Origin: a virus
Length of the DNA: 64,000 bases
Virus record (IMG/VR): IMGVR_UViG_3300034683_000192
Span: 1-64,000 of that record
Strand: one strand, 5' to 3'
Part shown: positions 1 to 64,000 of the stretch, piece by piece
How the letters are laid out: every line of letters begins with the position of its first letter
Numbering within the stretch: position 1 is the first letter of the stretch
Made by a program: the position numbers and the translations under genes
The notes under the pieces: generated by a model
What the model saw: the letters and a program-made list of their open reading frames with translations, nothing else
Databases searched by the model: none
What the model was told of the DNA's origin: nothing

Positions 1-1541
1 TCTGGGTGAGTGTGGCTCACTTCACCATAAGACTCCACATAAAGCCAGCTCGGATGATACTTATGCTCCGGACTGGTCATGTGGTTGGTATTCTTCGACT
101 TCTTCCCACCACCAGTATTCGAGGCGCTATGCGTAGCACGCATTTTTCTGCCACCGACCGTGATGAGCCAGTTGTCGTGATACCGTGCAGGGTTGATTGC
201 AACGACCGCACCGTTCGATCCCATTTGAGTGAATGATCTCGGAGGAATCTTAAACAGCGCTTCGATATCCTGCACACGAGTACGTCTGCTCTTCTTATTG
301 CTATTCGTGTAACTGTAGATTTTGGTGAACAGCTTACGAACCACATTACCGAAGATCAGATCGAGCACATTGGCTCTCTTGTGAAACAAGTTCGATGGAG
401 TATGGTTCACTACGTAGGTGTCCATGTTCATGAATACGTAATCCATGAGATCCATCACGTCATCGCACTTGATCCCCTCTTCCGCAAGTTTGTGTCGCGT
501 ATGGGGATCGATGTAAGTCTTGAGGCTTTCTTGATGTTGCTCCGTGTATCCACACGCAAGCGATTCATTTCCGTACGATATCCCGTAAATTGCTCGACCA
601 AGAATGACTTTCCAAACGACGAAATCGTCAGCACTCTTTAGTCTCGGGATAAGATCGGCATTATCCGTATACATGGTATTCGGACAACGCACGAAATATT
701 GCATGACGTAATGGAGAGATGCTATCACTCTGGACGACAGACGTGACTGATTCTCCACTGTAGTTTCTAGGAGCGACCCGTGCACTTTCATGTACAGACC
801 AGGCGAGTTCCCTTCGCGCTTTCTGATCATGAAGTACTCGTGTTCAATATCTTCTTTGTTCCACGCATCCACAAAGTCGACAGCACCACGATCGATGCCA
901 TATCGCTCAAGTGTTGCGTCTAGTCCATACTGCGCTAGAGGATAGAGCAGCAGCGCAGGACGGATATCTTCTGGTGTGTAGTTGTGTTTGTGCATATGTG
1001 CATGCACTTGGATGATTTGATCAGAGAATCTTTTCCCAGTACAACTGAGAAATTGATGACGAATGCTTCGACAGAACCGCAAATGTGCTCGCAGAACTTT
1101 GATACCCAGTCCGTTGTCTTTTTCGATGTGGTAGAACACCCGGTCAGTCAGAGCAAACTGGATGTAATACTTCGAGCCATTGATGATGATGGCGTTGTCT
1201 TTGAGATACGGAAGATAGAGTAGGATCTTGAACGGGTTTCCGTTGTAATCAAACTCAAATTCCACAGGCATGAGTTCCGAAACTGCTATGTCCACAGTAG
1301 GAGCTTGCCGTGGTTTCGTGATGGCGACTTCGAGTCGCTCTTCCGGGGAAAGAATCCTGCTTCGTCGAAATTTTACCTGACCACCAAAGAGTCTGGTGGC
1401 TTCGACATACGCCATCTCCATGAACTTGATGCAGCCTGCAACCTGGTTCTGGCGATATTGTTTCAGCAGAAACTCATTCGGTGGAGGCAACGCATTTGCG
1501 CATGCATCCAATACGTCATCTTCCGGAGTTCTCTCAAGCAT
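1..1541 (-). CDS. Phage multisubunit RNA polymerase beta-subunit N-terminal part (non-virion RNAP, phiKZ gp123-like); runs off the window edge
   Basis: Missing from the ORF track because it has no stop in the window. Manual translation from ATG 1541 (SD GGAG) is open to position 1: MLERTPEDDVLDACAN...LYLPYLKDNAIIINGSKYYIQ...YHPSWLYVES. The YLPY..NG.KY segment resembles beta N-terminal regions. Confidence 0.6.
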   Translation of the reverse strand, partial: MLERTPEDDVLDACANALPPPNEFLLKQYRQNQVAGCIKFMEMAYVEATRLFGGQVKFRRSRILSPEERLEVAITKPRQAPTVDIAVSELMPVEFEFDYNGNPFKILLYLPYLKDNAIIINGSKYYIQFALTDRVFYHIEKDNGLGIKVLRAHLRFCRSIRHQFLSCTGKRFSDQIIQVHAHMHKHNYTPEDIRPALLLYPLAQYGLDATLERYGIDRGAVDFVDAWNKEDIEHEYFMIRKREGNSPGLYMKVHGSLLETTVENQSRLSSRVIASLHYVMQYFVRCPNTMYTDNADLIPRLKSADDFVVWKVILGRAIYGISYGNESLACGYTEQHQESLKTYIDPHTRHKLAEEGIKCDDVMDLMDYVFMNMDTYVVNHTPSNLFHKRANVLDLIFGNVVRKLFTKIYSYTNSNKKSRRTRVQDIEALFKIPPRSFTQMGSNGAVVAINPARYHDNWLITVGGRKMRATHSASNTGGGKKSKNTNHMTSPEHKYHPSWLYVESYGEVSHTHP

Positions 1542-1550
1542 TTCGTCTCC

Positions 1551-2831
1551 CTACCACCAACTAAACAAAGAAGAGATTCCATCTACGATGGCACCTCCTA
1601 TGGACTTCGCTGCAGATACAAGATACTTTCCTGCCGCAACGACGGCCACTCCGATACCTACGGCTACAGCCACTCCACCCAATGTAGGAGAAGATGAAAC
1701 TGCACTTACTGCTGCTGAGGCCTTAGCCGCATAGGCCATGATTCCGAACATCGCTGGAAGGATGACTGCCATCGCTTTTACTGAAGTACTCATAGCTGCT
1801 ACATCTGAAGACGCCGCGGCTACTCGTTCCTTCTCCAGCTTAATGTTTTCTGTATCTCTCTTAACCAGTTCTGATCGTCTAGCATTTTCACGCTGACGTT
1901 CATTTTCTTCAGATTGAATCTGCGCATTGACTTGAGTCTGCAAAGCTGCATGTACTGCCTGCAAAGAATTCAGTTGATACTTAAGTTCATCTATCTCAAC
2001 TTTCTGTCTCGAGATGATGTTCTTGTATTCTTCTGTTTTCTGTTCACAGAATTTTTCCATGGTTGCTTTACTGACCATCTTGTCATTATCGACTTTCGTC
2101 GAAAGAAGATGTGCAGAAATTTCGTTCCTATTCGATGAGATTACGATAGTCTTACCCTGATACTCGACGGTCTGCTTTGCCGTCGCGACTTCATTCGTGT
2201 CGAGGGTGATTACGTCGTATTCGCCGTACTCGTTGAGGATGCGAATATCACACGAGCAAGGACGAGAAGTATCGTTACTAACAATACCCATGAACATACA
2301 GTCACCGTAGGAGAAGAAGAGTTTATTCATTCGTCCGTACGGGTCATTGAAGACGCACATAATGGGGGCGGTGTTAAGTGCATCTATCTCAGCGGCTACG
2401 CATTCGCGCAACCGCTGTTCGAGTGATTGTCTGGTATGCGGATGATTGGTTCTTGCAAATTCTTCTTTTGTGGAGAAAAGAAGCGATACTGCTGGGATGA
2501 ACCATCCCGGGGAGCGATCGAGTTGACTTTCTGTGATTTCGATTTCATAGACCTCAAAGGTCTTATCAGCAACTTCATGACCAAGAGCATCGAACTTTCG
2601 TTCGGTACCATGATACGCACGCAGTTGCACAACGAGAACGCTTCTTCCACTACGACCGACGCAACGAGGTTTGATTACCTCGACGCTTCCAGTCGCTGCA
2701 GACATATAGATATCCTTGGTCGTATAATTAAATACGGCCATCTCCTGAAATAGGGATGCATTCCTGTTCTTGTACAGCGGAGAATGTTGCTGAGTTTTCT
2801 TCGGAATTGCACTTACGGGGTGGCGATGCAT
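1551..2831 (-). CDS. Conserved jumbo-phage hypothetical protein with coiled coil and C-terminal hydrophobic segments
   Basis: Long ORF with a Q/E/R-rich coiled coil followed by a hydrophobic Ala/Val/Gly tail. Start is ambiguous (2855 TTG, 2831 ATG, 2741 ATG). Confidence 0.75.
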   Translation of the reverse strand: MHRHPVSAIPKKTQQHSPLYKNRNASLFQEMAVFNYTTKDIYMSAATGSVEVIKPRCVGRSGRSVLVVQLRAYHGTERKFDALGHEVADKTFEVYEIEITESQLDRSPGWFIPAVSLLFSTKEEFARTNHPHTRQSLEQRLRECVAAEIDALNTAPIMCVFNDPYGRMNKLFFSYGDCMFMGIVSNDTSRPCSCDIRILNEYGEYDVITLDTNEVATAKQTVEYQGKTIVISSNRNEISAHLLSTKVDNDKMVSKATMEKFCEQKTEEYKNIISRQKVEIDELKYQLNSLQAVHAALQTQVNAQIQSEENERQRENARRSELVKRDTENIKLEKERVAAASSDVAAMSTSVKAMAVILPAMFGIMAYAAKASAAVSAVSSSPTLGGVAVAVGIGVAVVAAGKYLVSAAKSIGGAIVDGISSLFSWW

Positions 2832-2974
2832 ACTCCATCCTACGTGCTCTGCCAATGGCTATCGGCATACGTTTCTCCTTTGTGGTGACTATTGACCGCC
2901 AAATGAGGTTAATGAAGCTTCGGGTATAATGACGCTTAAATCCCAATAGCAAATCCGTAAGGCTTATCTGAAAT

Positions 2975-2982
2975 GTAATATA
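2975..2982 (-). promoter_or_regulatory. Early promoter motif TATATTAC
   Basis: Exact reverse complement (GTAATATA) in an intergenic AT-rich tract upstream of a minus-strand gene; matches the phiKZ early consensus. Confidence 0.7.
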
Positions 2983-2995
2983 TACTTAAAGCTAA

Positions 2996-3027
2996 GATGG
3001 AAGGATGGGTTTCCCCATCCCTCCATC
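2996..3027. terminator. Intergenic stem-loop, putative terminator
   Basis: GATGGAAGGATGGG-tttc-CCCATCCCTCCATC just after the stop of 3039..4397. Confidence 0.65.
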
Positions 3028-3038
3028 TGAATTTTCCA

Positions 3039-4397
3039 TTATCCAAAAAGACTCAAGAGCTTGACACCGATGTTCGAAGTATCCGAGCCTATTGAGTCAT
3101 CTGCAAATTTTTTGTTATTCGCAGATATTGCACTAATGTGTCTGGCATCGTAAGTATCATCCGGACCGTATTCATCCTGGAACAGACTCTTACGGGTCAT
3201 TCCATTGTTGCTAAGATAAGTGTCGAACTCATCTCCATCGTTATCGTAATCCATATTTGCAGCAGTAGTTCTTCCGAGATATCTCGGATTGTACGTACCG
3301 TTCCTTCCAGTCATACGCTGAGTTGCGTTTACTGTATATGGATCTCCTCGATATGCGCCAAGCTTTGATCCTGTATATGCGATATTACCAGATCGTTGAT
3401 CGTAGTATTTATCACAGTTAGCTATTTGATCAAGAAGCTTTGCGCATCCAGATTCAGATGCGGATCTCAACAAAAGATCATACGCATCTTTGCTTGCACC
3501 AAATTCACTATAGTTTCCATCGACATTTGAACAGAGAGCTCGTGCATCCCTGTACAAACCATCGATGGTCTTGAAATCTGCATCTTTACCGGAGAACCCC
3601 TTAATGGGTCTTCCATCTGATCCGACTGCTTCAGGATAGTATTCACCCATCCCAAGAAGATCGGATACACCTTTTCCGACGTTATAAACCGCACTGGCTT
3701 TGCCAGTAACCATCTGAGTACGTACAGCTAACTGACCAGAAGTTCTACCTACTATACCACCCACAGTCGAACGAACGTTCGGTGGAAGCATATCTAGGTT
3801 ATCTTGAGTCAGTTGATTCATTTTTTGCGGACTCGACAAAGTCGAGACAGTATCAATTGTTTTTGTCCCGAGACTTTTTGCTCCAGACAAAAGAGTACCA
3901 TCTTCACTTTTGAGACCATCTTCAGCAGGACCTATATAGGTCCCATTCATCTTCTGAACATCTCCAAACCAATTGTACGTACTATCCTTGGTAGGAGATT
4001 CTTCTCCAGTGACACTCTTAAGCTTAGCCATTTCCGCACTGGAAAAGGCTTTTACATCAATGGATTTCTCCACTGCTGCTAACTCAGGGTTGTCAATGGA
4101 TTTTTGATCTGTAGATGTGACAAATGAAACTTGGGGTTTAAATGCAGCAAACTTCTGTTGACCAGTTACCCCTTGTTGTGTCGTCGTGTACGATGCATCA
4201 GCTCCTGCAGATTTTGCAGAGACTTCGGACGCAGTACCGCCCAGAGTTTGATCTTTTGCACTCGATCCAGTAAATTCCTGTGAAGTACTTCCGAGTTTAT
4301 TCCCTATATCCAGTGGTGAATTATTCAGCAGGTCTGTCGGAGAAGTCTTACTTCTCATTGACGTGGTAATTTGCTGAAGCAGACTATCAAGACCCAT
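3039..4397 (-). CDS. Hypothetical protein, Ser/Thr/Gly-rich N-terminus, possibly virion-associated
   Basis: 452-aa ORF abutting the upstream RNAP gene; no recognised motif. Confidence 0.75.
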   Translation of the reverse strand: MGLDSLLQQITTSMRSKTSPTDLLNNSPLDIGNKLGSTSQEFTGSSAKDQTLGGTASEVSAKSAGADASYTTTQQGVTGQQKFAAFKPQVSFVTSTDQKSIDNPELAAVEKSIDVKAFSSAEMAKLKSVTGEESPTKDSTYNWFGDVQKMNGTYIGPAEDGLKSEDGTLLSGAKSLGTKTIDTVSTLSSPQKMNQLTQDNLDMLPPNVRSTVGGIVGRTSGQLAVRTQMVTGKASAVYNVGKGVSDLLGMGEYYPEAVGSDGRPIKGFSGKDADFKTIDGLYRDARALCSNVDGNYSEFGASKDAYDLLLRSASESGCAKLLDQIANCDKYYDQRSGNIAYTGSKLGAYRGDPYTVNATQRMTGRNGTYNPRYLGRTTAANMDYDNDGDEFDTYLSNNGMTRKSLFQDEYGPDDTYDARHISAISANNKKFADDSIGSDTSNIGVKLLSLFG

Positions 4398-5072
4398 TTA
4401 GAGTCCCTCCACCAGATTGTTATCGAGGAACATGCATCTCAAGATAACACCCATCACTACAGCACTACGGGGTACTGATGACGGATCAAGAGAACCGAGA
4501 ATAGCTTCTCCGTTGTCTTCGAGTTGCTGTTTGAATGACGCAAAACTGTGCACGTCACCACCACGAACTTTCACGAATTCCAGAAGTGTCTTATCGAGGC
4601 CACGTGCACCGAGAAGTTGTGTCTCGACAAATGAAATCGATGATGCCTGGTCAGGTTTCGTAACTTGGCCAGTGAGCGCATCAATCTTCTTGTCACTTTC
4701 TGCGACAGAAAGTTTGTGCATGAGAAATTGTCTAGCACGACGTACAGGAAGTCGTAATACGAGATATTCGTGTCTCGTCATGTATGGTTTTCCTGTAGAT
4801 TCATCGACCATACGAAGTCGTTCGAATAGTTTGAGCTTGAGATGATCTGCAGCCGCAAGAAGATCTTTGTTCTTAAGGAATACCTTGAGATTTGGTGCAT
4901 ATATGACAAGCTTCACTTTCTTTGCTTTAAGCTGTTTCATGTACGCATCAAATTGCGCATCACTCATGTCAGAAAAAAATTTTTCGTATCGCTTATTGTT
5001 GAATCCGCTAGGATCCATAAGCTTGATAGTTTTCAAGATATGGTCTGTAGCAAGTGTACGTGCTTTGTTCAT
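4398..5072 (-). CDS. RNA polymerase beta-subunit C-terminal fragment (virion RNAP, phiKZ gp149-like)
   Basis: TGQVT...ISFVETQLLGARGLDKTLLEFVKVRGGD aligns to the beta C-terminal [32 protein letters not shown] region; SD GGAG present. Confidence 0.7.
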   Translation of the reverse strand: MNKARTLATDHILKTIKLMDPSGFNNKRYEKFFSDMSDAQFDAYMKQLKAKKVKLVIYAPNLKVFLKNKDLLAAADHLKLKLFERLRMVDESTGKPYMTRHEYLVLRLPVRRARQFLMHKLSVAESDKKIDALTGQVTKPDQASSISFVETQLLGARGLDKTLLEFVKVRGGDVHSFASFKQQLEDNGEAILGSLDPSSVPRSAVVMGVILRCMFLDNNLVEGL

Positions 5073-5112
5073 GTAGAATCTCCCTCATAGTTGAGTCATA
5101 GAATCTAACATA

Positions 5113-5138
5113 CCTAGGGGAGCCGATGCTCCCCTAGG
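5113..5138. terminator. Intergenic stem-loop
   Basis: CCTAGGGGAGC-cgat-GCTCCCCTAGG, 11-bp perfect stem downstream of gyrA. Confidence 0.65.
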
Positions 5139-5151
5139 CGTATGTGTTCAA

Positions 5152-7359
5152 CTAAAGAACAATGGCAGTCCCGAGATCGTAGTCTCTCGACATCTTGCGT
5201 CCGAGCTTTATCACGACATTTGTTTTATCACCGATAACTTTGGAAATGTTTTCGATGACGACAAACTTGTAACTTCCGGTCGACCATTTAGGAAGATTCA
5301 GAAGCCACTGCGTTTTTGCTCGAAGAGGTACTATTCCGAGAAACTCAGTTCTCTCCATGAGCGACATTGGGATCTTTTTGGTATCTGCATTGATGAGACT
5401 CACGTTGAGTGAGGTTTCATCGAGCTTGTTCATGTGAAACAGAACGCAATCCCCAATTTGTGCAGGGATAACGTACGACAAATCGGATCTTGTACCACGT
5501 TTACCGGATCCTCTACGCTGAACAAGATCACGATAAGTCATTCGGTCTACTGTACCATCCGAGAAGATACCAGTGAACTTATCCCCAACGATCATTCCTA
5601 CACCATCTTTGGGAAGAACAATTTCATTGGCAATGCTGGCATTTTCGTCAGTTATGCACACAGTAAACACTTTCGAGTTCACCGGAAGTTCGAGAACTCT
5701 TTCTCCTCGAAAGATTCTAGGAAGAACAGTATCACGTGTCTTGCTTACACTACCATTCGCCACATACGTCCGAGGATGCAGCTTGTCTGGATCAAGATAC
5801 ATGTGAACCTGAGAATCAGGAAAATTCTTCAGAATGGTTTTGCATTCGTCGATAGATTCGAACTGATGAATGTCCTTTTCCTTGATACACACGTACCCCA
5901 TGTAAGGGTCGATTCTGGTTCTCCTTGGTCTACGGTACTTCTTTCTGAAGTATTCGATATCCCGGAAAATGACAGATTCGGTATCCTGGTGAGAATTCTT
6001 CAACTGAACTGCTTTGAGTTCCGCAGCTTCAATTTCATCCTGAATCGCTGCACGTGTTTGTACGTTACCGGCAATGATCGGAGTATTGGCGAGAATTTTT
6101 GATTGCATCTGGGACAAATCGAATGTATCCATGAGAGTAGAGATAATTCCCTCATATCCAAGAGAACGATCTCTGACAATTCGCTGTACTTCTTCCCACC
6201 TGTCCGCGACAAGAAGTTTTGTTCTACGTTCGATGATTTGTTGTGTCAGAGCAATTTGGTCATACCGGATACCGGAAATGACAGATTCTCTTCTGATCTT
6301 GTACCAGAGATCGATCAGTCTTTGTGGTGACAGCATTGCAAGACCACCATTTCTTGCGACGAACATGGGACGTTCACGCATCACTTTGGTGAGTTCCAAT
6401 TCTCTGGCAAGCCGATACGCCACATCGAAAATGTCTGCGGTACGTTTGATCGTGATGCTAAGCGCACCTTCTGTATCAGTACTACTCAAGTTCTCGTATC
6501 CTGTTACGAGATCATAGAGCCAACTCTTCTTGTCTTTGAGCATGCTGATCAGTCGATCAGTTACTCTCGGGAATGGTCGACAAAATGGAGATGTACGAAT
6601 GACCATAGTGGTAGGGGTAAGATCATACCTTCCTTCCACAGTCATCGGGGGAGAATGCTTACCTTTCCGATATTCCGCTACCACCTGTTCAGCATCTCGA
6701 ATGGTATTCATGATGGGGAAATCTGGAAGTAGCAGCTGTGCGTATTTTTCGATCTCGAATGGTTTTCCTTGGGATTTGGCATCAAGAAACTTCTCGACTA
6801 AGATGCACACATTTTCGAGGTTTCTGGGAAATGATTCAGTTTTGAAACCAGTTCCGAGTGTATGCGAATAAAGAATGAGAGACATCGGCAATCTCGGAAT
6901 GAGATGTACCGGTTCAATACCCATGAAGTTTTCAGTTTCTCGCACAGGAATCGTCTTGAGGTTGACTCCTTCGAAATATACATCTTTGGCAAATGCACCA
7001 AGTTTCACCTTAAGGTATCTCGGAGCACCTGCATCATCAGAGTCGTAGCTACCAGCATTTCCATGCCCATCAAGAAGAGCCATCCCGATGGAATAGTCCT
7101 GCATGGAACGAATGCATGCATCAGTGATGCTCTTATCGCCGACTGGATGATTTTCGAGTACTTTACCATAGAACTGGCTAAGTACCGTATATGTGAGCTG
7201 ATCTCTGGCGGCCCACAAGATTCGACGATACCCTGCTTTGAGTCCATCGATGTATGACGCGACTTTGTCTGCGGCAACTGCGATACCGAAATCAGTCATG
7301 GTTTCAATGATGATGTTTTCGGCGGTATAGTCTTTGCTTTGAAAATCCAAGTCAGACAT
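5152..7359 (-). CDS. gyrA: Type IIA topoisomerase subunit A (GyrA/ParC-like)
   Basis: DGLKAGYRRILWA, HPVGD, LLDGHGNAGS, catalytic APRY (Tyr115), RRTRI at the end of the N-terminal domain, and a C-terminal domain containing QRRGSGK. Confidence 0.9.
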   Translation of the reverse strand: MSDLDFQSKDYTAENIIIETMTDFGIAVAADKVASYIDGLKAGYRRILWAARDQLTYTVLSQFYGKVLENHPVGDKSITDACIRSMQDYSIGMALLDGHGNAGSYDSDDAGAPRYLKVKLGAFAKDVYFEGVNLKTIPVRETENFMGIEPVHLIPRLPMSLILYSHTLGTGFKTESFPRNLENVCILVEKFLDAKSQGKPFEIEKYAQLLLPDFPIMNTIRDAEQVVAEYRKGKHSPPMTVEGRYDLTPTTMVIRTSPFCRPFPRVTDRLISMLKDKKSWLYDLVTGYENLSSTDTEGALSITIKRTADIFDVAYRLARELELTKVMRERPMFVARNGGLAMLSPQRLIDLWYKIRRESVISGIRYDQIALTQQIIERRTKLLVADRWEEVQRIVRDRSLGYEGIISTLMDTFDLSQMQSKILANTPIIAGNVQTRAAIQDEIEAAELKAVQLKNSHQDTESVIFRDIEYFRKKYRRPRRTRIDPYMGYVCIKEKDIHQFESIDECKTILKNFPDSQVHMYLDPDKLHPRTYVANGSVSKTRDTVLPRIFRGERVLELPVNSKVFTVCITDENASIANEIVLPKDGVGMIVGDKFTGIFSDGTVDRMTYRDLVQRRGSGKRGTRSDLSYVIPAQIGDCVLFHMNKLDETSLNVSLINADTKKIPMSLMERTEFLGIVPLRAKTQWLLNLPKWSTGSYKFVVIENISKVIGDKTNVVIKLGRKMSRDYDLGTAIVL

Positions 7360-7459
7360 TCTCTTCCTCCAGTGTCGAAGAGCTAAATTTCATTCGGTAT
7401 AACATACTTGCTATATATACTAGAAAACACCAATTCTGTGGATGGTTCCAGCACATATA

Positions 7460-8180
7460 ACAAGTAAGGATTCCTCCTTGTGGAGGAACCCTCACGACTT
7501 CGAAAAAAGAATGCAGCATAAAGGTTCAGGTTGGAGAGGCATCGCTCTTTCGAGTCGAGAGGCCTCTCCTTACCTGTCTACCTTTTGGTCCCACACCTGG
7601 CACTTCTCGGTATTGTTTCTTCGTCAATTAATTCTTCCGGTTGAGCAAAAGATTGTCGCCAATAAAGCAACAATCCCATTTCCGAGCCTTTCCGGAAATC
7701 GACAAAGATCAAGGAACCTCCATGTCAATCAGCTGTGGTTTAGACCGGAAAAGTTCGACAGAACTTCTCCCTACTGCGAACCTTGTGGCGATGCTCGACA
7801 TCTGCTCCCTATGTTGTTGATTAGACGGATGGTAAGGCCGCCGGTTTGTGGGAGTATAACCACTACAGTCCGTTGATATGTTGGCTCGGGTATCCGGGCA
7901 AATACCCGAGCCGAATTCGAGTCATGTAGCGCTCTGCGGATGAGCTTGACTCGAGTGTGGACAAAAGATGCGGAGACCTCTAAGCCAGGATCACCGTGGT
8001 GCTGCCGAGGGGAGAGGCTGCTAGGAGGTCCTATGTCGCTTGTACCTGAGATCTCCGCATTACATAAGGGATGCGTATTAGTTATTACACACCACACATG
8101 TTTAGATTTGGTGGGATTCCTCAAAGAAGAATCAGTCCAACTGTCTGGACCTAATGGTTTTACCACCATCAACCAAAATG
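7460..8180 (-). ncRNA. Candidate large structured non-coding RNA, family unidentified
   Basis: About 820 bp without a credible CDS and at least 10 inverted-repeat helices, some nested. Strand is inferred from flanking genes, a GAAA tetraloop and several G-U pairs; some helices favour the plus strand. Confidence 0.45.
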
Positions 8181-8184
8181 GAAT

Positions 8185-8745
8185 TTATTGACTGATACGA
8201 GAATCCTCACTCTCCACAATGAAGGGGCGAATGTTTGGATCCTCGATAGTATCTGCATCATCGTGATCGATGAATTTGATTGCGTCGCTGTACTTGTAGG
8301 TGGTTTCTTCACCTGTCTCAGGATCTCGCAAAGTGAATGCAATATCCGTGATATGGAAATTGAGAGCTGCAATTACCTGCTCGAATGCAGATATCGTAAC
8401 TTTCGTTTTTCTGATGGTCTTCAGATTGTTGTGCATAGGAGTACTCACTGCACGAGGATGCCAGCCTTGTTTTGCGTAATATCGATTGTATCGCTCTTTG
8501 AGCTCTTCTTCCGTGATACCCTTATCAACGAAGATCATTCTGATCAATTTCGCGATAGGATTGATTACTGTAGCGATGTCTTCTGGATAGAAGATCGGTT
8601 TTCCTGTCGCTACTTTCGTAATTGGAGCATTTACCTTATTTTCGAACTTATTGGCAGACGCAGCAAACATGGCTGCAAATCTAGCTCTGTCCGAAAGTTT
8701 CGGAGTAGCCTCTTCGTGAACCAAATCTTGATCCGTGGTTTCCAT
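8185..8745 (-). CDS. Hypothetical protein, possible HTH-like DNA-binding protein
   Basis: 186 aa; GITEEEL...KVTISAFEQVIAALNF is reminiscent of XRE-type helices. Confidence 0.7.
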   Translation of the reverse strand: METTDQDLVHEEATPKLSDRARFAAMFAASANKFENKVNAPITKVATGKPIFYPEDIATVINPIAKLIRMIFVDKGITEEELKERYNRYYAKQGWHPRAVSTPMHNNLKTIRKTKVTISAFEQVIAALNFHITDIAFTLRDPETGEETTYKYSDAIKFIDHDDADTIEDPNIRPFIVESEDSRISQ

Positions 8746-8806
8746 CGATTACCTCTGACAGGTAATGAGCCTGGAGAATCCCGAAATCCTCCAGGCCCAG
8801 GGTACA

Positions 8807-11329
8807 TTACGATTCCAGTAGGCCAAGTTCTTCAAGGATCATCTTGCGAGTGGTTGAGTCGTCGCCAAGCATATCTATGATCTTGTCGGCGTCGCCAAGA
8901 CTCGTGATCCGGTGAAGCTGTCTCGTGGTCGGATCAGTGCAGGTAAGTTCAAGTACCTCTTTGGTCATACCACCGAGCCCCTTGTTACGGGAAGTCAGCA
9001 GTCGCTTATTGAGATTCTCGAATATCTGATAGAGCTGCACAATTGTCAGTTTGGTAGACTTCATGCTATCTGTCATTTTGGTCGTAGCACGAATCTCCAG
9101 ATCCTTCCACCGCAGATTGAACAGGATAGGCATAAGCTCTTCGTAAAGAGCATCGACGACTCCTTCCAGAGAGAATGAGATGTCCTTAGGACCATCGGAA
9201 AGAGTCAGGATGTTCAGACGTTCGTCGTAGCGCGTACCACGACCAAATACGTCAGAGAGCGTATACTTATCCACCCGGCCAGGCTGGATGAATTTTGTCA
9301 GATAGGTAAGCTTCTCAAGAATGATCTCCGGAATACCTAGGCGACGAGAGAGTTCATCGTAGATTTCTCCGATGGATACGACGATTTGGCAAAACTCGTA
9401 GAAATGCTCATCGTCGAGAACTGACGCCGACTTGATAATCTCAGAAAGTTTCGATTCTTTGGAGACCCCGATGGAGATGCTGAGTACTGGAGAGTACAAG
9501 CACTTGATACGGAAGCTCGTAAGTTCCCGCTTGGATCGGATGAACAGCTTTCGCTTATCGCGATCATCGAAAGTCACTTCGTACAATGGAGGGTTCGCGA
9601 TGTATACCATCCCTGTCGTAATGATGAGTGGATTGATCTGGTAAAGTGCACCAATGTGCAATGCCCGGATATGTCCACCATCAATATCGGCATCCTGACA
9701 CAGGATAATTTTCCCATATCTTGCCGTGGACAAATCAGTCTGTCCAGGCCGAATGCCGATGATTTCGATGAGTTCTTTGTACGCAGGAAAGCTATTGATT
9801 CTGGTCAAAGGATCTCTTCGCCCGGCAGACGTCTTTGTAACGTTGATCGGTACACCCTTGATCATGAACACAGCCTGAAATGCAGCATCTCTTGCCATAC
9901 GCAAGTGGTCGGCAGACACACCTTCGACGATGAAGAGTTCTGCGTCTGCACGATTTGACGTACTGCATTCGTAGAACTTTTCGATGTTGATCGATTGTCT
10001 ACGCTGGTCTTTCTTGGAGATGGGCTTGTTGAAGTACTCACAATACTTACCAACGATGTCGTCGGCCAGATGATTGTACAGTTCAAGCCACATGGTTTCT
10101 CCGGAGAATTCGAATGCTTTTTCAAGCATCGCGATATACCGGCGTTCGAATGCCGCTTGCTTGAATCCGTCTTTGGCAAGACCAGTGAACCTGATGTTAC
10201 CATATTTGACGGATAGCGCAGCACAGAGAGGAATGCGATAGATGTCAACGAAGAACTTCTTGTGGTCAGGATCTTCGATGTATCCTGCAAGCTTCATCTT
10301 GAGTGCTGTGAGAAGACCCACGATGTGAGATGACGTCATGTCACGCATCGGAATGTTGTTCACGATGGAGGTAACGTGAGTCCCACGATAGATCTTGGGA
10401 AGGTACAGATTGATGTCGAAACTGAGCTGGACCTTCTCTTCCCATGTTTCTCCTCTGGCAGGATCAGAGAGAGTCATCGTTTCGTATTCGAGTTCTGGGA
10501 ATGGACCACTTGAGATGTGTTTGAATTCCCAGATAAACGAAGTATCGGTGACTTCCCACATTTCACGCAGGTTAGCCATGACAGTATCATTGTCCTCACC
10601 ATCAGCAAGAACGATAGCTTTGTCACGATACTCCGTATCGATGAACTTAAGCGCCTCATGCGCGTTCATTGTCCAGAAGTAATCCGGAATGCTTTCATAT
10701 ACCGCACGGCAGACGATGTGCGTGTTTTGGCTGAACATCCCAATGAGCAAAGCTCGCTTTACGAGTTGTTCATAGTGAACTTCAGTGAATGTATCGACAT
10801 CAGTGAAGAACTTTTCTCTCGGACACATCGCGACCATGGTACCCGTCATGTCGTCGGGATAATCATCGATGGACGAGGATATGAGATCCCCACGATGGAA
10901 GACAAGATGCCCGATCTTGTTTTCACGCTTTGTGATGACTTTGAAATTTTCAGAGAGAACCATGGCAACTTTGCCACCGATACCATTCAGACCACCCGAA
11001 GTCTGATACGCATTCTTGGTGTATTTGCCAGAGGTCTTGAGGCTGGTAAATGATTGTTCGAGTTTCCCGAGAGGTACTCCTCGACCATTGTCACTGATGA
11101 TGACCTGCCACGTGTTCTTGCGCTTGTCAAGAAACAGCAGAATGTCAATGGAACCACCTGGACGGATTTCAGTTTCGTCGATGGAGTTGTCGAAAATTTC
11201 ATTGACACAGTGCATCTGACCTTCATGGTCAATCGTCCGGATATGGTTCTCCGGACGAAGCAGAATCCAGTCTTTGTCTGACAGATTCTGAATGTCGTCG
11301 TCACCGTAACTCAATTCGATTTCGCTCAC
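8807..11329 (-). CDS. gyrB: Type IIA topoisomerase subunit B (GyrB/ParE-like)
   Basis: GHKL ATPase motifs EIFDNSIDE, DNGRGVP and GGLNGIG; TOPRIM motifs IVEGVSA and DADIDGGHI; GTG start with SD GGAGG. Confidence 0.92.
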   Translation of the reverse strand: MSEIELSYGDDDIQNLSDKDWILLRPENHIRTIDHEGQMHCVNEIFDNSIDETEIRPGGSIDILLFLDKRKNTWQVIISDNGRGVPLGKLEQSFTSLKTSGKYTKNAYQTSGGLNGIGGKVAMVLSENFKVITKRENKIGHLVFHRGDLISSSIDDYPDDMTGTMVAMCPREKFFTDVDTFTEVHYEQLVKRALLIGMFSQNTHIVCRAVYESIPDYFWTMNAHEALKFIDTEYRDKAIVLADGEDNDTVMANLREMWEVTDTSFIWEFKHISSGPFPELEYETMTLSDPARGETWEEKVQLSFDINLYLPKIYRGTHVTSIVNNIPMRDMTSSHIVGLLTALKMKLAGYIEDPDHKKFFVDIYRIPLCAALSVKYGNIRFTGLAKDGFKQAAFERRYIAMLEKAFEFSGETMWLELYNHLADDIVGKYCEYFNKPISKKDQRRQSINIEKFYECSTSNRADAELFIVEGVSADHLRMARDAAFQAVFMIKGVPINVTKTSAGRRDPLTRINSFPAYKELIEIIGIRPGQTDLSTARYGKIILCQDADIDGGHIRALHIGALYQINPLIITTGMVYIANPPLYEVTFDDRDKRKLFIRSKRELTSFRIKCLYSPVLSISIGVSKESKLSEIIKSASVLDDEHFYEFCQIVVSIGEIYDELSRRLGIPEIILEKLTYLTKFIQPGRVDKYTLSDVFGRGTRYDERLNILTLSDGPKDISFSLEGVVDALYEELMPILFNLRWKDLEIRATTKMTDSMKSTKLTIVQLYQIFENLNKRLLTSRNKGLGGMTKEVLELTCTDPTTRQLHRITSLGDADKIIDMLGDDSTTRKMILEELGLLES

Positions 11330-11402
11330 AGTAACCTCCGCATGCGATTTGTATACGATATGCTACCGATGTTCAAGATAACATCGATTCAAGTCCAAAT
11401 TT

Positions 11403-11410
11403 GTAATATA
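11403..11410 (-). promoter_or_regulatory. Early promoter motif TATATTAC upstream of gyrB
   Basis: Exact motif about 75 nt upstream of the gyrB start. Confidence 0.7.
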
Positions 11411-11467
11411 TACGTGTCTTCTTTTTCATCATATGCGAATACACTTATTTCGTGGGAGTTTGTCATC

Positions 11468-11977
11468 ATGGAAGAAAAGATATTGGAACCTCAGCACCAC
11501 TCTACTCCGACTATCGACATCGTCGATATTGATCCAGAAAATATCAAGCCGGTAGAGAAATATCTCGATCATGCAGACATCGTAGCAAACGATGTCTCGA
11601 CTCGTCGTCATAAACTCATGGAGAAGATTGAATCTGCGGTTGATTCAATCACGTTCGATTTCAATACCGATTCTCCGCGAGATGTCGAAAAGAAACTTGC
11701 GGCAGTAAAGATGTATACCGATATTCTCGAATCACGAGAAAAGACTGCAGAACGTAGAGTCAATCAGCGACTCAAGGTGAAGCAGGCCGATTCCACCGAG
11801 AACCTCGGTAAGGTCGTCGTCGAACTTCTCAAGACTATCGATCCTCGAAAGCAGTTTCAGGGTGCTGATGGTCCTAAGGATATTCCTGCCGAGGATCTCA
11901 AAGAACTCGAATCACTGGCAGCGTCTATTGAAGTTTCTGATACAGTCTTGCGTACAGATGCGTTCGATTTGACGTAA
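11468..11977 (+). CDS. Hypothetical protein, helical
   Basis: Start refined to MEEKILEP (SD GGGAG); phage-like codon usage. Confidence 0.75.
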   Translation: MEEKILEPQHHSTPTIDIVDIDPENIKPVEKYLDHADIVANDVSTRRHKLMEKIESAVDSITFDFNTDSPRDVEKKLAAVKMYTDILESREKTAERRVNQRLKVKQADSTENLGKVVVELLKTIDPRKQFQGADGPKDIPAEDLKELESLAASIEVSDTVLRTDAFDLT

Positions 11978-12029
11978 GACTATTGTCGGAAAATACGGGT
12001 ATATCCTAATTGTATAGACGAAGTGTCTC

Positions 12030-12100
12030 GCTCATAGCCCACAAGCTGGTACTCCCCTGCAACCCAGCACCCGCGAATGAGCACTGGCCCGAACCAGTGG
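12030..12100. ncRNA. Candidate small structured RNA between convergent genes
   Basis: GC-rich long hairpin (GCTCAT/ATGAGC, GCTGG/CCAGC) followed by a CACTGG/CCAGTG hairpin. Confidence 0.25.
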
Positions 12101-12131
12101 CACGCCGTTGTGGTTTCCATCATCCCAGTAT

Positions 12132-12163
12132 CCTAGAGGAGACCCAGCTGGGTCTCCTCTAGG
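12132..12163. terminator. 32-bp perfect palindrome, putative terminator
   Basis: CCTAGAGGAGACCC-agct-GGGTCTCCTCTAGG between convergent genes. Confidence 0.7.
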
Positions 12164-12196
12164 GTATTCGTTATGCTGCGTATTGTAATTGAACGA

Positions 12197-12844
12197 TTAC
12201 TTGCGCATCCGTGCCTGAATGAACCGCACGAAATGATCGCCACCGAGAACCTTCTTGCAGTACTCGTAGTCGATCTTCGGCTTGCGATCAGACAGCAGTT
12301 CGTAAACGAGCATGTACGCGACACTGATTCGATCACGAACCGATCTGCTGAACTGATTCACTCCGATGAGTACCGTATCGAGCGTGGGACGTGAAGCACC
12401 CATGTCGGCGATGAACGTAAGGAATCGTTCGAGTACTTCCGTACGATCCTGCTGATCAACTGCGTACCTGATGATGCGATGCAGCGATGCGCGAACTTCG
12501 GAGATATCCGTCAGAGCCTTCGTCTTACGGAGTTCTTCGTAGTTTTCAATCATGCCGATGATCATCTTTTCCGAACTCGTGACAGTCTTGGCTTGAGCAG
12601 CTTCCGGCTTGACCACACCAGGTTTTGGCGTTTCCGTTTTCTGCGTGGTGGGAGTCTCGATCTTTTTCGGTTCTGCAGCAGGAGTTTCTTCGGCCACAGG
12701 TACAGGAGTTTCCGCGACAGCTTCCTTGACTTCGGGAGTAGCTTCGACAGGCGTTTCTGTGGCAGTCTGTTCAGCTGCTTTGCTTTCCACGATTTTCGCG
12801 AGTTCAGCAGGAGATACAGTCTGGGCAGGCGTCTTGTTGGACAT
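12197..12844 (-). CDS. Hypothetical protein with Ala/Glu/Pro/Thr-rich N-terminus
   Basis: 215 aa with SD GAGGT; low-complexity N-terminal half. Confidence 0.75.
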   Translation of the reverse strand: MSNKTPAQTVSPAELAKIVESKAAEQTATETPVEATPEVKEAVAETPVPVAEETPAAEPKKIETPTTQKTETPKPGVVKPEAAQAKTVTSSEKMIIGMIENYEELRKTKALTDISEVRASLHRIIRYAVDQQDRTEVLERFLTFIADMGASRPTLDTVLIGVNQFSRSVRDRISVAYMLVYELLSDRKPKIDYEYCKKVLGGDHFVRFIQARMRK

Positions 12845-12892
12845 GTTGAGATACCTCTCCGGTAAAGTTTCTGGTCTATAGCATCAATAAAA

Positions 12893-14296
12893 CTAGACGA
12901 GGTACTCGTCCAGATTCTCCACGACAAAACTCGACATCTTTGTTCCATGCATGGCTTTCATGGACATGAGCAAAAATGCCGAACCAAGTTCCAGTGCCAA
13001 GGACCCGATGCTATCCATGTCCAAGGTACGGAAAGATTCTCCACCACAAGTATAACAGAATCCGCCTGTGGTCTGGCAATACATGAAACTACGCATCTTC
13101 CATGTGTTACCAATAAATTTCGTCTGGTTTGCTGGTGTAATGGTCTCGAGTTTCGTAGGTCCTACAAAGACATTTCGTCCGTAGAAAGCGCTCACATTCT
13201 GTTGTGTGATTGCGACCATGAGTCCACGAGATGTATTACAATCTTCTTCAGTGATTCTGAGGTTCTGAAGAAGACGCATAAGCTTTTTGGTCTGAACACC
13301 ACCCTCTGCAGTTTCAATCCCTCGGTTATACGAACCCTTACGGATATCATTGCAGAATGTTGGTATTGCACTTTTTTCCCATCCATCGATAAGTGCACCT
13401 TCGATGAATGAATAATCTCCTTGATTTTGTTTAAACTCTTCCATGAGACCTACTGCAAGATATTGTCTCTTTCGGTGGACATTGAATTTCTTGCTGGCTG
13501 ATCCATAGAACCCCATCGCTGGATCGCCTTTCAGATAGTTCTTATCGTGTTTGATAAGCTCATCTTCGATTTCTGCACAAATAACTGGATTATCCAGATT
13601 ATCGGCATACTTTTTGAGAAGCTCAGCTTTCACTTTACCGATGTCCGGTGGAGGAGTAAGCGCTTTCTTAGAAAATACCGGAACATACAGTTCAGTCATC
13701 GATCCAAGAAAGAATGCTTGATTGAGATAAGTCCCAATCTGTTCGGCAGTGATTTCACCACCCAAAGCTTTCTGTCCGATAACTGCTTCTACTTTTTTTG
13801 CATCAAAGATCCCATTGATGTACGGAACTTTGTTTCCAAAGATAGATGCAAGTACTACGTAATTGAGAAGATACCGACCAATGGTAGTTTCTTCTTCACC
13901 GACGTAGTTCTCGATCATTCCGGACTTTAGTTTAAACTCTGCGTATATGTCAAGTGGAACTTCATCTGCTTTTCTTCCAAGACGAATGAATCGAACTTCT
14001 GCTTTCTTTTCTTCTTCAGAATACAGAATAGGTTCTATTGCGTATTGTTCATTTTTGATGTCTATGACAATATACGATCCTCGGCAGTGAGTGTACATGT
14101 CGTCAGTGATTTCTGCGAATCCGTGATAACCGAAACTCGTTTCACCGAGCGATGGTACGATTTTCAAGAACTCTTCTGCAATATCTGAGCTGTTTCTGTC
14201 AGTGATTGTGAAAAGATCCAAAAGAGTCGCACGTTTCGTAAGACCTGCTCTTCTGTCTTCCGAAGTGAACCACGATATGGCGTGATCGCTATACAT
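12893..14296 (-). CDS. rpoC: RNA polymerase beta'-subunit C-terminal part (virion RNAP, phiKZ gp80-like)
   Basis: Bridge helix ETAEGGVQTKKLMRLLQNLRITEEDCNT, Zn site RSFMYCQTTGGFCYTCGG, and trigger-loop-like IGSLALELGSAFLLMSMKAMH. Confidence 0.85.
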   Translation of the reverse strand: MYSDHAISWFTSEDRRAGLTKRATLLDLFTITDRNSSDIAEEFLKIVPSLGETSFGYHGFAEITDDMYTHCRGSYIVIDIKNEQYAIEPILYSEEEKKAEVRFIRLGRKADEVPLDIYAEFKLKSGMIENYVGEEETTIGRYLLNYVVLASIFGNKVPYINGIFDAKKVEAVIGQKALGGEITAEQIGTYLNQAFFLGSMTELYVPVFSKKALTPPPDIGKVKAELLKKYADNLDNPVICAEIEDELIKHDKNYLKGDPAMGFYGSASKKFNVHRKRQYLAVGLMEEFKQNQGDYSFIEGALIDGWEKSAIPTFCNDIRKGSYNRGIETAEGGVQTKKLMRLLQNLRITEEDCNTSRGLMVAITQQNVSAFYGRNVFVGPTKLETITPANQTKFIGNTWKMRSFMYCQTTGGFCYTCGGESFRTLDMDSIGSLALELGSAFLLMSMKAMHGTKMSSFVVENLDEYLV

Positions 14297-15455
14297 CAGT
14301 TACTCCCGTGGGAATAGAAAATATTTTTGTGTGCTCATATTCTTCGTACGCACGAATGAGTGCTCTACCGTATGTCGGTACGGCAAAATAGAATTCTTCA
14401 CTCAATCTATCCCGTATCCACAAAAGAAATGAGATTTGTTCTGGCGAAAATACAGGTTCTTGCTCAGCACCTTCGAAGTGTTTCGGAAAATATGAATTGA
14501 GTAAATCGCTCACTTCGTTGTAGTAGAATTCTTTCGAAGAAGTACCTGGCTCCACCATGTGACAAATCAGTTCGACACAATTCTCGAGAGTGGGACGTTG
14601 TCCTCTCGAAAGATAGTATTCGATGTGGTGGGTAGTATTTGATTTGTGTTCGAGTATGATCGCATCCTGTTTCTTCTTCATTTCTGGATGCAACTCATTG
14701 GGATTCGTCATCACTGCCCATACAAGTTCATTGACGTGGGCACCAGTGATCTTATCGATGTCGTACATCTTGATCGCATGTTCAAGTATGTCGAGTCTCA
14801 GCTTAGTAGGATCATGTTCTACTGCAGCTGGATCTGCAAGGAAGTTTTTTTGCTTTGCGATATTGATGATAGTCTCAACTGCATGTTTAAAAAACACTCG
14901 ACCCCAATTGATCTTTTCCAAATATTCTTTTCTGACTGCAGCTGAGTCTTCGGTGAGTGTAGCTTTTGGTACAGAGAGAGCAATGATCGCCTGTACATGT
15001 CTTGACAACATGACGTTACTCGTCATGAAGTTCTCGACGCGTATTGCGGTCTCAACGTCTTCTACTCTGTTAGGAAAATTACGAGAGTAACTTTCCAGAA
15101 GTTCATGGAAGAAAGTATCTTCGTCTCCTTCAAAGATCATGTCGAGCTCATCAATCCATTCACGTTTTACAGTGATAGAATTTTTGAGATTGTCCTTATC
15201 GAAGATCTTTCGGATAGCGACGAGTGCATCTGCGTGATAGAAAGATGAAAGAAGTTCATCGTCGTCAATAGTAGGAAAGATACCGAGTTCTCTAAGTTCC
15301 TTCAGAATAACTCGATAACAGTCCACTAGAATGGCTATTTCTGCTTGTCTATCCATCTCAGGATAGTTCCCGAGGTATACTCCACTCGCTATGTAGTGAT
15401 CCACCCCATCAGATACTGATCTGAGGGTATTGAGTTTCTCGTTGATATCCAGCAT
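14289..15455 (-). CDS. Hypothetical protein
   Basis: Start refined to MLDINEK (SD AAGGAG); 8-nt overlap with the RNAP gene. Confidence 0.8.
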   Translation of the reverse strand: MLDINEKLNTLRSVSDGVDHYIASGVYLGNYPEMDRQAEIAILVDCYRVILKELRELGIFPTIDDDELLSSFYHADALVAIRKIFDKDNLKNSITVKREWIDELDMIFEGDEDTFFHELLESYSRNFPNRVEDVETAIRVENFMTSNVMLSRHVQAIIALSVPKATLTEDSAAVRKEYLEKINWGRVFFKHAVETIINIAKQKNFLADPAAVEHDPTKLRLDILEHAIKMYDIDKITGAHVNELVWAVMTNPNELHPEMKKKQDAIILEHKSNTTHHIEYYLSRGQRPTLENCVELICHMVEPGTSSKEFYYNEVSDLLNSYFPKHFEGAEQEPVFSPEQISFLLWIRDRLSEEFYFAVPTYGRALIRAYEEYEHTKIFSIPTGVTDV

Positions 15456-15710
15456 GGGAATCTCCTTAATCAGGATTGTAATGCATACTATTCGCAATCT
15501 CATTTAAAACTATCAATATACTGGAGATTTTAGTATATTCTTGTAAAAAAATATATGTACTATAATTACATGTGAAACATTTCTTCTCTTTTGAGAAGGG
15601 AGGCAGACGAAGTCTGCATATCTGTGAGACACTTCCTTATTTTGTATTAGAAGTAATGTTGATAACATCCTTATTTTGACTTTAGATAAGAAGATAAGAA
15701 TAACGATCAA

Positions 15711-15810
15711 AGGAGATTCCCATTAGGGAATCTCCTATTAAAAGTAAAAAGAAAAATCTTTGCGAAATTGAGTTTTATGGGAGGGATCTCCCTTGGTAGA
15801 GATCCCTCCC
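15711..15810. terminator. Two tandem stem-loops in an AT-rich intergenic region
   Basis: AGGAGATTCCC-atta-GGGAATCTCCT (15711-15736) and GGGAGGGATCTC..GAGATCCCTCCC (15779-15810). Confidence 0.6.
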
Positions 15811-15890
15811 TTTCTGGGTGCTACGCGATGGCAATTGCCAGTTTAAACGATTTACATGGAGACCCCCGATTAAAGAAGTCTCCCTGTAAA

Positions 15891-16340
15891 TCATTTTGAG
15901 CTATCTTTCTTTCGTATGTAACTGGTCAACTCGTTGAGCTCTGGATGATGCTCATCTCTGAGTATCCAAAGCAATCTTGGGAGAGGGCATGCCAACTGAA
16001 CGAAGGCCGAAAATACCGGACTCGCGATCAGTTTATTCAGGGGTCGTGTATTTTCAGTAGACTTCTTAAACCAGTAGATCGTACTCGATATAGTAGCCAC
16101 GATCATTCGGTCATCCTCGTCGTACGAAAAATATCTGACCTGATTTTCTGGAATACGTTCTCCAGAGATGGTGTCATTCGCGTCTTTATGTAATTCGACC
16201 ACGAATGCAGTCACCTGTTCCGAAGATTGGTTTGTCACTGGATCGAATATCGACTCAGTCACAATGCTCAATACGTGGTCATCGCCCGCTTCTACCCACT
16301 TGATTGGCGAGTCTTCAGGGAATGATTTGGTATAGTCCAT
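15891..16340 (-). CDS. Hypothetical protein
   Basis: Start refined to MDYTKSF (SD AAGGA). Confidence 0.7.
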   Translation of the reverse strand: MDYTKSFPEDSPIKWVEAGDDHVLSIVTESIFDPVTNQSSEQVTAFVVELHKDANDTISGERIPENQVRYFSYDEDDRMIVATISSTIYWFKKSTENTRPLNKLIASPVFSAFVQLACPLPRLLWILRDEHHPELNELTSYIRKKDSSK

Positions 16341-16357
16341 GGAATTTGTTTCCTTTT

Positions 16358-16753
16358 CTATTGGATTGCGTGAGCATCGCACTTGACGGTGGCGTGGCCA
16401 GGTGTACGCTTATGATCAGGAACGCACGCCATTTCGATGTCTTCCCAGTTGGCGAACTTCACCACGCGAACAGCAGCAGTTCCCTTGAACAGGGCTTTGA
16501 TGAGCGCCATCTCACCACCGAGGACGTAGCCGTTCGGGTCGATGAGGATCTTCCCGCGCAGATCTTCGCTCATGACGGTACGCATGAACTTTGCCGCGGT
16601 ATTGACCGTCAGGGCTTCGGTGATGATCTTGTTGAAATTCTTATTGAAGACACGAACAGGGACACGTTTCGAAACGATCCCACTTGCGATCTTGTGAAGC
16701 CGGTACATGGAGTAGGGCTGACCATCGGACGCGATGATGACGGACTTGGACAT
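16358..16753 (-). CDS. Degenerate ParB/sulfiredoxin-like domain protein
   Basis: DLRGKILIDPNGYVLGGEMALIKALFKG follows the D-L-x-x-P-I-I...G-x-V-x-D-G-x-H-R-x-x-K-A pattern but lacks DGxHR; SD AAGGAG; C-ending codon bias. Confidence 0.5.
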   Translation of the reverse strand: MSKSVIIASDGQPYSMYRLHKIASGIVSKRVPVRVFNKNFNKIITEALTVNTAAKFMRTVMSEDLRGKILIDPNGYVLGGEMALIKALFKGTAAVRVVKFANWEDIEMACVPDHKRTPGHATVKCDAHAIQ

Positions 16754-16802
16754 GGTAGGCTCCTTATGAAGTTGTGTGGATTAAACAGTTGATCTTACTT
16801 CG

Positions 16803-16810
16803 GTAATATA
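16803..16810 (-). promoter_or_regulatory. Early promoter motif TATATTAC
   Basis: Exact motif 50 nt upstream of the 16753 start. Confidence 0.7.
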
Positions 16811-17019
16811 TGTTTGAATATAATTACATTAACACGACTTTTAGTCGTGATGATTTTATGCAAAAAAGGATGTGTTTCCTTTTGAGCTATGTCATATCCA
16901 AACTTACAACAACGGAGGTTGATATGAAACGTCTCGTTCTCGTGTAACCAGAGTGAAGTTAGGTAATTTCGATTCTTGACTTTCACTCGCAGCGGCTAAG
17001 GTTTGGAGGAAATTGAATC

Positions 17020-17853
17020 ATGCATAAAGGGCAACTAAAAGTCACCTTGGTTGACGAAATCGTCGACTTACCTGCGGTGGCAATTGCCAGGCTTAACCTA
17101 CTGAAGGTTTACCTAGGCTATCGGACGTGTTACTCAAAAGACACTGATCCATTGAAGATGGTAGGATGTGGTGAACGGCACATTGAGCTTGTTGGACATA
17201 CCCCGACAGAAGTCGAAGCAGTTCACATGTCCGTATCGAAAATGGAGAAGCTGATAGCCGATTGTGTAGCCTCCGGTCATGAGGCAGAACTCGAGCATGG
17301 GACACTCACATTTCACGTGAGTGGTGTATCGAGGGCACTGACTCATCAGCAGGTTCGTCATCGTCTAGCGTCGTATGGCCAACAAAGCCAACGATACGTA
17401 AAGATGGACGACCTCGAGGTCATCATTCCTCCATCTATCGAGAATCATGAAAATCCGGAAGTACTTTCGCGCTTTACCAATCTCATCAATCAAATCGAAG
17501 ACTACTATTCATTCGCGATATCGCAGGGTATCAAACCCGAAGATGCTCGCTATGTTACTCCGCAAGCAGCAACGTCAGCGATCACTATTTCCATGAATTT
17601 CCGGTCGCTTCGCAATCTATTTTCACTTCGCTGCTGTAACAGGGCGCAATGGGAAATACGAAATCTTGCTTCGCAGATGCTTGACATCTGCCAGCATCAC
17701 TATCCCGTGATTTTTGCCGATTCTGGTGCCAAGTGCATCCATCTCGGTAAATGTCCTGAAGGCAAGCACATGTGCGCGCACCCCCAGTTCCTGGAACTCA
17801 GACGTGCGTTGACTGCCAAGGAGCCCGTGACCGAAGATGGTCACGTAAATTAA
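17020..17853 (+). CDS. thyX: FAD-dependent thymidylate synthase ThyX
   Basis: ThyX signature VSRALTHQQVRHRLASYGQQSQRY, plus EDARY, MNFRSL and AQWEIR. Confidence 0.95.
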   Translation: MHKGQLKVTLVDEIVDLPAVAIARLNLLKVYLGYRTCYSKDTDPLKMVGCGERHIELVGHTPTEVEAVHMSVSKMEKLIADCVASGHEAELEHGTLTFHVSGVSRALTHQQVRHRLASYGQQSQRYVKMDDLEVIIPPSIENHENPEVLSRFTNLINQIEDYYSFAISQGIKPEDARYVTPQAATSAITISMNFRSLRNLFSLRCCNRAQWEIRNLASQMLDICQHHYPVIFADSGAKCIHLGKCPEGKHMCAHPQFLELRRALTAKEPVTEDGHVN

Positions 17854-17893
17854 GGTCTGTGGCAAATAGAGCAAGTGAAGCTCGTTTTGCATA

Positions 17894-17927
17894 GGGAAGA
17901 GATGTCCCTTTCGGGGACATCTCTCCC
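17894..17927. terminator. Stem-loop after thyX
   Basis: GAGATGTCCC...GGGACATCTC stem. Confidence 0.6.
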
Positions 17928-18027
17928 CCCAGACCTTAAACCCAATCTTATGCAATCAGATGTTCTATAGTAACTAGGTCATGGACGTTTGTTGTTCGTG
18001 TGCCGAAAATATTTAAGGCGGAAACCA

Positions 18028-18912
18028 ATGACCACTGAAGTGAAGCCCATCAATGGTATCATGGGTTGTGCCATCGATACCACAGAACAGTGGAATCTCC
18101 ATGGCGATCTTGTCCTGAAAGTAGGGCAACTCGGACTCGAAATAGAGACTCCCCAGGGAATGTCACTCGATGACTTCCTTGCAGCATCTACTCCATCACT
18201 GTATCCTGTTTACATGAAAATCGGTGATGGTCGACATGAGTGGGATGAACTTCCGTACTATCTTGATCAATCAGTACCGATGTCGAGTACTACTGTAAGT
18301 GGACTTATCAAGACGTCTACTCAAGAGCTCGTCGAAGCTGGTACGGACGGTACTACTGCAGTTACTCCTAGTCTTCTTCAGTATGCTAAAGTGGCCGAAG
18401 CTGCAGACCTGTCCACAGGACATGTACTCGCAGGAAAAACTACGGCGGAGGCGGTGCGGAGTGCGATAGAAGCACCAAGTCCGAACGTAGGGAAGCACAG
18501 TTCAGTACAGATAACACACGCCACGGGGCAGCCCCTAGCAAACAATGTAGCAGCCACAGTACTTACGACCTCAACGGCTACTGGCCCTCTTAACGTTTCG
18601 CATTTGAGCGGACAAGCATGCTGGCGCATTCAGGAGTCCGGCGTATACAGATTAGAGCTAGAACTCCCTGTTTTCCCCAGCGCACCAACTGACGCCGTAC
18701 TGTCTGTCTCACGTGTGCGGTATGGGGAGGAAGTGGAACTATACTACAGCATCGATGGCATGCCTGTTGGCTCTGCGTGGGTATCGCTAAAGACAACCAG
18801 TGTGTACGAGTTCAATGCCGGAGACGATGTGGTTTTTAAGGTGCGGCTAATTAATGCGACAGGGATTATCCACAGCGCTTATGGTCGGGCCACAATAACA
18901 AGGCTGCGCTAG
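18028..18912 (+). CDS. Tail fibre / receptor-binding protein with Mtd-like N-terminal anchor and C1q/BclA-like C-terminal head
   Basis: N-terminal GQLGLEIET...KIGDGRHEWDELPY; C-terminal jelly-roll pattern IQESGVYRL...EFNAGDDVVFKV. Confidence 0.7.
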   Translation: MTTEVKPINGIMGCAIDTTEQWNLHGDLVLKVGQLGLEIETPQGMSLDDFLAASTPSLYPVYMKIGDGRHEWDELPYYLDQSVPMSSTTVSGLIKTSTQELVEAGTDGTTAVTPSLLQYAKVAEAADLSTGHVLAGKTTAEAVRSAIEAPSPNVGKHSSVQITHATGQPLANNVAATVLTTSTATGPLNVSHLSGQACWRIQESGVYRLELELPVFPSAPTDAVLSVSRVRYGEEVELYYSIDGMPVGSAWVSLKTTSVYEFNAGDDVVFKVRLINATGIIHSAYGRATITRLR

Positions 18913-18924
18913 GAGGAGAACGAA

Positions 18925-19281
18925 ATGAAAAATGCAAGAATACACGAGGCTCTTTGCCTTCTTTTTCCTGCTGCCGACCCTCGCACCGCGTGGAATCTGG
19001 AACAGGGGCCACGCACCAACTTCGAGATTGCCATCACCCAGTGGAACCTTCCAGATCCGCAGCCTACGCAGTCGCAACTGGATGCTGCATACCTCCAGCT
19101 TACCAAGGCTGACCGCTGCGCCGCGATCCAGCGCGAACTCGACGCCATAGACCTGCAATCGGTGCGGCCCGTGCGGGCGAAGCTCGCTGGCACGGCGACG
19201 GCAGAGGACGAGACGCGGCTGGCGTCACTTGAGGCGCAGGCACAGACGCTGCGCGCCGAACTTGCGGGGCTGCCGCAATGA
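18925..19281 (+). CDS. XkdW-like tail-fibre accessory/assembly protein, GC-rich
   Basis: ITQWNLPDPQPTQSQLDAA motif followed by a helical tail; strong SD AGGAGG; markedly higher GC than the flanks. Confidence 0.6.
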   Translation: MKNARIHEALCLLFPAADPRTAWNLEQGPRTNFEIAITQWNLPDPQPTQSQLDAAYLQLTKADRCAAIQRELDAIDLQSVRPVRAKLAGTATAEDETRLASLEAQAQTLRAELAGLPQ

Positions 19282-19489
19282 CCGCCACGCTAACACCCAC
19301 TGCCTACACCCTGCGCTGTGGCCCCCACCACGCGAGCTACGGCGACCCGTACACCATCGCAGCGCATGTGCAGCGCATCGGCAAGGACAGGGCACACGTC
19401 AGCGGGGCGTCCACCGTGCAGTCGGCGGCGTCCATGTCCGCATGGCTGGCGAAGCGCTGCGCTGCCTGTTTGGCATTGTCATGGCCTAA
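19278..19489 (+). pseudogene. Truncated GC-rich small gene at the right edge of the foreign cassette
   Basis: ATGA overlap with the previous gene. Protein-like text is split between two frames (MTATLTPTAYTLRCGPHHASYGDPY... and ...VHVRMAGEALRCLFGI). Confidence 0.4.
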
Positions 19490-19746
19490 GCAAGAGGATG
19501 AAGCAGTCGCGTACTCGAACGATAACACAGCCACCTATCCCGATGCTTACGTCGATTGCTATTCGAAGAGGAATCACTCTTGGTGAGTTAGTATCGAGAG
19601 TTTTGGAGAACGTGCGACTTAGTACGATAATAACCGGAGACATACTCGGACAACAACAGAATTTCGAGGATCAGTTAAGGATAGCCACGACGATCGAAGA
19701 AATCGAACAGATTGATGTGGTTTATGTGTATCCGGATGTCGTATAG
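19479..19746 (+). pseudogene. 3' remnant of a tail-fibre assembly chaperone gene with an apparent +1 frameshift
   Basis: SWPKQEDEAVAYSNDNTATYP in one frame continues as MLTSIAIRRGITLGELVSRVL...GQQQNFEDQLRIATTIEEIEQI in the next frame (CCCG at 19539-19542); no 5' end. Confidence 0.55.
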
Positions 19747-19835
19747 AAAAGCATAATTCTATGCTAGCAAGTGACTCAGTTAGGTGTTCTAATTTGAGTG
19801 CACTGCAATACACCAGTACGAAAGGAGTTTCTCAA

Positions 19836-20522
19836 ATGCCGATGAATCCCGATGTGAAAATCGTCAATGCCGCTGTCGGTATGGCCACCGACACCACTGC
19901 TGGCTGGGCTGCATCCGATCCGGTGCTGCTGAACGGTATGCAGGGTATCGATACCACGACCGGCATCATCAAGGTCGGTGATGGCGTTCTGAAGTGGTCG
20001 GAACTGCCCGCGAAGATCGATGCCGTCCTGACCCAGGCCCAGAAGGCCCTGCTGGATGCCGCCGGCGCTGCTGACGGTGTGGCCCTGCTGGATGGTACCG
20101 GCAAGCTGCCCATGTCCGCTCTGCCCAGCGGTGTCGTGTCCGGCGCCATCAAGTACGTGGCCGACATCGCCGCCCGTGATGCTCTGGTCGGCGATCAGCG
20201 CAATGGTCTGATCTTCGTGCTGAACGCCACCGGAGATACCTCGGTTGCCGCTGGTTCTGCTCAGTACACCTGGAACGGCGAAGGCTGGGACAAGGTCGCT
20301 GAAGAAGAATCGATGGACATCGACTTCACCACCATGCTGGCTCCGTACCACAAGGTGTCGGATACCGTGGACGTGCTGGTCGATGGTACCACCAAGGTCG
20401 TCATGACCGCTCAGGAACGCGCCGACCTGGCCGACCTGAAGACTGACGCGATCCGTTTCTCGGATACCCTGTGGATCCAGGGTCCCTCCGCGTCGGAACT
20501 CGCTGGCTACACCGTGGTGTAA
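19836..20522 (+). CDS. Abundant fibre-like virion protein (Mtd-like N-terminal domain)
   Basis: WAASDPVLLNGMQGIDTTTGIIKVGDGVLKWSELP and GVALLDGTGKLPMSALP; SD AAGGAG; strong C-ending codon bias. Confidence 0.7.
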   Translation: MPMNPDVKIVNAAVGMATDTTAGWAASDPVLLNGMQGIDTTTGIIKVGDGVLKWSELPAKIDAVLTQAQKALLDAAGAADGVALLDGTGKLPMSALPSGVVSGAIKYVADIAARDALVGDQRNGLIFVLNATGDTSVAAGSAQYTWNGEGWDKVAEEESMDIDFTTMLAPYHKVSDTVDVLVDGTTKVVMTAQERADLADLKTDAIRFSDTLWIQGPSASELAGYTVV

Positions 20523-20556
20523 TTCCAGCGATACCGTCTACGTTCGAACGAAGCGA

Positions 20557-20580
20557 GCAGAGGTCCTTCGGGGCCTCTGC
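20557..20580 (+). terminator. UUCG-loop intrinsic terminator
   Basis: GCAGAGGTCC-TTCG-GGGCCTCTGC followed by TCCTTTT. Confidence 0.75.
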
Positions 20581-20625
20581 TCCTTTTAATGTTATGCAAT
20601 TTATTCCAAAAATAAGGAGTGTTCC

Positions 20626-21054
20626 ATGAGTTTTTTCATAAGCAGCCCTGGTACGTCAGCACGATTCTTTGATGGAGCTCCTGATACGAATGGATTGTCC
20701 ATTCTTGATCCAGGTGCAAAAGAAGTTACCAAGATCGACCTTCAGGTTTCAAACACCACCACTGGTGCGATATCTATTCAGGGTATTGCCAAAGGTGTGT
20801 GTGAGATCAATATCTACTATTCGAATTGGGCAGACCCGATCAGTGATGACCACGATTTCGCTAACTGCAACCCATACGGAATCGAAAAGGGTAAGAACAT
20901 TCTGGCATTCAAAGCTGGAGAAGCCTTCGTTCCTACTCCTAACGAAAAATTTCATAAAGTGATTTCTGTTCCTATCTGCAGATATGTCTGGATCGAAGTC
21001 GTCAATACTGATGCAGGTAAGAACCCGATCGTCATTCACGCGCTCTTCGTGTAG
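20626..21054 (+). CDS. Hypothetical beta-rich protein, probably tail-associated
   Basis: SD AAGGAG; lies in the tail-fibre operon. Confidence 0.7.
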   Translation: MSFFISSPGTSARFFDGAPDTNGLSILDPGAKEVTKIDLQVSNTTTGAISIQGIAKGVCEINIYYSNWADPISDDHDFANCNPYGIEKGKNILAFKAGEAFVPTPNEKFHKVISVPICRYVWIEVVNTDAGKNPIVIHALFV

Positions 21055-21066
21055 GAGGAAATAGTC

Positions 21067-21732
21067 ATGACTTGGGTCCTCACGAACTGGGCTTCGGATG
21101 GTGGAGGAATAGGTGATGGATCGAGTGGTGGTGGGGAAATGCGTGTACATGGAAGTGACATGCATGATGCTACTGTTCCAAAGATCATACATCCCAATCT
21201 TCTCTACAACTCAACCGGTATGATGAATCTTGGTGGATGGATAAACACCACCAAAGTCATCAACTACCGAGATGAATTCATCATCGATGATTTTTCCTAT
21301 TTCCTTCTGACTGGGAACACTGAAGGGTCCGGATTCTCATGTCAATCACTTCCTCTGAAGGAAGGAGTTGTACATACGTTCAGCGGAACTTTCGTATCGG
21401 AGGATATTCTCAGAATCTCCATGTTTTTCCAAGATCAAACTGGAGTCAACGATTTCTCAAAAACTATCGGTTCTGTAATACTTTTTGAACAAAATTTCCC
21501 AAACGGAACCGCACGTGTAGAGGCATCCTTCACACCCCCAGTTGGGACGTACGCAGGATATCTTTGCATCGAATATCTGGCAACAGATGAAGCACATACT
21601 GCTACTCTGTCTCGGATGAAAATCGAAGAGAGCGCTACTGCTACCGACTGGGTACCATGTCTGACTGATCCTTATCAGAACAACATCGTGATTCAGCCGC
21701 TCAATGCAGCAGCTCTATTGAAAGGAATCTAA
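21067..21732 (+). CDS. Tail-associated protein with carbohydrate-binding-module-like domain
   Basis: PNLLYNST...KIEESATATDWVP resembles NLL...KxExGxxATxW CBM-like tail domains; SD AGGAGG. Confidence 0.55.
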   Translation: MTWVLTNWASDGGGIGDGSSGGGEMRVHGSDMHDATVPKIIHPNLLYNSTGMMNLGGWINTTKVINYRDEFIIDDFSYFLLTGNTEGSGFSCQSLPLKEGVVHTFSGTFVSEDILRISMFFQDQTGVNDFSKTIGSVILFEQNFPNGTARVEASFTPPVGTYAGYLCIEYLATDEAHTATLSRMKIEESATATDWVPCLTDPYQNNIVIQPLNAAALLKGI

Positions 21733-21734
21733 TC

Positions 21735-22223
21735 ATGTATATCCCGAAGTATTTCAAACTCTATGAGTTGGTAGGGCCGGAATTCTACGCTTTGGTAACA
21801 AAGCAAAAGCTTGAGCAGAAAGCTTTTGGGATTTTCGATACCTATCTTCTCATTACTGCAGATCTCTTGCGTGAAAGATATGGTACCGCCACCATCAACA
21901 ACTGGTTCAATGGTGGTAGTCTTAAAGAACGCGGTCTCAGAGAAATGAATACTGGTACTGGAGCAGTATTGAGTGCGCATAAGTTCGCACGTGCATTTGA
22001 CATGAACTTCAAAAATGCGACAGCAGAAGAAGTTCGTGAAGATATGCGAAAAGGTGGATGTTTCAAACCAGGATTCAGATTCGATCCCACTAAGGGATTT
22101 GAATGTTTCAAGAATATTCACCGAGTGGAATCCACCATGGATGGCAAACCAATTTCGTGGTTTCATATGGACAGATTCAATCACTACAACGAAGACGGAT
22201 CGATCGTGCAGCTGCATGTATAG
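21735..22223 (+). CDS. Endolysin, peptidase M15 family (Zn-dependent)
   Basis: YFKLYELV N-terminus, RGLR, SAHKFARAFD (H-x6-D) and WFHMD zinc ligands. Confidence 0.75.
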   Translation: MYIPKYFKLYELVGPEFYALVTKQKLEQKAFGIFDTYLLITADLLRERYGTATINNWFNGGSLKERGLREMNTGTGAVLSAHKFARAFDMNFKNATAEEVREDMRKGGCFKPGFRFDPTKGFECFKNIHRVESTMDGKPISWFHMDRFNHYNEDGSIVQLHV

Positions 22224-22323
22224 CCTGGATGGTGTCTACCCGAAAGGGTAGCACCTCCAAAAAAGTTATTATAAATGAAAAATAGTATGTCTACGAGTAG
22301 TAAATTCACACTACGAGGTCAAC

Positions 22324-22941
22324 ATGGATCCAATAATTACCCCATTAGTGGGAATTTTGGCTGCAAAAGGATTCGGGTTTTTGAAAGATCTCATCGTTGG
22401 AGCTACCGATGAAGGGATATCGAAAACCAAAGAATTCATCGAAACGAAGACTGGTATTCCTCTTGTTGATGGGGCCGGTCAATCCACAGTAGAGACTCTT
22501 ACGGACGAACAACTCAAGAAGATCGCAGAAACAATTGAAGATAATCATCTTGAACTCGAACAGCTTCTTGTTCGAAAGATGGAGATTATTGCTGGGGATG
22601 CATCAGATGCACGTGATATGCAACGAGATGCATTGACAACCGCAAAAGAAGTAACGAAGACAGGGAACGCGTACGCTATTCGTCAAGCGTGGTTTTCTGC
22701 CAACTTCATTTACTTTTACGCACTGATCATCACTCTTCTCAGTTATGTATTTGAATCATTAGTTTTGTTTGTCGAATTTCCGGCAGACAAGAGTCAATAC
22801 CTCAACCAAATAATCAGTACCAACAGCAACGTAAAGCTGATCTTGGTAGGGTTTTTCTTCGGTGGTGCAGTTACTACCGCAGTGAATGCATATACACAGA
22901 AACGCAGAGCGTCAGATTCTCGAGATGATCAGACTAACTGA
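22324..22941 (+). CDS. Putative holin (3TM-holin-like)
   Basis: DASDARDMQRDAL motif and hydrophobic segments; directly downstream of the endolysin. Confidence 0.6.
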   Translation: MDPIITPLVGILAAKGFGFLKDLIVGATDEGISKTKEFIETKTGIPLVDGAGQSTVETLTDEQLKKIAETIEDNHLELEQLLVRKMEIIAGDASDARDMQRDALTTAKEVTKTGNAYAIRQAWFSANFIYFYALIITLLSYVFESLVLFVEFPADKSQYLNQIISTNSNVKLILVGFFFGGAVTTAVNAYTQKRRASDSRDDQTN

Positions 22942-23008
22942 TTCGGGGGGTAAACACCCATTATCTACCCGACCATGGTAGATAGACGCAATGTGCGGAG
23001 GTCCTACC

Positions 23009-23278
23009 ATGACCATGCCAACAATCCCACACGAATTGTCCGTTGAGAATCTTACACGTGTTCGCGCTATACTGGCAAACTGTATTCGTTCCGCGGAACA
23101 TCAGTTGCAATCAGTCATAGCGTTGAATACAACCTATGTCGGAATCACTGCTGCGGCAGACACACTAGCAGCCGAGATAGGACACGAGTGTAAGTATATC
23201 TTTGCGTGGACATCCGAAGTGACGGAGTCGCCTCCAGAAGAAGTTGAAAAAACGACTATCTGGTGCAAAGGGAGGTAG
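23009..23278 (+). CDS. Hypothetical protein
   Basis: SD GGAGG before ATG 23009. Confidence 0.55.
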   Translation: MTMPTIPHELSVENLTRVRAILANCIRSAEHQLQSVIALNTTYVGITAAADTLAAEIGHECKYIFAWTSEVTESPPEEVEKTTIWCKGR

Positions 23279-23335
23279 CTATGTTACTCTATTTCGTGTT
23301 GTACCCTTCCTGCACAACACAACAAGGTTTAGGTT

Positions 23336-23917
23336 ATGTCAGATAGAGCAACCGACGCAAATTCACTAGTGATTGGAATCGCTCGGGATTGTGCGATCTT
23401 GAGAGAACTCCAGACACGATCGGAAGCAGAACTCAAAGAACTGTCACAAAAATCCACTGCGATGAGTGCTAGCATTTCGTCTTTGCAGGACAAATTTCGT
23501 GCATATACGAATGCAGTGCGGGACATCCAGAAGTTTGCAAAAGCATTGAGTGGTAAAGTCGATACAATCGTCATGGACGTCACGGAACTTAAGTTCAAGG
23601 TGAAAGACATCGATGATGATCGTGAAGATTGTCCTGTGAAATTTTCTGCGATCACTGATCGACTTACCGCCATCACACTCACACTCAGTTCGGTCGAGAC
23701 GGCATTCACTCAATTGAAAGAACGTATGGATGCAGCCGAGAAGCTTCACACCGTAATCCAGGAAGAACTGGATAAGGTGAAAGCTAGGAATACTGCAGTC
23801 AAAGCAATAATTGCATTCACCAAATCGTCGTGGGTGGTTTTGGGTGCCCTGATCACTGCGGCAATCAGTATCTGGCAGCTGTATGTCAATTACGTGCGAC
23901 CACTGCTCCCCAAATAA
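23336..23917 (+). CDS. Coiled-coil protein with C-terminal transmembrane segment, possibly lysis-related
   Basis: Heptad-rich body ending in SWVVLGALITAAISIWQLYV. Confidence 0.7.
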   Translation: MSDRATDANSLVIGIARDCAILRELQTRSEAELKELSQKSTAMSASISSLQDKFRAYTNAVRDIQKFAKALSGKVDTIVMDVTELKFKVKDIDDDREDCPVKFSAITDRLTAITLTLSSVETAFTQLKERMDAAEKLHTVIQEELDKVKARNTAVKAIIAFTKSSWVVLGALITAAISIWQLYVNYVRPLLPK

Positions 23918-23918
23918 C

Positions 23919-23951
23919 GCGTAGGGGTATCCCGAAAGGGGTCCCCTACGC
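23919..23951. terminator. GAAA-loop stem-loop
   Basis: GCGTAGGGG...CCC-GAAA-GGG...CCCCTACGC directly after a stop codon. Confidence 0.65.
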
Positions 23952-24055
23952 CTATATGTATTTTCGTCATTTTGTCAGACTTATTGTAATCAAAAATGAT
24001 GCTTAGTGATATTACGTGATGCTCAGTGATACCCTGTGATACTGGAGGAACATTC

Positions 24056-24496
24056 GTGAAGAAAAAGAATCCTACTACCCTCTATACTGATGGAAGTTGT
24101 TATCCTGATGGAAGAGGTGGATATGCTGCTATTTCTCCAGATGGTCACGTGGTATGCGGTAATGCCGAAAATACTACCAATAACCAAATGGAGATTACCG
24201 CTGTAGCTAGAGGTCTAGCAAGTCTCGATCCTGGGCAGCACGTGGTGATTCATTCAGATAGTCAGTATGTGGTAAAAGCATTTACCGATGGATGGATGAA
24301 AAACTGGCAAAAGCGAGGCTGGAAATCTTCTTCTGGTGCACCTGTCAAAAATAGAGAACATTGGGAAGATCTCAACCAAGAAATCTCCAGACATAAGTCT
24401 GTGGAGTTCAAATGGGTGAAAGGACATAATGGAACAACCGGAAATGAAGCTGCGGATGACTTAGCAGAATGTGCTGTTCAGCAGCTTAAGAAATAG
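24056..24496 (+). CDS. rnhA: Ribonuclease HI
   Basis: YTDGSC, TTNNQME, IHSDSQY, WKSSSGAPVKN, WVKGH and GNEAADDLA; GTG start with SD GGAGG; variant motif GATATTAC at 24008-24015. Confidence 0.95.
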   Translation: MKKKNPTTLYTDGSCYPDGRGGYAAISPDGHVVCGNAENTTNNQMEITAVARGLASLDPGQHVVIHSDSQYVVKAFTDGWMKNWQKRGWKSSSGAPVKNREHWEDLNQEISRHKSVEFKWVKGHNGTTGNEAADDLAECAVQQLKK

Positions 24497-24513
24497 ATCG
24501 ATACGAATGAAGA

Positions 24514-24545
24514 TCTAGATGGAGGCCATCAGGCCTCCATCTAGA
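24514..24545. terminator. 14-bp perfect stem-loop between convergent genes
   Basis: TCTAGATGGAGGCC-atca-GGCCTCCATCTAGA. Confidence 0.7.
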
Positions 24546-24787
24546 GTTTATGTCTGCATGTTACCCAATGAGGATATAGATCTTTCCATCGATATCCCGA
24601 ATTTTTTGTTCTCTTCCTTCTATCCAATCGATCGGCGGTTCAACGATCGTTGTTTGAAGAAGGCTTTCCCAACGAGAAGAATTGTTGTTGTTTTTGGGAT
24701 CTTTTGGTGCAACTATTCTTCGACAGAGATGACCAGAGACAGATCCGTCAGGCCACCGATTCCATCCAGTTAAGCCATACTCGAATC

Positions 24788-25027
24788 TTACTGAGGATGG
24801 CCGGGTATCTCGTCTGTCGGGACTATTGCGAACATGAACCCCGTGGGGAATCTCACGCATTCGTATTCTCCTACATATTTGGTTTCTAGGTAACGAGTTT
24901 GCACTCGAGTCTCGAGAGGAATCCAATCCACCTTTTCGACTGGTCGTACACAGAGTTGCCCGGAAAGTGTACAACTTAAGCGATCGACATTCACATCGAA
25001 TACTCCGAATGCTGGGCGAAAATCCAT
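24788..25027 (-). CDS. Small hypothetical protein, possibly the 5' half of a frameshifted gene ending at 24561
   Basis: SD AAGGA then MDFRPAF; an overlapping second frame remains open to 24561. Confidence 0.4.
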   Translation of the reverse strand: MDFRPAFGVFDVNVDRLSCTLSGQLCVRPVEKVDWIPLETRVQTRYLETKYVGEYECVRFPTGFMFAIVPTDEIPGHPQ

Positions 25028-25086
25028 GAGTAAAATCCTTGATTTGTAGTGAGATGAAGGGGACCCATAGGATCCCCAATCATCGT

Positions 25087-27228
25087 CTAGCCTGGAACCA
25101 CTAGCTCTGAATAGTAATCAGATACCAATGGACATTTCTTTGCGTTACCAAGATTCAGACCAATAGATTTAAGAGCAAGCTGAGTTGGCTGCAAGTTCTT
25201 AAACACGATCGGACGCATCTTGATTATGGGAATAATTTCTTCTGGAACAGTCGTCAAACTGTTTGCGAGGGGGATTCTCCCGATCTTCTTTTTCTTTGGT
25301 AATGCATCCATGTATTTCACGAGCTTATCGTGAATGGATGGATTTTTCATGTTAAGCCAATTGAGATATTGAGGATCACGAAATGCTTTCTCATTGATGG
25401 GAATGATAGGAACCTTCGTGGGAATGTTAATGTCGCCATACTTCTCAGCAAATACAGCTTGCCAGAGTTCGTAGTTTACATAGACTGACGATTCTGGTTT
25501 CTTGTACTCTTCTTTAGCACGAATTGCTATGTTCGGGAAATATGTGAATTCACCACTTTTCAGTGATTTGAAAATCGCTTGTTCGTAATCGAATGTATCG
25601 ATGATAAAATCAGTGAGTCTTATCTCACAATTTTCCATCATATCTTTTTGAATGTTCGCAATGATCTTTTTTGTAAAGTCGTGGGTGATTTTTGGAAGGT
25701 TGGATGACATGAATGCCACACCCTTGATGTCTGTCTCAGGGGTAGGCAATACGTTACCTTCCTGAATCGTAATGTTCCCTGCGTAATGTTTACCTATACC
25801 TGTTTTGATGAGAACAGGATAGAAATATTCGTTCTTCATCTCAATCATTTCAATGTTATCTCCAGTTGCGCCACGAGAGATAGACATATGTCTGATGAGC
25901 GATGCTATTGATTTGGTCAGCAGGTACACAATCAGTGCATTGCTGTTATACGTATCCTGACAAAATGAATACTTACCACCAAGATACCACGTAACTAGAT
26001 GTTTGGTGGTAAAAATGACTGAGTCAGTGTCAGAGATACCCACACACTTTCTGATGATATTTCGTTGTGAGTGGATATGACTGATGAATGTTCCGTTATG
26101 TAGAAACGTGGTGAGTAAGTCATCAATGAGCTCGAGCTTCTGCTGCATTTTCTGACCAGTGACCACGAGTAATTTTGCAAGCTGTTCGTTGGAGTCTCCG
26201 ACCTTTTTGATTTGTACACCATTGAGCATATCGGAGTGAACAGTTGCCATTACCTGCAGTAGGTCGCCATCGATCTTTCTGATGCTACCTGGATCAGCAT
26301 ACCTGATTTCTTCTTCTGTAACTTCTTTGTGAGTATTAAAGAAGTCATTCATCCACATTTTCCAGAATTCAGTATTCGTGGTAAATAGATTGTAAAGATT
26401 TCGTGAATAATAGATAAATGTTACTTCATGCTGTGGCATACCTTCGAGTATTTCAGTGAGTACTCGAAGATTCTTTTCGTGACTTGAAGTATACTGATTC
26501 AAGCTAGCACAAAGACATTCTGCTACTTCACCTGCGAATGGATTCGCTAGACTGTACTTACTAGTCAGGTGATTCATGTAGTCTTTCGATGGTGCAAATT
26601 TCTTTGTCGTGATAATGTAATTTATCGCATGTTCGCGATTAGGGAAGTAGAAATTTGAAGTAAGAAATCTCTCAGTATATGCATACGCCATGATAACGCC
26701 ATGGCGAGCCATTGATGTGACACCATTGAACGACTCAAGATCGTACATGGCATTCTTGTCATTTCCATTACTACCGATAATGGAGTTGACAAGAATCTTA
26801 CAAAGAGATTGTTTGTAGTCTTCAAGTGCCTTTTCTTGATTTCTACCTTCTGCAGCATATTGAAGCATCTGCTTCTTTGCTTTATCTCGGTTGTTGCGCA
26901 ACATATCGATAAACTGTTTATCGAATGCGACTTGTTCATCAGTGGACTTATAGATAGTTCCACCAGGGGTGATGATACGACGACTGTTTTCTTTGATGTG
27001 GGATAGAAGATCAACCTCTATGAGTTCAGAATTTCCTGGAGATGGGTGATGGATGATTTTGGCTCGTGGTCGTACGAGTTTATCTCGCATGACTCGTTTA
27101 ACGAAATCTTCCAGATCTCTTTCCGACTTTTCTGGGTAAATAGTCTTCAGATATGCAATCTGACTATCGAGATATGATCCAAGAATACTCGGACGTTCCA
27201 CACCATAGCTCATATACAGGAACCTCAT
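25087..27228 (-). CDS. Family-B DNA polymerase catalytic subunit (phiKZ gp50-like)
   Basis: Motif B QSLCKILVNSIIG, motif C ISDTDSVIF, then KHYAG and IKGV; no recognisable N-terminal exonuclease domain. Confidence 0.88.
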   Translation of the reverse strand: MRFLYMSYGVERPSILGSYLDSQIAYLKTIYPEKSERDLEDFVKRVMRDKLVRPRAKIIHHPSPGNSELIEVDLLSHIKENSRRIITPGGTIYKSTDEQVAFDKQFIDMLRNNRDKAKKQMLQYAAEGRNQEKALEDYKQSLCKILVNSIIGSNGNDKNAMYDLESFNGVTSMARHGVIMAYAYTERFLTSNFYFPNREHAINYIITTKKFAPSKDYMNHLTSKYSLANPFAGEVAECLCASLNQYTSSHEKNLRVLTEILEGMPQHEVTFIYYSRNLYNLFTTNTEFWKMWMNDFFNTHKEVTEEEIRYADPGSIRKIDGDLLQVMATVHSDMLNGVQIKKVGDSNEQLAKLLVVTGQKMQQKLELIDDLLTTFLHNGTFISHIHSQRNIIRKCVGISDTDSVIFTTKHLVTWYLGGKYSFCQDTYNSNALIVYLLTKSIASLIRHMSISRGATGDNIEMIEMKNEYFYPVLIKTGIGKHYAGNITIQEGNVLPTPETDIKGVAFMSSNLPKITHDFTKKIIANIQKDMMENCEIRLTDFIIDTFDYEQAIFKSLKSGEFTYFPNIAIRAKEEYKKPESSVYVNYELWQAVFAEKYGDINIPTKVPIIPINEKAFRDPQYLNWLNMKNPSIHDKLVKYMDALPKKKKIGRIPLANSLTTVPEEIIPIIKMRPIVFKNLQPTQLALKSIGLNLGNAKKCPLVSDYYSELVVPG

Positions 27229-27276
27229 TTTATGAGATTTTTAAACATCAACACCAGTCTATGACATGGTGATGCG

Positions 27277-27873
27277 ATGTCAACATTAACGCATAGAGGT
27301 GACCGAATGTTCAGACAACTGATGAAGCTGTCTGCAGATCCTTCGATTTCAAAGGACGCTGCAGCGATGCGTAAGGATCTTCCCATTCCTGCCGAACTCA
27401 ATATTCGTGCAGCGATGTGTGCAAGCATTCTGGTCGAATACGCAAGAAATCTTCTTGATGACGGAAAGTCTCCGTCTGATGTTCGTACGGAAATCATGAC
27501 GCTCGGTGATACGTTCAAGGATACGAACTACGTCCCGACATCTTTCGGTGATGTTCTTGGAGAACAAATGACCAAGATGTTCTCTGAGCGTGATTCTTTC
27601 CAGGATCGAGTATTCCGTCGATTCAGTGGAGTTGATCGCGCAAAATCTGGAATTTCAAAGTTTGCCGATAAATCTATCGGTAAAGCCATGGAGAAGTTCG
27701 GTCTTCAAGTTGCCGAAGAATGTATCGCGAATACTCTGCGCGAAGAAAGTGCCGATGCTCGTGGTGCGAAGTATCTCGTTGCGACCTATTCTGACTACTT
27801 CCACGAAGCAGTTCAGAAGATGAAGAACTCTGGAATTCTTCCTGAAGATTTTGTCAGAAAAGTTACCCTGTAA
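27277..27873 (+). CDS. Hypothetical protein
   Basis: 198-aa ORF with phage-like codon usage; may start at 27307. Confidence 0.75.
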   Translation: MSTLTHRGDRMFRQLMKLSADPSISKDAAAMRKDLPIPAELNIRAAMCASILVEYARNLLDDGKSPSDVRTEIMTLGDTFKDTNYVPTSFGDVLGEQMTKMFSERDSFQDRVFRRFSGVDRAKSGISKFADKSIGKAMEKFGLQVAEECIANTLREESADARGAKYLVATYSDYFHEAVQKMKNSGILPEDFVRKVTL

Positions 27874-27977
27874 AGGGTCAAAAGTACACGCTGGGAATTC
27901 CCAGCGTGTACTAATGTACTATGTATCGGTATTTCATGTTGGGATGATGAAATTCACACTCGTTAAAGGAGTTATCT

Positions 27978-28670
27978 ATGTCTTCTCCGCAAAAAAAGAT
28001 CAAGTACAAGAAGTCTCGCGAAAAGAAAGTCAAGGATCGCAAGCTCAATCGCATGAAGCGTGACCTCAAAAATATTCGAATCGTGGAAGAAAAGCTGGGT
28101 ATGGATCTTGATGGTTCGATTAAGCTCGTCGATGATCTCGCGAAGAGCTATGAATCTCTCAAGGCACACATGCTTGTTCTTGGTCGGAAGTGCATTCCCA
28201 ATTACGGGACTGTTCCTTCTACTGATGATCTGAAGAAACTCACCGATAATCAGCGCTTACTGGTCAATGAAGTGTATTCTACCATCAGGGTCAGTGAAGA
28301 ACTCGATCAGATTCTTCCCAAAATGAAGAATCTTCTGTCGATGGCCAATAAGGTCAAGAACAATCCGATGATGATGCAGCAGATTCTCAGTGGGAGCGTT
28401 GCAGAGAATCTGTACAGACTCAGCGATCTCATGATGGAATATGGCCACACCTTCGAGCGTATGGCGCAAATCGTGCGTGTTGAACTTTCGGAGATGGCTG
28501 CTTCTGGTGATGAAGATGCAAAGAGTATCCTTCTTCTTCGTGAGGAAATGGAAGCCAATCGCACCGTTACTCCTGAAGAACCAGCCGAGCATGAATTTGT
28601 CGAAGGTCTGCTTTCGTCCGAAGCTGCTGAAGTGATTCTTGCTGAGACAGGTAATGGCGAATCCGCCTAA
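27978..28670 (+). CDS. Hypothetical protein with basic N-terminus
   Basis: SD AAGGAG; Lys/Arg-rich first 30 aa. Confidence 0.75.
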   Translation: MSSPQKKIKYKKSREKKVKDRKLNRMKRDLKNIRIVEEKLGMDLDGSIKLVDDLAKSYESLKAHMLVLGRKCIPNYGTVPSTDDLKKLTDNQRLLVNEVYSTIRVSEELDQILPKMKNLLSMANKVKNNPMMMQQILSGSVAENLYRLSDLMMEYGHTFERMAQIVRVELSEMAASGDEDAKSILLLREEMEANRTVTPEEPAEHEFVEGLLSSEAAEVILAETGNGESA

Positions 28671-29616
28671 GAAAAAGTCACCAAAACCTGCAGACTTCGT
28701 CAAGACATTGAAGGTGTATTTCTCTTCGCTCACTGCACGTGGGGCGCAGTATTTGTATCTCAATGTCGCCGAAGATCCGAATACGATGGTTATCAGTAAC
28801 GGGGACTATGAACTTCTGACGTCATATGTTCCCGTTACTCTTTCCATTCACGCTGTGCGTTTTAAGGATTCTGAATTCTATCAGAAGTTCCTCGATTTCC
28901 TCGGGTTATCGACGAGCGATCCTTACGTAATTCGGATGCCGCAATTTCTGAAGGCTCTGCGGGAAAACGACTTCACTGATCTTAAAGTATCTTACGATAC
29001 ATCACGTAAGATGCGATTGGTTCTTAAAGATACAATTGTCCTTGCAGATAAAGAAAGCGATGACGACGATGACGACGAGGAAGAAGAGGAAGTCGTCGAT
29101 CTCGAAGAAAATCCATTTGCAGATACATCAAAAATAGAAGTTATCACATTCGATTCACTTGATGTATGTGGTCAGCCAATGAATGATCACCATGCGTTAG
29201 TGATTCTTGAGAATACAGTAGATCGTATCGTGAAACTCGGAGAGAATTTCGGTGATACTGAAATACCTCACGTAACGAAGATACTTGAACGAGACGAAGT
29301 GAACTACTTTACTTCGAACTATTTTCGAGTCCACATAAATTTGACTGAATTTAAGGATGGGGTAGGAAATCCCTACTATTCCGAAGAAATAGCAAAAGAT
29401 CTTTATGTGGTTCTAGTTGACGGTATGGATGTACCGTCGATGAAAGAATTCGCAAAGAGAAGGTCAGGTCAAATTTGTCTGCATTTGTGGGTCAAGGATG
29501 GAGGAACTATCCAACATATGGCGTCCTACCATGACGAAGAGCTCTCTATTTTCTCGATGCGTCCATTCACTGAAGTCTTGCCTATCCGTACAAAGACTTC
29601 AGAAGCAGGAGACTAA
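28654..29616 (+). CDS. Hypothetical protein with acidic tract
   Basis: Start refined to MANPPKK; DDDDDDEEEEE tract. Confidence 0.75.
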   Translation: MANPPKKKSPKPADFVKTLKVYFSSLTARGAQYLYLNVAEDPNTMVISNGDYELLTSYVPVTLSIHAVRFKDSEFYQKFLDFLGLSTSDPYVIRMPQFLKALRENDFTDLKVSYDTSRKMRLVLKDTIVLADKESDDDDDDEEEEEVVDLEENPFADTSKIEVITFDSLDVCGQPMNDHHALVILENTVDRIVKLGENFGDTEIPHVTKILERDEVNYFTSNYFRVHINLTEFKDGVGNPYYSEEIAKDLYVVLVDGMDVPSMKEFAKRRSGQICLHLWVKDGGTIQHMASYHDEELSIFSMRPFTEVLPIRTKTSEAGD

Positions 29617-29617
29617 C

Positions 29618-32074
29618 ATGTCAACGACTACCCTGCTAAATACAAGATCTACAGTAAAAATCGAAAGCGAACAAACTGTACGGCAACCTCTGCTTTCCGT
29701 AGAGATTGAAGAGATATCCCCGAAAGAGTTAAGACGTAGGCTCATGAATGTAGCAGTCGTAGAGACCGCTGCAGTTCCTATTGATGCTGAAGTCGTACTT
29801 ACGACAAAAGATACGCCACCAACAATTCCAGATTACTCCGTATTGTTCGAAGAACCAGCAAATCTTTCTGTTTCCATGGAGGAAAGTTCAATGCCTGTCG
29901 AAAATAACGACACCCCCATCGATCTGTCGCAGGATGTCGAAATTCAGCCTGTCGATCCTCTCGATATCAAATACGGTCTTGGGGATATCACATACACTCC
30001 CGAAGATGATCATGAATCTTCAGTTTCAAGTGATAAAGAACCGATCGATCCTGAACTGAAACCAGGTATGGAATCGACTGATCAAGTATCTGACATGGTA
30101 GAAACGAAAGTTTCGACATCTGAAGGTTCTGAACAGAAGTCTATTGTGGAACTCATGCGTGAGCGTGGATTCACGGTAGATGAGGTAGTTCCTCCCCTCA
30201 CCCCAGAAGAGACCGCATTCGTCAATGAAGGAGCCACTACTCTGGTAACTGATATGGCGGAAAATCTTGGACTTGTTCCATCAGAGAAGCCTCGCGAACC
30301 TGGTACGGATGTTTACAAGATTCTCAGTGAACGAAATCCTGAAGATACTCCGAGTACGCCTACTCCGGCACAAGTGGAATACGTCGATGACGTTTTGGAA
30401 CATGGTGCACAACTCGAAGCGACTGCGTACACCGACACCGATTCTGCAGAGGAACTCTTCGCAGAAGTTCTGCGTGATACGGAACAAGAAGAAACTTCGT
30501 CTTCGGTGGTACTCGAAGAAATAGATGACATCATGTCGGAAGTTCCATCTTCTACTCCAGTGTCCACGGATGTCGTCATGGCAGTATCTGAACAAGATCA
30601 GTCTGTATCTTCCGAGAGTACCGAAGATTCGGTAAATACTGAAAGCATCGAGACCATCGATCTCGAAAATGCTACACTCGACGAAGTGCGTGAACTGTAC
30701 GAAAAAGAAGCTGACGCAGTGATTCCTACCTGGGGTACTGTTTCCACCAGAGAAGACTATGCAACAATTCCTCTGCATACGTCTCTTGTCGATTCTCAGC
30801 TTCGGGCGATTGCACCTGACTCGGATCTTGATTCCGAGCATCGTGCGCAAATCAAGAAAGATGCACTCGACAATCCCAATTCTTTCGCACACACTCTTCT
30901 TCGTGGGACGACTCACTATTCGAAAAATAATTCGACTGATGAGGCTATCGAAGCTTTCGAAGGACTCAGTCCGAAAATTGGCCCGGCAATCAAAATCGGG
31001 GATAAGCGATACTTCGACGAAGTCACCGACGAGAAAGCATTCAAACAGACTGAAGCATCCAAGAACGTTTCTGGTAAAGCTGCACTGCATCTTGCCATGG
31101 CGCTCGTCAGTGGTATTCGCAAGACCCGTCTCTACAACAGCGGGATCAGTGTGACTTTCCGTCCTCCGAAGAAGTCTGAACTCTACGAATACGTGATGAA
31201 GAGTAGAACCAATCAGGCCGAATTCGGTCGAATTTTTGGTGAGCTCAGCTATCTGCCGTCCAACGTCGAAGTTGTACAAGCTGCTATGGACCTTATCCAG
31301 CAGTGCGCAGTGAGCTCGAATCTGAAGGATTGGAATGTACCTGGTACTCTGGCAAAGCATATTTCCTATCTCGATCTTCCGACATGTCTCTGGAGTCTGC
31401 TGACTCTCATGTATCCTGCAGGTATTCCTGCTACCATGCTCTGCAACAAAGAAAATTGCGGACATGCCGATGAGACCATGGTAGATCCTGCGAAACTGCG
31501 GTGCAACGACTACAGTCGTATTTCTGCCGAAGGTGTGAAGTATACTTGCTCCAAGGAAGTTCGCACTCCGGAAGATCTTGAGCATTACCATAAGGAAATC
31601 CTCAAGGACTGCGAAAATCTGACGCTCGGTGCTGGATTCTTCGTCGATGTGCATGTGCCTTCTATCGCAAGATACATCGAAGTCGGTCTGGCTTACGTGG
31701 CAGATCTTGCTGCGGTCATGTCGATGAAAGACCTTCTCGACGTCAATCGAATGGTCAAGAACAAGTACTATCGTATCTTCGTTCCGTTCATCGAGAAAGT
31801 ATCTTACAAACACGAGTCGTCAGGTAAGTGGGTGAATTTCGTTGACCCCACAATCATTCCTGACGTCCTCGATACGCTCGAACTCAAGGATGATGGAGTT
31901 GGTCTTCGTAAGACCATGCACAAGTACATTCTCGAGAAGAAGATCTCGCATTTCGGTTACAGTTACTCAGCTTGTCCGAAGTGTGGGGTTACTCCTGAAG
32001 TGTCGGTCAATGGGATCATTCCGATCGACATGCTTCTCAGTTTTTTTACCCATTCGATGGTGTACATCGCCTAG
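29618..32074 (+). CDS. Jumbo-phage protein with acidic disordered N-terminal half and C-terminal Zn-binding domain (T4 gp26/gp51-like baseplate assembly candidate)
   Basis: SD AGGAG; CNKENCGH and CPKCG motifs in the C-terminal half. Function is inference. Confidence 0.55.
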   Translation: MSTTTLLNTRSTVKIESEQTVRQPLLSVEIEEISPKELRRRLMNVAVVETAAVPIDAEVVLTTKDTPPTIPDYSVLFEEPANLSVSMEESSMPVENNDTPIDLSQDVEIQPVDPLDIKYGLGDITYTPEDDHESSVSSDKEPIDPELKPGMESTDQVSDMVETKVSTSEGSEQKSIVELMRERGFTVDEVVPPLTPEETAFVNEGATTLVTDMAENLGLVPSEKPREPGTDVYKILSERNPEDTPSTPTPAQVEYVDDVLEHGAQLEATAYTDTDSAEELFAEVLRDTEQEETSSSVVLEEIDDIMSEVPSSTPVSTDVVMAVSEQDQSVSSESTEDSVNTESIETIDLENATLDEVRELYEKEADAVIPTWGTVSTREDYATIPLHTSLVDSQLRAIAPDSDLDSEHRAQIKKDALDNPNSFAHTLLRGTTHYSKNNSTDEAIEAFEGLSPKIGPAIKIGDKRYFDEVTDEKAFKQTEASKNVSGKAALHLAMALVSGIRKTRLYNSGISVTFRPPKKSELYEYVMKSRTNQAEFGRIFGELSYLPSNVEVVQAAMDLIQQCAVSSNLKDWNVPGTLAKHISYLDLPTCLWSLLTLMYPAGIPATMLCNKENCGHADETMVDPAKLRCNDYSRISAEGVKYTCSKEVRTPEDLEHYHKEILKDCENLTLGAGFFVDVHVPSIARYIEVGLAYVADLAAVMSMKDLLDVNRMVKNKYYRIFVPFIEKVSYKHESSGKWVNFVDPTIIPDVLDTLELKDDGVGLRKTMHKYILEKKISHFGYSYSACPKCGVTPEVSVNGIIPIDMLLSFFTHSMVYIA

Positions 32075-32175
32075 CACCGTCGGGAAAAGATATCTGGTCG
32101 AGTTTTACGGATCCGTCGGATGATTGCATTGCAGAATACTGTAATAGCTACAACGATTGGATTCGTTCATTAGCC

Positions 32176-32526
32176 GTGGCTAGTGATTCTAGAGTCAAGG
32201 AATTCTCGACCAGAATCTTCAATGAGTCGTATCTCCAAACTCGGTACAAAACTTTGTATGTTCCTGACATCAAAAAACCTACAGGGTTTTTGTTCTCAGG
32301 TACGGACAGTCAGTCCGTGGAAAAGAAAACATACATCGACGAGGTTCTGGACTTCATGCTTACGTCCAATGTTCATGAGTCTCTCGGAATCACTTTCCTT
32401 GAACTCATGAACATGGATGTGGGTATTTACGACAAGATCAAGAAGGCGATAATCGATCATCGACCAAAAGAGAGCGATCAAGCTCTTCAGCTCAAAAAAG
32501 AACTGGAGAAAGGATTTAAGAAATGA
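32176..32526 (+). CDS. Small hypothetical protein, possible assembly-chaperone partner
   Basis: NVHESLGITFLELMNMD motif; coupled to the chaperonin gene by an ATGA overlap. Confidence 0.65.
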   Translation: MASDSRVKEFSTRIFNESYLQTRYKTLYVPDIKKPTGFLFSGTDSQSVEKKTYIDEVLDFMLTSNVHESLGITFLELMNMDVGIYDKIKKAIIDHRPKESDQALQLKKELEKGFKK

Positions 32527-34469
32527 GTCAGGAACGTATCAATCTGCGAGCTCATCACGACGTCACGAACCTCGCGAAAACTGCAGAACTCGACAAGGTC
32601 ATGACGGAGACCTTGTACATGTTCATCGATCAGCTCAAACTCATCTGCGGTCCCTTCTCGAGGAATGCTCTGGTTCTTCAGCAGGAACATGGGATTCCCT
32701 CGAACCAGCTGAGTACTGCGAATGACAACAGGTACTTCATGCGTGATGGTGCGCACATCATCAGTGCGACTGAATGTGTGAGTCCTGTACAGCAATACCT
32801 CAAGTCGCTCATCCACTATGTGGGTACTCGAGTTGACAAGTCGTGCAAAGACGGAACGACTACGTCAATGATTGCGACATGCTCCGCAATCATTCAGGCG
32901 ATTGCTCTGAAAAAAGCACTTCGTTCCACTCCGCTGTTCAAGATCGAAAAAGCGACTGCGGAAGTCTGCGATGAACTCGCCGAAAGAATGAAGAAACACG
33001 TCATCACTGTCGAAGACGTCATGTCGAGTACCGGGTGCTCTCACAAACAAGCTCTCGGTGCACTGACTTTCATTCACGTGTACACTGCGACTGGTGGTGA
33101 CGTCGATGTTGCTACTGCAGTATCGGAATATTTCTCCACTCTTCCTGCCGCAGTGTGGGGAGAATCCATCCCGTGGAGATCATCGACAGTAGAGACCAAT
33201 GAATTTCGGTGCAAACCAGTTCGTCTGGAATACGAACTTGAAATCGATGCAATGAACATCACGATACAGCACAACAATCACGATTACCGTAAGTTCTACA
33301 AATCGGACAATGCGGACGTGCTCGTGATGTATCAAGGTCTCAATGATGCATCGATCGCAACTGAAGATCTTTTCCAGTATATCACCAGTCGGGTTGATTC
33401 TGGAAATCTGACTCCGCTCATCATCATGGTTCCTGCACTTGACAACCACTATTCGTCAGGGTGCATTGAACGACTCAACGCAATCTCCGAACAATACAAG
33501 ACGCAAATTCTCGTCGTGACGTACTCGGTACTGAACAACCGATTCAATTCTCCGTGGGCTGCTCTTGCAATCACTGGGAAAGCGAACGTTCCGCTCTACG
33601 ACGAGAAAGAAGACATCGAAAAATGTGTCATCAAGGGCGTAGAAGTACTCATATCCTACAAATACATCAAGTTCAACAACTTGGTACCGAAGGATGATCG
33701 TGTACCTGATGAGGATCTCACGCATCCAGGTATTTTGTATCCTGACGATTATCCTCATTTCACCGATACGTACAATCGTATTTTGCGTGAACGAGAACTC
33801 GTGAAAGATGCACACCGAGAAGTAGTGGAAGAACGTGAAGAAGTCGAGAAGGCTTTTGCGAATCTTTCTGCGAAACGCGGCATGGCTCTCTACCTTGGTG
33901 GACGTACGCACGATCAGAAAGCTCTTCTGGCAGTAATTGAAGATGCTGCTGGATCAGCTCAAGCTGTAGCCACAAGTGGTGTGATCACTAACGCAATTTC
34001 TCGTGTGGTTAGGGAATGCAGAATCGCAAGAACTGACCCGTCCACGAAACATAAGTCAGAGTTGCATCTACTCATCTGGGAACTCCTTGAACGTACATTC
34101 GCGATGGTGGAAGGCACTCTCGTCGGAACGATGTCCGTACAAGAACACCACGATGAGTGGAAAACGTATAATGAGCTGATGGACTCGGCATATTCGGACA
34201 AATTCACGTATGTCGACCTGGTCAATCTTATGAACCAGGGATCCATGGAACTTCGGTCGTCTGTCGGCGCATTTTCTGGGATCATTGATCCGAGAAAAGA
34301 AATTCGGGAACAGGTTCTTTCCGAATGGGAAACTCAAGGATATCCTCCCACTCAAGCAGCCAGAATGACGAGTGAACTTCTTGGTCGTATCTCTGAAGTC
34401 GCCATGCGTGCAGGGATGGTCGAGATGTTTATCGTACCTGGTGGTGCGTGGGTGTCTGACAAGGAGTAA
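32523..34469 (+). CDS. groEL: Divergent phage chaperonin (GroEL-like)
   Basis: ICGPFSRNALV, RDGAHII, KDGTTTS (GDGTTT ATP motif) and LYLGG...IEDAAGSAQAVATSGVI. Confidence 0.8.
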   Translation: MSQERINLRAHHDVTNLAKTAELDKVMTETLYMFIDQLKLICGPFSRNALVLQQEHGIPSNQLSTANDNRYFMRDGAHIISATECVSPVQQYLKSLIHYVGTRVDKSCKDGTTTSMIATCSAIIQAIALKKALRSTPLFKIEKATAEVCDELAERMKKHVITVEDVMSSTGCSHKQALGALTFIHVYTATGGDVDVATAVSEYFSTLPAAVWGESIPWRSSTVETNEFRCKPVRLEYELEIDAMNITIQHNNHDYRKFYKSDNADVLVMYQGLNDASIATEDLFQYITSRVDSGNLTPLIIMVPALDNHYSSGCIERLNAISEQYKTQILVVTYSVLNNRFNSPWAALAITGKANVPLYDEKEDIEKCVIKGVEVLISYKYIKFNNLVPKDDRVPDEDLTHPGILYPDDYPHFTDTYNRILRERELVKDAHREVVEEREEVEKAFANLSAKRGMALYLGGRTHDQKALLAVIEDAAGSAQAVATSGVITNAISRVVRECRIARTDPSTKHKSELHLLIWELLERTFAMVEGTLVGTMSVQEHHDEWKTYNELMDSAYSDKFTYVDLVNLMNQGSMELRSSVGAFSGIIDPRKEIREQVLSEWETQGYPPTQAARMTSELLGRISEVAMRAGMVEMFIVPGGAWVSDKE

Positions 34470-34471
34470 CA

Positions 34472-34873
34472 ATGATCGTCAGTGTCGATGACATCAAGGT
34501 AGGCGACACGATATCCTACCAGACAAAGAACCCGCACGATGCTGTAACTTACCAAGGTAAAGTGACTGGTATCTGCGCATGGGGAGTAGTACAGAATTTG
34601 CAGGGAGACCTCATTCCGTACTATCAATCCATCAAGAACGAGTACAGAGATATGGCTCCGATCGAGGAGCTTGAGTTCTTCGTACTCAGTGTCTTTCAAA
34701 ATAACCGAACTTCTACCAGAGTGGTAGCGAAGGAATGGATAATTCCCTCGAGTCTCATCAAGCTCGAGCTCGCGAATTATCTCGATTTCCGGATCTACGA
34801 TCGTACATCCGATGAAGCTCAGGAGATTCTCAATCTTCTGAAGTCTCACGGATACCAAACAGTCAAACTCTAG
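34472..34873 (+). CDS. Hypothetical protein, SH3-like N-terminus
   Basis: IKVGDTISY...GKVTGI...KEWI pattern; SD AAGGAG. Confidence 0.7.
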   Translation: MIVSVDDIKVGDTISYQTKNPHDAVTYQGKVTGICAWGVVQNLQGDLIPYYQSIKNEYRDMAPIEELEFFVLSVFQNNRTSTRVVAKEWIIPSSLIKLELANYLDFRIYDRTSDEAQEILNLLKSHGYQTVKL

Positions 34874-34910
34874 AGAAGGATAAAAAAATGAACACCATGA
34901 AGAGGTAGCC

Positions 34911-34944
34911 ACGAGGAGGATCCCTTTGCGGGGATCCTCCTCGT
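34911..34944. terminator. 14-bp stem-loop between convergent genes
   Basis: ACGAGGAGGATCCC-tttgcg-GGGATCCTCCTCGT. Confidence 0.7.
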
Positions 34945-34953
34945 ATTTCGTCA

Positions 34954-35178
34954 CTATTTTTGGAATTTGGTGTCTTGATTTTTGACGATTTTGCACGCAA
35001 GGTCGAGCTCTATGTCCATCGACTCCTTCAGTGCTATGAGCCTTTCCGTAATCTGCGAGAATTGTGTGGTATCCGGAGTCGGCGACTGAGAAATTTTTTC
35101 AGCGAGATGTACAAGCTGACCGAATTCGTCCAATCGCCGACGAACATTCTGTACATTGTGCACGAGTCCAGCTATCAT
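34954..35178 (-). CDS. Small helical hypothetical protein
   Basis: 74 aa, SD AGGAGG, coiled-coil-like. Confidence 0.6.
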   Translation of the reverse strand: MIAGLVHNVQNVRRRLDEFGQLVHLAEKISQSPTPDTTQFSQITERLIALKESMDIELDLACKIVKNQDTKFQK

Positions 35179-35188
35179 TCAGATCCTC

Positions 35189-35599
35189 CTATTTTTGGTA
35201 GGTATCCTCGGGCCGTTTGGCGTTCACCGGGCGACGTATCGTTTCATCGTAGTCTTCGCTGTATGCCTTCGGCGAAAACTCGTAGATCATGCCGAACCGA
35301 TTTACCTTATCGTCGGCAGCCAGAACCTCGTGGTTGTCACAGCCGTAGCCCATGAGGCCACCTTTGCTGTTCCCTACGAAATGCGCGAACGGACACGGAT
35401 GTTTGACATCCTTCCATTGCTCATGATCCTGACGCTCGACGAAATGGAAACACCACCCACCTTCAGTCTCTCCCCTGTGATGGTCGGGGGTGTATTTGTG
35501 TTTGCATATATCCGGAATTTGAACTGCTCCTTTTTCGGACGAAAACTGCGAAAGTCTACGACTATGCCTGATCAATAGCCTCTTGAAGAATGATGTCAA
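35189..35599 (-). CDS. Small Cys/His-containing hypothetical protein; start uncertain (possibly ATT at 35518)
   Basis: C-K-H, W-C-F-H, C-P-F and G-C-D residues. Confidence 0.55.
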   Translation of the reverse strand: MTSFFKRLLIRHSRRLSQFSSEKGAVQIPDICKHKYTPDHHRGETEGGWCFHFVERQDHEQWKDVKHPCPFAHFVGNSKGGLMGYGCDNHEVLAADDKVNRFGMIYEFSPKAYSEDYDETIRRPVNAKRPEDTYQK

Positions 35600-35867
35600 G
35601 TCGAATCACTCCGGTAAAAGATGGATCATTGGTCGCGATCTGATGGAGCTTGTAGTAGTAATGGTCCCGCAACTTCTCGAATGCCTCAGCAGGGTACCAG
35701 TTTCGTACCGGTTCACCGACCTTCATGATCGCGATGATTTCGTGGGACTCTTCGTCGAACTCCATTCGGCTGAATTCAACCGATTCGATTGCGAAGGTTT
35801 TCGCGATGTCGATCGCGTGAAGATCCACAACCTCATCACACCTGGGAATTATGACAAAGTAACTCAT
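35562..35867 (-). CDS. Hypothetical protein
   Basis: 101 aa, SD AAGGA. Confidence 0.65.
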   Translation of the reverse strand: MSYFVIIPRCDEVVDLHAIDIAKTFAIESVEFSRMEFDEESHEIIAIMKVGEPVRNWYPAEAFEKLRDHYYYKLHQIATNDPSFTGVIRLDIILQEAIDQA

Positions 35868-35881
35868 CGGGTATTCCTTTT

Positions 35882-35911
35882 GAGGAGAGGATCCAATTGG
35901 ATCCTCTCCTC
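35882..35911. terminator. 30-bp perfect palindrome
   Basis: GAGGAGAGGATCC-aatt-GGATCCTCTCCTC. Confidence 0.7.
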
Positions 35912-35921
35912 GGTAGTGGTG

Positions 35922-36884
35922 TTAGAACGTGATGTGCTTGCCGCAGTTCTTGCATTCGCCGGCAGTACGATCGATATCGTCATCGTACAGTTCGCCGGTC
36001 AGCCCCCAGTTCCCGTCACCGAGAGGTTCGACGGAAACCGGGTTCTTGGTCAGGAAGACCACGTTGATTGACTTGCAGTTGGGGCAGCAGACATCATGCG
36101 TATCCGAATCCGGATCAGGATCCGGAAGATTAGAGATGTCGTGGACGGTCAATCCATCGAACATGGTGGATGCTGCCGCGTATTCCTGGTCGGAGGGTTC
36201 TTCGCCATCTTCTTCGAGCTTCTGCTTCAGCAGGTCGCCGAGATTGAAGCCAGCAGGAACATCCGCAGACTTTTCTTGCGGTTCTTCCTGCTGGGTTTTC
36301 TTGCGGTCGACTTCTTCTTGCATTCGCTGGACGAGGTGTTCCGCCGTGGTTTCGGTATTGTTGAATTGCTCAGGGTACGCTTGTTCGAAAGCTTTGAAGA
36401 TTTCCCCGAGACTCCGGATCTCCCCGCGTCTGGCGTTTCTTCCCAGCTCTTCGCGGGAAATGGTTTCGCCGTTGGCCATGCGAAACCGATCATTCAGCGT
36501 GAACCCGGGAGATATCAGGGATTCGAGACCACTGAGTTTCGACGAAATGTCGCGCAGAGGCTGCGCGATGAAGTCGTCGCCGTAGCGCTTGATCAGCGCT
36601 TCGAAATTGACCACCACTTCGTCGACCGTGCGGAGCAGTTCCGCGAGAACATGCTCGACAATGAAGCCGCGTTTGTCACGGCTCTTGTCATTGTTGGCGT
36701 GATCTTCGAGTGCGTCGCTGATCTTGTCGATCAACGTGGTGATGTTGACGATCAGCGTGTTGTGGTTCGCTGCCGCCGCGACGACGTGCCGCAGATCTTC
36801 ATGCATCTTACCGGTTTCCACCCGAAGCTGTTCGTTTTCACGTTCCAGCCGGTCGAGCCGGTTTTGGAGGATTTCCATATCCAT
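35922..36884 (-). CDS. Coiled-coil protein with C-terminal Zn ribbon
   Basis: N-terminal heptads; CCPNCKS...ECKNCG; GC3-rich codons. Confidence 0.75.
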   Translation of the reverse strand: MDMEILQNRLDRLERENEQLRVETGKMHEDLRHVVAAAANHNTLIVNITTLIDKISDALEDHANNDKSRDKRGFIVEHVLAELLRTVDEVVVNFEALIKRYGDDFIAQPLRDISSKLSGLESLISPGFTLNDRFRMANGETISREELGRNARRGEIRSLGEIFKAFEQAYPEQFNNTETTAEHLVQRMQEEVDRKKTQQEEPQEKSADVPAGFNLGDLLKQKLEEDGEEPSDQEYAAASTMFDGLTVHDISNLPDPDPDSDTHDVCCPNCKSINVVFLTKNPVSVEPLGDGNWGLTGELYDDDIDRTAGECKNCGKHITF

Positions 36885-36897
36885 TTGAAGTTCCCCT

Positions 36898-37356
36898 TCA
36901 GTTTTGGTATTTGGTCATGGTGGGATTTTCGACGAACCAGATCCTGGAGCCATCATCATCGGAGTACAGAGCAACTCTGACGACGTAGGATTCCCTGATG
37001 AACTGCACGATGGCTTCCGCTTCACGGTCAGATGGGAGCTCACACACCATTTCAGTGTGCGGCTTTCCTTCAAACGGATATTCGGTCAGCGGGAATGCCA
37101 TTTCCTTACCACTACCTACAGTAATGACGACGGTATGCGTCTCAGCAGGTGCATGGTAGGGACGTTTCACGTACAGATGAAGAAGGGAGAATTGCGATCC
37201 ATCCTCCCTCGTCTGCACATGGATGTCAAGTTCGGCGTCCCCGCCGTGTTTGCTTGACAGCTGAAGTTTGTAGCCTTCCGCAGAAGGTTCCTGCGCCATG
37301 CAGGGAATACCAAGTGCCACCACCATAAGACTGGTCAGAATGAAGCGGATGAACAT
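36898..37356 (-). CDS. Secreted/periplasmic hypothetical protein
   Basis: Signal-peptide-like MFIRFILTSLMVVALGIPCMA-QEP. Confidence 0.65.
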   Translation of the reverse strand: MFIRFILTSLMVVALGIPCMAQEPSAEGYKLQLSSKHGGDAELDIHVQTREDGSQFSLLHLYVKRPYHAPAETHTVVITVGSGKEMAFPLTEYPFEGKPHTEMVCELPSDREAEAIVQFIRESYVVRVALYSDDDGSRIWFVENPTMTKYQN

Positions 37357-37453
37357 GATGAATTCCTCTTGTAGATGGGGCTGACGGCGTAGGGTATCCA
37401 CCCTAGAAGAAAATGATGATCCAGCCGTGCATAACGCGCCTCCGCACGTTTAC

Positions 37454-37804
37454 CTAATCTTCTCGAAGTAGATTCCTGAATCTTTCCTCGAAAAGCTTAG
37501 AAGGAATGAAGAACACGACCCACCCATCTTTGTAGGGATCGTTCGTCGTGTAGAAGATATACTTCTTCCCATCGGGGAAGTTGTACGAAACCTCGGCAGG
37601 AAGAGATACATCTTTGAGATGCACTCTCACTACTTGATCCATCTCAACCCATCCGACATTACCAGATTCCGACATGTAGACTAGCGGAATGGATTGGTGG
37701 TAGCGTGATGGATCTTCATCCGCAGCCACTAGGTCAGGATTGAGATGGAAATGAATCATGATGGCGATGAGGAAGATCAGGAGATCCTTAAAACACTTAA
37801 TCAT
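37454..37804 (-). CDS. Hypothetical protein with N-terminal signal or transmembrane segment
   Basis: MIKCFKDLLIFLIAIMIHFHL...; early promoter directly upstream. Confidence 0.65.
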   Translation of the reverse strand: MIKCFKDLLIFLIAIMIHFHLNPDLVAADEDPSRYHQSIPLVYMSESGNVGWVEMDQVVRVHLKDVSLPAEVSYNFPDGKKYIFYTTNDPYKDGWVVFFIPSKLFEERFRNLLRED

Positions 37805-37820
37805 TTTGGTTCCTCGATTT

Positions 37821-37828
37821 GTAATATA
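37821..37828 (-). promoter_or_regulatory. Early promoter motif TATATTAC
   Basis: Exact motif 16 nt upstream of the 37804 start, below the hairpin at 37859-37887. Confidence 0.65.
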
Positions 37829-37890
37829 TGGTTAATGAATTTATGATCGACATTTTTTGAAGAGGCGTCCCTTTCGGGAGCCTCTTCGCA

Positions 37891-38649
37891 TTATACCGGA
37901 TTCACAGGAACACCAGTATTGTAGTACAGTGCAACTTTCTCTGAAATCTCTCTGGTTTTCTTCTGGAGTTCGTGACGAATGATTTCACCCCGTTTTTCCA
38001 GCGTATCTTCGTGATGACTGAGGTCAACTTCATTGAGTGTGTACTCTTTCCCAGGACCAGCACATTTCACTACAAAGTGGTGAAAAAGTTCAGGATGCTG
38101 AAGCGCACTCAGAGGATTGATCCAGTAATAAAGAAATGGATATTTCCTCATCTTCATGTGATCTGGACGAGTGAGCATGTGAATATCGACTGCTCCCACA
38201 TACTCGACAGGTACTGGTCCAGCATATCCTACTTCACCAGTAAGAAGCTGATCAAATACTTTTGTGAATGAACGAACTTTATCGAGTTCGTATGCTACAA
38301 CTTTCGATGGATCGAGACTTGACACTTTCGCACGATAAACGTGGAACCGAAAAGTACGAGGTTCGATCCTTGCGTTGTTGAGATGGATCATACTGTCATC
38401 ACCGGAGTAAGAGAAGTTTCTGATCCATCCAGGGAGAAACATCGCTTGAACACAGCAGTGAACACCATCACCAAAACACACACGATTGTTTTCTTTCTTT
38501 CCACCACGTTCAGAATTCTGATTGGTACGTGGTTTAAGAACATCTATTCCTTTTGTAGGAGACAGATGGTAAATATATTCGACAGTATCTACCGCTGTTT
38601 TTACTGTACCATCTTTTTCGAGAGTGAATCTCTCAAGAGCTTTGAACAT
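37891..38649 (-). CDS. Putative ADP-ribosyltransferase-fold protein
   Basis: YHLS...LKPR...E..RVCF...C..A and D..LTGEV pattern matching ART strands 1, 2 and 5. Assignment is by motif recall. Confidence 0.45.
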   Translation of the reverse strand: MFKALERFTLEKDGTVKTAVDTVEYIYHLSPTKGIDVLKPRTNQNSERGGKKENNRVCFGDGVHCCVQAMFLPGWIRNFSYSGDDSMIHLNNARIEPRTFRFHVYRAKVSSLDPSKVVAYELDKVRSFTKVFDQLLTGEVGYAGPVPVEYVGAVDIHMLTRPDHMKMRKYPFLYYWINPLSALQHPELFHHFVVKCAGPGKEYTLNEVDLSHHEDTLEKRGEIIRHELQKKTREISEKVALYYNTGVPVNPV

Positions 38650-38658
38650 TGTCCACCC

Positions 38659-39153
38659 CTAAAGTTTCTTTGCCATAGTAGAACTGACAGTAACGAATCT
38701 GGCTTTTTTGTATAGCATTTTCGCTGCAATGTTCTTTTCGAGTACTCCCAATAAAAGATAGTCAAATCTCTCTTTTTTGGCATATCTCTCGATTTCCGAA
38801 AGAAAGAGTTTTCCGTATCCTTTCTTTCGATGAATTTTTCTGATGAAAAATTCACTTAGCCACACAACAGATTCGGTATAGGTTTTAACAGGAAAACACA
38901 CGGCATAACCGACTGGTTCTTCGTCGGCCATTGCCAAAAAGAATGTTTTGATTTTGCGGGTGTTATCTAGATAGTTCTTTATTGCTTCAGGTGTCCAATT
39001 GTTGAGTTCAGATTCTTCTTTAGGTCCAGGATTGTTGAGACGAGTAACGGCTTCGCCGAATTCGATACTCCACTGTAGATAGTTTCTATAGAGGATGTTC
39101 CAGTACTTGGTATGCTTATGATCTTCAAGTTTGATGACTGTGAGTGTTGACAT
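38659..39153 (-). CDS. GNAT-family N-acetyltransferase
   Basis: WLSEFFIRKIHRKKGYGKLFL (acetyl-CoA motif A) and NIAAKMLYKKARF. Confidence 0.85.
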   Translation of the reverse strand: MSTLTVIKLEDHKHTKYWNILYRNYLQWSIEFGEAVTRLNNPGPKEESELNNWTPEAIKNYLDNTRKIKTFFLAMADEEPVGYAVCFPVKTYTESVVWLSEFFIRKIHRKKGYGKLFLSEIERYAKKERFDYLLLGVLEKNIAAKMLYKKARFVTVSSTMAKKL

Positions 39154-39188
39154 GGAAGATCCTTGGTTAAATTGGTTACATTACATAA

Positions 39189-39196
39189 GTAATATA
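39189..39196 (-). promoter_or_regulatory. Early promoter motif TATATTAC upstream of GNAT
   Basis: Exact motif 35 nt upstream of the start. Confidence 0.7.
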
Positions 39197-39355
39197 TCTT
39201 TGACATAACGATCAGAACAGTACAATATACTCATTATGTAGATAAACTATACTGAAGTTAAGTAGTGATATTGGTTTGTCGTGTAGAGGTCATCACGACT
39301 ATATATTTGTACACTAATCTATAGGAGGTGGGCCGGTAAGCCCTACCTCCTTTTG

Positions 39356-40930
39356 TTACGCTATTGCGCGGTGACGCAGTTTCGCTGAGAGTGCGTAGAG
39401 ATCGTTATTGATGAGAGCTTCCACGAGTTTCTGTTGTTTCTCGTAGTCTGCTGACAATCTACCTGTGAGCAGCATAGCCAGTACCGTGGTGGGATTAGCG
39501 TACTGCACGAGATAGTCGTATATCGTCCGTCTGATTCTATCACCATACGAACCTTTTGCTTTCTCGAGTTCTTTTTCGAGCTTAGCATAGTCCGCAAGAT
39601 AATGATTCAGTACGTCAGTATTTTTGAGTTCATTCTTGAACATTACGTTGGCGTTTTGAATGAGTCTTTGGATTCTGTTGTATTGCTCTTCGTAATCTAC
39701 GGGAGCAAGAGCAAATCCTCCGAGCCACGCATAGACACCGACGCAAAATTCGAGATAGAGTGTGAACATAGTCGACTTACGAAGTCGAGTACTTTCGATC
39801 ACTCCAGTTGTAACTGAGATAATTCCGAATGCTTTTTCGAGCTTATTCAGAACAGATGAGAGATGTCCACCAGCACCATGTCTGGAAACAAACTCATCTG
39901 CCAATCTCTCCTGCATATACAGGTTATGATGCGTTTTCATCTGATCGCTGGATTTGCCAGATGAATCAGACATGAGTGTAAATTCCGTGGCTAGTCCATT
40001 TGCCAAAAATCCAATGTGGTACACAATCGCAACATTGAGTATTACCGACAGTACAATTGTCAGGATTGTTTCGATCACGTGACCAATCAGAGAAGCAACA
40101 GCACTTCCATATGAATCGAGATCGATACTCGACAAATGTTCTACTGTCTGTACCGCTTGAGTTATTACATTCACCATCTCTTTACTGATAGCGCCTTTCT
40201 TCGCCATTTCGTTAAGGTATGGTGCACCTGACTTATTGAATTCAGCCACAATCACCTTAGGATCGAGACTCTTGACAACGTCAGGGATATGTGTGGTGAG
40301 TCGTTCAGTTACGGCAAACCAATCTCCACTTCGCTCCACCATCGTTAAGAGATGTCCGATTTCGTGGAGATAGATTGCCGCTAATTCTTGTGCAGTAGGT
40401 TCTTCACAGATCTTCTCTGGAATGAACTCGTGGAGAAGAAATGCGAACATGGGATCCATGTACAATGCGCAAGAGATCGGACGATTGTTGCTCTTTCCGA
40501 AAGTACTCTTCGAAAGTTTTCCAGTTGAGATGTTGAGGAGGTTATGAAGCTCCATCATTTCCTTCAAAGATTCGTTGGGAGTCTTTGGAGGAGTTCTCTG
40601 TCCTGTCTGCATTGTCACGATAGTCTCAGCGTTACGATAATTGTCGAGAGACAGATTAATCGCAAAGAGACCAGTGATGCGACGAGTACCTGTCATTACC
40701 ACTTTGGTAACATCGATGTTCGTTTCTTTTTTGATTACTGCGACGAACTTTGGAAGAGTAGTCGTTTGTACATACTTGTACATTGCTACGATCAGTGAGT
40801 TTCTTCCAGTATCACCTTTTGCTCTGAGTCCGTCACGGTAATCTATTGCATCCTGAAATACCGTAGCCAGAGCTTTCAAAAGAGATGACTCAGATTGAAA
40901 GTGAATCGCTTCGAGTGCACGCAGGAACAT
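39356..40930 (-). CDS. Virion protein with zincin HExxH metallopeptidase motif
   Basis: IYLHEIGH and QERLADEFVSRHGAG...L.KL (M48-like third ligand); N-terminal ALE motif. Confidence 0.65.
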   Translation of the reverse strand: MFLRALEAIHFQSESSLLKALATVFQDAIDYRDGLRAKGDTGRNSLIVAMYKYVQTTTLPKFVAVIKKETNIDVTKVVMTGTRRITGLFAINLSLDNYRNAETIVTMQTGQRTPPKTPNESLKEMMELHNLLNISTGKLSKSTFGKSNNRPISCALYMDPMFAFLLHEFIPEKICEEPTAQELAAIYLHEIGHLLTMVERSGDWFAVTERLTTHIPDVVKSLDPKVIVAEFNKSGAPYLNEMAKKGAISKEMVNVITQAVQTVEHLSSIDLDSYGSAVASLIGHVIETILTIVLSVILNVAIVYHIGFLANGLATEFTLMSDSSGKSSDQMKTHHNLYMQERLADEFVSRHGAGGHLSSVLNKLEKAFGIISVTTGVIESTRLRKSTMFTLYLEFCVGVYAWLGGFALAPVDYEEQYNRIQRLIQNANVMFKNELKNTDVLNHYLADYAKLEKELEKAKGSYGDRIRRTIYDYLVQYANPTTVLAMLLTGRLSADYEKQQKLVEALINNDLYALSAKLRHRAIA

Positions 40931-40932
40931 GA

Positions 40933-41982
40933 CTATGCTCCTTTACCGGATTCGGATTTAGCGTGGCGAAGCGCTTTAACTCCAATTTCCGTGATTCTCT
41001 TTCTTCTGAAGTTGACAGTAGTGTTGATTTGACGAAGACCAGCAAATATAGCAAGAACCATTGCGATCTGGTCCTGGATATCTGTGATATTCGTGACCAC
41101 TATTTCCTTATTGATACTTCCATCACGAAGAAGTTCCTGTTCGGATCTCTTAAGATCCTTTTGGTATTCTCCGAGATTGTCGACGAGTTTCTTCAGGTCT
41201 CTGTATCTTCCCCACATGGCAGCATCATACATCCTGTTGATGTCACCAATATCATCGAGAGAATGAAACTGAAGTGCATCCAACGTAGTTTCTTCATTCT
41301 TTTGAAACGGAGAAGCATACGCCGAAGAAGTCTTTTTGATTGTGATTCCGAGTATGGAAAGATCAGTAGTTACTGCACTGGTCATCCATGGATTCTCGGA
41401 AGTCTGGTGTGTGGTCAGTTCACGGATTCTTCGCTTGATCTCCGAATGAGCTTGTGTCAACAGAAGTTTCGTGGATCTATCATACGCATCAATGATGGCA
41501 CGAAATTCCGTACGAGTACACATCTGAGAGATGAGTTGACTTCTGAAGAACGCAGTGGCTTCTTTCTTCTGATCAGATGAGCTTTTCCGGAAAAGCTCAT
41601 TGAAGTCTTCGTAACATGCCTCTGCATTATCTCGAATTCTCCGATCGATATGGAAAATCTTCACGAAGATATTCGTAATCGTCGAAACGATCTTTCCGAT
41701 GAGATTGTACACAGAAGAAAAGAGTCTCTTGATGAAACTCGTGATCATCTGCGTGACTTCGGTAGATTCTATCCCGTACCCTTCAGTCAGGATATCGTGC
41801 AATTCCTCAGTACCATGAGAAATAGCGTGTGTACCGAATCTGTAGTACTGATGGACTGTATTCATTTTTCGGAGCATGATGAGTTCGTCGTCGAGAGATC
41901 CGAGCATCTCACAGACACCATCTCCTGCATCTAGAAATGATGCACCAGGATCTTTCAGCAGCTGAACGAAAGTGCTGTTCAT
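40933..41982 (-). CDS. Inner-head (phiKZ internal protein family) paralog
   Basis: GTE and GIE motifs then an amphipathic helix FIKRLFSSVYNLIGKI; TTLDALQF motif. Confidence 0.6.
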   Translation of the reverse strand: MNSTFVQLLKDPGASFLDAGDGVCEMLGSLDDELIMLRKMNTVHQYYRFGTHAISHGTEELHDILTEGYGIESTEVTQMITSFIKRLFSSVYNLIGKIVSTITNIFVKIFHIDRRIRDNAEACYEDFNELFRKSSSDQKKEATAFFRSQLISQMCTRTEFRAIIDAYDRSTKLLLTQAHSEIKRRIRELTTHQTSENPWMTSAVTTDLSILGITIKKTSSAYASPFQKNEETTLDALQFHSLDDIGDINRMYDAAMWGRYRDLKKLVDNLGEYQKDLKRSEQELLRDGSINKEIVVTNITDIQDQIAMVLAIFAGLRQINTTVNFRRKRITEIGVKALRHAKSESGKGA

Positions 41983-41988
41983 GATCGA

Positions 41989-43128
41989 TTACACTCCGAG
42001 TTTCACGGCGGTTGTCAGAATCTTGTGGTACGCGATGATTTCGTCTACAGCTACTGCAAGTTTTGTCTGCAGTACCATATACGAACTGATGTTCGATACC
42101 ATTACGGTAAGCTGTCGAACTTGTTCGTATATGTGATCTCCTGATTGGAGATTCTCCATAAACTTGGGATTTTTGCGAAGCTGTGTGAGCTTGATTTCGC
42201 ACATCTTCTGAATCCCAGAAAGAGCATCGAGTCTGGATGCTGTGTCATTCGCCAGTTTTTCCAGAGGAATGACATACTCATTACAGATTGTCGTCAATGC
42301 CTCAGGACTGTACCCAAGATTCTCAAGTGTTGCCTTATTGGTAACACTGAGTTTGTCTTTGAAAGTACTTCCAAATACCACGCCATGCAAAGCCTTTTCA
42401 GGATCTGGATCGTGTTGATTGATATTCGGAAACTTAAGTCCAATTGCTTCTGCTGCTTCCAAGAATATCGGATCTTTGAATGCAGTAGATGCGTCAATCT
42501 TTGATGATGTGACTTGCTGTGTAGGTCTATCCAACTGAGTCAGGATAGCCTGCGCAGTAGCTTGTACAGTGTCAATATTCGTGAACTTATTGACGTTCTT
42601 GCAGAGATACATCGTGTTCTTTGCAAAAGTGTCATAGAAGGAAAAATCACATGCGGGTTCTATTTCGATCACACTGAATTTCTTTCTGAGTTCAGGAGAC
42701 TTCGAAATAGTCTGTTCCATAAGACGAATGTTTCCTTGAGTAACTTGGCTGTTCAGTTTGGTTCGATCATAGAGACGACCAAAGAACTCAGTCAATTTCT
42801 TCAGGAGTTCGGAAATGAATACAGTCACAGCAGAAAGTGTATTACTGATAACCTGGATAAATCCGCCAATGGACTCGAGTCCAAGTTCAGGATCTGGATC
42901 AGTACTGTGAACAGCAGCGATCATCGCAAGCTTCACAGGGTCTGTCGTGGGTTCCGAAAGATACTTGTATTTCTCCATCGTCTTAAGACTGATGGAAAGA
43001 TTGCAAAGTCCGGTAACGTATACTCCATGCAGATGTGCACGAGCTCTTTCGAGTACGAGTTGGGACGCTACATCTTCAGGAGGAAGATTGTCTCCACCCG
43101 GACAAATCGTGAAAGTGGATATCGGCAT
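41989..43128 (-). CDS. Inner-head protein paralog
   Basis: GLESIGG, ELLKKLTEFFGRL and ATLENLGYSPE; start refined by SD AAGGAG. Confidence 0.6.
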   Translation of the reverse strand: MPISTFTICPGGDNLPPEDVASQLVLERARAHLHGVYVTGLCNLSISLKTMEKYKYLSEPTTDPVKLAMIAAVHSTDPDPELGLESIGGFIQVISNTLSAVTVFISELLKKLTEFFGRLYDRTKLNSQVTQGNIRLMEQTISKSPELRKKFSVIEIEPACDFSFYDTFAKNTMYLCKNVNKFTNIDTVQATAQAILTQLDRPTQQVTSSKIDASTAFKDPIFLEAAEAIGLKFPNINQHDPDPEKALHGVVFGSTFKDKLSVTNKATLENLGYSPEALTTICNEYVIPLEKLANDTASRLDALSGIQKMCEIKLTQLRKNPKFMENLQSGDHIYEQVRQLTVMVSNISSYMVLQTKLAVAVDEIIAYHKILTTAVKLGV

Positions 43129-43194
43129 GATCAAACTCCTTATCAGGGGTAAAAGCATATCATTGGTAGTACATAAATTTTACACATATACCGA

Positions 43195-43221
43195 GATGAG
43201 GAGCCATTTAGGCTCCTCATC
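43195..43221. terminator. Stem-loop
   Basis: GATGAGGAGCC-attta-GGCTCCTCATC. Confidence 0.65.
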
Positions 43222-43238
43222 TTCAAATGGAATTTTCA

Positions 43239-44297
43239 TTATTTCGTGGGTTGGAGTTTCAGAGCTTCGTAAACGCACTTTACGATATCTGCGATTTTGT
43301 AGGAATAAGCGAGTATCGCAGTTGAGAGTTTGTGGAACAGTCCTACAAGCTGGGAAACTTCTTTCGGAAGATTCTCAAGAACTTCCTGGTACTGTTCTTT
43401 CTGTGCGTCATCGTCTTTGAATTTCTGTTTGAGTTTGGTGATGTCATTTGTCACTTTGTCAAGTGACCTCGTCATCTTCTCCATCTGTCCTTTGAAAGGA
43501 GCGATATGCTTTTCCATGATTCGGAGAAGATCGAGAATCTCCGTATAGTCGTATCCGAGTTCACCAATAGTAGATGACGTCTTGGTGTTGGTGAATACAG
43601 ATTCGAAGATTGGGAGATCTTCCTCAAAGGAAATTCCAATGACCTTAAGGTCATCAGTATACTTCTCTCCAAGGATAGATGCATAGTCGAGCTTCATTTC
43701 GACTTTGGTATTTCCGCCATCGAGAATTTCGCTGACTTGACGATCGAGTTTCGATACGTCGAATTTCAGCAGCTTCTGCATGGTCGAGTCGATCATGTTG
43801 AGGACATGTTCGACATCTCTTCTCGCAGGTACTGTTTCCGAAATTTTGATCTTGTCAAGATCTCCTCGATGTTTATCGAAGAGAGGACGAAGTTTTCTGA
43901 GATTACCTTCGTTGGTGGCGCGTACATTCTTGGTGAGACCAAAGGTCTTTCTGATGAAATCCCAAAGACCCATGGTGAGTCGTTTGAAGAAATTATAAAT
44001 CATCGTAAAGATGTCACTTACAATTCCTTCTACTGCTCCGAGAACTTCATCATACTTGTACTGTGGATTTTCATCCATATACAGATGAAATTCTCTGTCG
44101 TTCTTCAGAAATCTTTCGATTCCTGGGGAGACCGTCCGATCCTTCTTGAGTACCATCAGAACTTCAGCATACTGAGCTCCAATGTCGGACAAGTCTATGC
44201 CCATGGAACATGTATTTGACAGCGATACCGTACTGTCGACGACGTCTTCAATACTTGCGGTATCGAATACGCTGTCCAGAGCGATAGCTTGAACCAT
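43239..44297 (-). CDS. Inner-head protein paralog
   Basis: GIE and AVEGIV motifs, IYNFFKRLTMGLWDFIRK and STIGELGYDY. Confidence 0.65.
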   Translation of the reverse strand: MVQAIALDSVFDTASIEDVVDSTVSLSNTCSMGIDLSDIGAQYAEVLMVLKKDRTVSPGIERFLKNDREFHLYMDENPQYKYDEVLGAVEGIVSDIFTMIYNFFKRLTMGLWDFIRKTFGLTKNVRATNEGNLRKLRPLFDKHRGDLDKIKISETVPARRDVEHVLNMIDSTMQKLLKFDVSKLDRQVSEILDGGNTKVEMKLDYASILGEKYTDDLKVIGISFEEDLPIFESVFTNTKTSSTIGELGYDYTEILDLLRIMEKHIAPFKGQMEKMTRSLDKVTNDITKLKQKFKDDDAQKEQYQEVLENLPKEVSQLVGLFHKLSTAILAYSYKIADIVKCVYEALKLQPTK

Positions 44298-44340
44298 GAT
44301 CGATCCTCCAACAAAAAATAGTTAATAAGCATATAGTGAC

Positions 44341-44366
44341 CGGGGAAGGGTCGAAACCCTCCCCCG
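44341..44366 (-). terminator. UUCG-loop stem-loop
   Basis: Minus strand CGGGGGAGGGT-TTCG-ACCCTTCCCCG after the major inner-head gene. Confidence 0.65.
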
Positions 44367-44413
44367 GTTGTTCATGCTAGGCTTTTTGCGACTAGAGGTC
44401 GCAGGAACGAGTC

Positions 44414-45496
44414 CTAGGCCTTGCAGGCGCGCAGAGCGGCGCAGGCGGAGATGTACGCGCGGGGCACGAGCGAACCACGCGAAGCCACCTTGGTGGCCAC
44501 CTTGGACAGTTCGGAACCGGCCTTGCGCAGACGATCGATGGCCTTCTTGTCGTCATCGTTCTTGGCTTCGCCGGACTTTTCCAGGGCGGAAGCGCGCTTG
44601 ATGCCCATGTCGCACAGGTTCTTGAACGACTTCACCGAGCTGGGGTATTCGGCAAGACCGCCGACGATCAGCTGCGCGGTCTTGAAACCATCGCCCTTGG
44701 CGAAAGCCAGATCCCATTCGGAATCCTTCAGGGTCATGCTGTCGGTAGCCAGGGGCTTTTCCACGGTGGTGATCGAATCACCATCACGCTTCAGACCCAG
44801 GGGTTCGATCTTGTCGGAACCCAGGAGCGAAGCCACGTAGCCGTCGGTACCTTCGGCCTTGCCAGCGTCAGCACTCTTCACCGCGTCGATACCGGTAGAG
44901 ACTGCACCGGCAAACGAGATGAACTGACCCTTCTTCAGCAGGCTGAACTTCTTGTCGCTGGCCTTCTTGTCGTCGATCGAGTTCACTTCAGACAGGCTTT
45001 CCTTCGCGCGTTTGATGGCGGAAGCGAAGGAGGTGAACATGTTCCGGACCTTGGCAGCCAGAGCCACGATCTTTTCCCAGAGGCTCTTGAAGAACTTCTT
45101 CACGGCTTCCCAACCCTTGCGGATCGAGTCGCTGATGGCTTCCATGGCCATCTGGGCTTCGTTGTGGTTGCGGCCAGTGGCGTCCAGGCTTTCGACGGCG
45201 GGAATGGGGCGACCGGAGAAACGGGCCAGGGCATCACCACGGTTGATGATGGCGAGCACACCAGGCTGCAGACCGTGGTCCTTCAGCACCGTGTACATGT
45301 GTTCCAGAGCTTCGATGTCGTCGGCAGCGGAATCGGCTGCATCGGCATCGGCCACGACGGAAGCGGCTTCTTCAACGATCGAAGAAGCTTCTTCGGTACG
45401 ATCGGCGACCTGAATGTCCACGTCGATGGTGGTTTCGTCGGCGGTCGATTCGGCATCGTCCATGCGGGCGTTCAGCCCTTCAAGACCTCTCATCAT
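44414..45496 (-). CDS. Major inner-head protein (phiKZ internal-protein family, gp93-97-like)
   Basis: Acidic propeptide with GLE, AVE and AME motifs, then ISDSIRKGWEAVKKFFKSLWEKI; extreme C/G-ending codon bias. Confidence 0.75.
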   Translation of the reverse strand: MMRGLEGLNARMDDAESTADETTIDVDIQVADRTEEASSIVEEAASVVADADAADSAADDIEALEHMYTVLKDHGLQPGVLAIINRGDALARFSGRPIPAVESLDATGRNHNEAQMAMEAISDSIRKGWEAVKKFFKSLWEKIVALAAKVRNMFTSFASAIKRAKESLSEVNSIDDKKASDKKFSLLKKGQFISFAGAVSTGIDAVKSADAGKAEGTDGYVASLLGSDKIEPLGLKRDGDSITTVEKPLATDSMTLKDSEWDLAFAKGDGFKTAQLIVGGLAEYPSSVKSFKNLCDMGIKRASALEKSGEAKNDDDKKAIDRLRKAGSELSKVATKVASRGSLVPRAYISACAALRACKA

Positions 45497-45602
45497 TGTC
45501 TAAACTCCGGAGTTAGAAGTTATTGTCTGACAGACACATAATACTACCATAAACGATTTTCTCCACGATGGATACTTATCGTTCACCGATATATTGAAAG
45601 TC

Positions 45603-46472
45603 CTAGAGGTTCCAACTTGTCTGCATGAGCAGCAATGTCAGATAGCGATCAACGTCACCATCGATCTGCATAGGACGTTCAACCGATTGGGGAAGAAGCT
45701 TGAATCTGGGGTCGAATACAAAAACCCCTTCAGGTGTACGAACAGGGAATCGCTCAAGCATAGGACGCAGCTTCTTCACGTAGTCCTGCTGCATGACGAT
45801 ATCGCATTGCCTCCAGTATGGGCGATCACCCTTAGCGAAGAGGCTGTATAGTATCGTCAGAACAAAGCTTGCCTGAGTTCTTGCGATTTTGGATGTGCGA
45901 GTAAACAGATCTTCATCATCTCTGATGGGACGTGTGAACTCTCTCAAGTATGAGATGAACTTGTCGTGTAATTCCTGATAGATGAATCTGTCAGGACGAA
46001 CATCGACTTCGGGATCTTTCAACTCAATGTGTCTGAGTGACAACACCGCAGCTTCGAATTCGTGACCGATTTCGTAACCTTTGAAATTGCCGTCGAGCCC
46101 ACTGATGATGTTGCACACATCCATAGGCAAGCCGAACGATCTCTGTGACGGTACGTTAAATTCCATGAAGGCTCTCGCAAAGTCAGCAATGACCATCATT
46201 GCGTTGAATGCGATATCCTTACGGATTTCTTTTCCGTACATGGTAACGTATTTACCCCAGGATGTTCTCGGGACACTCGTCACTTCGTTGTGGTAAACTT
46301 GAGCATGTGCGTATGCATGTTCTTCTGAGATGAAGTCAGTATTGATTTCACGCAGAAGACGAAGACCATACATCACGAATGCTTGGTCGTCAGGGCTTCC
46401 TTTGATGGCAGAGATCCCCGCTTGATAGCGGATATCCATCATCGATTTTCCATTGGTGCTCAGCAATTCCAT
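45603..46472 (-). CDS. Hypothetical virion-cluster protein
   Basis: 289 aa, coupled to the upstream gene. Confidence 0.7.
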   Translation of the reverse strand: MELLSTNGKSMMDIRYQAGISAIKGSPDDQAFVMYGLRLLREINTDFISEEHAYAHAQVYHNEVTSVPRTSWGKYVTMYGKEIRKDIAFNAMMVIADFARAFMEFNVPSQRSFGLPMDVCNIISGLDGNFKGYEIGHEFEAAVLSLRHIELKDPEVDVRPDRFIYQELHDKFISYLREFTRPIRDDEDLFTRTSKIARTQASFVLTILYSLFAKGDRPYWRQCDIVMQQDYVKKLRPMLERFPVRTPEGVFVFDPRFKLLPQSVERPMQIDGDVDRYLTLLLMQTSWNL

Positions 46473-46474
46473 GG

Positions 46475-47458
46475 CTATTCCTTTTCGTACGCGGCGATCT
46501 TACGATCGACATCGGTGATAGCCTTGTCGTAAGCGTCGATAATCTTCATCAGCTTCTGGTATTCAGGGCTGTTCGGATCGACTCCACTTGCGTTCATGCG
46601 AAGAAGAGTGACGCTGGTTTCGAGCCATTCTTTGAAGTCTTTGTTCTTGATGTATCTGGAATGCATCCAGTCGTCCCAGAGAGACAGAATGCCAGTCAGG
46701 AAGTTAAACCCGATGACACCCTGTTCGAGGTAGTGTGATGCAGTACCAGTCAAAGACGATGGAGAAAAGAAGTCAAGGAAGGATCGATTGTTCGCATAAA
46801 GCAGAAGATCTTGATTCTTTTGCTTAAGCGCAGCGACATCCTTCAGGAAAGAATAGTTTCGATCCTTGTTGACTGCATTGTTCAGGATCTTCGCGTATTC
46901 GTCCATATGCTTCTTCATGAAGTCAGCGCGATATCCGATTACGGTGGAATCCTGCTTGACACAAGTCTTCAGGAAATGATCCCACACGCACTGAGTGTAC
47001 TTGATGTACAGATCAGTTTCACGCAAGATCCCAAGCAGCATCACGTTGGAGATGCTGCAATCGAACATGTTGATAGCTTCGCCAGGTACGAGCTTGTCGA
47101 TACCTTTTCGAACTTCGCTCAGGATCTTGAGAAGAGTGATGCCAGCAAGCTTCGTTGCTCCAAACATCTGATCTCGTTCAGCGACGAGTGCTCCCTTCGT
47201 CAGGAGCTTACCGATATTTGGGATGATGTACCCGACATCGTTCTTGTTCGACTTATCGAACTGATGCTGATAGTACTTATCGTAAAATCCATGCATTGCA
47301 GTCTTGTCAAACGCACTGATGGTTTTCACGATGTTGTCGACATCACTGATTTGCGAAGCGACGATCTGGTTGATCTGGTCCTTTGTCAACGCCTTCATCT
47401 TGATCTTGGACTTGAGCAGATCGAGAATCGACGTTTCGAGCGCTTTGTAGATGTTCAT
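46475..47458 (-). CDS. Virion structural protein (phiKZ gp90-like by synteny)
   Basis: 327 aa, N-terminal ALE motif, C-terminal helix DPNSPEYQKLMKIIDAY. Confidence 0.65.
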   Translation of the reverse strand: MNIYKALETSILDLLKSKIKMKALTKDQINQIVASQISDVDNIVKTISAFDKTAMHGFYDKYYQHQFDKSNKNDVGYIIPNIGKLLTKGALVAERDQMFGATKLAGITLLKILSEVRKGIDKLVPGEAINMFDCSISNVMLLGILRETDLYIKYTQCVWDHFLKTCVKQDSTVIGYRADFMKKHMDEYAKILNNAVNKDRNYSFLKDVAALKQKNQDLLLYANNRSFLDFFSPSSLTGTASHYLEQGVIGFNFLTGILSLWDDWMHSRYIKNKDFKEWLETSVTLLRMNASGVDPNSPEYQKLMKIIDAYDKAITDVDRKIAAYEKE

Positions 47459-47469
47459 TGATCTGCTCC

Positions 47470-48567
47470 TTAAAACTTCGGCGCTGTGGACTGATAGTAA
47501 GCCTGCATGATCGACTTCAGATCATACCGTTCATTTTTCGCCTGGGACTTCAGCTGATCGAACTTGTATTCGCCGTGCTTGTCAGAACCGTGAATATAAA
47601 CTTCCACGACCTCGTACGACGCGTCGATGACGGCTACCATCATCGAGAAAGTGCGGGAGAAGTACTTGTTGCGATCTCCCGGCTTCTTGAAATTGCAGCC
47701 GTTCTTATGGCACCACTCGTCGAATTCCCGCTTCTGGTAGATATGCACCGCATTGGCGATGTTCTGCTTTTCAGGATAGAACCCGACGAGCTTCAGCAGG
47801 AAGTTGAACAAGCCATTTCTCTGCTCGTTCATCATGGTATCGAGCATACCAGTCTTGTCGTCCTTACGAGCTCTGTTGCGCTTCTTCAGAAGATCAAGCT
47901 CGAAGAAGAAATCCTGAATGAATCGGATTTCACCGACAGAGGCCTGGAACCAACGCTTGAACATGGACGGCTTAAAGTTGACGGAGAAGAATGCCTCGGC
48001 AACATTGTCAGGAATGAACATCGGCATGAGCTGCACGAATACGTTCACTGACAACTGATTCTTCGGATTTCCGTCGATGTTGAACTTGATTTCGATGATC
48101 TTTCCGCTCGGCAGATTCACCTTGTCAGGAATCTCGATAGCACGAGCTCCGCCTTGTTGTCCCTCGATCTTGTCACCGATGATGACGTTCATCTTGCCAC
48201 CATTCCAGTTCTCCATACCTTTGATAAGGTCAGCGGAATCCTGGAACTGAAGCATTTCTGTGGCGATGATATCGAGAGCCTGTTTCACGGTACGAGATGA
48301 ATCGACCATGGTGTTAAGCTGCATCGCAGTCAAAATCCAGCCGATGTACATGTTTTGCATGGTCAGAAGCAGATCACCAAGGATCTGTTCATCAGCACAT
48401 TCACGCTGGATGTAGACACGGGAGGCCACCATCGAACGCTTTATGTGTTGGGGAAGACTTTTGGAAATCCTGTCCTCACCCGTCCGGATAAGATCGATGA
48501 GGTTCTTGAAGCTAAGATCCCCATTCTTGTCACGGAGATCGATGTCGAATCCGATGAGACTTGCCAT
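47470..48567 (-). CDS. Virion structural protein (phiKZ gp89-like by synteny)
   Basis: Start refined to MASLIG (SD GGAGG; track start 48618); divergent from the tube/baseplate pair, as recalled for phiKZ. Confidence 0.65.
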   Translation of the reverse strand: MASLIGFDIDLRDKNGDLSFKNLIDLIRTGEDRISKSLPQHIKRSMVASRVYIQRECADEQILGDLLLTMQNMYIGWILTAMQLNTMVDSSRTVKQALDIIATEMLQFQDSADLIKGMENWNGGKMNVIIGDKIEGQQGGARAIEIPDKVNLPSGKIIEIKFNIDGNPKNQLSVNVFVQLMPMFIPDNVAEAFFSVNFKPSMFKRWFQASVGEIRFIQDFFFELDLLKKRNRARKDDKTGMLDTMMNEQRNGLFNFLLKLVGFYPEKQNIANAVHIYQKREFDEWCHKNGCNFKKPGDRNKYFSRTFSMMVAVIDASYEVVEVYIHGSDKHGEYKFDQLKSQAKNERYDLKSIMQAYYQSTAPKF

Positions 48568-48661
48568 TTGTGGAGGCCTCCAGAAAAAGAATTTTGCCGA
48601 GAATAGGTGGTCGACCATACTATGATTTTTTACAAATCCTCAGATTTGAGAGGTATTTCCA

Positions 48662-49885
48662 ATGGCCGATTCTACAAAAGCCAATTATGCCGATCAGGAA
48701 GATGCTCTTCGTCGGCAACTTGAAGCTACCATAGAAGCAGAACTCAAACTTTTCTTCGAATCGGTGCTGGAACACTCATATAAGTATTCCGCAGCCGGTT
48801 CCCACTTTGCACAATTTCATAAGGCTCTTGCCCGTATAGATAGATTTGGTAACAGAACAATAACCCAGAATCACGAGTATTCTGGTTTGGTGTTTTTTAC
48901 AAGACCGACTATCAATTTTACAGAAGCAAACTTGAGACAGCACCGAATTCTCAACATGCTGGAGACACTTGATCCCCAGTCGACTCAATTCATGATTCGT
49001 ATGCTGCTCGATAGCGATTTGTCACAAACTCCATATTTTCAAGATCTTGTCGGGAGATCTCCTCTTATCGATGGGAATTCTCCTTTCATTACTCCTCTTT
49101 CAAACTGCTGTGATACACTCGGTGGTGCACCAAACCTTACCATGGAGACGTATACCACTGAAGGTGGTTTGTTCTCTGAAGCACAGTCAATGCCAGTTGG
49201 ATCGGATAGAAGCGCAAAACCTATCGATCTGTCACTAGCATTTACTGATATTCAGGGTGGTATTTGTCATGCCATTTTGATGTACTGGTTTTTGTACATG
49301 GATCTTCTCCAGCGTGGGGAAGTTGTTCAGTACACTAGAGATTTTGAACAACGTCGTATGGGATGGACGTCATCCATTTATCGATTCATGCTCGATCCGA
49401 CGAGACAGTACATTACCAAGTGGTGTAAGTTTACAGGATGCTTTCCTACAAGTATCCCATCTGCATCAGTACTTGACTACAACTCGGCAGAAGGATTTGT
49501 AGAAGCAGCAAAAAAGATTAACGTAACGTTTAAATGCAACCATGTTGGATATCCTCAGGATCCAGTTATCTTGAAGGAGTTCAACATGCTTGTCAAGAAA
49601 TTCTGCGGGAGCATCGATACCTCAGCTTATGTGAGACTTACGACAAATCCAGAACACAACTACGTTGGGTTGCCGTACATCACGACTACACAATACGGCC
49701 CGAGATTGGATTTCTATGCTCCTAAGTACGAACTCGAAGATACTGTGATTCAGGACCTCGAACAAGCTTCTGAGAATATCGCACAAAAGAAGCTTGAATA
49801 CGAAGCACGAATCAAAGCACTTCGTGCACAGTACTCAAATCAGCAGAATCAGACTTCTTCTGACCCTAACATTGTCTACGTTTAA
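48662..49885 (+). CDS. Tail-tube-fold baseplate protein (phiKZ gp88-like)
   Basis: SIYRFMLD...FTGCFPTSIP...DYN...INVTFKC is typical of T4 gp19/gp54-type folds. Confidence 0.6.
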   Translation: MADSTKANYADQEDALRRQLEATIEAELKLFFESVLEHSYKYSAAGSHFAQFHKALARIDRFGNRTITQNHEYSGLVFFTRPTINFTEANLRQHRILNMLETLDPQSTQFMIRMLLDSDLSQTPYFQDLVGRSPLIDGNSPFITPLSNCCDTLGGAPNLTMETYTTEGGLFSEAQSMPVGSDRSAKPIDLSLAFTDIQGGICHAILMYWFLYMDLLQRGEVVQYTRDFEQRRMGWTSSIYRFMLDPTRQYITKWCKFTGCFPTSIPSASVLDYNSAEGFVEAAKKINVTFKCNHVGYPQDPVILKEFNMLVKKFCGSIDTSAYVRLTTNPEHNYVGLPYITTTQYGPRLDFYAPKYELEDTVIQDLEQASENIAQKKLEYEARIKALRAQYSNQQNQTSSDPNIVYV

Positions 49886-49896
49886 GGAGACGATAC

Positions 49897-52779
49897 ATGT
49901 CATTGGCTGACACGAACACTCCTCTCAATATTCTCAAGAATCCGATCAATGTACAGAAACTCGTTGTTGACGACGTTCTCGATCGGTGGCAAGGTAAGCT
50001 TACCATGGTTGATCCAAACAACGTGGCAATGCACCTTATCGAAATGGCATCTACTCTTACTGCAAATTTCTCTGCTTCCGCAGAACGAGCACTTGCTGCT
50101 GGGAATAGCCTTCGAGCTCAGACGTCGGAAGATCTGGCAAAGCACATGTCAGACTACGATTACGTGGGAATGTATTCCACCCCATCGACGACGCAACTTC
50201 TTCTTACTCTCTCGAAGAATCATCTCATCACTTACGGTAAAGATTTCAATGACGTCTACAAAAAGATCGTTATCCCTAAGGACACGATCTTTGTTGTGGG
50301 TGATACGGCATTTGGAATCTACTATCCAATCGAGATAAGAATCAATAAGTCCACAGGTGCTGTTCTTGTGGTTCACGATACAGAAGAAACCAATCCTCTT
50401 CTGGAGCTCAATCAGAACATCGTGAACTTCACCGAACAGACTTTTCTCAATACGAAATTTCTTGGTATCAAGATTCCTGTCTATCAGTTCGTCCGTCAGG
50501 TACTGACTGAAGATACGATCCCTGGCCGAGGATTTGCAAAACAGTATTCTTACATTGACAAGTTCTACGCAGTCAGAATTTTTACGATTCTTAATGACAA
50601 GAAAGTAGAACTGTCACAGTCATTTGCGGTCGATACCTATGACCCAACCAAACCGACAGCGAGACTCATGGTTTATCCTGAGCAGAATAAGTTTACAGTC
50701 AACATTCCTCAAGTCTATTTCTCCAATGGACAAATAGGAAGTAAAATCATTATCGAGCTCTTCGTCACGAAAGGAGAGATCGATATGGATATCAGTACAA
50801 TCCCTCCTGAAAGTATCCGCTGTCAGTTCAATACATCGGTCGTAAATGACCCGTATTCAAAGGTACTGGACACTCACCCAGATGCTACCCTCGCTGTGGC
50901 TACGAGTCGTATCTCTGGTGGTTCTGATGGACTTACATTTGAAGAGAGACGGCAGCGGGTAGTCAATAGCGCATTCTACGCTACATCTCTTACTACCCCC
51001 ATGGATCTTCAGGCATTCTTTGAAGATTCAGGATTCCGTGCAGTTAAGTACAAGGATGATCTCACCAATCTTATCTACTTCGTATATCGTGCGCTTGAAG
51101 ACGATACGAATACGATTGTTCCTGCTACCACAGGACAGATCAAGTTGGTGGAATCTACTCCAACTACTGTATCCAGCATTAAGAAATATCTCGATGGATT
51201 GATCACGATCCTTCCGACCACGCTCTATCGATATTCGTCCAGCGATCAAGCATGTGCTCCTGTGACTGATACCGATATGACTCTTCTTGCACAAATGACC
51301 AAAAAAGAATTGGTCAGTGAATTCAACTCGACGGAGTACATGAGATCGCCATTTCACATTCGTCTCATTCAAGACGGACGATACTCGAAAGCGAGTTCGT
51401 ATAACTTGATGAATCCGTATGTGGAAGATATCGTATTTGAAAAAGAAAACTCGAATATTCTCGCGCAGATGGTTACTGGTGCTGCCACCATTCATCATCA
51501 GAATAATGGTTCTGGTGGGTATCGTGTACAGTTTCTGGTAAACAAATCGCAGGACCTTCTTCAAATTCCTGAAGATCAATTGTACGTGTACCTCTATACT
51601 GAATCCTCGGATGGAATGCTCGTTGGACTCAGACTCAACTATATCGGAATGCTTGGTGAGGCATACCTCTACGATGGAGTGATCGAAACAGATTACTACA
51701 TCTCAAGAGATCACCTGATCAATGCAACATCCCTTACTGACGGTGTAACTGAATGGGAACATCTCATCAGTCTTAAGGGTAAGTTCCATCTGGTATTCAT
51801 GGTCAACAAAGACTATTTCTCTGGAGTGTATACGGAACCATCCATGTATACTGGTGTTCCGCAGAAACTCCAGTCGAAGTATGCTGTCATGATTCGTCAG
51901 TCGTGTACGATCGAACTTGGTCACGCACTTGACGATGTAGTCTATAACGACACAGAACTTTCGTGGACTGGTAAAGACTATGCCAGATGGTTGGAGAATG
52001 TCTACATGACGTATCCGACTGATGTGTATCAGACAGACGAGAATGGAATTCCTGTTCTTGTTCCTGATGCAGAAGGTGTACCTCAACTGGTCAAACTGCA
52101 CGATGCTGGAGATGTCATTTACGATGACTATAACCAGCCAAGAATTCTCTACGCTGAAGGATCCGTCAGATACGATCAGGAAGGAAAACCTATCATCATC
52201 TCGGATCGAGTAAAGCAGTACTACATCAATGCACTCATGGTTGATGCAAGGCTGTATCTTAGTGAACATCCCACACAAAAGACGTACCGAGAAAAGCTGA
52301 CCAAAGTACTTGAGTCTTACTTTACTACGGTACGAACTGCAATCGATAAACTTCTCGAACGTGACTTCATGTATTTCCGACCACTCAGGACGATGGGTAA
52401 TGCCAAGTTCTATATCGGTGATGGCGCTGTGATTAACATGGCGCTCAACATGAAGTTCAAGTTCAAGTGTCACGTAGCTGGATCTATTGTTGCAGATACA
52501 GCAATGCAACAAGTGATCAAAGAAGCGATCATTGCTATCGTTGAACCTCTCATCAAGGTATCGCCGATATCTTTGACCGACATTGCAAATCAGGTTAAAG
52601 CAAAAATCGATTCGATCGAATCGATAGATGTTCTCGGGATCAACGATACCGTGGATCTTCAGACCATCTCGATCGATGACAATAGCGTACAGCCGTCGAT
52701 TTCGCAGGAACTCTATCTGACTGAGTCAGGTACTCTTGCGGTACAAAAGGCTGTCGATATTGAGTTCGTTTCGATTTAG
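49897..52779 (+). CDS. Baseplate wedge protein (T4 gp6-like, phiKZ gp87-like)
   Basis: DPNNVAMHLIEM...LRAQT and GGSDGLTFEERRQRV wedge motifs; 960 aa. Confidence 0.7.
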   Translation: MSLADTNTPLNILKNPINVQKLVVDDVLDRWQGKLTMVDPNNVAMHLIEMASTLTANFSASAERALAAGNSLRAQTSEDLAKHMSDYDYVGMYSTPSTTQLLLTLSKNHLITYGKDFNDVYKKIVIPKDTIFVVGDTAFGIYYPIEIRINKSTGAVLVVHDTEETNPLLELNQNIVNFTEQTFLNTKFLGIKIPVYQFVRQVLTEDTIPGRGFAKQYSYIDKFYAVRIFTILNDKKVELSQSFAVDTYDPTKPTARLMVYPEQNKFTVNIPQVYFSNGQIGSKIIIELFVTKGEIDMDISTIPPESIRCQFNTSVVNDPYSKVLDTHPDATLAVATSRISGGSDGLTFEERRQRVVNSAFYATSLTTPMDLQAFFEDSGFRAVKYKDDLTNLIYFVYRALEDDTNTIVPATTGQIKLVESTPTTVSSIKKYLDGLITILPTTLYRYSSSDQACAPVTDTDMTLLAQMTKKELVSEFNSTEYMRSPFHIRLIQDGRYSKASSYNLMNPYVEDIVFEKENSNILAQMVTGAATIHHQNNGSGGYRVQFLVNKSQDLLQIPEDQLYVYLYTESSDGMLVGLRLNYIGMLGEAYLYDGVIETDYYISRDHLINATSLTDGVTEWEHLISLKGKFHLVFMVNKDYFSGVYTEPSMYTGVPQKLQSKYAVMIRQSCTIELGHALDDVVYNDTELSWTGKDYARWLENVYMTYPTDVYQTDENGIPVLVPDAEGVPQLVKLHDAGDVIYDDYNQPRILYAEGSVRYDQEGKPIIISDRVKQYYINALMVDARLYLSEHPTQKTYREKLTKVLESYFTTVRTAIDKLLERDFMYFRPLRTMGNAKFYIGDGAVINMALNMKFKFKCHVAGSIVADTAMQQVIKEAIIAIVEPLIKVSPISLTDIANQVKAKIDSIESIDVLGINDTVDLQTISIDDNSVQPSISQELYLTESGTLAVQKAVDIEFVSI

Positions 52780-52807
52780 ACAAAAAGAAATCGTACAGTG
52801 AAGATAG

Positions 52808-52839
52808 CTGGATGGGCCCCTTTGCGGGGGCCCATCCAG
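52808..52839. terminator. Stem-loop between convergent genes
   Basis: CTGGATGGGCCCC-tttgcg-GGGGCCCATCCAG. Confidence 0.7.
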
Positions 52840-53139
52840 TCAATTGTATCCTATATCCCTTGGGTGGATAGTCAGACACAATTCGATCTTGAGATCGAAA
52901 ATCCGATCAAGGATCTTCTTATCTTCAGTGAGAGTTGTCGTAATCCCATTTGCCTCGAGCATCAGAATTTCCCGTTCATCGGGATTATCTGGATTGATCT
53001 TGGCAATGGATACACAAGGATCATCTCCTTTGAAGAAGATGAGTCTACCTTCGAGGACGATGTCGTCCTCGATTTGGTGTAGATGACATTCTGCGAAGAC
53101 GCCATCAAAGAATCGTTCTTTTCTGATGTAAGTCGTCAT
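52840..53139 (-). CDS. Hypothetical protein
   Basis: 99 aa; ATGA-type overlap with the upstream gene; SD GAGGT. Confidence 0.65.
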   Translation of the reverse strand: MTTYIRKERFFDGVFAECHLHQIEDDIVLEGRLIFFKGDDPCVSIAKINPDNPDEREILMLEANGITTTLTEDKKILDRIFDLKIELCLTIHPRDIGYN

Positions 53140-53486
53140 ACATGTACCTCGTCACACGCATGGGATTCCTCCCGATGCGTGGTAGTAATGATGTTCTTGA
53201 AGTACAGGATCAGCTTCTTTGTCTTTGTATGAAAGTGTTCGATCCTGTCGATCAGGTCGACGTCCTTCGTATAGAAGGACATTCGCTCGTTGTACTGCGA
53301 CTTCTCAGCTACAACACGTCGAGCGATTGCTGACATTAACTCAGTGTACGTAACGTTGCACTGAACACTTTGATCATTCCCGTAAGGGAACACGATACGG
53401 CACTCGAGTACCGTATCATCCACTGCAGACATCTGTCGAACGACCACCTCGTAGAGGTCATTCTTGATGAATTCGTATTTGAACAT
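53136..53486 (-). CDS. Hypothetical protein
   Basis: 116 aa, SD AGGAGG; variant motif TACATTAC at 53527-53534. Confidence 0.7.
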   Translation of the reverse strand: MFKYEFIKNDLYEVVVRQMSAVDDTVLECRIVFPYGNDQSVQCNVTYTELMSAIARRVVAEKSQYNERMSFYTKDVDLIDRIEHFHTKTKKLILYFKNIITTTHREESHACDEVHV

Positions 53487-53562
53487 TTCGATGACCTCCT
53501 TTCAATTGGTCGTTATGTTCAAATACGTAATGTATACTCCATTTAGAACGAATAACATAAAT

Positions 53563-53592
53563 CTAGATGGGTACCCGAAGGTACCCATCTAG
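53563..53592 (-). terminator. C(UUCG)G stem-loop terminator
   Basis: Minus strand CTAGATGGGTACC-TTCG-GGTACCCATCTAG. Confidence 0.75.
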
Positions 53593-53603
53593 TGTGTGGT
53601 AAC

Positions 53604-55166
53604 TTATTTGCAGCGAACGAGAAACACCTGCGAGAGGTAGTTCGAGAGAAGGTCGGACATGACCGTAGCGTGTACGGTATTGAAGACATTCTCACCTGCA
53701 GCTTCGGTCGAAGACAACTTGGAAATCACTTCTGCTCCCATACGGTAGTAGATAGTGGATACCAAGGAATTCTTCCAGAAGGTGCCCAGATAGAACGAGT
53801 AGATCGCATCTTCCACGTTGCTTTGATCGTTCCTTGCAAGGGACTCCACAGCACGTTTGATTTGATCCACTGCGTGTCTCTGGAACACAGTACGATCCAT
53901 CTGATCAGGAATCGATTCCGGAGTTTCCAGAGTTTCTTTCACGAAGTTCTTCAGAACAGATTCGGCTGCTTCACGTGTACATCTCTGTTTGGTGGCAAGC
54001 AGTTGCGTATTGACTTCAGTCATCAGCGTACTGATCTGTTCACGATCCGAAGGAATCGAAATCAGAACTTCCTTGGTAGGAATACCGACAGGACTGATGT
54101 CACCACGTCCGACTCGATGATACAGGATGTCTTGTTCATTCTTGTTGTGATGCAGCCGGATGTAGTTGGTGATATCTGCAAGTGTACCACCCTTCTCTTC
54201 GAATGCTGCGAACTGATCGGCATTGATCATGCTGCATCCGATAATCAGAGAGAGCTTGTGCTTTTCTCTTGCAAGCTCGATGATACATGCAGCCATCAGG
54301 TATGCATCTTCAAGCTTCGTGAGATTGCGATCAATGACTTCTTGTGCATTGTCCATGACATTGAACGAGAAGTTGGCGACGCACTTCTTGAACTTCGGGT
54401 ATGCATCAATATAACCGAGAGCTGCCATGATGGTAGCTTCGTCGACTTTACCTGAACGAATCCCGTTGTTGAACATGTCCCTGGTAAGCATGTGATATGC
54501 TTGAGGATGCAGAAGTGCGGTGATGAACTTTTGTGCATCGGAAAATTCTGGTTGAACTTTCGTGCACTGCTCCTTGAGTTCATCGATGAGTCTGGTGATC
54601 GACTCTTCAGAGATTTCCGGTTCTTCGGTGGTCAGTACTTTGTCCACCAGAAAACGGAAATTGCCGAGATTCACCTGATCGATATTCAGGTTATATTTCT
54701 TCGAGAAAGAACCCAGGTGTTCTCCAAGTTCTTTTGCCATGGGAAGTGCCTTCAGCATCACGTATGAGGGCTGAACCGGCTTCATCTCCCCTTCGAGATT
54801 GTAGAATCCGACGATCTTCGACATCATCGAATCCACGGTAGCGATGACATTTTCGGTGAGAGTGGACACAGTGTCAGCGACAGGGCCACTCAACTTCTCG
54901 AATGCTGTCTGGAATGTATCTGCCATGGCAAGGCCATAATCCTTCAGACGCGAAAGATCGGCTTCACCTTCTGGGGTATTGTTGAAATAGTTTTCAAGTG
55001 CGTCGATGACGAGGTTGTTGAGATCTTCCTCTCCAATGTTCGGAGGAATCGAGAGAGTCAGACGTTCTTCAATACGTCTGGCGATGATGCCCAGATCAGT
55101 GTCCGGACGAAATCTGACGTCTTTGTTGAGCCACGCGTGGGCCTTAAGTTCTTCGAGTGAGTACAT
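53604..55166 (-). CDS. Virion structural protein (phiKZ gp86-like by synteny)
   Basis: 520-aa helical protein with N-terminal SLE motif. Confidence 0.65.
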   Translation of the reverse strand: MYSLEELKAHAWLNKDVRFRPDTDLGIIARRIEERLTLSIPPNIGEEDLNNLVIDALENYFNNTPEGEADLSRLKDYGLAMADTFQTAFEKLSGPVADTVSTLTENVIATVDSMMSKIVGFYNLEGEMKPVQPSYVMLKALPMAKELGEHLGSFSKKYNLNIDQVNLGNFRFLVDKVLTTEEPEISEESITRLIDELKEQCTKVQPEFSDAQKFITALLHPQAYHMLTRDMFNNGIRSGKVDEATIMAALGYIDAYPKFKKCVANFSFNVMDNAQEVIDRNLTKLEDAYLMAACIIELAREKHKLSLIIGCSMINADQFAAFEEKGGTLADITNYIRLHHNKNEQDILYHRVGRGDISPVGIPTKEVLISIPSDREQISTLMTEVNTQLLATKQRCTREAAESVLKNFVKETLETPESIPDQMDRTVFQRHAVDQIKRAVESLARNDQSNVEDAIYSFYLGTFWKNSLVSTIYYRMGAEVISKLSSTEAAGENVFNTVHATVMSDLLSNYLSQVFLVRCK

Positions 55167-55173
55167 AGTTCAT

Positions 55174-55347
55174 CTACTCCACGCCAGTGGCATTGCGGTT
55201 GATATCCTCACCAATGATGTTGGTGAGTGTCGCAGGATCGACCTGTCGGTTGGTGGCGGGAGATTCGATGGCAGTCTTCATCACAACGTAAACAAGAGCG
55301 TTGGTGATGATCCCGCCTGCAGTCTGAACGACTTTCTGCTGGGACAT
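55174..55347 (-). CDS. Small (57 aa) protein not in the ORF track, likely virion
   Basis: SD GAGAGG then MSQQKVVQTAGGIITNALVYVVMKTAIESPATNRQVDPATLTNIIGEDINRNATGVE*; stops 7 nt before the next ATG; C-ending codons. Confidence 0.7.
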   Translation of the reverse strand: MSQQKVVQTAGGIITNALVYVVMKTAIESPATNRQVDPATLTNIIGEDINRNATGVE

Positions 55348-55464
55348 GATTTACCTCTCTAATGTGTTGGAGATTCACAACCTCTATAGCATCACGACAT
55401 AATGTATGTAGGTGTTGTAACAATCCTATGTGTCTGTTTATTTTACCGGCAAAAGGAGAACCCC

Positions 55465-56358
55465 ATGGTTGGCTTCAGTGTGAAACTTCTTCAGACAGAC
55501 GGAAGCGAAGATTTCGCTAATCTGTATGAAGAACTGAAGTACGATCTCCAAATAACTTCTGCAGGGACGGAAGGGTTCGGAGATGACGTACTTACGGTAG
55601 CTTCCGCCAGTCTGTCCTACATTTCTGAGAAACTCGGAAAGTTGTCAGTCAAACTGGTACACTCTCTTCGGAATTCCATGGAACTCATTGTTCTGAGGTA
55701 TTCCTCCATCGTGTTTCGGTGGCAAAAAAGAATCAGCGCAAATCTTTCCAAGATCAACAACGATCGTTTCAGTGAAAGAAAGGCATCGATTGTTGACAAA
55801 GAGCAACTCCTTCTTCGTATCTCTGCTGTACAAAAACTTCACCACGTTCTCGATAACGTCGAACTTGTGTGTGAAGCACCAGTGAAATCCAATTCGGTCG
55901 ATTGGCGTACACCAGAATTCATGCAGGCGTATGACGCCATGATGAAGATTGGTTTCGATGCCAACCGATTCGATCTCGTGAAGAAAGCTTCCGCCGTCTA
56001 CGATGAAGCTCGTACTAAAGGTACCCTTGATGCACATGGGTATACTGTATCGGATATCGAGGAACTCATCGAACTGATCAAACCTCTTGCGCATTATGCT
56101 CAATCAAATCAGGCAAAAGCGCTTGCAAAGAGATTTGTCGATTACTCTGACAAGCTCGTGAAGTATGAAACGTCTCTTCGTGAACAAACTGATCTCGATG
56201 ACTTTGAGCGGCAAGAGAGACTCAGTGTACTGAACATTCGGATAGCCAGACTTTGGTGGCTGTCACACTTCATCAAAGCCGCTAACGTTCTGGCAACGGA
56301 TGTCGTTAAAGATGTCCTCACTATCTGCAAGATCGCAGAACAGTGCATCGAAGCTTAA
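55465..56358 (+). CDS. Inner-head protein paralog
   Basis: SD AAGGAG; AGTEGFG and GTLDAHGYTVSDI. Confidence 0.65.
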   Translation: MVGFSVKLLQTDGSEDFANLYEELKYDLQITSAGTEGFGDDVLTVASASLSYISEKLGKLSVKLVHSLRNSMELIVLRYSSIVFRWQKRISANLSKINNDRFSERKASIVDKEQLLLRISAVQKLHHVLDNVELVCEAPVKSNSVDWRTPEFMQAYDAMMKIGFDANRFDLVKKASAVYDEARTKGTLDAHGYTVSDIEELIELIKPLAHYAQSNQAKALAKRFVDYSDKLVKYETSLREQTDLDDFERQERLSVLNIRIARLWWLSHFIKAANVLATDVVKDVLTICKIAEQCIEA

Positions 56359-56379
56359 CTTCACGAAGAGGAAATACAA

Positions 56380-58272
56380 ATGCTCACTTACGACGAACTT
56401 CAGCTCTCCATGCTGGTCGCACGATTCGAAGAAGCGTTGATCAATTCAGAGGAATCGGATCAAACACTGCTCGATGAAATTTCTGCACTTGGTACAGAAA
56501 GTCTCGATGGTGAAACTCTGCCAGCTAAGGTACAGCAATTTGTCGAATCCAAGATTCGTGCCATTCTTGGTACGGAACATGTAGTATCTCAAGCTGCAGC
56601 TATCGCAACGAAGCAAGGAAATCGATTGATTTCCAAAGTAAAGGATTTGTCTGGGATTTCTATCGACAAAGAAAAATTCATGAGCATGTCCGTGACGAAT
56701 GTTATTCCTTACGAATATCTTCGTAGACATCCCCAAATGTTCACAGACATTTCTTTCATGCTCAGAAATATCGGTACTTTGGTTAATGCGCCAATCGAAA
56801 AGAGCGCACCTCTCGGTGCTCCATTGGTGGCATTGATCAAGAAGATTGAATCTGCTGGATATGTGTATCGTAATCCTGGTGTGATCAACTCATATCTGGT
56901 ACACCATTCTGTATTTGATCCAATTCCTGCTGCGGATACCAAAAAGGATAAATACAGTTGGAAAACAGAAACGATCAAGAATCTTGGATATACTCCAGAG
57001 AGAGTTCGGGAACTTGCAAGTACTCTGACGAATAACAATCGTCCTGGGTACTTCCAAACAATATGGACTGCACTCAAAAGTAATTTGTACAGCACGACTA
57101 TTCTCAAGAATCTCATTCTTAAACCCAGTGGCGACGAAGTCAATCGGGTATATGGAATACATGTCCGTACCCATCGAATTGGCGTGATCAAAGCAATCTC
57201 GCTTTATCACCACTATATTCAGGCGGCTTTAGATATTGCCATGATCGATCGGTTGGTTCGATGCATGATAAATTCAATGCAATCTGGTCAGGAACGACTG
57301 TACTTCATGTCTATTGATCCGAACAAATTGCTTCTTGATGCTTCCGTCACGGACAACATCGATGAAGCTATCGAGATCGATGCAGAAGAAACTCCTATCG
57401 TCACTGACGAAATCGCATCATACACTGAAGCAGAATCTGCCGTTGAACAATTCAAGATTGATGCGCAGAAAAAGCTTACCTTCAATTATCCGACTGAAGG
57501 TGTCAAAAATGTGGCGCTCGAATCTCTTCGCATGGATGAGATGCGTACCAACAAAGCCATCGCCAAGAAGATGCTGTCACTGTTCGAGAAGCGAATCAAG
57601 AAGAATGAACATCTCTTGAAGTGTCTCGAAAACACCAGCATTCTCGTTGGTCGCGAACTTCGTAAGGTGAGCACCACTTTGCGTAAGCAAGATCTCGACA
57701 ATATTGTCATGCGGAATATTCCGAAGTACGAAGACATCCATCGTAGGATTGCATTCTACAACGGTATTCGTCAAGACTTCACGACGTCCATCGCAGAACT
57801 GTATCGTCCGGTTCTTCATGAGAAGGATTATGGTAAGGGAATCGAGAACTACACGAACCTTGCGATGATCTCCGGATTCGAGATGTTCGATGCTGAAACA
57901 TACTTCTCTTCAAAGCCAGGCGAAGTATTTGCGTCGAATGACGCCACCTATCGTGGAAGTCTCTCAGATGCTGGTTACACAGTGGCTGAAGTCCTGAGAC
58001 TCGCGAAAGCTGTTGACAGCATGCAAAGAGTTCTGACTTCTCCGCTTCCTGTCATGAATGGAAACATTCCTGTCACGGAATCGATGATCGAAGAAGCTGT
58101 GACTCTTCGCAACGCTGAAGACAAGGTGGACCGCGTAACCGCGTGCAATGTGCGTCGTACGAGATATGGGATGCTCTCGAGGATCAGAAGTGAACTTCTC
58201 CTCGAATCTGTCCTTTCTGATACGTACACCACGTACAGACTGCTGAAGGCGCTCAATAGAGCGAAAAAATAA
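56380..58272 (+). CDS. Double-length inner-head protein paralog (two tandem domains)
   Basis: Each half has a [GA]-x-E motif and the paralog motif (TIKNLGYTPE, SLSDAGYTVAE). Confidence 0.65.
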   Translation: MLTYDELQLSMLVARFEEALINSEESDQTLLDEISALGTESLDGETLPAKVQQFVESKIRAILGTEHVVSQAAAIATKQGNRLISKVKDLSGISIDKEKFMSMSVTNVIPYEYLRRHPQMFTDISFMLRNIGTLVNAPIEKSAPLGAPLVALIKKIESAGYVYRNPGVINSYLVHHSVFDPIPAADTKKDKYSWKTETIKNLGYTPERVRELASTLTNNNRPGYFQTIWTALKSNLYSTTILKNLILKPSGDEVNRVYGIHVRTHRIGVIKAISLYHHYIQAALDIAMIDRLVRCMINSMQSGQERLYFMSIDPNKLLLDASVTDNIDEAIEIDAEETPIVTDEIASYTEAESAVEQFKIDAQKKLTFNYPTEGVKNVALESLRMDEMRTNKAIAKKMLSLFEKRIKKNEHLLKCLENTSILVGRELRKVSTTLRKQDLDNIVMRNIPKYEDIHRRIAFYNGIRQDFTTSIAELYRPVLHEKDYGKGIENYTNLAMISGFEMFDAETYFSSKPGEVFASNDATYRGSLSDAGYTVAEVLRLAKAVDSMQRVLTSPLPVMNGNIPVTESMIEEAVTLRNAEDKVDRVTACNVRRTRYGMLSRIRSELLLESVLSDTYTTYRLLKALNRAKK

Positions 58273-58297
58273 AGTTCGCGTTGCACCGAACCACCCA

Positions 58298-58331
58298 GAT
58301 GAGAGGAGAGCCCTAGGGCTCTCCTCTCATC
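58298..58331. terminator. 34-bp perfect palindrome between convergent genes
   Basis: GATGAGAGGAGAGCC-ctag-GGCTCTCCTCTCATC. Confidence 0.7.
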
Positions 58332-58344
58332 CAGTAGCGCTGTA

Positions 58345-58965
58345 TCAGAAGTCTCCTTTATCGAACTCGAAAGGATCGTTGTTGTTGGCGTAGTGGTTCA
58401 TGATCTCAAGGACACTAGCCTGCGTCCATCGGATATGGTCATCGACGAACGGCGCGATACCCCCAAGTTTGCGAAACTTGTCCAGTACCTTCCAGGGTTC
58501 CGGATGTTCTGTTTCTCCGGAAAGAATGGTGATGGTACCAGACTCAAGTTCTTCCAGGCAGAAGCTCATCTCGGAATCCAGTATCCATGGACTGTGGAGG
58601 ATCTTGAAGATGAACTTTTCGAGTGGTACACCAGCAAGACACGACGTCGCGTAATCGATGAGTTGCTGGATTCCCGCGACTGATGCTGGAATGGGGATGA
58701 CTTCGATTTTCTTGTTTTTCGTTCCTTCCTTACACCAGACGTGCATGAGTTTGGCGGTCACGTGATCGTCTTTCTGTTCCGCGTCCATACGAATGCGATG
58801 TTCCGCACTCGTATACCAGTTGAATGTGCACCGGTATACGTCATCGTCCTTGATCGCAGCGAGGACACTGGTAGCGGCTTTCGGCGAGAATATGATTCGA
58901 GTCTCCTCGTTGGGATCGAAGTTCTTCGGGTCGAGTTCTTCGTCGGTCAGTTGTCTCAGTTGCAC
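58345..58965 (-). CDS. Hypothetical protein, possible CYTH-like triphosphate-tunnel fold
   Basis: RIRM..., AKL, LEKF and W.LD...LEELE pattern; weak. Confidence 0.4.
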   Translation of the reverse strand: MQLRQLTDEELDPKNFDPNEETRIIFSPKAATSVLAAIKDDDVYRCTFNWYTSAEHRIRMDAEQKDDHVTAKLMHVWCKEGTKNKKIEVIPIPASVAGIQQLIDYATSCLAGVPLEKFIFKILHSPWILDSEMSFCLEELESGTITILSGETEHPEPWKVLDKFRKLGGIAPFVDDHIRWTQASVLEIMNHYANNNDPFEFDKGDF

Positions 58966-58968
58966 GAG

Positions 58969-59250
58969 TTACCCCCTGAGTTCGATGTTGAATCTCTCCG
59001 AAAGATCATTGCGGTATTTGTCGACGTCGATGACCTTTCCGGTCGGATCTATTAATGCCCATCTACCACCAATCTGAGCCACATTTCGGAGATCCCGATG
59101 TGTCCATAACCGCTGTATTGTGTATCCGTCATCCGTCTTGTAGATGCTATCCTGATCAATCCCATCCGAAGCCTGTTCGAGTGGTTCCTGATATGCAACG
59201 CGTGCATACTTGAATTTGATCTCTTTGAATGCACTGATTGATAAAGACAT
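58969..59250 (-). CDS. Hypothetical protein
   Basis: Start refined to MSLSIS; early promoter upstream. Confidence 0.65.
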   Translation of the reverse strand: MSLSISAFKEIKFKYARVAYQEPLEQASDGIDQDSIYKTDDGYTIQRLWTHRDLRNVAQIGGRWALIDPTGKVIDVDKYRNDLSERFNIELRG

Positions 59251-59299
59251 ATTGCTACTCTTTATTGGGACAATATTTAAATTACTAATCTTCAAAATT

Positions 59300-59307
59300 G
59301 TAATATA
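59300..59307 (-). promoter_or_regulatory. Early promoter motif TATATTAC
   Basis: Exact motif about 50 nt upstream of the 59250 start. Confidence 0.65.
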
Positions 59308-59354
59308 GACTTATAGCACTGATGAATACCATATTTTAAAATCAGGAGCCCGAT

Positions 59355-60119
59355 ATGTCCCAGATGAAGAGTATTTCGGATCTCGACGAAATCGGCGTTG
59401 AAGGCTTTCGCCCATTCGACAGATTCAAGCTTTGGCTCAATGAGTCAGGAAGCATGATTCAGACGATGCAGAACTCTCTGAAGTTCTTTACTGACCACTA
59501 CACCGAAGCAGAAATATCTAATGCTCTTCGTCCAATAAGATCTCCCAACGTACGCAAGAGTGAAATCATTCGGTACATGGAAAAAATTTCGAACATCATT
59601 TTGATGTACGATAAGATACAGCAGCAGTTGGTCAACGCCAAATGCTATCTCGAAGTATTCAAACACCCAGTATCGAAGGGTATGGATATTCCTGAAATTA
59701 AGGAAACTCAGAAACTGTTCAAGGAAGTCGATTGTTCCGTCTGGATCGACCTTGACAAGAGATTCTATATCGATTGGGACTATTCCAAATTCGAAGATCG
59801 CATCTTTGCAGAAGATGCTTCGCTTTGGATTTCTCAGGACGTCAAAGGTATTCGAGATGTCGAAATACTCATCAATGCATGTCTTAAGGCCAGAGATATT
59901 TCCAATCGAACGAATAAGTCGATTTATTACGGACTGATTGACCGCACCCCGCTCTTCCCCAAAGGAATGACTCCTACCGAACAGCAGATTCTTCTGGCGA
60001 AATCAAATCGTCTGAGATATCTTGCCGTCACCAACATGTTGTACGACGGTGGAACACTTATGATGAAAATGTGGTACATCATTTCTACCTTGTGCATCAG
60101 ACTGAGAAAGAATCTGTAG
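59355..60119 (+). CDS. Hypothetical, probably virion protein
   Basis: SD AGGAG; N-terminal IGVEGF motif like the inner-head paralogs. Confidence 0.65.
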   Translation: MSQMKSISDLDEIGVEGFRPFDRFKLWLNESGSMIQTMQNSLKFFTDHYTEAEISNALRPIRSPNVRKSEIIRYMEKISNIILMYDKIQQQLVNAKCYLEVFKHPVSKGMDIPEIKETQKLFKEVDCSVWIDLDKRFYIDWDYSKFEDRIFAEDASLWISQDVKGIRDVEILINACLKARDISNRTNKSIYYGLIDRTPLFPKGMTPTEQQILLAKSNRLRYLAVTNMLYDGGTLMMKMWYIISTLCIRLRKNL

Positions 60120-60130
60120 AATATCGATCA

Positions 60131-60164
60131 ATGAGGACTCTCCCTTTTACAGGAGAGTCCTCAT
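60131..60164. terminator. Stem-loop between convergent genes
   Basis: ATGAGGACTCTCC...GGAGAGTCCTCAT. Confidence 0.7.
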
Positions 60165-60168
60165 AGTT

Positions 60169-60594
60169 CTACACGAGTTTGATCGGTACATTCAAGAATC
60201 TTGCGAGAAGACCAGCCATGGGCATGACTTGGTATGTCCAGAATGCAAGATCTTCATCCGCATCTTCCTTTTTCTGGTAATCGAGAATTCGAGTAATCGC
60301 ATTTTTGTTTCCGGCCATGCGAATGTAAACAGAATGATGTGTCGCGTTTTCTGCTACACTCACTGGACGAACGAGAGGTCCAGCAATCTTAGTGTAGCCA
60401 ATTTCGATGCACGATGGATAAAGAGCACCTTCAGCTGTCGTGGTCATGAAATTGTTTTGATCTCGAATGTGTTCGAGCACCCCCGAAATAACGACAGCGG
60501 AATCTTTTGCATCAATTTCCGACAGTTCGTTGATTTTCTGAAAGTGATGCATGACCATACTCGAGAACTCTTCGATAGAAAGTTGTGGATACAT
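60169..60594 (-). CDS. Hypothetical protein
   Basis: 141 aa, SD GAGGGA; early promoter upstream. Confidence 0.7.
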   Translation of the reverse strand: MYPQLSIEEFSSMVMHHFQKINELSEIDAKDSAVVISGVLEHIRDQNNFMTTTAEGALYPSCIEIGYTKIAGPLVRPVSVAENATHHSVYIRMAGNKNAITRILDYQKKEDADEDLAFWTYQVMPMAGLLARFLNVPIKLV

Positions 60595-60643
60595 TTTTCC
60601 CTCGCAGATAGTGAATATTGGTTTAACTAGACGTATCTGATGA

Positions 60644-60651
60644 GTAATATA
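60644..60651 (-). promoter_or_regulatory. Early promoter motif TATATTAC
   Basis: Exact motif 50 nt upstream of the 60594 start. Confidence 0.7.
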
Positions 60652-60669
60652 TGTTTCAATTATCGATCA

Positions 60670-60697
60670 CGAGTAGGACCCAAATGGGTCCTACTCG
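60670..60697. terminator. Stem-loop after the RNAP beta gene
   Basis: CGAGTAGGACCC-aaat-GGGTCCTACTCG. Confidence 0.7.
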
Positions 60698-60706
60698 GAT
60701 ATTAGT

Positions 60707-63700
60707 CTATTTGTTCTTTTCGTAGATGTCGACTGCTTGCAGTTCGAGCTCTTCGAGTACTCGTTCACTTATCCCAGTGACAATGGGAGAGTTCACGATA
60801 CGGTTGGATATCGATGATCCACTGAACAAAATATCGACAGGGATATTCGATTCAGTAGAGATCTCACCATCTTCAAATACTCGACCTGTAACAGACTTCA
60901 GTGATGAGTCGAGAACGATCTTATCCCCGATTCCACTTGTGAGTCTTTCCTGGATGTAGAATCTGAAAAGAACGGTGTCCTTCTCAAATGTTACACCCTT
61001 AAACTTTGTTCCGACAGGTACAGGTTTCGCTTCAGGATATTCCATATGGTTGGACGTACCCTGAGAAAACTTATACTTCTGCGCGTTTTCTTTCGCAACT
61101 TCCTTTACGAATTTTGCGACTGTGGGGTGTTGTTCTGTGATGTCGATCGAATAGAATGTCTCGATCTTTACAATCGTTCCTGCGTGCTGAGCTTTCGGAG
61201 TTTTCCGGTTAAGCTTTGCGAGATAGTCGAGCGCAGTAGGATCTTCAGAGATCGTGGACATGTCCTGCATTTGTGCATCTTCAAATACCATGAGGTAATC
61301 GTTGACGTCTACTTCATCACCGACACGTTTGTGGTCGTGAATGAATGTAGATGCAGGAATGGATATTTGGCGAATTTCGATTGGTTGGATTTCGAGTTTT
61401 TCTCCGAAGGTACGCGATATTGCGTTACTATCTTCGAATGTTGTACTGCAGTCGATAAGAGCTACAGTAGCGACGAGTCCGTGTTTCCAATCCGCTTGTT
61501 TGGTAATTGGATCAAATTCAAAGTATTCTGGATTGTAGCTCAAAATCTCCCCACGCTTAAAGCTATCCCCCTTCTTGACTGAGAGATTAAGCTTAAGTGT
61601 GGTGACCATATCAGCACACTCTCCATATGTCTCACCGAATTTGATCACATGAACTGTACCATCTTTGTACTGGATCTTACAAAGTCCGAGTGCATCATCG
61701 ACTTCAAGGACTTTGCCATCTTGTTTTGCGGAATACGCGTACTGTGATGACGCTTTATGCGCGATAACTCTCTCGTAACCAGTACGAGTACGCATGCACT
61801 CTGCGTCTTTCGTAGGCAGTTGGTGAGCAAGCTGAATAGAGATAAAGTTTGCACGCTTGGGGTCATCTTGAGTCGCTCCAGGAAGGAGAAGAGCAGGTGT
61901 ACTCAAGATCTGTGCAGGTTGCAATTCATCAATCGGTTTCGGTTGAATGATACCGAAGACGTTTGCTATCGTAGGATCAGGAGGAGCAATCGCAGTGATT
62001 GCCACGCTACCTGAGTCGGGAGTAGCTTCAGATACCGTTCCGACACCATCTTCAGGATACCGCCGATCGTTGACAACGAATGCTTGTGCTGTACGACCAC
62101 CTGCACCAGTATAAGTAAAACTGGATGCAATTTTCATTTCCTGAATAGGATTGATATCCTCAATTCCAATCATCGATTGGTCTTGCAGGATTCGCTGAAG
62201 AACTGCATTAGGATTGATGCTGAACATCGCACCTGAACCTGGACGACGTTTGAAGCTCGCATGTTCTCGCATGATCTCGTTGTAGACGATCATGTTGAAC
62301 CGTTCGTATGACCGAAGTCTATGATTACCCATCGCGGATGCTTCGAGATGCTGCGGTGTCACGAGCATATCTGTTGCACGAATGAGTAGATCTTTGAACG
62401 TCGTAGGTTCTCCCATTTGGATGAGAGTTCCTCTGGTTTTTGCATCGACAAAATACGTGAAGGTATCTTCAATACCCTTCAAATAGTTTGTCTTAAATCC
62501 CTTTGAAGTGAGCAACTCGTAATACACGTTTTTGGTATCGAGATCCTCAAAGAGGTAGTTCTTCGTATCGAACATCGACAGACCGGCAAGGATCAAAGAA
62601 TTTCGCATCGGGTATCTTGGGATAACCAGTGCATAATCTTTGAACCTGATGATGATGTCTGATGGTTTGATATTTTGTCTCTGACGGTAGTTGATGAGTT
62701 GGTAGTTTATCCCGAGATATTCGAGTACATGTCTCAAACCAAACTGGAAGCACAGCAAAAATCCGACAGGGAATTTCTTGTCAAGAATTTTGATGTCAGT
62801 CCATTCGGTCAACCGAGTACTTGGCATACCAAATATCGTCGAGAACATGTCAATGAATGTCGTACGGAAAAGAATCTTCTTGGTAGTTGGGTTCACCAGT
62901 GTGATGAGGTTGTTCGCACTGATAAACATTTTGTACAGTACATTCTCTCTGGTCGTTTCACCAAAAAGAATACCGTGTGATTTTTCCAATTGATTGAGTG
63001 TCTTCTCGTCGAGAGCATTTCCGAGTTGTGCGAAACGATCATTCAGATTGAAGTACATGTGCACAGGACAACTGCGATGATCCTTGAACTTCAACCTGCG
63101 ATAGATCGATGCAATATCTGCATATTCCGAGGAGATTCGATCATTGATCGATATCCCACCAAATTCAATAACGATGCGATCATTTTCTTTGTTCGCATTG
63201 TTGATGAGCTTTTGGAAATATGGAAGAAAGCTATGAGCTTTTGCTTCGTTTTTCTCTACGACAGTTTTGTTGTAGTACGACGCAAGTGAAACTCGTGTCG
63301 GAGAAACTTTACAGATGGGAAGGTTTGTCATCTGCTTTCGCAGTGCACACTTTACGCCATTGACGAGACAGTTGCCATTTTCGTCGACGTGCGGAAGAGT
63401 AAAGTTGATCGTGTGTTTCTTTCCATTGATGTCTTCAAACTTCATCTTGTATTTAACAAGACGATTAAGTGCATCAGACTGCATCGTCTCTTCGATACCA
63501 GTCAGATACATCCCGTGTTTGTTGAGACTGAGTGCAACTGCAGCGAGATCTTTGTGGAAGAATTTCTCCATGTAGATCTTGTCAAAACTTTGGATACTCG
63601 ATGATGCTTGTGAAGGATCAGGAAGTTGATCTTCAAGGAACTCGAGTTTATCCGATGTCAACTTTGGATCGACTGCTTGAGTGATGTGTTCCTCAATGGT

Positions 63701-64000
63701 CTTTCCGTTGAGTACAACTTTCTTCGATGCACTTGCGATATTCTTGAATCTTTCCTTTTGTTTGATGGTGAGTGAACTTTCTCGAAGAGTTTTCTCGATC
63801 TGTTCATCCACTTCGTCGAGGAAAGTTTGACCTTCTTTCGCAACTTCCTCAGGAGTCTCAAATGGTTTCATTTGAGACAATAGTCCTTCAAGCTCACGAA
63901 TCTCTTCATCGAGAGAATCGGTAGAAATATCCTCTCCCTGTGGAGGAATATCGAGTTGAATATCTTGAGTTTTCTGTGACTGTGAAGCAGTCCCCTCGAC
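60707..64000 (-). CDS. rpoB: Large RNA polymerase beta subunit (virion RNAP, phiKZ gp178-like); 5' end lies beyond the window
   Basis: SEATPDSGSVAI, DDPKRANFISIQLAHQLP, RTGYE, TFEDSNAIS, GDKI and DILFSGSSISNRIV. The frame is open from 64000, so the track start at 63880 is not the true start. Confidence 0.9.
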   Translation of the reverse strand, partial: VEGTASQSQKTQDIQLDIPPQGEDISTDSLDEEIRELEGLLSQMKPFETPEEVAKEGQTFLDEVDEQIEKTLRESSLTIKQKERFKNIASASKKVVLNGKTIEEHITQAVDPKLTSDKLEFLEDQLPDPSQASSSIQSFDKIYMEKFFHKDLAAVALSLNKHGMYLTGIEETMQSDALNRLVKYKMKFEDINGKKHTINFTLPHVDENGNCLVNGVKCALRKQMTNLPICKVSPTRVSLASYYNKTVVEKNEAKAHSFLPYFQKLINNANKENDRIVIEFGGISINDRISSEYADIASIYRRLKFKDHRSCPVHMYFNLNDRFAQLGNALDEKTLNQLEKSHGILFGETTRENVLYKMFISANNLITLVNPTTKKILFRTTFIDMFSTIFGMPSTRLTEWTDIKILDKKFPVGFLLCFQFGLRHVLEYLGINYQLINYRQRQNIKPSDIIIRFKDYALVIPRYPMRNSLILAGLSMFDTKNYLFEDLDTKNVYYELLTSKGFKTNYLKGIEDTFTYFVDAKTRGTLIQMGEPTTFKDLLIRATDMLVTPQHLEASAMGNHRLRSYERFNMIVYNEIMREHASFKRRPGSGAMFSINPNAVLQRILQDQSMIGIEDINPIQEMKIASSFTYTGAGGRTAQAFVVNDRRYPEDGVGTVSEATPDSGSVAITAIAPPDPTIANVFGIIQPKPIDELQPAQILSTPALLLPGATQDDPKRANFISIQLAHQLPTKDAECMRTRTGYERVIAHKASSQYAYSAKQDGKVLEVDDALGLCKIQYKDGTVHVIKFGETYGECADMVTTLKLNLSVKKGDSFKRGEILSYNPEYFEFDPITKQADWKHGLVATVALIDCSTTFEDSNAISRTFGEKLEIQPIEIRQISIPASTFIHDHKRVGDEVDVNDYLMVFEDAQMQDMSTISEDPTALDYLAKLNRKTPKAQHAGTIVKIETFYSIDITEQHPTVAKFVKEVAKENAQKYKFSQGTSNHMEYPEAKPVPVGTKFKGVTFEKDTVLFRFYIQERLTSGIGDKIVLDSSLKSVTGRVFEDGEISTESNIPVDILFSGSSISNRIVNSPIVTGISERVLEELELQAVDIYEKNK

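Follow-up and report, generated by a model that had tools for sequence, protein, structure and literature searches.

The DNA analysed here (the window) comprises the first 64 kb of an IMG/VR virus record of 199,880 bases, which is estimated to be 73% complete. It harbors a gyrase neighborhood in which every gene lies on the minus strand, as judged from the ORF list and Pfam: a gyrB-like gene is followed by a small conserved gene, ORF186, and the ORF186 stop codon is separated from the start of a gyrA-like gene by an ORF-free gap (Table 1). RNA-polymerase subunit genes adjoin this cluster. Judging from its sequence, the uncultured phage is a phiKZ-like jumbo phage, and several features mark it so: the split RNA-polymerase beta-subunit genes (ORF224 corresponds to PHROG 3233), the octamer TATATTAC, which we take to be the early-promoter motif of phiKZ, and about 65 long palindromic hairpins at gene ends, many of which have GGAGAG/CUCUCC arms and are located just upstream of the octamer. 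The octamer is found seven times in the window (0.7 copies expected), and all of its 19 copies in the genome are intergenic and on the minus strand. The gyrase cluster has a single copy, in front of gyrB, and the motif scan detected none between position 11403 and gyrA.

Table 1. Features of the gyrase neighborhood, in the order of the minus strand (positions in the window).
Feature	Positions	Strand	Basis or remark
TATATTAC promoter motif 5′ of gyrB, likely start of a gap-spanning transcript	11403–11410	−	Motif scan
gyrB-like gene	8807–11329	−	Pfam HATPase_c, Toprim, DNA_gyraseB_C
ORF186, small conserved gene 3′ of gyrB, 186 aa	8185–8745	−	ORF list and orthologues
ORF-free gap, 825 nt, from ORF186 stop to gyrA start	7360–8184	−	ORF list, stops, fold
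Domain A, multi-helix, lineage-specific, 332 nt (gap RNA 11–342)	7843–8174	−	MFE, z −6.6
P1, 10-bp hairpin GGAGAAGUUC-UGUC-GAACUUUUCC	7747–7770	−	Pair probability 1.00
P2, irregular long arm, 160 nt	7587–7746	−	Helices with P 0.92–0.99
P3, GAAA-capped, core GGAGAGGC/GCCUCUCC, terminator-like	7520–7585	−	MFE fold
Single-stranded motif UUAUGCUGCAU	7511–7521	−	Local alignment with L002
Terminator hairpin of 14 bp with an ACAA loop and, past it, a U-rich tail	7464–7495	−	Terminator scan; MFE P 0.90
18-bp hairpin over degenerate promoter-like TATATAGC (7417–7410) and GTATGTTATA, 5′ of gyrA	7408–7463	−	MFE fold
gyrA-like gene	5152–7359	−	Pfam DNA_topoisoIV, 1.6e-44

The gap had been singled out in the initial annotation as the largest one without a credible coding sequence. 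The absence of a gene holds. As to its size, the gap belongs to the top four when stretches of the 200-kb record that lack coding-type codon usage are ranked by length, but it does not come first. Each of the six frames of the gap contains all three types of stop codons, and stop-codon recoding is rejected by this distribution. The longest ORFs in the gap are ORF133 on the minus strand (8172–7771, 133 aa) and ORF144 on the plus strand (7442–7876, 144 aa). A hidden protein gene would be consistent with the facts that a public gene caller annotated both ORFs on a near-identical contig, that both are open in the window and in two close relatives (L016 and L126, see below), and that ORF133 spans domain A nearly exactly. 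However, a word search of 5.8 billion clusters and exhaustive HMMER searches yielded only the ORFs themselves and two tandem-repeat artefacts, and neither ORF has a match in Pfam or PHROG. The codon-usage scores of ORF133 and ORF144 (−0.23 and −0.06, respectively) are more than 3 SD below those of 133-codon pieces of real genes (0.28 ± 0.095). ORF133 starts with TTG without a Shine-Dalgarno sequence, and half of its four substitutions affect second codon positions, whereas in real genes third positions account for more than 85%; the strand of ORF144 is devoid of promoter motifs. That either ORF is a gene is hardly credible, and the gap is non-coding, with stops in all frames, no protein homologue, and codon usage out of the range of genes. 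Remnants of the small genes that fill the corresponding slot in relatives were also looked for in the gap by tblastn, and none was found.

No known RNA family accounts for the gap. Rfam 15 cmscan, one of the checks proposed earlier, gave nothing at E ≤ 1 in the region 6000–10000 and nothing at the gathering score in the whole window, and a search of the gap alone at E ≤ 10 returned hairpin-level noise only (E 2.6–9.2). Covariance models of GOLLD, ROOL, OLE, HEARO, raiA, RNase P, and 6S RNA had no significant match in the gap, and no ribozyme was found there with Rfam. ARAGORN and Rfam detected no tRNA or tmRNA in the window, which agrees with the remark in the initial annotation that landmarks of tRNA, tmRNA, RNase P, and group II introns are lacking; the tmRNA and four tRNAs of this phage are located at 100.1–101.3 kb, away from the gap. 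A group I or group II intron was considered and rejected: Rfam gave no match, gyrB ends with its C-terminal domain, and the N-terminus of gyrA is intact. Furthermore, ORF186 is a free-standing conserved gene in relatives that have no such gap, which also speaks against an intron there. Orthologues of ORF186 with 28–37% identity are found in five related phages (L002, L005, L007, L010, and L013), and the gene stays beside gyrB with or without a folded spacer. It has no match in Pfam, PHROG, or Foldseek; the core of its AlphaFold model has a pLDDT of about 88 and weak XRE/HTH-type structural neighbors (Z 3–5), and on such a model the designation “HTH-like” is a guess.

Few of about 15 billion proteins are related to the GyrA of this phage, and no further related loci were obtained by a GyrA-guided search; a search with the ORF186 alignment led to three phages at a greater distance, each of which carries protein genes in the slot. 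Two of the relatives are very close: contig L126 is 100% identical and adds no variation, and strain L016 is 98.79% identical, with 112 substitutions and no indels. The nearest other phage is L002 (G001; complete genome of 220,982 bp), whose GyrA is 56% identical, and the identity in the other phages is 53% and below. Across these relatives, the DNA from the ORF186 orthologue to gyrA forms a hypervariable slot. Three to six unrelated small protein genes occupy it in L005, L007, L010, and L013, and in L005 and L007 gyrA begins 16–18 nt past the preceding ORF. The slot of L004 contains six tRNAs, a tmRNA, and an HNH-like ORF. ORF-free DNA is present in L002 (467 nt), in L004 past the HNH-like ORF (593 nt), and in L010 (412 nt). 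The gap gave no blastn match against INPHARED, only itself in its own genome, and only chance words of 14–17 nt in the complete L002 genome. Its 5′ 600 nt did not exceed shuffled sequences when compared with the gaps of L002, L004, and L010 by word-chain and local alignment. The comparison with related phages gave a counterpart of the 3′ part in L002 (see below) and none of the 5′ part.

On the minus strand, the MFE of the gap is −312.6 kcal/mol with a z-score of −9.26, and 0 of 20 dinucleotide shuffles, the control proposed in the initial annotation, were as good. The values on the plus strand are −273.9 and −4.29. Because the minus strand folds better than the plus strand, and 31 of its 263 predicted pairs are G-U, the structure of the gap is a property of the sense strand at the RNA level, and these predictions give support to a sense-strand structure. 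Coding segments of 825 nt used as controls have z-scores from −3.2 to −4.6, a segment of ORF452 has −6.8, and 400-nt windows of the minus strand over 15 kb average about −2.8; the stretch 15504–16303, which contains a plausible 163-aa gene, has −6.9. The gap has the most negative score among all the 825-nt segments tested, on a background that is itself strongly negative, and the z-scores, being calculated from small numbers of shuffles, are noisy. Since mRNAs of the same phage also fold well, folding energy alone decides little. Most of the helices listed in the initial annotation recur in the minus-strand MFE structure with pair probabilities of 0.9–1.0: 7585–7520 with its GAAA cap, 7677–7649, 7770–7747, 7912–7883, 7954–7917, and 8060–7968. 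Two items differ. The two sides of the ATTTCCG/CGGAAAT stem are complementary but are not used in the MFE structure, and in place of the proposed three-way junction at 8109–8168 the MFE structure has long-range pairs (P about 0.7).

Conservation beyond the strain level is found in the 3′ part of the gap. Gap RNA 606–787 aligns with positions 281–446 of the L002 gap with a score of 66, against 25 ± 3.4 for shuffles, and the 3′ part occurs at the same position in L002 with five compensatory base-pair changes, a count that comes from only two distinct sequences (window/L016 and L002) and is too small for statistics (shuffles, 67/500). The counterpart of P1 is located at 5700–5723 of L002 with the same flanks and the same YGYC loop; in three consecutive inner pairs both partners differ, and a G-U pair is conserved. 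This site was noticed by eye first, and a covariance model built afterwards from the window alone returned it as the best non-self match in 342 kb with an E-value of 0.084, which becomes roughly 1e-4 when rescaled by us to the 467-nt syntenic gap. A pattern scan of IMG/VR found the P1 motif nowhere except at the L002 site. In prokaryote genomes (596 Gb), there were 96 chance matches, in five of which the inner triplets are complementary, and none of the 96 is followed downstream by P3. P2 has an equivalent of 79 nt at the same place in L002, although the two arms cannot be aligned with each other, and two changes in P2 of L016 keep pairing (A-U to G-U at 7624 and G-U to A-U at 7622). P3 of L002 has the same GGAGAGG/CCUCUCC core and GAAA loop but another apical stem, and two of the pairs have changed in a compensatory manner. 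A scan for the P3 motif in IMG/VR and JGI, like the pattern scans for the adjoining single-stranded motif, gave only the L002 record and one chance match inside a bacterial regulator gene. P3 is followed by the single-stranded motif, which reads UUAUGYUGCAU in L002, and L002 carries a terminator of its own where the window has the hairpin 7495–7464. Accordingly, P1 and P3 are conserved with covariation as far as two distinct sequences can tell, and on this comparison the conserved unit is P1-P2-P3-motif-terminator, about 310 nt at 7777–7464 of the minus strand. The “structured regulatory element” offered as one alternative in the initial annotation fits this 3′ part, which is conserved at the RNA level with compensatory changes.

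The same annotation had set the nested multi-helix domains apart from the simple terminators elsewhere; the conserved hairpins, however, resemble the ordinary terminators of this phage. The terminator class of this phage is a GC-rich hairpin of 10–16 bp with a loop of 3–8 nt, which stands at a gene end, often has GGAGAG/CUCUCC arms, and precedes the promoter motif. In sequence and predicted fold, P3 and the 7495–7464 hairpin look like ordinary members of this class, and the 7912–7883 hairpin in domain A is also of the common type. Further toward gyrA, TATATAGC has two mismatches to the promoter octamer, and a GTATnnTATA element before gyrA is common to the window, L002, and L004. No alternative antiterminator pairing was found. 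A long-range pairing between the end of ORF186 and the terminator, and a direct repeat flanking the gap, were dismissed as incidental because both are absent in L002. With its 310 nt, the module is oversized for a terminator alone, and no part in termination is evident for P1-P2.

Domain A, which begins 11 nt past the stop codon of ORF186, is closed by predicted long-range pairs and contains inner hairpins at 8133–8115, 8101–8062, 8060–7968, 7954–7917, and 7912–7883. No homologue of it was found in the L002 gap or complete genome, its own genome, INPHARED, or IMG/VR, and two patterns derived from it had zero matches in IMG/VR. L016 has four changes in the domain, which are fold-compatible, and two more just 5′ of it. 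A MITE-like insertion was considered and rejected, since the ends pair imperfectly, there is no flanking duplication, and the sequence is single-copy and absent elsewhere. From these comparisons, domain A was most likely acquired recently, or is a spacer that evolves fast, rather than the core of an ornate RNA, although a functional RNA there is conceivable in view of its z-score of −6.6 and the fold-compatible changes.

The comparison with L016 separates the two parts in a similar manner. In the gap, there are eight substitutions in 825 nt, all of which are transitions compatible with the fold, and the four that fall in confident helices all keep pairing through G-U. Raw four-fold sites differ at 52 of 1110 positions, which gives p of about 1e-6 for the gap. 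Substitutions between the two strains are unevenly spread, clustering in two hot patches and missing over long stretches; thus, the reference used here is the four-fold sites outside the hot (recombinant) patches (23/866, 2.66%). Against this reference, p is 0.011 for the whole gap, 0.0025 for RNA 346–825, which covers the 3′ part and flanks (2/480), and 0.41 for RNA 1–345 including domain A (6/345). Constraint is therefore detectable solely where L002 is also conserved; the rate in RNA 346–825 is about one sixth of that at four-fold sites, and in the same alignment the divergence of other short spacers between genes is 4.6–5%. Zero substitutions are found over 6881–7621, coding sequence included, and the low divergence of the gap could come partly from the patchy recombination history of the strains. 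The initial annotation had proposed one ncRNA of about 700 nt, and this proposal is not supported by the 5′ part of about 400 nt, which is absent from the complete L002 genome and diverges at a rate that cannot be told from that of four-fold sites.

With moderate confidence, we interpret the gap as a non-coding spacer that consists of a structured 3′-UTR or intercistronic module for termination and processing and a lineage-specific extension. A transcript from the gyrB promoter would pass through ORF186 into the gap as its 3′ UTR or intercistronic region. The initial annotation assumed that the gap is co-transcribed with gyrB and ORF186, and this is plausible, as the octamer at 11410–11403 is the sole copy in the cluster and domain A follows ORF186 so closely. 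P1-P2-P3 and the terminator may form and protect the 3′ end of the gyrB-ORF186 transcript, and may set the level of read-through into gyrA, which has no good TATATTAC promoter. Gyrase requires its two subunits in equal amounts. Probably, a stable structured RNA derived from the 3′ UTR would be left over, as in phiKZ, and domain A would represent a private, possibly recent, extension of the 3′ UTR. Transcription, termination or processing, and any effect on gyrA are what we infer from the arrangement of these elements.

Alternatively, the gap might encode a single large (about 700 nt) ornate ncRNA of a new class, which is released from the gyrB-ORF186 transcript and acts in trans with its domains A and B co-folded. 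The whole-gap z-score of −9.3, the nested high-probability helices with two predicted multi-branch domains, the fold-compatible nature of all eight transitions in L016, and the low divergence of the gap as a whole are in line with such an RNA. However, domain A is missing in L002 and evolves at a near-neutral rate; searches of IMG/VR, JGI metagenomes, 185,579 prokaryote genomes, INPHARED, and Rfam gave no homologue; only one GNRA loop and no pseudoknot or tertiary motif are seen in the fold; the mRNAs of this phage also fold well below shuffles; and no promoter motif precedes the region. We consider a large ncRNA of this kind unlikely, and a version in which 8184–7464 is a single RNA of about 720 nt, with P1-P2-P3 as conserved core and domain A as fast-evolving periphery, appears more doubtful still. 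If true, an RNA of about 720 nt from the gyrase operon could be a scaffold or decoy during infection.

At the other extreme, the region could be mostly functionless, that is, ordinary terminator hairpins together with leftover or imported DNA in a hypervariable slot. The unrelated genes, the tRNA/tmRNA/HNH set, and the non-homologous ORF-free DNA (L002 and L010) that fill the slot in relatives are in line with this reading; domain A is nearly neutral; P3, the terminator, and the 7912–7883 hairpin belong to the common hairpin type of the phage; and a 10-nt direct repeat, GUGAGGRUUC, is found on either side of the gap. On the other hand, the order P1-P2-P3 is kept at 56% GyrA identity with compensatory changes, the 3′ 480 nt show the slow evolution described above in comparison with other spacers, and pseudogene traces are missing from the gap, all of which makes a mostly functionless spacer improbable. 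A DNA-level element, such as an origin, a strong gyrase site, or a recombination hotspot with cruciform-prone repeats, would suit the location between the gyrase genes and beside the RNA-polymerase subunit genes, as well as the several inverted repeats in the gap. This is very unlikely, because there are no iterons or tandem repeats in the gap, no GC-skew extremum occurs at 7–8 kb (they lie at 100 kb and 148 kb), and pairing is strand-specific: folding is asymmetric between the strands, G-U pairs account for 31 of the 263, and the substitutions keep pairing at the RNA level only. The origin element mentioned in the initial annotation is thus disfavored by both the skew and the missing iterons.

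The RNA biology of jumbo phages with their own RNA polymerases is poorly known, and small UTR-derived RNAs are what phiKZ and 201phi2-1 have provided so far. [quoted passage not shown] The PHIKZ298 RNA is the nearest analogue of the gap in the literature, and the gap resembles it in its layout: in a phiKZ-like jumbo phage, two stem-loops (here P3 and the terminator, about 120 nt) are located on the sense strand downstream of a gene, in this case past the ORF186 stop. In contrast, the two have no sequence relation, the RNA of the gap is a predicted one, the conserved unit here is about three times longer owing to P1 and P2, and about 400 nt of private folded sequence precede it.

GOLLD (RF01998) and ROOL (RF03087) are comparable in size class (600–800 nt), in being borne by phages or prophages, and in their many predicted helices. 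Unlike them, the gap is not beside tRNAs, half of it is unconserved even in L002, and it has neither a covariance-model match nor demonstrated pseudoknots or conserved junctions. The order of parts, a conserved multi-helix unit followed by a terminator, a ribosome-binding site, and gyrA, is also that of riboswitch or attenuator leaders; the differences are that no family matches, that there is no antiterminator alternative and no ligand logic for gyrase, and that the P2 arm of the window is about twice as long as that of L002. For studies of transcript ending, processing, or attenuation, a conserved covarying hairpin module in the gyrase operon would be a concrete candidate. As for the search for such candidates, helix counts and z-scores alone overstate them, as coding RNA in this phage also folds far below shuffles, and half of this visually striking helix-rich gap is without conservation or constraint.

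A further likeness is to the terminator-promoter grammar of the phage itself, with which P3 and the 7495–7464 hairpin share the GGAGAG/CUCUCC arms and the usual site before a promoter-like motif. The gap differs from ordinary spacers of the phage, which have one hairpin per about 100–200 nt, in its four to five hairpins plus long arms over 825 nt, and in its promoter motif being the degenerate TATATAGC.

Sense-strand RNA of this phage generally folds far below dinucleotide shuffles in energy, and windows of 400 nt average a z-score (folding energy against such shuffles, more negative values meaning better folding) of about -2.8. For example, a conserved coding segment within ORF452 (window 3100-3924, minus strand) has a z of -6.8 (20 shuffles). 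Window 15504-16303, with an overall fold at z -6.9, was called non-coding by a crude codon filter, yet it contains a plausible 163-aa gene, and besides this gene a spacer of ~380 nt with two strong hairpins. Outside the window, 777 nt of the genome (118506-119282) are without coding-type codon usage; a provisional z there is about -10 from 12 shuffles only, and z-scores from few shuffles were unreliable elsewhere in this analysis.

ORF186 (window 8185-8745), the reading frame that borders the ORF-free gap upstream of gyrA, is a core gene found 3′ of gyrB without exception in this phage group. No family could be assigned to its product, whose helical core (residues 50-162) was modelled with confidence and has only weak, XRE/HTH-like structural neighbours. 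In L004, the locus of a more distant relative whose GyrA is 53% identical, the stretch directly 5′ of gyrA (L004:300-4900) contains six tRNAs, a tmRNA and an HNH-like ORF. gyrB is not detectable on this 10.4-kb locus, and the gyrB/ORF186 position is taken by the RNA-gene island. The phage carries an RNA island of its own elsewhere in its genome.

Coordinates of the plausible gene and of RNA genes in the phage and its relative
Feature	Position	Strand	Details
Plausible 163-aa gene	window 15891-16382	minus	
tmRNA in L004	L004 3912-4321		134 bits
RNA island of the phage	genome 100102-101278, outside the window	minus throughout	tRNA-Ser, tmRNA (131 bits), tRNA-Arg, tRNA-Pro, tRNA-Gly

The promoter-like octamer TATATTAC occurs at 19 sites genome-wide, seven of them in the window (2975-60651), on the minus strand only and intergenic in every case. 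As a rule it follows a long palindromic hairpin of high GC content by a few bases and precedes a ribosome-binding site by 30-60 nt, and this strand and placement together give the phage a clean promoter/terminator grammar.

Divergence from L016, a 98.8%-identical strain, is patchy, being high in window 6100-6900 and 10400-11260 as compared with 6881-7621; 32 substitutions fall within 800 nt of gyrA, and the next 740 nt have none. The pattern looks like recombination mosaicism of co-circulating strains.

A 10-nt direct repeat, GUGAGGRUUC, has one copy at the end of ORF186 (window 8201-8211) and the other in the terminator's 5′ arm (7486-7495), so that the two copies together flank the entire gap. 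The repeat, which is not present in L002, the nearest other phage locus, could be a coincidence or an insertion scar.
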